Source: a virus
Taxonomy: Duplodnaviria; Heunggongvirae; Uroviricota; Caudoviricetes
DNA length: 22,422 nucleotides
Virus record (IMG/VR): IMGVR_UViG_3300010280_000442
Span: 64,001-86,422 of that record
Reading direction: 5' to 3' (one strand)
The number at the start of each line of letters is the position of its first letter. Positions within the stretch are counted from its first letter, which is position 1. Shown piece by piece: positions 1 through 22,422 of the stretch. The notes under the pieces were generated by a model, which searched no databases, was not told where the DNA came from, and worked only from the letters and a program-made list of their open reading frames with translations. Both the position numbers and the translations under genes were made by a program.

Positions 1-1
1 C

Positions 2-487
2 ACTTGGTACCTTCACTTTCAGATATTCTGGAGCAGTTAGGAGCAGTTCATTCCGTATTTCACGTTCTTCCAGCGATGCATAATTATTGTTTTCAAACAA
101 AACATCTAGTAAAATATAAAACGGTTTTCCATTTATCGGGGAATCATAGGTGAACTTAAAATGACGCTTTTCAATTTTATTTTTGCCAACCCTGCTCTGT
201 TCCTCTACACTAACAAATGGAAATATTTCTGAGGCTTTTGCAATATAATTATCAACATCCGTTCCTGGTTCTACTATGATATCAATGTCCGTAGACAATC
301 TCTGTGGATGCTCCAAAAGCAGCATAAGGCAGGTTCCGCCCTTAAAAATGAATGGCATCCCTACCCTTGTAACTGCTTCAAGAAGCCCAAACGCATATAC
401 TGCCCTTTCCAGCAAAGACGGGTCCCGTTTACTGTCATTCTGTAATCTTCGGATGTGTTTTTCTGAAAAATTCTCCTGTAGTAACAT
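2..487 (-). CDS. abiEii: AbiEii/AbiGii-family nucleotidyltransferase toxin (type IV TA / abortive infection); runs off the left edge
   Basis: Not in the ORF track; translated by hand from ATG at 487: MLLQENFSEKHIRRLQ...FIFKGGTCLMLLLEHPQRLSTDIDIIVEPG...LKVKVPS, open to the window edge. KGGT and RLSxDID are AbiEii motifs. Starts 2 nt after the stop of the upstream gene. Confidence 0.9.
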   Translation of the reverse strand, partial: MLLQENFSEKHIRRLQNDSKRDPSLLERAVYAFGLLEAVTRVGMPFIFKGGTCLMLLLEHPQRLSTDIDIIVEPGTDVDNYIAKASEIFPFVSVEEQSRVGKNKIEKRHFKFTYDSPINGKPFYILLDVLFENNNYASLEEREIRNELLLTAPEYLKVKVPS

Positions 488-489
488 AG

Positions 490-1224
490 TCAATTCTCCG
501 TCCTTAAAACAATGTCTGTATTATCCTGAATCAAACTACGGATATTACTCTCTGCACCTCTGCGTTTCGCATACCGGAACATACAGCTCTCATCGATTGC
601 ATACCGTTCAAAGGCATTCATATAAATACCTGGGTATTCGGATTGGCTTACTGTATCCAAAATGAGTTTGTCAGCCATGATATCGACCAGCATTTTTTCT
701 ATGCGAGTATGCCATTTTACTGTTTTCCCCATTGGAGCTTCACTAACCAACTTTTCCAGTACAATCATTCCATCACGCCAATATTGCTGATACAGAGCTT
801 TCGTAGGGGTAATGAGCACCCTTCCCGGATATCTTTCCTTCAGCGTATCAAATACAAAATTAATAATATCCGCCTCAACAGAAACAAAAATAATATTGTG
901 TGCCAGTTGATGGTTCACGAATTCATTTAGTTGCACAAGTTCAAAAATACTAAAACTCAAAAACGGATGCTTTTCCGCAACCAAATCTGCCACTTCCTTT
1001 GCTGTAGTGGAATACCTATGTTCATATACGCTAATCTCTTTCTGCGGAACACAATACATATTTCTTCCAACTCGCATGATTGTTCCGTCCTTTAGGTAGG
1101 CTTGAAGCTTTCTCTTAAAGGCTGCGTTACTTATTTGACCTCCATTCCTGCACATTGCCTGGAATAGGTCTGACCTGCTGAAGGATTCCATTGTTTTAAG
1201 GTCATTTATATACATATCCCCCAC
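490..1224 (-). CDS. AbiEi-like antitoxin / transcriptional regulator (DUF6577-like)
   Basis: 244 aa, GTG start with GGAGGTG RBS. N-terminal winged-helix-like segment (LKDGTIMRVGRNMY). Coupled to the AbiEii gene. Confidence 0.8.
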   Translation of the reverse strand: MGDMYINDLKTMESFSRSDLFQAMCRNGGQISNAAFKRKLQAYLKDGTIMRVGRNMYCVPQKEISVYEHRYSTTAKEVADLVAEKHPFLSFSIFELVQLNEFVNHQLAHNIIFVSVEADIINFVFDTLKERYPGRVLITPTKALYQQYWRDGMIVLEKLVSEAPMGKTVKWHTRIEKMLVDIMADKLILDTVSQSEYPGIYMNAFERYAIDESCMFRYAKRRGAESNIRSLIQDNTDIVLRTEN

Positions 1225-1252
1225 CGCTGTTCACCTCCATTTCGTGATCTTT

Positions 1253-1357
1253 TCGGCAATATTGTATTGGTATTGCCGATTTGCTACTTTATTATATCCC
1301 AGGCGATTAAAAAAATCAAGCATTTCGGCAATAATATCTTTCGATTGCCGAAATGCT
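1253..1357 (-). promoter_or_regulatory. Sigma-A promoter of the AbiE operon flanked by two TCGGCAAT-N11-ATTGCCGA operators
   Basis: Minus-strand TTGATT (1314-1319), 17 nt, TATAAT (1291-1296). IR cores at 1253-1279 and 1325-1351; the second extends to 14 bp (1319-1332 / 1344-1357). Confidence 0.75.
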
Positions 1358-1373
1358 CATTTATATTGATAGG

Positions 1374-1850
1374 TCATTCAAACAGGCTTCTTGCCTTCCA
1401 TTCCATGTATTCGTCCACTACAGCCGCGAACTGAAGCAATGACGTTTTGCGGTATCGGCTGACCGTCATCCTCGAAACACAGTATTTCTGTATCACTTCC
1501 TGCCATGACAGTCTTTCTATAAATAGGCTTTCTGCCACCTGCCGGACATCACTGTCCAATTGCTGAAGGCTATATTCAAACAAATATAGTCTTTCTTTAT
1601 TTGCAAGATATACATCTAACTTGTTCGCATCACAAGGGGCAAGATCCGGCATTACAAATGTGTCCGCCGAAAGACAGTCCAATGCTTCAAACGCTGTTGT
1701 TTGAATCTTCCCTTTTTGAATAAGGGAAGGGTATCGAGCTTCAAACTCGTCGCAATAATCACGCATTTCTACATACCTATGTGCAGCATTCACAGCATAT
1801 TCGGTTCCTTCTTTGCTGTTTTGGAGTATTCTTTTCTTTTTTCTCCCCAT
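1374..1850 (-). CDS. Phage-type transcriptional activator-like protein, C-terminal sigma region-4-like HTH (DUF1492/RinA-ArpU-like)
   Basis: Start moved to ATG 1850 (AAGGAG RBS): MGRKKKR... The C-terminus LFIERLSWQEVIQKYCVSRMTVSRYRKTSL is HTH-like. Confidence 0.6.
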   Translation of the reverse strand: MGRKKKRILQNSKEGTEYAVNAAHRYVEMRDYCDEFEARYPSLIQKGKIQTTAFEALDCLSADTFVMPDLAPCDANKLDVYLANKERLYLFEYSLQQLDSDVRQVAESLFIERLSWQEVIQKYCVSRMTVSRYRKTSLLQFAAVVDEYMEWKARSLFE

Positions 1851-1854
1851 TCTG

Positions 1855-2409
1855 CTATTTCTCCTTTTCCGCAATATATGTGACTGACATAATTTCTTCC
1901 GCAATGGCTTCTATCGCCTTTTCTCTTGCATCTGATATCTGCTGCGGCTTAAGCCGGTTCCCATACTCATCTTTTACCTTACTCCATGGACGATGCTCTA
2001 TGTAAAGGCAACGAAATACTGCCTTTGTTCGGTCATCCATCCTCTCATTCATAGCAACCTCAACAATTCCAATCTCACGGTTCATCTGGTCAAGCTTTGC
2101 CTGCTGTTTTCGGGCTTCTTCCCGAATGCGCTGTCTTTCCTTCCAGACAAATCCGTTATCCAAAAGGATTGCAATCCTCTCCGGCTGGTTGGAAATATTA
2201 CTGGTCTGCACCCGTTCCGTATCATAGCTGACCGCGCCGCCAATCAAATCCTGGATCGCCATATCCTCTGTGTATTCAAAATTGCCGGCCATCAAATCCC
2301 TTAACTGGTCTCTTTCCTTTACTGTTTCCGAATACCGTCCGGTCAGAAGGAGGGCTTCCTGCAGGAAACGCTCCTCAATCTCATATTTTTCTTTCTTAGG
2401 TCGTCCCAT
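1855..2409 (-). CDS. Phage-type transcriptional activator-like protein (DUF1492/RinA-ArpU-like)
   Basis: GGAGG RBS. The ERVQTSNISNQPERIA segment and C-terminal LYIEHRPWSKV...ISDAREKAI are typical of the activator that follows SNF2 in Firmicute phage modules. Confidence 0.6.
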   Translation of the reverse strand: MGRPKKEKYEIEERFLQEALLLTGRYSETVKERDQLRDLMAGNFEYTEDMAIQDLIGGAVSYDTERVQTSNISNQPERIAILLDNGFVWKERQRIREEARKQQAKLDQMNREIGIVEVAMNERMDDRTKAVFRCLYIEHRPWSKVKDEYGNRLKPQQISDAREKAIEAIAEEIMSVTYIAEKEK

Positions 2410-2444
2410 TGTCCAATCCTCCCTCTGGCCGAACCGTATATTTC

Positions 2445-3821
2445 TTATCTTCCAAGCCTCGCTTTTACCGCTGCGATCAGCTTCTCCTGTGTTACATCCT
2501 TCTGTTCCAGCGCCGCCATAACATCCTCATCTACCGTCCCTTTCGTGATGATATGATGAATGGTAACCACCTCAGTCTGTCCCTGCCGCCATAATCTGGC
2601 GTTGGTCTGCTGATACAGTTCCAAACTCCACGTTAAGCCAAACCAGATCAGGATATGTCCGCCCTGCTGGATGTTCAGACCATGCCCGGCACTTGCCGGG
2701 TGGATGAGGGCAACCGGAATGTGTCCGGCATTCCAGTCCCTGATATCTTCACTGGTCTTAATGTCTCTGGGCCGGAATCCTAATTTTACCAGATGCTCTT
2801 CGATCCGTTTCTTATCATGTTTAAACCAGTATGCGATCAGGACGCTTTGCCCGTTGGCCGCTTCGATCAGGTCTTCCAACGCTTCCAACTTGTGCCTGTG
2901 GATTTCACGGGCTGCGCCGTTTTCATCGTATACGGCCCCGTTCGCCATCTGCAGAAGTTTCCCGGAAAGAGCCGCCGCATTGGCGGCATCAATATCCCCG
3001 TCCTCCAGCGGGATCAGCAGGTCTTTTGCCAACATATCATAGAGTTTCTTTTCCTGCGTCCCCATCTCTACCTCGTGGGAAGCCATGACACACTCCGGCA
3101 TATTGAGATAATCCAACGCTTTCATCGAAATTGTGATATCTGAAATCCTTTCGTATATCTGTTCCTCTGCTCCTGGACGCGGTACATACTGGAACACAAC
3201 ACCGGTCTGTGGGTTCATGCTGCCCGGCTTGAAGTATGCTTCCCTGTATCTGCCAATGAAACGTCCCAGACGTTCCCCGCCATCCAAAATACCAATCTCC
3301 GCCCACAGATCCATGAGCCCATTGGAAGTCGGTGTGCCGGTTAATCCTACGAACCTCTTTACAAACGGACGGATCTTGCGTAAGAAACGGAACCTCTGGC
3401 TCTGGTGGTTTTTGAAGGAGGAAAGCTCATCGATCACCACCATGTCAAAATCCCATCGCAGCCCATTTTTCTCGTAATACTCCACCAGCCACTTAATGGT
3501 CTCCCGATTGATGACATACACCAGGGACGGGTGGTTCAGTGCCCCGATCCGTGTTTTCTGGTCGCCCACGATGACGGAGATGGATAGGAATTTCAGGTGT
3601 TCCCATTTCTCGACTTCTGCCGGCCATGTGTCCCGTGCTACCCGGAGTGGGGCCACTACCAGCACCTTGCTCACGTCAAAAGTATCCAGCATCAGGTCAT
3701 TGACAGCCGTCAGAGTGATCGCTGTCTTACCTAATCCCATCGTCAGGAATAGGGCCGCGATTGAATGAGTTTTCACATATTGAATGCAATAATCCTGATA
3801 ATCATGCGGTATGAACTTCAT
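2445..3821 (-). CDS. SNF2-family (phage-type DEAD/DEAH) helicase
   Basis: Motifs MGLGKT, VIDELSSFKN, GLTGTP, HPASAGHGLNIQ, QTNARLWRQGQ. ATGA overlap with the VRR-NUC stop. Confidence 0.92.
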   Translation of the reverse strand: MKFIPHDYQDYCIQYVKTHSIAALFLTMGLGKTAITLTAVNDLMLDTFDVSKVLVVAPLRVARDTWPAEVEKWEHLKFLSISVIVGDQKTRIGALNHPSLVYVINRETIKWLVEYYEKNGLRWDFDMVVIDELSSFKNHQSQRFRFLRKIRPFVKRFVGLTGTPTSNGLMDLWAEIGILDGGERLGRFIGRYREAYFKPGSMNPQTGVVFQYVPRPGAEEQIYERISDITISMKALDYLNMPECVMASHEVEMGTQEKKLYDMLAKDLLIPLEDGDIDAANAAALSGKLLQMANGAVYDENGAAREIHRHKLEALEDLIEAANGQSVLIAYWFKHDKKRIEEHLVKLGFRPRDIKTSEDIRDWNAGHIPVALIHPASAGHGLNIQQGGHILIWFGLTWSLELYQQTNARLWRQGQTEVVTIHHIITKGTVDEDVMAALEQKDVTQEKLIAAVKARLGR

Positions 3822-4189
3822 CGGACATTACCTCCTTTCCCGGGGAGCGTTATATTCTCAAGTTCAGGTATTATCGCGCCCACACCTGTGGGAACCGGCT
3901 CTCCTGGCGCCCACTGTTGAAGAGCCGCAATAACTGGCTGTATCTGCTCCAGCCTGTCCACACAGAGAACCGGAAAACCAAGTTCCTGCAGCTGTTCCCG
4001 CCGTTTTCTCTGCTGGGGCCGCATCTGCTTGCCGGGGGCCTTCAGCTCTACAAAGGCGCATTTGCCGCCCAGGAGCAGCACCAGTCTGTCCGGCACACCA
4101 TTCATTGTCTGACTGGTAAACTTTAAAGCCTCGCCCCCGACCTCTTTGATCGCATCCACAAACGCCTTTTCCACTTCGCTTTCCCGCAT
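3818..4189 (-). CDS. VRR-NUC domain nuclease (own start at 4189; in frame with an upstream extension to 4390)
   Basis: MRESEVEKAF...GVPDRLVLL...FVELKAPG...RPQQ is the VRR-NUC PD-(D/E)xK pattern. GGAGG RBS upstream of ATG 4189. Confidence 0.88.
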   Translation of the reverse strand: MRESEVEKAFVDAIKEVGGEALKFTSQTMNGVPDRLVLLLGGKCAFVELKAPGKQMRPQQRKRREQLQELGFPVLCVDRLEQIQPVIAALQQWAPGEPVPTGVGAIIPELENITLPGKGGNVR

Positions 4190-4386
4190 ACACGTCTCCC
4201 TCCTCTGATGCCCTCCAAACTCTCGCTTTTGGCCGTCTGGAGGGAGGCTTTTTCTTTTTCTGCGCTCTTCACGCATGATATTCCCTATGGCTGTGTCAGC
4301 GGTCGGGTCACGATGGGACCGCCTGCCCGGATAAACCGGCGTACTTTCCGCTGAATGTGCCGCCCATCGGAACTCATAAGCTCCCA

Positions 4387-5454
4387 TCATCCGTTCAACT
4401 CCCTCCACTGCGTAGCTGGCATGGTCGCCACCTGCCATCCGATGCCTTCCAAAGCAGTTGCCCGGTCGTAGCTTTCTACATCCTGGCTGGTTCTTGTGAT
4501 GGCATTGGACAATCCGTACTGACTGAGGTCGCCTCCGGAAATCAGATAGTTCAGAATGCTGTCCTGCTCATTCTGATTCAAGTCATAGGTTTTGCCCGTC
4601 AGTTCCACCACTTCCGGCACCTTGCCGGTGATCGGCACACCGGCCGCTGTTTTTAACCGTCCGACAACCTGCGCAAATCTGCTTTCCTCAATCGCCGCTG
4701 TGGTCACATCCCTAAGCTTCAGAAGAAACGCTTTGTCTTCCGCCTCAATCGTTTCATCCGAATAGATGCTGAAGCTATCCTCCAGCGCCTTTGCCGCCCG
4801 TCCTACATGGTTCCTCCTCTCGCCCATGTCATTGACCACCATCCCGTTTGTACACACAAGGCGATAAACCAGCGGCTGTACGGAAACGGAGCCAAGTCCA
4901 ACCTCCGAGTTGGAGATCACCACGCCTGCCTGTACATAATCCCCCGGAACGACGGCCATCTCCAGACGATGATTGACAATCTTCAAATACAGCCGGTTCT
5001 CCGTTACCTCGCAGGAAACAAGCTCATACTGCTCCTGTCCGGCAAACAGCGGAAGAACCGCAACCGCAATCTCCATATTGTCGATACGGCGGTAACGCTC
5101 AGACAGCAACGCCCTCGCTACTGGTCCATTGCCGTAATCCATAGAACGGATCATATAGCTGTTGCTGCGGTCAGCAAACCAGGCATTCACATTCTGTGCC
5201 AACAGTTCCGGCTTTAGTTCCGCCATCATATCGTAGTATTTTGCCGGGATTCCCAGCGCAGAGGCAACCTGTCTGTGGAACAGCTGAGTGGTGTCAAAGA
5301 CCTCCCTCTCTTTGCTGACTACATGGTTGATCTCAAAGGTGCGGCCGTCATCCCACAGATGGAATGCTTCGGCGGGGCCGATATAATCTTTCTTTGCCGT
5401 GTTCTGACGGTTTAGCTCCGCCATGACCTCATTCAAACTTCTGCCTGTCTTCAT
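4387..5454 (-). CDS. DUF932-family protein (phage/plasmid-associated, function unassigned)
   Basis: 355 aa with LSERYRRIDN and YRLVCTNG motifs; GAGG RBS. Confidence 0.75.
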   Translation of the reverse strand: MKTGRSLNEVMAELNRQNTAKKDYIGPAEAFHLWDDGRTFEINHVVSKEREVFDTTQLFHRQVASALGIPAKYYDMMAELKPELLAQNVNAWFADRSNSYMIRSMDYGNGPVARALLSERYRRIDNMEIAVAVLPLFAGQEQYELVSCEVTENRLYLKIVNHRLEMAVVPGDYVQAGVVISNSEVGLGSVSVQPLVYRLVCTNGMVVNDMGERRNHVGRAAKALEDSFSIYSDETIEAEDKAFLLKLRDVTTAAIEESRFAQVVGRLKTAAGVPITGKVPEVVELTGKTYDLNQNEQDSILNYLISGGDLSQYGLSNAITRTSQDVESYDRATALEGIGWQVATMPATQWRELNG

Positions 5455-5539
5455 TGTGTGTCCTCACTTTCTGCCGGCGTATTTTTATTCGCCTTTTATG
5501 CGCCGGTCTTTTTATACTGTCCGCAAGGGAAAGGCACCC

Positions 5540-5878
5540 TCATAATTCCCGGTTGACTTTCTGATAAAGAATCTTCACCGCTTTCTGCATCCTCGCACGG
5601 TTCAGCCGGTTTTCATGGAGAAGCAGATTCAGCGCCTCGACCTCCTCTTTAATATTGCAGAGGATCTCACGCTGATGTTCTCCCTGCTTCTCCAGCCGCT
5701 TTTCGTAATCAGCGGCCTGTTCTTCGTAATCCGCTACCTCCTGAACATTGTCATTCAGGTACTCTTCGATATACTGCCGTGCTTCTTCGCCGACATATTC
5801 TTCTACAGCTTCCAGCACATCCTTCACATCAAACGGCGTGATGAGTTTTCCGTCCTTCAGCTTTAAAACATGTGGCAT
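5540..5878 (-). CDS. Hypothetical coiled-coil phage protein
   Basis: 112 aa, GAGGTG RBS overlapping the polymerase stop; acidic, helical. Confidence 0.7.
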   Translation of the reverse strand: MPHVLKLKDGKLITPFDVKDVLEAVEEYVGEEARQYIEEYLNDNVQEVADYEEQAADYEKRLEKQGEHQREILCNIKEEVEALNLLLHENRLNRARMQKAVKILYQKVNREL

Positions 5879-5887
5879 CCCGTCACC

Positions 5888-7879
5888 TCAATCCTTAAAG
5901 TAGTAGCTGCCCTTGTATCCTGCGGCAGCCAAGGGAAGGTCGCGGCACCATGCCGGATTCTTCGACATCAACGCGCATACTTCCTCAACGGTATATCTGC
6001 CAGCCGGTACCTCAATGATCGCCTCATCATGGACATGGCCGATAATCTCAAGTCCAGCCTGCTCCATCCGGAACATCGCCTCCACAAGGATATCCCTTGC
6101 TATCGCCTGTGTTGCGTTTTCCACCAGCTTGCCGGAGTATGTCTCTTGACGGCTCCACTTGTTGTTTGCACCAACACCCTCAAAAGTCAGGCTCATGCGC
6201 CCGAACCGGTTGGGCTGCAGCTTCGGCTTCAGATACGCCAGCTTTCTTCCACTGGGCAGCACCATCCAAAGGGTGCTGGCATAACACCGGAATTTCAGCC
6301 GGCCAACGAGATGCTCCTCATGGGTCTTATAAGTATCAATGGCGGCTTTCTCCACATCCCACCAATACTGCACGATCTTCGGATTAGCACTGCGCCAATC
6401 ATTGATCAGGTCCGGAAGTTCCGATTCCTTGAGCCCCATGTCAAGTGCTCCCATGCTGATCAGAGCGCCGCTGGAACCGCCATATCCACAGGCCAGTTCG
6501 GCTACTTTCCCTTTTTGCCTCAGTTCCCCATTGATGCCATGCTTCACAACCGGAACATGGAACATCTGGCTCGCTGACTCACAGTAAATGTCCTTGCCAT
6601 TCTGAAACGCCTCTAACCTCCAGTCCTCGCCTGCCTCCCATGCAAGCACCCTCGCTTCTATTGCGGAAAAGTCAGCTACAATAAACTCACAGCCCTCCTT
6701 CGGCACAAGCATAGTGCGTATGAGCTGGGACAGGACATCCGGTGTATTTCCATAAAGCATCTCCACTGCCTCAAAACAGCCTGCCTTTACAAGAGACCTT
6801 GCCTCATCCAGCGTGGAGATATGGTTCTGGGGCAGATTTTGCAATTGAATTCCTCTGCCAGAAAACCGCCCTGTGCGATTGGCCCCATAAAACTGGAACA
6901 GCCCTCTTGCCCTGCCGTCCTGATTGACATACCGTTCCGCCGCCTGATATTTCTTCACGCTGCTCTTGGCCATCTGCAGGCGCAGCTTCAGCATGTCAAG
7001 CGCCTCCTGGTCGCAGCCATTCTTGTCCAGTTCTTTAATCATGGCGGCGACATCTTTCTTACCGAGGCTCTCTATGGGAATCCCCTTTTCCTCCAGCCAC
7101 ATCTTTAGCTGGCTGACGCTGTTCGGATTCTCAAGTCCGGTCAGTTCATACGCTTTCTTTGTCATCTCGTCCGAAAGCATCAAGTCACAGGCAATCGCCT
7201 GCCGCACCAACTCTGTATCGATCCTGACGCCACGGTCATTGATGCGCTGATCCATACGGTAGTAATCCCACTCGGCATCTGGCATTTGAAACGCCTCCAA
7301 TCGTTTTCGGATATCACGCTCAGTCCGGACATCCTGCAGGCAGTATTCCTTGAATTTTCTCCAGCCTTCCGGATCATGCTCCGGGAAGTTTCTTGTCCTG
7401 CCGCCATTGGATTTGGTCGGTTTACACGGTACGGAAAAATATCGGATCAGGTTTTCTCCAGCCCTGTCTTTCTGTTCACCAGTCTTCAGCACTTTGGCTG
7501 CGTCCTTCAATGCCAGTGGCAAGGATAGTGAAGCGGCGTGAACCATGGAGCAGCGCCAGCTGTCAGGGGAAAGCCTCTTTCCCAGCACATGACCGATACA
7601 GGTCCGTTCGAACTGTGCGTTCCACGCCGCTTTGATGATATCCGGGTCAGCCATCGCCTCAAGCACTTCCTTCGGAATCGTTTCTCCACAGGCCATGTCC
7701 ACGATCTGGGGTTCCTCATCATCAAAGGCATAGGCAAAAAGCAGGATTTCAAAATCCGGAGCTTCCACATACCGGTACACACCGCATTTCGGGAGATCCA
7801 CACTGGAAAATGTCTCAATATCTATGCCTAGAACCTCTGGCTTCTTAGACGATTTATTCTCTGTATTAATCTCACTCAT
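5888..7879 (-). CDS. polA: Phage-type family A DNA polymerase with 3'-5' exonuclease domain
   Basis: Exo I IDIET; motif A DFSAIEARVLAW; motif B RQKGKVAELACGYG; motif C HVHDE. Leu at the E. coli Phe762-equivalent position, a variant associated with temperate phages. Confidence 0.95.
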   Translation of the reverse strand: MSEINTENKSSKKPEVLGIDIETFSSVDLPKCGVYRYVEAPDFEILLFAYAFDDEEPQIVDMACGETIPKEVLEAMADPDIIKAAWNAQFERTCIGHVLGKRLSPDSWRCSMVHAASLSLPLALKDAAKVLKTGEQKDRAGENLIRYFSVPCKPTKSNGGRTRNFPEHDPEGWRKFKEYCLQDVRTERDIRKRLEAFQMPDAEWDYYRMDQRINDRGVRIDTELVRQAIACDLMLSDEMTKKAYELTGLENPNSVSQLKMWLEEKGIPIESLGKKDVAAMIKELDKNGCDQEALDMLKLRLQMAKSSVKKYQAAERYVNQDGRARGLFQFYGANRTGRFSGRGIQLQNLPQNHISTLDEARSLVKAGCFEAVEMLYGNTPDVLSQLIRTMLVPKEGCEFIVADFSAIEARVLAWEAGEDWRLEAFQNGKDIYCESASQMFHVPVVKHGINGELRQKGKVAELACGYGGSSGALISMGALDMGLKESELPDLINDWRSANPKIVQYWWDVEKAAIDTYKTHEEHLVGRLKFRCYASTLWMVLPSGRKLAYLKPKLQPNRFGRMSLTFEGVGANNKWSRQETYSGKLVENATQAIARDILVEAMFRMEQAGLEIIGHVHDEAIIEVPAGRYTVEEVCALMSKNPAWCRDLPLAAAGYKGSYYFKD

Positions 7880-7896
7880 ATCGAATCTCCATAACT

Positions 7897-7941
7897 AAAA
7901 GGGAATGCCGGGAGGAGGCTGTTCCCTACCTCCCGGCTCCC
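7897..7941 (-). terminator. Intrinsic terminator between the SSB and polymerase genes
   Basis: Minus strand GGGAGCCGGGAGG...CCTCCCGGCATTCCC followed by TTTT. Confidence 0.65.
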
Positions 7942-7969
7942 GTCATAAGGTTGCTGTATATCTCACGGC

Positions 7970-8548
7970 TTATTTCAGAAAGTCAGGCATGTCCTCGCTC
8001 AGCGCTTCCTCGTCATCATCGCCCATTACCTCGAACTCGGACTCCGCGGACGCCTTGCCAGACAGACGCTCCCCATCTTTCACGAACTGGATATTGGACA
8101 GACCTGCTGCCACACCGCGGTTGCCATTAGCGTTGAAAGCGTAGAAATTGACGGACACGTTGCAGTAGCAGCCGGAGTAGACCATCATCGGGTCTGTGAT
8201 CCGCTGTACACGGCGGTCTACGACCTGGGGCGCGTCCTTGCTGGTGGCGTTCAGGAAATAGCAGTCTTCATAAGTCTCATCATCCGGACGGTCAATGTCG
8301 CCATCACGCAGGGGGAGTTTCAGGTTAGGCGGGATCTTGCCGTTCCACTTACGGGTCTTGCCGTCCTCCTTTGCCGCCTCCACCGCTTTCTGGATACGGG
8401 AGAGAGTTTTCTTATCGCTTTTCGGAATGACGCAGGAAACGGAATACTTCTCCTCGCTGCCATTGATGCTCTTCGGTTCCCAGATGTTCGCAAAGGAAAT
8501 GCGGCAGGGAATGATCACTTTAGTCGGGTTCATTGTTGCGTTAGCCAT
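7970..8548 (-). CDS. DUF2815 single-stranded DNA-binding protein (phage gp2.5/Enc34-like)
   Basis: Start moved to ATG 8548 (GGAGG RBS). RISFANIWEP, LPLRDGD, YSGCY, GNRGVAAGL, GERLSG motifs; acidic C-terminal tail. Confidence 0.9.
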   Translation of the reverse strand: MANATMNPTKVIIPCRISFANIWEPKSINGSEEKYSVSCVIPKSDKKTLSRIQKAVEAAKEDGKTRKWNGKIPPNLKLPLRDGDIDRPDDETYEDCYFLNATSKDAPQVVDRRVQRITDPMMVYSGCYCNVSVNFYAFNANGNRGVAAGLSNIQFVKDGERLSGKASAESEFEVMGDDDEEALSEDMPDFLK

Positions 8549-8585
8549 AGTTTTTATCCTCCATAAATTCATTGTTGTAGCTGGA

Positions 8586-9809
8586 TCACTCATCCAGCGC
8601 GGTAAACTCATCAGCGGCGGAATTGTTCAAATCCACCGCCGGGCGCGGGTCTGATTCCGGCACCAGCGCCAGCTTGCCGGGCGGCTTTACCACAAATTCA
8701 CCGAGTATCTGCGCAAACCGCTTCTTGCCCATCATCTTCTCAAACTCCGTGAGCGTGATAAGCTCCTGCTTGTACACATCGGTAAAGCCCTCTTTTGCGG
8801 CGGCGTCCACCACCTTTCTGGTATCCGTGAACTGCCGCTTGCTCCGTCCTTCCACCACCTTGTAACCGGACCAGACCACACCGTGGTTGATGGCCTCGTT
8901 GGAGGCGTATGCGAACACAGCGGTGATCCAATCAGAAATACGGTTCAGCGTTGGAAGGATCGATTCGATCTCTTGCTGGGAGATCAGTGCCGGAGATTTG
9001 AAGGTCGGCGCTGCCGTGTCCGGGCTGTATGGCGCTGTAGCGTCGGTAAGTTCTGCCTCTTCTGTCAGTGGGCCAGCATCCAGGTCAAGGAACTCAGCTC
9101 TCGCAAGAGCCAGCGCCTCCTCCGCCCTTGCCCGGCACATAGCCTTCGCCCGGCAGAACCGACACCAATCGCCAGGCTTCTGTTCGCCCTTCCCCTCATA
9201 CGCCATCTTCGCTATCGGCCGGATACTATCAGCCCAATCAAGAAGCTCCTGTTTCGTACAGGTAAACGTGCTGATGTTCTCAAGCCTCGGCTGGATGATC
9301 GTCATGGAAACGCTCTGGATATCAAACAGATAGTCATAGGCGTTCAGGGCGCCCAGCGCATACAGCATCATCTGCGTGTTGTGGTCGGCATCCACGAACA
9401 CGCCGCTTCCTGTCTTGAAATCACAGACATGCAGAATGCCGGGAGCCAGGATCACCATATCACCGGTACCGAAACCGGAAGGAGCGATATGGCTGTAATC
9501 CAGCTTTTCCTCCACCAGTGCCAATACGGAAAGCCCCTGCGCCTTCATCCCTTCAATCGTGGAGATCACGAATTCGGCGTAGATGTCGGTCAGGCTCTCA
9601 ATCTCCTCTGTCAGATACTCGGACTGTGGACGCTGCATGCGCCGGTGAAGATACTTCTTTACTTTGTACTCACACAATTCATGCGCCCATGTTCCTTCCT
9701 CCGCATAGGTGGAAGTCTCATTCGGAAAGTTCTCCTCCAGCCTTGCGGATGGCGGGCAGTTCAGCCACCGTTTTGAGCTGCTGGCGGAGAGTAATGCGTG
9801 CGCTCCCAT
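8586..9809 (-). CDS. DUF2800 Cas4-like PD-(D/E)xK exonuclease
   Basis: HALLSASSSKRWLNCPPS, GFGTGD, DFKTG, QMMLYALG and WCRFCRAKAMC: a 1+3 Cys Fe-S arrangement. Confidence 0.92.
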   Translation of the reverse strand: MGAHALLSASSSKRWLNCPPSARLEENFPNETSTYAEEGTWAHELCEYKVKKYLHRRMQRPQSEYLTEEIESLTDIYAEFVISTIEGMKAQGLSVLALVEEKLDYSHIAPSGFGTGDMVILAPGILHVCDFKTGSGVFVDADHNTQMMLYALGALNAYDYLFDIQSVSMTIIQPRLENISTFTCTKQELLDWADSIRPIAKMAYEGKGEQKPGDWCRFCRAKAMCRARAEEALALARAEFLDLDAGPLTEEAELTDATAPYSPDTAAPTFKSPALISQQEIESILPTLNRISDWITAVFAYASNEAINHGVVWSGYKVVEGRSKRQFTDTRKVVDAAAKEGFTDVYKQELITLTEFEKMMGKKRFAQILGEFVVKPPGKLALVPESDPRPAVDLNNSAADEFTALDE

Positions 9810-9821
9810 AGGCCACCGCCA

Positions 9822-10253
9822 TTAGAGCTGGGCGAGGTCGTTTAAGAACGCCTCCCGCTTGTCCTCCGGAAGCTCGCTGACGGCGGCGCAGCCATAAGAT
9901 GTCAGCAACGCCTTGATCTTCGGGCTGTTCTTCCGGTTGGTGGTGATCTTCTGCGCCGCTACTTTCAGAATGTCATCCGTTGTAATTACGGGCTGCGCAT
10001 CCTTGGTCTCTGCAGCTTCCGGCTTGCTCTCCCAAGGCGGAGTGTCTGCAGAAGAGCGTTCCTCTCCGGGAATCTCCTTCGGAATCCCCAGCGGTACTGC
10101 GGCGCCAAGAAGTTCCGCCTGCTCCGCCATTGCCTCAAAGACCATCGCATAACCTTTGAATACCATGTTCAAACCACCGGCCAGCTTCGCCTGGTCAATA
10201 TTCCCCGTGGTGATGTTCGCGGCTGGCGAAACCACTGTATTTTTCTTTGCCAT
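9822..10253 (-). CDS. Small phage protein typically found upstream of DUF2800 (often annotated rrp5-like)
   Basis: C-terminal KIKALLTSYGCAAVSELPEDKREAFL pattern and gene position. Confidence 0.65.
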   Translation of the reverse strand: MAKKNTVVSPAANITTGNIDQAKLAGGLNMVFKGYAMVFEAMAEQAELLGAAVPLGIPKEIPGEERSSADTPPWESKPEAAETKDAQPVITTDDILKVAAQKITTNRKNSPKIKALLTSYGCAAVSELPEDKREAFLNDLAQL

Positions 10254-10256
10254 ACC

Positions 10257-10679
10257 TTATCCCTCGCTTTCTTCTGTGGACGCTGTGTCCGCAGAAACCA
10301 TTTCCTCATCCGCTGCGTTCTGCCCCTCCTGAGCAACCACCTCACAGATTCCCAGTCTTTCCATGATCTCCGTTTCTGCCGCCAGCACCTTGCGGACGGT
10401 ATCCATGTTTACACCGGTCCGCCCGGATACCTGTTCCGTCAGCTCGTCCATATCAACTACAACAGAATCGTCACTACAATCACAGCATCCGTTGTGATAG
10501 AAATTCTCGGACTCCATATGCTCATCAAAGTGAAGATGCAGGTTCTTGATATTCAGCACAATCCCCGGTACGGACGAGGATGCATCCTTTCCACCGCAGT
10601 ATGACATCTTTCCGCGGCAGTTCTTTTGACTGAATGAATCCTTCTTGCGGATTCGCTTATCCAGTTTCTTCTTTGCCAT
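10257..10679 (-). CDS. Hypothetical protein (140 aa)
   Basis: Start moved to ATG 10679 (AAGGAGG RBS); basic N-terminus, acidic C-terminus. Confidence 0.65.
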   Translation of the reverse strand: MAKKKLDKRIRKKDSFSQKNCRGKMSYCGGKDASSSVPGIVLNIKNLHLHFDEHMESENFYHNGCCDCSDDSVVVDMDELTEQVSGRTGVNMDTVRKVLAAETEIMERLGICEVVAQEGQNAADEEMVSADTASTEESEG

Positions 10680-10680
10680 T

Positions 10681-10803
10681 TCATTTGCCCTCCTTCGGCT
10701 CATCATTCTTCATTGCCGCCAGCTGCGACTTGGCTGTCGCCGGTTCTTTCGACATAGCACGATACGGGGAGCAGACTAAAATCGTAGTAATTGCGTTGCC
10801 CAT
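10681..10803 (-). pseudogene. Truncated DUF4406/DUF7768-like remnant (40 aa)
   Basis: AAAGGAG RBS, then MGNAITTILVCSPYRAMSK, which resembles the (Y/V)ICSPY N-terminus of that family; the ORF ends after 40 aa. Confidence 0.45.
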
Positions 10804-10863
10804 ACAGTTGTTCTCCTTTCTGCGCCGCAGCATTTGGGACTCTGGATTTCTCATTGGACAGTT

Positions 10864-10899
10864 AAAAAGGTCCTGCATGGAGTCATCCACACAAGACCT
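10864..10899 (-). terminator. Leader terminator upstream of the replication operon
   Basis: Minus strand AGGTCTTGTGTGGA-TGAC-TCCATGCAGGACCT-TTTT: 14 bp with 3 G-U pairs that form only on the minus strand. Confidence 0.75.
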
Positions 10900-11210
10900 G
10901 TGATCGCCTGATGGCAGAAAGGTAGCGTGGCACACCCCTACAAACCTTCCTACTCTGCCAGTGGTTCATTTTCCAACCACCAGCAAAGCCGGAACTGTCC
11001 ATATGAGATATCCGTTGCCCTTAATGCATATCAGGCACGATATTGACTTTTATTACCAATGAAGATATCCTAGCGATTAAGCAAAACTACATGTTCATTC
11101 CTCATTGGCTGGTTATAGAATAGCAGAAAATCTCTTTCTTTTCGCCAGCCAATTAGGGGGAATTCCCATAGTTCTATCTACCAATTGGTAGAATTTTTCT
11201 TCACCTTGTA

Positions 11211-11250
11211 AAAAACAATACCGTACAGTCTTATATTGCTGTACGGTATT
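11211..11250 (-). terminator. Terminator of the XRE gene
   Basis: AATACCGTACAG (11217-11228) / CTGTACGGTATT (11239-11250), followed on the minus strand by GTTTTTT; overlaps the stop codon. Confidence 0.8.
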
Positions 11251-11623
11251 AGGCCGGCATAACACCAGCGGAATCCAACCTCATGAGTTTCGCCATTCGA
11301 ATAAGTTGTGCTTTGTCGTTAACATTTAAATTTATAAAAATTTTTTCCAGTTCACTGAGCTCTTTTTCTGTCTCTATGTTTTTCTTAAAACGCTCTGGGG
11401 CCAGTTTGTCTGGTGTAGTATGTAATGCTTCTGCAAATCGGTATAGAACACTAATTCCCATTTCACGCTCACCAAGCTCATACCTGGAGATGGCGTTGCT
11501 GGACATATCCATCTTTTCTGCCAGCTTCCCTTGTGAAAGCCCAGCGGCTTCTCTTGCTTTGCGGATCTGCTTACCAGTTTCATATACATCTGGGGAAACT
11601 ATTTTTTCTTTCGGCAACGCCAT
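11249..11623 (-). CDS. XRE-family HTH regulator
   Basis: IRKAREAAGLSQGKLAEKMDMSSNAISRYELGER...LYRFAEAL. Start moved to ATG 11623 behind a GGAGG RBS (TTG 2 codons later is also possible). Confidence 0.9.
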   Translation of the reverse strand: MALPKEKIVSPDVYETGKQIRKAREAAGLSQGKLAEKMDMSSNAISRYELGEREMGISVLYRFAEALHTTPDKLAPERFKKNIETEKELSELEKIFINLNVNDKAQLIRMAKLMRLDSAGVMPA

Positions 11624-12139
11624 CACCTCCCTCCGCATTTCAATATCTATATTCATTTTACGACTATCTGTAGCGTTTGTCAGTTTATCGACAGGATACC
11701 CAACCTATCCATATTGTCATATTATGCCGAATAGCCACGAAAGACGCACAGCAAAATACATTTCATGAGTGTAATAGTCTAATTTTTTCGTGTTCCAAAA
11801 TACTTCCGTATACTACCTGACATGCCAAAAAAGCCCTTAATATTCGAATCAAAATCATCAGAATGCCTATCGCGTATTTTTTTCACATGTCAAATTGGTT
11901 CAAATTCTAATATTATTTCTGAATTTATATCTACATTTGATTCATCTTCGTGCTTAATTTCCCTCTGTAGATCATCGGCGCATCAGTAAAAGAACTCATC
12001 ACCAAAGTTTTTCCTGTTCCTCTCTTGCCCATATTTGTAATCCTATTTTACATCTTTATAGCCCCATTTTCCTTTACGGTGAAATACATCTGCTCTTTCA
12101 AATCGCAAGTACATTTTCTTCAAGACTTGAAATAAATAA

Positions 12140-12168
12140 TTGCAGTTACTGAAAGTTCATTTTATAAT
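12140..12168 (+). promoter_or_regulatory. Sigma-A promoter of the 345-aa gene
   Basis: TTGCAG-N17-TATAAT, followed by AAGGAGG RBS and ATG 12189. Confidence 0.65.
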
Positions 12169-12188
12169 GATTAAAAGGAGGTTGCCTT

Positions 12189-13226
12189 ATGGAAGAAAAA
12201 TCAGCTAAACATGAACAAATTCAAGCCATCAAACACCGACTGAATAGATATCTGACAAAAGCCGGGTTTAGCATTAATCAGCTCACTGAAGCAATCAATA
12301 GATCCGATGAGCCACTGAAAATCAATTACAATACAGTTAAAAATGCCCTCAATTATAATACAGATGCCCTTGATATCACTGTGGCCATTTCCATCTGTCG
12401 TTATCTCCGCTGCGATACCGCTTTTGTTTTTTCACCTCCCGGCACGCCAGAACCTGATTTTGAAGGCTCTTACACAGGTAATGGAAAGTTCATTCCTCTT
12501 GATGATCCAAAATACTTTGGAAAATACAATGGGTACTTTTACTCACCCAATCACCGAAGTGCGGAACTAATCTATTTTGAACTACAAATATCTTCTGAAA
12601 ACAATCGTGTCTCCGCAAAAATGATCTATCACGGCCGCCCTGTGTCTGTTCACGGCAATGTTATGGAAGAAACTCGAATCCTGTACGGTGTCCCCTATTT
12701 ATGCACACGTCATTCTAACATTTATATCATCTTGACAAATGATTATGGCGACTTCTACTTTATTTACTATAACAGGCAGGAATTCAGATCCCACAGTCTA
12801 TACTTTAGAAGAGGGCTGATTGCCACGGCCTCCTCCTTACGGGATCATCCTGTGATGTATATGAGCTTTGTATTGTTCGCACGGCCTGTACCGAAAGAAA
12901 AACAACGATATATTCCTGGTCTGCTTGCAGACGTATCTTCTAATTTTTATATTTCAAAAGATACAGTGGATCAGTTAAGGGTAAAAGAACCTATCCTTGT
13001 TCCCCTATTTGACCAATTTGGATACATACTCGAACATAATAAAGACACCGTCTATTCCATCAACGAAACCCAAATTCTATCTTCTCCAAACAAAACCATG
13101 TCCGAAGAAGATATCATAAAAGCCCTGCTGATATTAAAAGAGCATTCTTTAGCTTCCAAACGAACAGTATATGAAGATATAGAATCTTTTTCTATTTTCA
13201 CGAAAAACTTTCTGCAGCAGCCATAA
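12189..13226 (+). CDS. Hypothetical protein with N-terminal HTH-like segment and aromatic beta-rich C-terminal domain
   Basis: 345 aa, strong RBS and promoter. FSINQLTEAIN...YNTVKNAL...VAISICRYL is XRE-like; the remainder is not recognised. Confidence 0.7.
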   Translation: MEEKSAKHEQIQAIKHRLNRYLTKAGFSINQLTEAINRSDEPLKINYNTVKNALNYNTDALDITVAISICRYLRCDTAFVFSPPGTPEPDFEGSYTGNGKFIPLDDPKYFGKYNGYFYSPNHRSAELIYFELQISSENNRVSAKMIYHGRPVSVHGNVMEETRILYGVPYLCTRHSNIYIILTNDYGDFYFIYYNRQEFRSHSLYFRRGLIATASSLRDHPVMYMSFVLFARPVPKEKQRYIPGLLADVSSNFYISKDTVDQLRVKEPILVPLFDQFGYILEHNKDTVYSINETQILSSPNKTMSEEDIIKALLILKEHSLASKRTVYEDIESFSIFTKNFLQQP

Positions 13227-13264
13227 ACCTCCCCCAGCCGTTTTCGATTTCAAAGAGCCAACGC

Positions 13265-13306
13265 AAAAAGCCCGGCAAAACGCTAGTAAATAACGTTCTG
13301 TCGGGC
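13265..13306 (-). terminator. Intrinsic terminator closing the zinc-ribbon/ncRNA transcript
   Basis: Minus strand GCCCGACAGAACG-N11-CGTTTTGCCGGGC-TTTTT (one mismatch, one G-U). Confidence 0.7.
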
Positions 13307-13655
13307 ATATATCATGTTCCGTAGACTCTCCTGATTATAGAGGTCTGACAGACACACGCAGAAACCTTATGCCGATCCAAGTGACCTTATCACGATCATA
13401 CTAATTCCTGCCGCATACCTACTCAAACGGACATCATATACTTTCAGTTATTTACTAAAACGTTTTGCCGGGCTCCTACTGATCCTTGTCAGTTCCAACT
13501 CCTCGCAAACTCTTGACAACCGGTGCTAACCATAAGGATCACTCGTCACAATTCGCCGCCATCGCACCGTTATCCCCTGAACAGAGCGTCTTTCTTTACT
13601 CCGATGCCTTCTTTCATGCATCCCGCCAGAGCAGCGCCGTTGCCGGTTGTCTCAT
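13265..13655 (-). ncRNA. Candidate structured non-coding RNA / cis-regulatory switch (unassigned family)
   Basis: No convincing ORF. Several long-range complementarities: 25 bp between 13269-13294 and 13447-13474; GACAACCGG/CCGGTTGTC at 13515-13523 and 13643-13651; GATCCTT/AAGGATC and TTGTCA/TGACAA; internal hairpins. Confidence 0.5.
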
Positions 13656-13738
13656 TCTATTCAATTCATTTCTTACTCTTTTATTTCCTATATTTCCTAC
13701 GTCCCTATATTCTTATATCCCATGTATTCTCAATGCAA

Positions 13739-13978
13739 TCATCCCTCCGCCTGCATACGGGAAAGCTTCGCATGGTATACCGCTACTCTTCCCTGCATTT
13801 CTTTCATGCCATCCACATTTTTCTCATACACCGTTACCATACCTTCATCCACCAGTACCCCAATGGTATTCCGGCATTTTCTGCACTCCACCTCTGAATT
13901 GCTTACCGAGCTTTTTATCAGGTATGCGCCACACACCGGACAGTGTACATACCACTTGCTTTCACTATTTGCTCCCAT
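13739..13978 (-). CDS. Small zinc-ribbon protein, Mu Com-like Cys spacing
   Basis: AAAGGAGG RBS; HCPVCGAYLIKSSVSNSEVECRKCRN (CxxC-x15-CxxC). Confidence 0.75.
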   Translation of the reverse strand: MGANSESKWYVHCPVCGAYLIKSSVSNSEVECRKCRNTIGVLVDEGMVTVYEKNVDGMKEMQGRVAVYHAKLSRMQAEG

Positions 13979-14180
13979 GCGAACCCTCCTTTAAGTAATA
14001 CCATGAATCTTTTATCACTCAAACGGATAAGGGAAACAAAACCGTTATTGAGCCTTTGCCGACAGTAAGTTCCGCGCACCGAAGCCGTGCTGCTGCCGAC
14101 CATTCTTCTATGCGGTAAACGCCGGGTATCCTCTGAAACAACAACCTCCGTGCTGATCGCATTCACCGCTTCTGTTCTAT

Positions 14181-14209
14181 ATTATAGTTCTCCAATCTCT
14201 CGATGTCAA
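14181..14209 (-). promoter_or_regulatory. Consensus sigma-A promoter toward the zinc-ribbon gene
   Basis: Minus strand TTGACA (14204-14209), exactly 17 nt, TATAAT (14181-14186). Confidence 0.88.
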
Positions 14210-14239
14210 TATATTTTTCTCTCATTTTTCTATTTTTGA

Positions 14240-14268
14240 TTGACATCGAATACTCTTCCGGTTATAAT
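14240..14268 (+). promoter_or_regulatory. Consensus sigma-A promoter of the repressor operon
   Basis: TTGACA (14240-14245), exactly 17 nt, TATAAT (14263-14268); AAAGGAGG RBS downstream. Confidence 0.88.
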
Positions 14269-14302
14269 AGGCTTGAAGTAATCTTACAAAGGAGGTCGCA
14301 TT

Positions 14303-15220
14303 ATGGCTAACAACAACGGTCATACCGTGCCTTTCGAGGCATTGCCCCAGCGAGGCAGAGAAACGAATAAAAGACCTGTTCCGTATAAGACTAATGATAC
14401 TAATGAACATTCCGCTTTTGATGCGGATGATATGAAAATGAATAATACCCTCGGCAAAAAAATCACGCAGGCCAGAAAGCAGAAAAAAATCAGCCAGCGG
14501 GATCTGGCGACTATATTCAAGGATTATAATATAACCGTCAGTTCAGGCGCCATTAGTAAATGGGAAAAAGGAGATGCGCTTCCAAATCCTTATCAGCTGC
14601 TTGCCCTATGTCAGATTCTTGATATTAGAGACGTACTCAAATATTTTACCGGAAGAACTCCTGAACCAGAAGATTATTCACCGGAACTCAGCCAAAAGGG
14701 ATTGAATATCCTTCAACTCTTCAAAGAAACACTGATTGCTTCTGGAAATTATCAGGTAAAAAGCCGCCGAACTGAAAAGCCCTCTTCCCCACGCAAGCCG
14801 ATCCTGGTCAAAGTATTCTCGACTCCGGCTGCCGCAGGCTCCGGCTCTTTCCTTACCAGTGAAGACTACGACATGATTGAATTTGATCCGGCCAATGTCC
14901 CGGAAGACACCGATTTCGGTATCCGCGTAACCGGAGACAGCATGCTCCCCCGTTATGTTCCGGGGCAAGTCGTATTTGTAGAACAATGTAAGGAACTATA
15001 CAATGGCGAAATCGGCGTGTTCGTCTATGATGATAACGCTTATATCAAACAGTATACGGAATCTACGCCTGACGAAGATGATCTTGATTATTACATGACC
15101 AGCGAAGGCGTGGTCAAGCCTAAAATTGACCTTATCTCTCTAAACAGAGACAGAGCCGATTGCGACGTCGATGTACGCCCTGAGAATATGCTGATTATTG
15201 TTGGTCGGGTACTGAACTAA
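14303..15220 (+). CDS. CI/LexA-like repressor: XRE HTH + S24 autopeptidase
   Basis: HTH ISQRDLA...AISKWEKG; Ala-Gly cleavage region PAAAGSG; catalytic RVTGDSM and AYIKQ. Confidence 0.92.
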   Translation: MANNNGHTVPFEALPQRGRETNKRPVPYKTNDTNEHSAFDADDMKMNNTLGKKITQARKQKKISQRDLATIFKDYNITVSSGAISKWEKGDALPNPYQLLALCQILDIRDVLKYFTGRTPEPEDYSPELSQKGLNILQLFKETLIASGNYQVKSRRTEKPSSPRKPILVKVFSTPAAAGSGSFLTSEDYDMIEFDPANVPEDTDFGIRVTGDSMLPRYVPGQVVFVEQCKELYNGEIGVFVYDDNAYIKQYTESTPDEDDLDYYMTSEGVVKPKIDLISLNRDRADCDVDVRPENMLIIVGRVLN

Positions 15221-15256
15221 TACAATTACCAGATTAAAATGCGAGGTGAAAGCTGT

Positions 15257-15448
15257 ATGATATTTTTCTGTGATTGCTGCCATTATACCTTTTCTGCAGC
15301 TTCTCTCCCGGACCGCTGCCCGGACTGTGGGAAACAACGGTTTTCTGGAACCCCAGCTGTACGTGAGGCTACTGCCAAGGAAATCAATGATTATAAACGG
15401 ATCAGAATAGAAATTGCCGCAGAGAATAAAATTCTCAAAACTCCTTGA
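15257..15448 (+). CDS. Small rubredoxin-like zinc-ribbon protein
   Basis: GAGGTG RBS before ATG 15257; CDCCHY...RCPDCG. Confidence 0.65.
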   Translation: MIFFCDCCHYTFSAASLPDRCPDCGKQRFSGTPAVREATAKEINDYKRIRIEIAAENKILKTP

Positions 15449-15493
15449 TATAAATCTTTCTCTCGGCTACAATAAAAAAGAACTTTTCCCAGA

Positions 15494-16957
15494 ATGGAAG
15501 TGAGAACAAACATGCTTGATGTTACAGATATTGAACAACTGCGGTTTACAACCGAAATGCAGATATTCGACCGTAAAAGCGCCAAAATAGAAGCGAAGGC
15601 TCTGGCGATTCATATCATAGCATTCGCCAATGCTGATGGCGGCTACATTGCAATTGGAATTGAAGATAACGGCGCAGTTACTGGTATAGATGATCGGGAG
15701 GCGCACATAAACGAACTGCTCCGTGTGCCGTTCGATTACTGCGTTCCCTCCGTTACCGTGGAAACCAGTATTCTGGACTGCACCGACACCAATGGTAATC
15801 CAAACCATATCCTACTCATGCACATTTTCCAGAGCGCTCAACTCCACGCAAACCAGGTGGATGAGGTTTATTACCGTGTGGGCGATAAATCCAAGAAAAT
15901 GAATTTTGAGCAGCGCACCCGGCTCATGTATGCCAAGGGCGGCCGTTATTTTGAGGATATTCCCGTCCGGGACGCCACTTTGGATGATATCGATCTGGAT
16001 TTTGTAAAAACCTATACGGAAAAAATCGGTTATCAAAAAGGACCTCTGGAATATTTGCGAAGCAATAAGGATTTCATTGTAACAAGAAATGGTCAGGAGG
16101 AAATCAGCGGAGCTGCCATCCTACTTTTTGGCAAGAATCCACAGCGTTTTTTTCAACGGGCCAGAGTTCGTTTCATCCGCTATGAAGGCACAGAAGCAAA
16201 AGTCGGTACAGAAATGAATGTGGTGAAGGATGTGATTTTCGAAGGAAAAATCTTAGACATGGTACGGAAATCTACAGAATTCGTCAAGGGGCAGATCAAG
16301 GAGCACACTTTCCTTGGTAAAGACGGGCGCTTTGTTACCATCCCGGAACTCCCTGAGTTTTGCTGGACTGAACTGATCGTAAACGCTGTCGGCCATCGAG
16401 ACTACTCCATCTCTGGAACTGATATCCAGATAAAGATGTTTGACGATCATTTTACTGTGGAAAGTCCAGGCATGCTTCCCGGACTTGTTCGGACGAATAA
16501 TATCCGTGAGATTCATTTTTCACGGAACCCTAAGATTTTTGAATTCTTGCATGAATATGAGTATGTGAAGGAATTCGGAGAAGGTGTCGATCGAATGTTT
16601 CGGGAAATGGAGGACGCTGGGTTGCCGGAGCCGGAATATCGCATTGTGGAATTCATGCTGTACGCAACACTGAAGAATCAGAAGTGGGGGGAAAAACAAA
16701 AAAGCCCCCAAGATACCCCACAAGTCACCCCACAAGATACCCCACAAGTTGAACTTACTAATGAGGATAAATTACTAGTGTTCTGCACTGTTCCCCGCAG
16801 CCAAACCGAGATGATTAAACTGCTTGGGTTGTCTGACCGGAAACATTTTAGAGAAAAGTATTTAAAACCTCTTTTAAATTCTGGATTGTTGGTTATGACA
16901 ATTCCTGACAAGCCCAACAGCCGTAACCAGAAATATGTCAAGGCATCTAACGTATAA
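15494..16957 (+). CDS. AlbA_2 (Schlafen-like) domain + HATPase_c_4 + C-terminal HTH protein
   Basis: FDRKS, IIAFANADGGYIAIGIEDNG; ELIVNAVGHRDYS, VESPG, SRNPKI, EFGEGV; C-terminal RKHFREKYLKPLL...PDKPNSRNQKY. Alternative start 15512. Confidence 0.88.
   Translation: MEVRTNMLDVTDIEQLRFTTEMQIFDRKSAKIEAKALAIHIIAFANADGGYIAIGIEDNGAVTGIDDREAHINELLRVPFDYCVPSVTVETSILDCTDTNGNPNHILLMHIFQSAQLHANQVDEVYYRVGDKSKKMNFEQRTRLMYAKGGRYFEDIPVRDATLDDIDLDFVKTYTEKIGYQKGPLEYLRSNKDFIVTRNGQEEISGAAILLFGKNPQRFFQRARVRFIRYEGTEAKVGTEMNVVKDVIFEGKILDMVRKSTEFVKGQIKEHTFLGKDGRFVTIPELPEFCWTELIVNAVGHRDYSISGTDIQIKMFDDHFTVESPGMLPGLVRTNNIREIHFSRNPKIFEFLHEYEYVKEFGEGVDRMFREMEDAGLPEPEYRIVEFMLYATLKNQKWGEKQKSPQDTPQVTPQDTPQVELTNEDKLLVFCTVPRSQTEMIKLLGLSDRKHFREKYLKPLLNSGLLVMTIPDKPNSRNQKYVKASNV
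16706..16749 (+). repeat. Intragenic 12-bp tandem repeat (about 4 units) encoding PQDT/PQVT linker
   Basis: ccccaagatacc ccacaagtcacc ccacaagatacc ccacaagt. Confidence 0.8.
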
Positions 16958-17007
16958 AAAATCCTCCAAAGGGCAACAGTTATCCACATTGCTCCTTGGA
17001 GGATTTT
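16957..17007. terminator. Probable bidirectional terminator between convergent genes
   Basis: AAAATCCTCCAA...TTGGAGGATTTT with inner GCAA/TTGC pairing. Confidence 0.75.
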
Positions 17008-17044
17008 CCTCTCCAATTATTCTTTTTCAATGCTATAACGAACA

Positions 17045-17389
17045 TTACCCTTCCATCAACTCTACCATAAGCCTGGCCCCGACTTTTAGTCCTTCAATAT
17101 AGCTCTGGCGCTCGTAAGCTGTACACAGTTCAAATACGATATTCATGTACTCATCCGCTTCCTCATCCGTATCTACTAAGGCCCTGAGCGTTCTATCCAA
17201 CGGATTCACAATTGTTTTAAACTCCGGCGTTTCCACAGAGTTGAATTCCGTGTATGATTGATAGATCAGTTCAAGCAACGTTTCCATTTGACCACAGTAA
17301 TTTGCCGGATGAGATTGTAAATAAGATACGATTTGAGTTACGATTTCTTGACTGTGTCCTGATTGGACGCCCCATACTCTCTGCTTCAT
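17045..17389 (-). CDS. DUF6809-like hypothetical protein
   Basis: Start moved to ATG 17389. HPANY...LLELIYQSY...ELCTAYERQSYIEGLKVGARL pattern recalled from this Clostridia family. Confidence 0.55.
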   Translation of the reverse strand: MKQRVWGVQSGHSQEIVTQIVSYLQSHPANYCGQMETLLELIYQSYTEFNSVETPEFKTIVNPLDRTLRALVDTDEEADEYMNIVFELCTAYERQSYIEGLKVGARLMVELMEG

Positions 17390-17492
17390 ATTTATCACCA
17401 CTTCCCCTTTCCTTTTTGTGGTGATATTACCTCTAAGGAAAGTACATAGCAAGTTATGTTGAAAGTATGATATTGTTCTTTATGCGATACAA

Positions 17493-17903
17493 TTACAAAA
17501 CCCAACTAGTTAAAGCCAGAGCCATCCCCCCGATAACCACACCAATCAGGTTCAGACCGACATCACCCCACGAAAAATGCCGGCCTTGAATCAGCGGCTT
17601 GGTAGCTTCATCAATATAACGCCACAACACCACGCCAATAACTCCCCAATGTGAATACCCGCCAAGCCGCAGCGTTACCCCAAGCAAAATTGTGAACACC
17701 GCAAACACAACCACATGGGCTGCTTTACGCAGCTTGCTGTTCAAAAGGCCAACGTCCACCTCCAGAAACGATAATTTCTCGGCAAGCTCCCTGCTGGTTC
17801 TCCTCGTGTGTTCACCATCCTGATGAGAAAGATAGGTCATAAAAGCAAACCAAAGGACTGTGAAAACCAGAAATATATAAAATACCAAAGGCATGTGATT
17901 CAT
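17493..17903 (-). CDS. vanZ: VanZ-family membrane protein
   Basis: Start moved to ATG 17903 (GGAGGGAG RBS). RKAAH and DE...GRHFSWGDVGLN motifs; hydrophobic helices. Confidence 0.75.
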   Translation of the reverse strand: MNHMPLVFYIFLVFTVLWFAFMTYLSHQDGEHTRRTSRELAEKLSFLEVDVGLLNSKLRKAAHVVVFAVFTILLGVTLRLGGYSHWGVIGVVLWRYIDEATKPLIQGRHFSWGDVGLNLIGVVIGGMALALTSWVL

Positions 17904-17963
17904 TGGCACTCCTCCCTCCAATGGTTATTATATTACCACAGAGTATTATACATAGCCATTGTT

Positions 17964-18659
17964 TTATGCCTTCTTTGATTTCAGATTACCGTGCAGCTTC
18001 GTTTCCACATTTTCTGGCACCCTTATCACGCCAAACCGCCAGAGCAGGCTATAGCTGTAGCTCACGCCCCGGACATCTGCTATCGCCTTCGGGCGGTCAA
18101 ACACAGTACACGGCTTCTCCATCGCTTTATCAAAAGCAATTTTTAATGAACTCCAACTTAGGCTTTTACTGTTTTCCCGCCGGTCAATGAACAGTTCTTT
18201 TGTATAAGTTCCATTCCTGCCGGTTTTGAGAGTATAGGTAAATGGCAGGCCGGAAGCTGTAAAGAACGGATATCTCTGAAAAACAATGATACATCTCCAC
18301 AGGTTCTCCTCTGTACAATTCTCCTTCATCTCAGCCACGGCCTGTTTTCGATTCTTATACCGATTTACCCTCTCCGCATTCTGGCTGATCTCAGACATCT
18401 TATAAATCACTTTAGAATATGGCAGATAGGTATTAATTGTGGAATAGCTAAGTCCCATAATGGTCTGTATTTCCGTCATCGTTTTTCCCTGCTGGAGCAG
18501 CGATTGAATCTGCTCCGTCTCAGTGTATTTCAATACACCGGCTGTGACCAGCAGCTTCTTCACTTTGTTCGGTGGAAGATCCAGTTCTATGGCTGTTGCT
18601 TTGATTTCGTTAGTAGCTTGATAAACTTCTTCTACTGCATTGATTAGTTCCTGCATCAA
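17964..18659 (-). CDS. Hypothetical DNA-binding protein with HTH-like segments; true start uncertain
   Basis: TAIELDLPPNKVKKLL and KTMTEIQTIMGLSYSTINTYLP are HTH-like. The frame stays open 28 codons upstream (GRSRGRPPKK) without ATG/GTG/TTG. Confidence 0.65.
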   Translation of the reverse strand: MMQELINAVEEVYQATNEIKATAIELDLPPNKVKKLLVTAGVLKYTETEQIQSLLQQGKTMTEIQTIMGLSYSTINTYLPYSKVIYKMSEISQNAERVNRYKNRKQAVAEMKENCTEENLWRCIIVFQRYPFFTASGLPFTYTLKTGRNGTYTKELFIDRRENSKSLSWSSLKIAFDKAMEKPCTVFDRPKAIADVRGVSYSYSLLWRFGVIRVPENVETKLHGNLKSKKA

Positions 18660-18962
18660 TGCTTCCGCATCATAATCTTTCTTTGGTGGACGGCCACGGC
18701 TACGCCCACACGCTTGCTTGAATGAAAAAGTAATCGTTAGACCTTAAGTACCAACATCATCCTAAGACGAAAACAGAGGCCTCTAAGTGCCTGAAAACAC
18801 AAGCTTTTTTAACTGTAATTGCCAATTTTCCTGTTACACAAATTGTTCGCCAATTATTTCATTGCGAGACAAACAAAGGCCACTAATACGTTTTGCAATA
18901 GTAAACGCGACCTCTCGATTATTAAAAAAAGCCTCGTGGGCCTACCTTAAAAGCGTATTTTC

Positions 18963-20270
18963 CTAGTCATCAAGCAAATCCGGTTTCAAGTGAACTTCAT
19001 CAGCTGAAATCACTTCCATATGTAATAGCTCTGCCAATGCTGTCATATCCCGATCTTCAATCATCAGTTCATATGGCGATTTCCCATTTAGTGCATTCCT
19101 TTTTACACTGTTTATATGATTCATCAACCGAATTACCTTTTCGTTGGTCAAGAAACCCATACTCTTTCCCTTTGGAATTACGTATCTGATAAATTCGTGA
19201 TTCTTCTCAATATGCGGCTTTTGCCATGATGCCATCGGGTCACAATAAAATATCTGTGTCCTGCTCTCCATTGTTTCTGTTGTTTCCATTTCAATGACAT
19301 GCTTAAATTCACTTCCGTTATCGGTAAGGATAACCGGAAATAGCCTCTTGAACACTTCCAATCCCAAAGCGGTTTCAAGATAATCAAATACCCGTGTTAC
19401 CGATTCTGCTGTACCATCTGGTATCAGGAATAGAACCATAACACTATTTTTACGAAATATCATAGTGAGGAGGCATTGACCTTTCTCACGTTTTCCCTTG
19501 ACGGTATCCATCTCAACAACTAAATTTTCATCCCGTCCAACCATATACTTCTGATAGTCCTCATATGTCCTGTCCTGACGGCAGTGTTGTTTATCAAGCC
19601 GATCATGATTATTTTTCTTTTTTCTCCTCTTATATCTAAGCTTACGACGTAAATCTATGCTCTTTATGCTCAGTTCACCGCTATCGATATAATTATAAAC
19701 AGTCCTAATACTTACCGGTAATTCATTGCCATGCTCCAAGTAAATATGACTAAGAGGCTGCCCTTTTTTGACGAGTCCACTGATGAGTATATCCATATCT
19801 TGTAGTTCTTTCTCTGACAATTGAATCCCTTTGCGCGATTCACTTCGTCTTTCATTGGATAAAGCCTCAGCCTTCTTAGCACTATAAAAATATCGATGTT
19901 TCTGACAGGTTTTTACTTTCTTGCAACCGTTACAAACATATGGTGGATAATGAACTTCAGAACACTCTGCACTCTCATAGCCATTGCAATAATCGGTACA
20001 TTTCTTCTCTGGACATTTCCGGCATTCTATAACACACCCCGGCTGTTTACACACTCCTGTTCTTTTGCAGGCTGCTGCTTTGTAACACTTATTCCAGCGA
20101 ATGTATCGTGCGGGCATTTCCATCCTGTTTGCTTGTATTTCTCTGGAGATGCTCGTAGGATGTCTCCCCAATTCTAATGCAATCGCCTTTAACGATTGCT
20201 CTTTATATAGACCTATTTCAATTAGAACCCTCTCTGAAAATGTTAGCTTCCCTTTCTTTACGTCCGCCAC
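18963..20270 (-). CDS. IS30-family DDE transposase with Cys-rich insertion
   Basis: N-terminal LTFSERVLIE...IALELGRHPTSISREI; DDE triad in EMDTVKG, TDNGSEF, QKPHIEKNHEFIR. Confidence 0.93.
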   Translation of the reverse strand: MADVKKGKLTFSERVLIEIGLYKEQSLKAIALELGRHPTSISREIQANRMEMPARYIRWNKCYKAAACKRTGVCKQPGCVIECRKCPEKKCTDYCNGYESAECSEVHYPPYVCNGCKKVKTCQKHRYFYSAKKAEALSNERRSESRKGIQLSEKELQDMDILISGLVKKGQPLSHIYLEHGNELPVSIRTVYNYIDSGELSIKSIDLRRKLRYKRRKKKNNHDRLDKQHCRQDRTYEDYQKYMVGRDENLVVEMDTVKGKREKGQCLLTMIFRKNSVMVLFLIPDGTAESVTRVFDYLETALGLEVFKRLFPVILTDNGSEFKHVIEMETTETMESRTQIFYCDPMASWQKPHIEKNHEFIRYVIPKGKSMGFLTNEKVIRLMNHINSVKRNALNGKSPYELMIEDRDMTALAELLHMEVISADEVHLKPDLLDD

Positions 20271-20473
20271 GTACTATTCCCCCAGCGCAGTATTCTTGAG
20301 GGCTCCGCCCTCAAACTCCCGCGGTTTATCGCTTTTGTTTTCCAGAAGGACACCGTGCAGCGCTCCTAAATTAAAAAGGACGGCTTTAGCAGCTGTCCTT
20401 CCGCCAAACCTTGTAAGCCGCTCAAGTTGCACCGCTGCATTGCTCTATCCTGCCTACAAGTAAAAGCAAACAT

Positions 20474-20502
20474 ATTATATAAGCAATGAGGCATTTTTGC
20501 AA
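20474..20502 (-). promoter_or_regulatory. Promoter for the IS30 transposase
   Basis: Minus strand TTGCAA-N17-TATAAT, about 200 nt upstream of the GTG start. Confidence 0.6.
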
Positions 20503-20685
20503 GATAGGTAATATACTCTGCAAAACTAATCGCTCTTTGGGGGGGGTGAATTCTGAGACCTCCGGGTTGCGATTACAATTTCATTTTAGGTATTTTTGAT
20601 AAATTCATTTTTCTCACACTCCGTTTCTTTTGTTTTTGTTCTTCTTTTATTTCCGTTATAAACTATATAGCAACCTTCAAAATAT

Positions 20686-20731
20686 ACCGTGTGCGCCTCA
20701 GCTCCGGTTGGAGCCTGTGTTTCACACACGG
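20686..20731 (-). terminator. Stem-loop downstream of the 108-aa gene
   Basis: CCGTGTG...CACACGG with an inner GCTCC-GGTT-GGAGC hairpin; U-tract is weak. Confidence 0.45.
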
Positions 20732-20752
20732 CATTATTATTTTCTCTTGGGG

Positions 20753-21079
20753 TTATTTCAGTTTCTCCAAAATCTCGTCCGCACTCATCCCGCTTGCCAA
20801 AAGCTTCTTAACCACACTCTCGGCTTCCGCTTTCTTCACTTCTTCGGTGGCCTTCTGATCAGCGGCGGCTTTCTTGGCTTCCAATGCTGTTAATTCTTTC
20901 TGGGCCTTCTTCAACCCAGCTTTCTTCTCTTTCAGAGTGTTCTTCTGCTCTTCAATTGCTTTCTGGATGGAAGCAATTTCACTGTTGAGGGCTGTGATTT
21001 CGGATTCCTTTTCCGTTATTTGGGTTGCATAGTCGTTCTGGGTTTTGGGACGGTTTTTGCTACCTTTCGTTCTGGGCAT
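20753..21079 (-). CDS. Small basic coiled-coil protein with AT-hook-like N-terminus
   Basis: MPRTKGSKNRPK followed by a long heptad-rich helix; GAGG RBS. Confidence 0.75.
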   Translation of the reverse strand: MPRTKGSKNRPKTQNDYATQITEKESEITALNSEIASIQKAIEEQKNTLKEKKAGLKKAQKELTALEAKKAAADQKATEEVKKAEAESVVKKLLASGMSADEILEKLK

Positions 21080-21112
21080 GGGTGATAACCTCTTTCCTTT
21101 TATAGTGGTTTA

Positions 21113-21141
21113 AGTATAGCACCGTGGAATAGCGAGGGCAA
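21113..21141 (-). promoter_or_regulatory. Promoter for the 108-aa gene
   Basis: Minus strand TTGCCC-N17-TATACT with an extended TG. Confidence 0.55.
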
Positions 21142-21146
21142 TATAT

Positions 21147-21509
21147 TCACTTTTTCTTATAATCCGAACATTCCATCAAAAAATCAGCAGACACAAAATA
21201 CGGATTATTCTTATCTCCGTTTTTTACAATTAAGATTGAATCATCATCTGCTGCAAGAACAGTAATCTGATCGCCAGCTTTCAAAACAAGTTTTACCTTC
21301 TTGATTTCTGCATCTTTTGTCACAGAGTATGTTCCCAGAGTTTCCAGTTCTTTTTTATCTCTAATATCTCTGTATTTGTTGGTAATCACGCTTCCCACTG
21401 TACCGCCTACTGCCAAACAGCCGCCTCCAATTATTGCCAGAAGATTTAACGGACCGCCAACTTTCTTTGAAGCAGTTATAATCCATTGATACCATCCAAG
21501 ATTACTCAT
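21147..21509 (-). CDS. Hypothetical membrane-anchored protein, C-terminal SH3-like beta domain
   Basis: Gly-rich hydrophobic segment LLAIIGGGCLAVGGTVG; C-terminal LKAGDQITVL...YFVSADFL. Confidence 0.65.
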   Translation of the reverse strand: MSNLGWYQWIITASKKVGGPLNLLAIIGGGCLAVGGTVGSVITNKYRDIRDKKELETLGTYSVTKDAEIKKVKLVLKAGDQITVLAADDDSILIVKNGDKNNPYFVSADFLMECSDYKKK

Positions 21510-21543
21510 TCTCTCACCTCAGTTTCAGCTTGAAAGTATCCTA

Positions 21544-22359
21544 TTATATTATCATTGGAGACGGATCAACTGCTATTTTCAATTTTTTAATCAGCCCAAA
21601 AACATACGGATACAATTTTTCGTCATCAAATTTTCTCAATTCATCTATTAATTCGTCCATTGAGAGAATTTTTCTCACATCTCTTATATCTGTAGGATAT
21701 GATTCCTTACCTATAATGAGGTTAAAAAAGCGAGTATCTCTCAGTGCTTCAATTTCCTTGTAGCAAGGAGTACCTTTGTGCTTAATATAGTTATACGTAT
21801 TTCTGATTTTCGACTCAGAAAATTCTTTCCAGAACTCAACAATTAAATCAATTGCATCTGAAAATTCTGGTCGCATTACTTTAAGATATTGAAATGGATT
21901 ACCCTCCGCATGTGGCGTACTCACACCATTTTCTGTCTTTCGCAACATATCCAATGACTTTTCAATCGAATGCATACCAATGATTTCATCCGCATTAGTC
22001 ACATTTCCTTCATTGTCGAATTTGTATAAAACATATTCTGCTGAAACATATGTCATCGTCCATGTTAAATCAACTAGAATATTATAATTTATTAATGCTG
22101 TTTCAAGCATTTGGGATTTGAACATTAATTCAATGCCCTTTTGAGCAACCTCATCATCTACTTTATTAAACCAGTAATCCCAATTATCTTCCTCGGTTTT
22201 ACTTAAAAATATTCTCGCCATTTCATAGCGTTCAAAAAGTTCATGCCACTTGCTTACGAAATATACATCTTGGCTCGTTGGAAGTTTTGTGCCTATCAAG
22301 TTGTATTTACTGCTTGATGGTGGTTCTACTCCTTCAAAAATATCTGTTTGAAATTCCAT
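21544..22359 (-). CDS. Probable HEPN-superfamily protein (Cthe_2314-like)
   Basis: Start probably ATG 22359 (GGAG RBS; frame open to the window edge). All-helical, with RNTYNYIKH resembling the HEPN R...H motif. AT-rich. Confidence 0.55.
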   Translation of the reverse strand: MEFQTDIFEGVEPPSSSKYNLIGTKLPTSQDVYFVSKWHELFERYEMARIFLSKTEEDNWDYWFNKVDDEVAQKGIELMFKSQMLETALINYNILVDLTWTMTYVSAEYVLYKFDNEGNVTNADEIIGMHSIEKSLDMLRKTENGVSTPHAEGNPFQYLKVMRPEFSDAIDLIVEFWKEFSESKIRNTYNYIKHKGTPCYKEIEALRDTRFFNLIIGKESYPTDIRDVRKILSMDELIDELRKFDDEKLYPYVFGLIKKLKIAVDPSPMII

Positions 22360-22422
22360 AATACGCTTCTCCATTAGTTTTTCAAAATGGATAGTTACTT
22401 TTATCACATCTTCGCCGATCAT

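Follow-up and report, generated by a model that had tools for sequence, protein, structure and literature searches.

A long-range helix predicted to close the terminator hairpin of a structured RNA behind a zinc-ribbon gene in Lachnospiraceae prophages and a conjugative element

A structured RNA of ~398 nt, carried on the minus strand of the viral DNA analysed here (the window, 22,422 nt of IMG/VR record IMGVR_UViG_3300010280_000442), ends in a hairpin whose 3' arm can pair with either of two 5' arms. We lean towards reading the long-range helix as the ancestral basal stem of a long terminator hairpin, to which a redundant second 5' arm has been added, with both conformers terminating transcription; on balance, this is somewhat probable. 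The RNA appears to represent an undescribed family without an Rfam counterpart, homologous RNA being found after a zinc-ribbon ORF at ~45 loci, and the pattern of substitutions suggests that its closing helix is under selection as RNA. A first-pass annotation of this DNA had proposed a terminator/antiterminator strand exchange or, alternatively, the closing stem of a rod-like RNA. The closing stem of a structured RNA is the part of that interpretation that stands, whereas the switching between terminator and antiterminator does not, and the two-armed pairing is probably not an on/off antiterminator switch.

The window is the terminal 22 kb of an 86-kb provirus record. It carries a perfect sigma-70 promoter pair, arranged back-to-back, which recurs in the relatives L012 and L004, and in L004, L012 and the window the RNA lies opposite the CI-like repressor of the prophage (Table 1). 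The minus-strand promoter should drive a RAGATH-35 motif, then the zinc-ribbon ORF, and then the structured RNA. Over the ~470 nt that lie 3' of the zinc-ribbon ORF there is no credible ORF, and this stretch ends in a hairpin and U-tract (13305-13265). The module is the first unit after the derepressed promoter, and in the relatives its RNA leads straight into same-strand genes; to judge from gene order, it would sit behind a derepressed early promoter both in Lachnospiraceae prophages and in an integrative conjugative element (ICE). A convergent gene directly after the terminator is present in the window only and absent there in all relatives, an insertion that is consistent with a true end of the transcription unit. 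The product of this gene, 345 aa long, has no match in Pfam or PHROG. Past it lie an HTH gene and then a replication module with a DUF2800 nuclease, SSB and PolA.

Table 1. Coordinates of the module, its structured RNA and neighbouring features in the window
Feature	Position	Strand	Basis or remark
CI-like repressor gene	14303-15220	+	HTH and S24 peptidase; faces the back-to-back promoter pair
Early promoter	14181-14209	-	TTGACA-17-TATAAT, 12/12 consensus match; repressor-opposed
RAGATH-35 RNA motif, leader of the zinc-ribbon gene	14014-14104	-	RF03056, 42.3 bits; gathering score 38.9
79-aa zinc-ribbon ORF (CPxCG...CxxC)	13739-13978	-	Always immediately upstream of the RNA
Whole conserved structured RNA, ~398 nt	13265-13662	-	blastn blocks kept in relatives; family alignment
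P1 5' strand GACAACCGG	13643-13651	-	Pairs with 13523-13515
P1 3' strand CCGGTTGTC	13515-13523	-	Pairs with 13651-13643
Near-invariant junction AAGAGUUUGCGAGGAGUU	13497-13514	-	Kept in all members
Distal 5' arm (13474-13461) and 11-nt extension (13457-13447)	13447-13474	-	Family-conserved 5' strand of the terminator stem
Variable interior (expansion segment)	13306-13446	-	Imperfect rod by folding
Local second 5' arm GCCCGACAGAACG	13293-13305	-	Bulged in the rod; paired in the compact terminator hairpin
Compact-hairpin loop	13283-13292	-	In the rod, 13294-13284 serves as 3' strand of the extension helix
Shared 3' arm CGUUUUGCCGGGC	13270-13282	-	Partner of both 5' arms
U-tract	13265-13269	-	Can pair with a purine-rich run just 5' of the distal arm
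Convergent 345-aa ORF, family unknown	12189-13226	+	Insertion just past the terminator

From 5' to 3', the RNA consists of a AAUAGAAUGAG motif, a P1 domain, a near-invariant junction and a long terminator hairpin, and all members share these parts, the junction reading AAGAGUUUG ... GAGCUGAAC ... GGAAUCA and the hairpin base being formed by GAGCCCGGCAAAAC paired with GUUUUGCCGGGCUC, followed by Us. The P1 helix shows at least five compensatory sequence variants across the family. The RNA starts 4-80 nt past the zinc-ribbon stop codon. Its length ranges from 190 to 510 nt: the ICE form has ~190-200 nt, L012 264 nt, the window 398 nt, and the groups of L004, L013 and L018 480-510 nt. Two sites account for this variation, one inside P1 and the other inside the terminal hairpin. 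The terminal structured domain that the stem closes spans 90-260 nt; among the short and divergent members, one irregular stem of 66-92 nt makes up the hairpin. The interior of the hairpin measures 26-60 nt in the short and divergent forms, 118-220 nt in the long forms and ~140 nt in the window, and is unalignable between relatives (mean identity 0.28). In the short forms, RNAalifold pairs an AAGAG run with the U-tract.

Relatives were taken from the contigs of protein homologues, from four metagenome loci recovered with a conserved DNA pattern, and from 31 genome loci recovered by protein alignment, and all of them carry a related non-coding stretch directly 3' of the ORF. A covariance model built from the short form (R1) scored L012 at 58.8 bits and, together with a protein search in further genomes, yielded the divergent members L063 (52.3 bits), L064 (45.3 bits), L065 (31.6 bits) and L075 (60.5 bits); it matches the window RNA only partially, at 12.8 bits, because of the large insertions in the latter. 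Six of the 151 sampled Lachnospiraceae genomes contain a match, and the named hosts include Blautia, Dorea, Coprococcus, Roseburia, Fusicatenibacter, Faecalimonas, Dysosmobacter and Holdemanella; the short form of Coprococcus comes resides inside an ICE. The earlier remark that no known riboswitch is matched agrees with our Rfam scans, in which 13265-13662 gave no match up to E 10 apart from chance-level miRNA-like matches to the hairpin, and the RNAs of the L021 short form and of six relatives gave no match, so that the novelty suggested at the time stands. BLAST against annotated phages and plasmids, scans of IMG/VR with the DNA pattern and the protein, and the initial DNA-pattern scan of genome contigs likewise returned no match.

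The 14 + 11 bp pairing of 13474-13447 with 13294-13269 that had been noted before was read directly from the sequence and recovered in a repeat search as two inverted repeats, I3 (13269-13282/13461-13474, 14 nt) and I6 (13284-13294/13447-13457, 11 nt), both 100% complementary. The distal arm is, as had been described, a near copy of the local arm 13305-13293, the two differing at 2 of 13 positions, where a G>A change creates an A.C mismatch and an A>G change a G.U pair; since the 3' arm 13282-13270 is common to both, the local and the distal pairings cannot coexist. When folded as a 226-nt segment, the minus strand reaches -86.1 kcal/mol (z = -5.8), a stability attained by 0 of 200 dinucleotide shuffles, and its minimum free energy structure combines the long-range closing helix with the further inner stems that the first-pass annotation had listed. 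The plus strand of the same segment reaches only -63.5 kcal/mol, as a contribution of G.U pairs on the minus strand would predict.

The local hairpin of the window (13305-13270, 15-16 pairs) folds alone at -20.4 kcal/mol, while the whole domain folds at -81.9 kcal/mol, or at -65.8 kcal/mol with the distal arm blocked. Across six long-form variants, the local hairpins range from -16.8 to -25.7 kcal/mol, all with proper terminator shapes, and the rod is better overall than the compact hairpin form by 12.9-27.1 kcal/mol, the 14 + 11 bp duplex at the rod base amounting to -35 to -39 kcal/mol. In a prefix fold ending at 13283, the future loop of the compact hairpin is already paired with the distal extension. 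The hairpin, with >30 bp in total, has a base of 14 + 11 pairs in the window and of 13-17 pairs in relatives. Both the local hairpin and the long-range helix (13474-13461/13282-13269) end at G-C pairs beside UUUUU (13269-13265), and the shape of a terminator, a GC-rich stem directly abutting a U-tract on the transcribed strand, is present in the window and in all relatives.

Conservation and covariation support the long-range helix as an RNA structure. In 15 members, 203 of 210 cells of the 14-bp closing helix are paired, with both-sided changes at 7 of the 14 pairs (for example C-G to G-C, G-C to U-A and G-C to A-U in L063, L064, L065 and L075), compared with 39-51% of cells paired in slid controls in which the partners were shifted by 1-3 columns. 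These pairs were counted with a custom script in alignment A4, the automatic alignment A3 being excluded because it mixed in reverse-strand hairpin matches. Cognate duplexes of the 3' and 5' arms are more stable than non-cognate ones in L065 and L075, and the upper stem likewise covaries in the short forms. The distal arm is invariant among long forms and covaries with the 3' arm in the four divergent members named above; the extension helix keeps its G.U pairs and carries one A-U to G-C change, in L013. Short forms have G.U at two helix positions that would be C.A on the opposite strand, which fits RNA pairing on the transcribed strand only.

Folding the terminal domain of each homologue gives a long hairpin with this same helix at its base, which is what the alternative of a closing stem of a rod-like RNA had anticipated. 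When the 5' arm is blocked in foldings of short and divergent members, the 3' arm is left without a partner, so that the closing helix is their only terminator stem. The extended long-range helix, comprising 13474-13461/13282-13269 plus 13457-13447/13294-13284, would accordingly be described, from the alignment, as the family-conserved basal stem.

The local arm, by contrast with this family-wide stem, is confined to the long-form clade, where the interior is at least 118 nt long. There, 73 of 78 cells can pair with the 3' arm, and the mean identity is 0.64, against 0.28 in the adjacent interior. With a 3' arm that does not vary in this clade, all changes in the local arm are one-sided; counted by hand in the alignment, 14 of the changed cells keep a wobble pair and 5 disrupt the pairing, which is no clear excess over transition bias, so that the constraint on the local arm rests on conservation and not on covariation. 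Being present in a single clade, the arm counts as one evolutionary event, and the two-armed design appears to be a clade-specific variant of the family terminator stem.

In intrinsic termination, it is the helix forming up to the U-tract during the polymerase pause that matters, and an antiterminator must capture the 5' stem of the terminator (PMC10325885, PMC13401043). Here, the two 5' arms share one 3' arm and pair with it as far as the identical final base pair. Which of them is paired should therefore make no difference to whether polymerase terminates or reads through. We propose that in the window clade the interior expanded to ~140 nt and an imperfect 5' arm (13305-13293) arose beside the 3' arm. 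The rod would zip outward from its pre-folded interior while RNA polymerase transcribes the 3' strand; were the distal arm occupied, the local arm, 11 nt from the 3' arm, would close the compact hairpin of 15-16 bp. Either conformer would present a GC-based helix of at least 13 bp against the U-tract and would be expected to terminate, assuming efficient termination by a helix that encloses a structured interior of 140 nt, and in the released transcript the rod would be favoured by 13-27 kcal/mol. The local arm may thus be a redundant or kinetic back-up gained as the interior grew, and the long stem would make the terminator robust, possibly against processive antitermination. Such a long-stem terminator with redundant 5' arms would end the immediate-early transcript.

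That the distal segment is itself an antiterminator, blocking the local hairpin and causing read-through, is very unlikely, even though the pairings do exclude each other and the long-range one dominates thermodynamically. The long-range helix has the shape of a terminator itself, its last base pair beside the U-tract being shared with the local hairpin, and in short and divergent relatives the distal arm is the only partner of the 3' arm and the helix the sole terminator stem. The analogy with known attenuators points the same way, since it is the 5' stem, not the 3' stem, that characterised ones, including the zipper, sequester; the upstream strand of the zipper takes the 5' stem and loop, the reverse of what is seen here (PMC13401043). 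Less improbable than this, although still quite unlikely, is a two-state switch with an output other than termination, in which the compact form and the rod differ in the fate of the RNA or in the segments they expose. For example, the 25-bp near-perfect duplex at the rod base could be an RNase III site for processing or destabilising the zinc-ribbon mRNA, or the relevant change could be exposure of the 13-nt bulged local arm or of the distal arm. Well-formed, mutually exclusive structures in 6 of 6 long-form variants, the stability of the 14 + 11 bp rod base, and a zipper-like topology of weak upstream pairing, long central imperfect stem and downstream hairpin (PMC13401043) would suit this idea; however, the gap of 13-27 kcal/mol means that the rod is overwhelmingly favoured at equilibrium, whereas zipper states are near-isoenergetic, the short-form relatives have no second state, and no targets were found for the exposed segments. 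A feature acting at the DNA level, such as a miniature mobile insertion with its terminal inverted repeats, or a site of recombination or cruciform formation, is the least plausible of all: perfect 14- and 11-nt inverted repeats do surround a variable, unalignable interior, but the G.U pairs occur on the transcribed strand only, with C.A on the other, the fold energy is strand-asymmetric and the U-tract strand-specific, the helix carries compensatory changes, no further copies exist in the 86-kb record, and the position is fixed relative to the ORF in prophage and ICE alike.

The chief alternative, although one that we regard as doubtful, is a regulated gate, in which the upstream RNA (AAGAGUUUG...GAGCUGAAC...GGAAUCA) and the zinc-ribbon protein control read-through into the downstream genes. 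One way would be for the upstream RNA and the protein together to stabilise a weak antiterminator, in which 13509-13497 pairs with 13474-13464 and so withholds the distal 5' arm; another would be a processive antitermination RNA like conAn, canT or put. Polymerase would then pass to regulators, replication or conjugation genes, as in a delay circuit of the lambda N/nutL/tL1 kind. The module always comes first behind the derepressed promoter with same-strand genes next, as such a gate would; in L012 there is no promoter of at least 9/12 between the terminator and the next gene, in L021 the sole match before the next gene is a 9/12 site overlapping the U-tract, and additional long-stem terminators are found further downstream. 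Against this, moderate promoter-like sites precede the HTH gene in L004 and the window, and the gene downstream in the window is convergent. The ~55 nt that immediately precede the stem do not vary between elements whose zinc-ribbon proteins share only ~43% identity, and this conservation, together with the lack of strong downstream promoters in L012 and L021, hints at regulation of read-through; a plain terminator would explain neither the conservation of the ~55 nt nor the missing strong promoters in those two loci. The succession of a small protein gene and a 200-500 nt RNA mirrors conAn1/conAn2 (PMC8191782), and distant zinc-ribbon members are weakly like the RNA-binding regulator Com; yet five zinc-ribbon members gave no match to PF17362 (ConAn1, pXO2-34) in a Pfam scan with E up to 1, and conAn-type antitermination is resisted by long stems (PMC10325885).

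As for the weak antiterminator, prefix folds pair the junction 13509-13497 with the distal arm 13464-13474 in the window, and likewise in L021, L041 and L065. This pairing is weak (-4 to -12 kcal/mol, versus -11 to -30 kcal/mol for the terminator helix), and compensatory changes seemed visible by eye, but cognate duplexes have no advantage over non-cognate ones (-8.8 versus -8.1 kcal/mol), which leaves the pairing without covariation support, and in the window clade sequestering the distal arm would still leave the local arm to close a terminator. A junction/distal-arm antiterminator is therefore not claimed. Other candidate functions were also rejected. The interior as a guide or antisense RNA found no complementary or repeated cis target across nine loci (all E > 0.08); no reverse transcriptase, TnpB or recombinase is adjacent that would suit a retron msr/msd, a DGR template or an omega or bridge RNA, and the differences between the repeats lack the adenine pattern of DGRs. 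A small ORF behind the GGAG of the junction was dismissed because the spacer is 27 nt in one relative and 28 nt in others, so that its frame shifts relative to the conserved arm.

Several features of the RNA recall the zipper attenuator cATT of pLS20 (PMC13401043). Both have a long imperfect central stem-loop that can be extended by complementary flanks, the interior rod 13446-13306 of the window being extended by an 11-bp and then by a 14-bp helix; in both, a weak upstream pairing (SL-2-like, and here predicted from prefix folds) involves the most conserved sequence, and both lie early in a derepressed operon of a Firmicute mobile element (PMC13401043). In cATT, however, the upstream strand captures the terminator's 5' stem together with its loop and abolishes the U-tract hairpin, its states are near-isoenergetic, and the element precedes the first gene (PMC13401043), whereas in the window the loop and 3' stem are captured, the zipped helix still abuts the U-tract, the states of the clade differ by 13-27 kcal/mol, and the RNA follows a small ORF. 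Capture of the 5' stem and similar energies of the conformers, which define a zipper attenuator, are both absent from the window RNA.

Terminator stems usually have 7-11 bp, and those of >14 bp resist conAn antitermination (PMC10325885). TerR of pLS20 shares with the window terminator a long stem, an upstream A-rich run and a U-tract, but is a simple 15-bp hairpin ending a 30-kb operon (PMC10325885), unlike the window terminator, which closes a structured domain of 90-260 nt as the last element of a short first transcription unit. Both the local hairpin and the rod base have stems of the TerR type in length (> ~14 bp), and by analogy resistance to antitermination is a possible reason for selection on stem length.

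The conAn system, composed of the protein ConAn1 and the conAn2 RNA, resembles the module in that a small protein gene lies directly before a conserved RNA of 200-600 nt, near the start of a derepressed operon in Gram-positive mobile elements (PMC8191782). Antitermination is conferred by an RNA element of 260-600 nt that directly follows the protein gene, and conAn2 of pLS20 has 20-bp inverted repeats around a 238-bp centre (PMC8191782); canT is a cis-acting RNA antiterminator of Tn916 (PMC11658703). The module differs from conAn in its zinc ribbon without PF17362, in an RNA that ends in its own strong predicted terminator, and in that no sequence similarity to it was found. Its part order also matches that of the immediate-early unit of phage lambda, with which it shares no homology to N or nut. 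In lambda, the order PL-nutL-N-tL1 places a repressor-controlled promoter, an RNA element, a small regulatory ORF and a terminator before the delayed-early genes beyond.

The RAGATH-35 motif (RF03056) lies on the same transcript, 540 nt upstream of the structured RNA, and in several relatives travels with both the zinc-ribbon ORF and the structured RNA. Upstream of homologous modules, L013 has a full match (40.3 bits), L021 a sub-threshold one (25.3 bits; gathering score 38.9), and G078 and G085, the genomes of L063 and L065, have RAGATH-35-like matches (33.9 and 27.5 bits) farther upstream of their zinc-ribbon ORFs; a RAGATH-35-like RNA was thus present upstream of the module wherever checked. 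It is a separate motif of 87 nt, and the structured RNA matches no Rfam model, RF03056 included; in L067, a canonical RAGATH-35 (88.8 bits) is present but the structured RNA is not. An 11-nt identity between RAGATH-35 and the interior (13421-13431 versus 14017-14027) was set aside as near chance, 3 of 100 shuffles having given 2 matches.

The zinc-ribbon protein has 13 homologues of 62-99% identity, and distant copies (32-48% identity) precede the RNA in L062, L063, L065 and L075, those of L063 and L065 at 32-34%. The resemblance to Com comes from L075, which matches phrog_6417 ('translational regulator') at 2.8e-7, and from matches to PF10122 (Mu Com-like) below its cut-off of 22.9 bits in L063 (18.5 bits) and L075 (16.9 bits); the window protein gave no match of the PF10122 or phrog_6417 type below E 0.01. 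Its AlphaFold2 model (pLDDT 61) was too poor for a structure search, and a PDB sequence search with the protein returned generic zinc-ribbon noise only.

Mobile elements of Firmicutes control their induction through attenuators, RNA antiterminators and antitermination-resistant long-stem terminators, and the module may add another device of this sort. It defines a conserved arrangement of three parts, in which a leader RNA is combined with a small zinc-ribbon protein and a structured RNA that bears a long-stem terminator, and which is placed at the lysogeny or transfer switch of mobile elements across gut Lachnospiraceae genera, and this three-part module at their induction point is new and experimentally tractable. 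RAGATH-35, an orphan motif, gains a genomic context and a partner RNA. Were the structured RNA merely a robust terminator, it would be ordinary except for being a new RNA family; nevertheless, its two alternative 5' arms would offer a clean test case for the competition between long-range and local hairpins in termination. We also entertain, tentatively and as an unlikely outcome, that RAGATH-35, the zinc ribbon and the RNA together constitute an undescribed elongation control of the conAn, canT or zipper class, with the long hairpin, fail-safe through its two arms in the window, as the gate; if so, the module would control how prophages and conjugative elements of gut Lachnospiraceae pass from derepression to full induction. 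The ICE of Coprococcus comes encodes an ImmR/ImmA-like pair, a UmuC-like polymerase, a sigma-like regulator, a SpaA/thioester adhesin and a type IV coupling protein.

The leader motif RAGATH-35 separates the early promoter from the zinc-ribbon ORF. Its loop, UUUCCCUU, is pyrimidine-rich and could, judged by eye only, pair with the ribosome-binding site of that ORF, AAAGGAGGG, which suggests that the ORF is under translational control. In locus L067 (genome G104), a canonical RAGATH-35 motif (1501-1586, 88.8 bits) is accompanied by neither the zinc-ribbon ORF nor the structured RNA and is overlapped by a different ORF of 97 aa. The C-terminus of this ORF, …GSLIVYEVKK, bears a faint likeness to the VTVYEK motif of the zinc-ribbon protein.

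On the minus strand of the window, an identical 11-mer, UCCGUUUGAGU, is shared by the variable rod interior (13421-13431) and the conserved 3' end of RAGATH-35 (14017-14027). The repeat is near chance, two matches being reached in 3 of 100 shuffles, and no sharing of this kind was seen in the other long forms.

Coordinates of genes and RNA signals in the window and in two related loci, L012 and L004
Feature	Locus	Positions	Strand	Remarks
Second long-stem terminator	window	10868-10899	-	14-15 bp; after HTH gene
Second long-stem terminator	L012	4266-4298		14-15 bp; after HTH gene
Second long-stem terminator	L004	4696-4729		14-15 bp; after HTH gene
345-aa ORF	window	12189-13226	+	converges on terminator
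Ribosome-binding site of zinc-ribbon ORF	window	13984-13994	-	could pair with RAGATH-35 loop (by eye)
RAGATH-35 motif	window	14014-14104	-	between early promoter and zinc-ribbon ORF
487-aa protein	window	15494-16957	+	Schlafen AlbA_2, HATPase_c_4 and Fic-like C-terminal domains

The convergent 345-aa ORF is without a Pfam or PHROG match and is missing from the corresponding position in all relatives, and thus looks like a moron inserted at an operon boundary. Because the window, L012 and L004 all have another long-stem terminator after the HTH gene, terminators of this type are arranged serially between the early promoter and the replication genes. The gene for the 487-aa protein, just downstream of the repressor gene and on the same strand, is a candidate for a defence or regulatory function encoded by the prophage.

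Over loci L021-L051 (e.g. L021 2712-2915), the short-form RNA and the accompanying zinc-ribbon gene differ very little, with a mean column identity of 92%, in Blautia, Dorea, Coprococcus, Roseburia, Fusicatenibacter and even Holdemanella; such near-identity across genera fits a recently spreading conjugative element. In these ICE forms, a sigma-like gene lies downstream of the RNA and is immediately preceded by a conserved hairpin pair, GGAGUC...GACUCC and then CCCGUUC-A8-CGGG (L021 ~3215-3290, L023 ~2999-3060), which may form an additional leader element. The Coprococcus comes ICE (L066 15869-19238, G001 contig 130) has a type IV coupling-protein gene that is apparently shortened (267 aa) and is followed by a reverse-transcriptase ORF, probably representing a group II intron insertion.

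In the divergent member L075, the P1 domain, consisting of P1, an inner helix and a hairpin with a CNRGAA-like loop, is present in two tandem copies (1738-1872 and 1932-2127) followed by a single terminator hairpin, and the small hairpin covaries (UGG/CCA, GAG/CUC, GGG/UCC).
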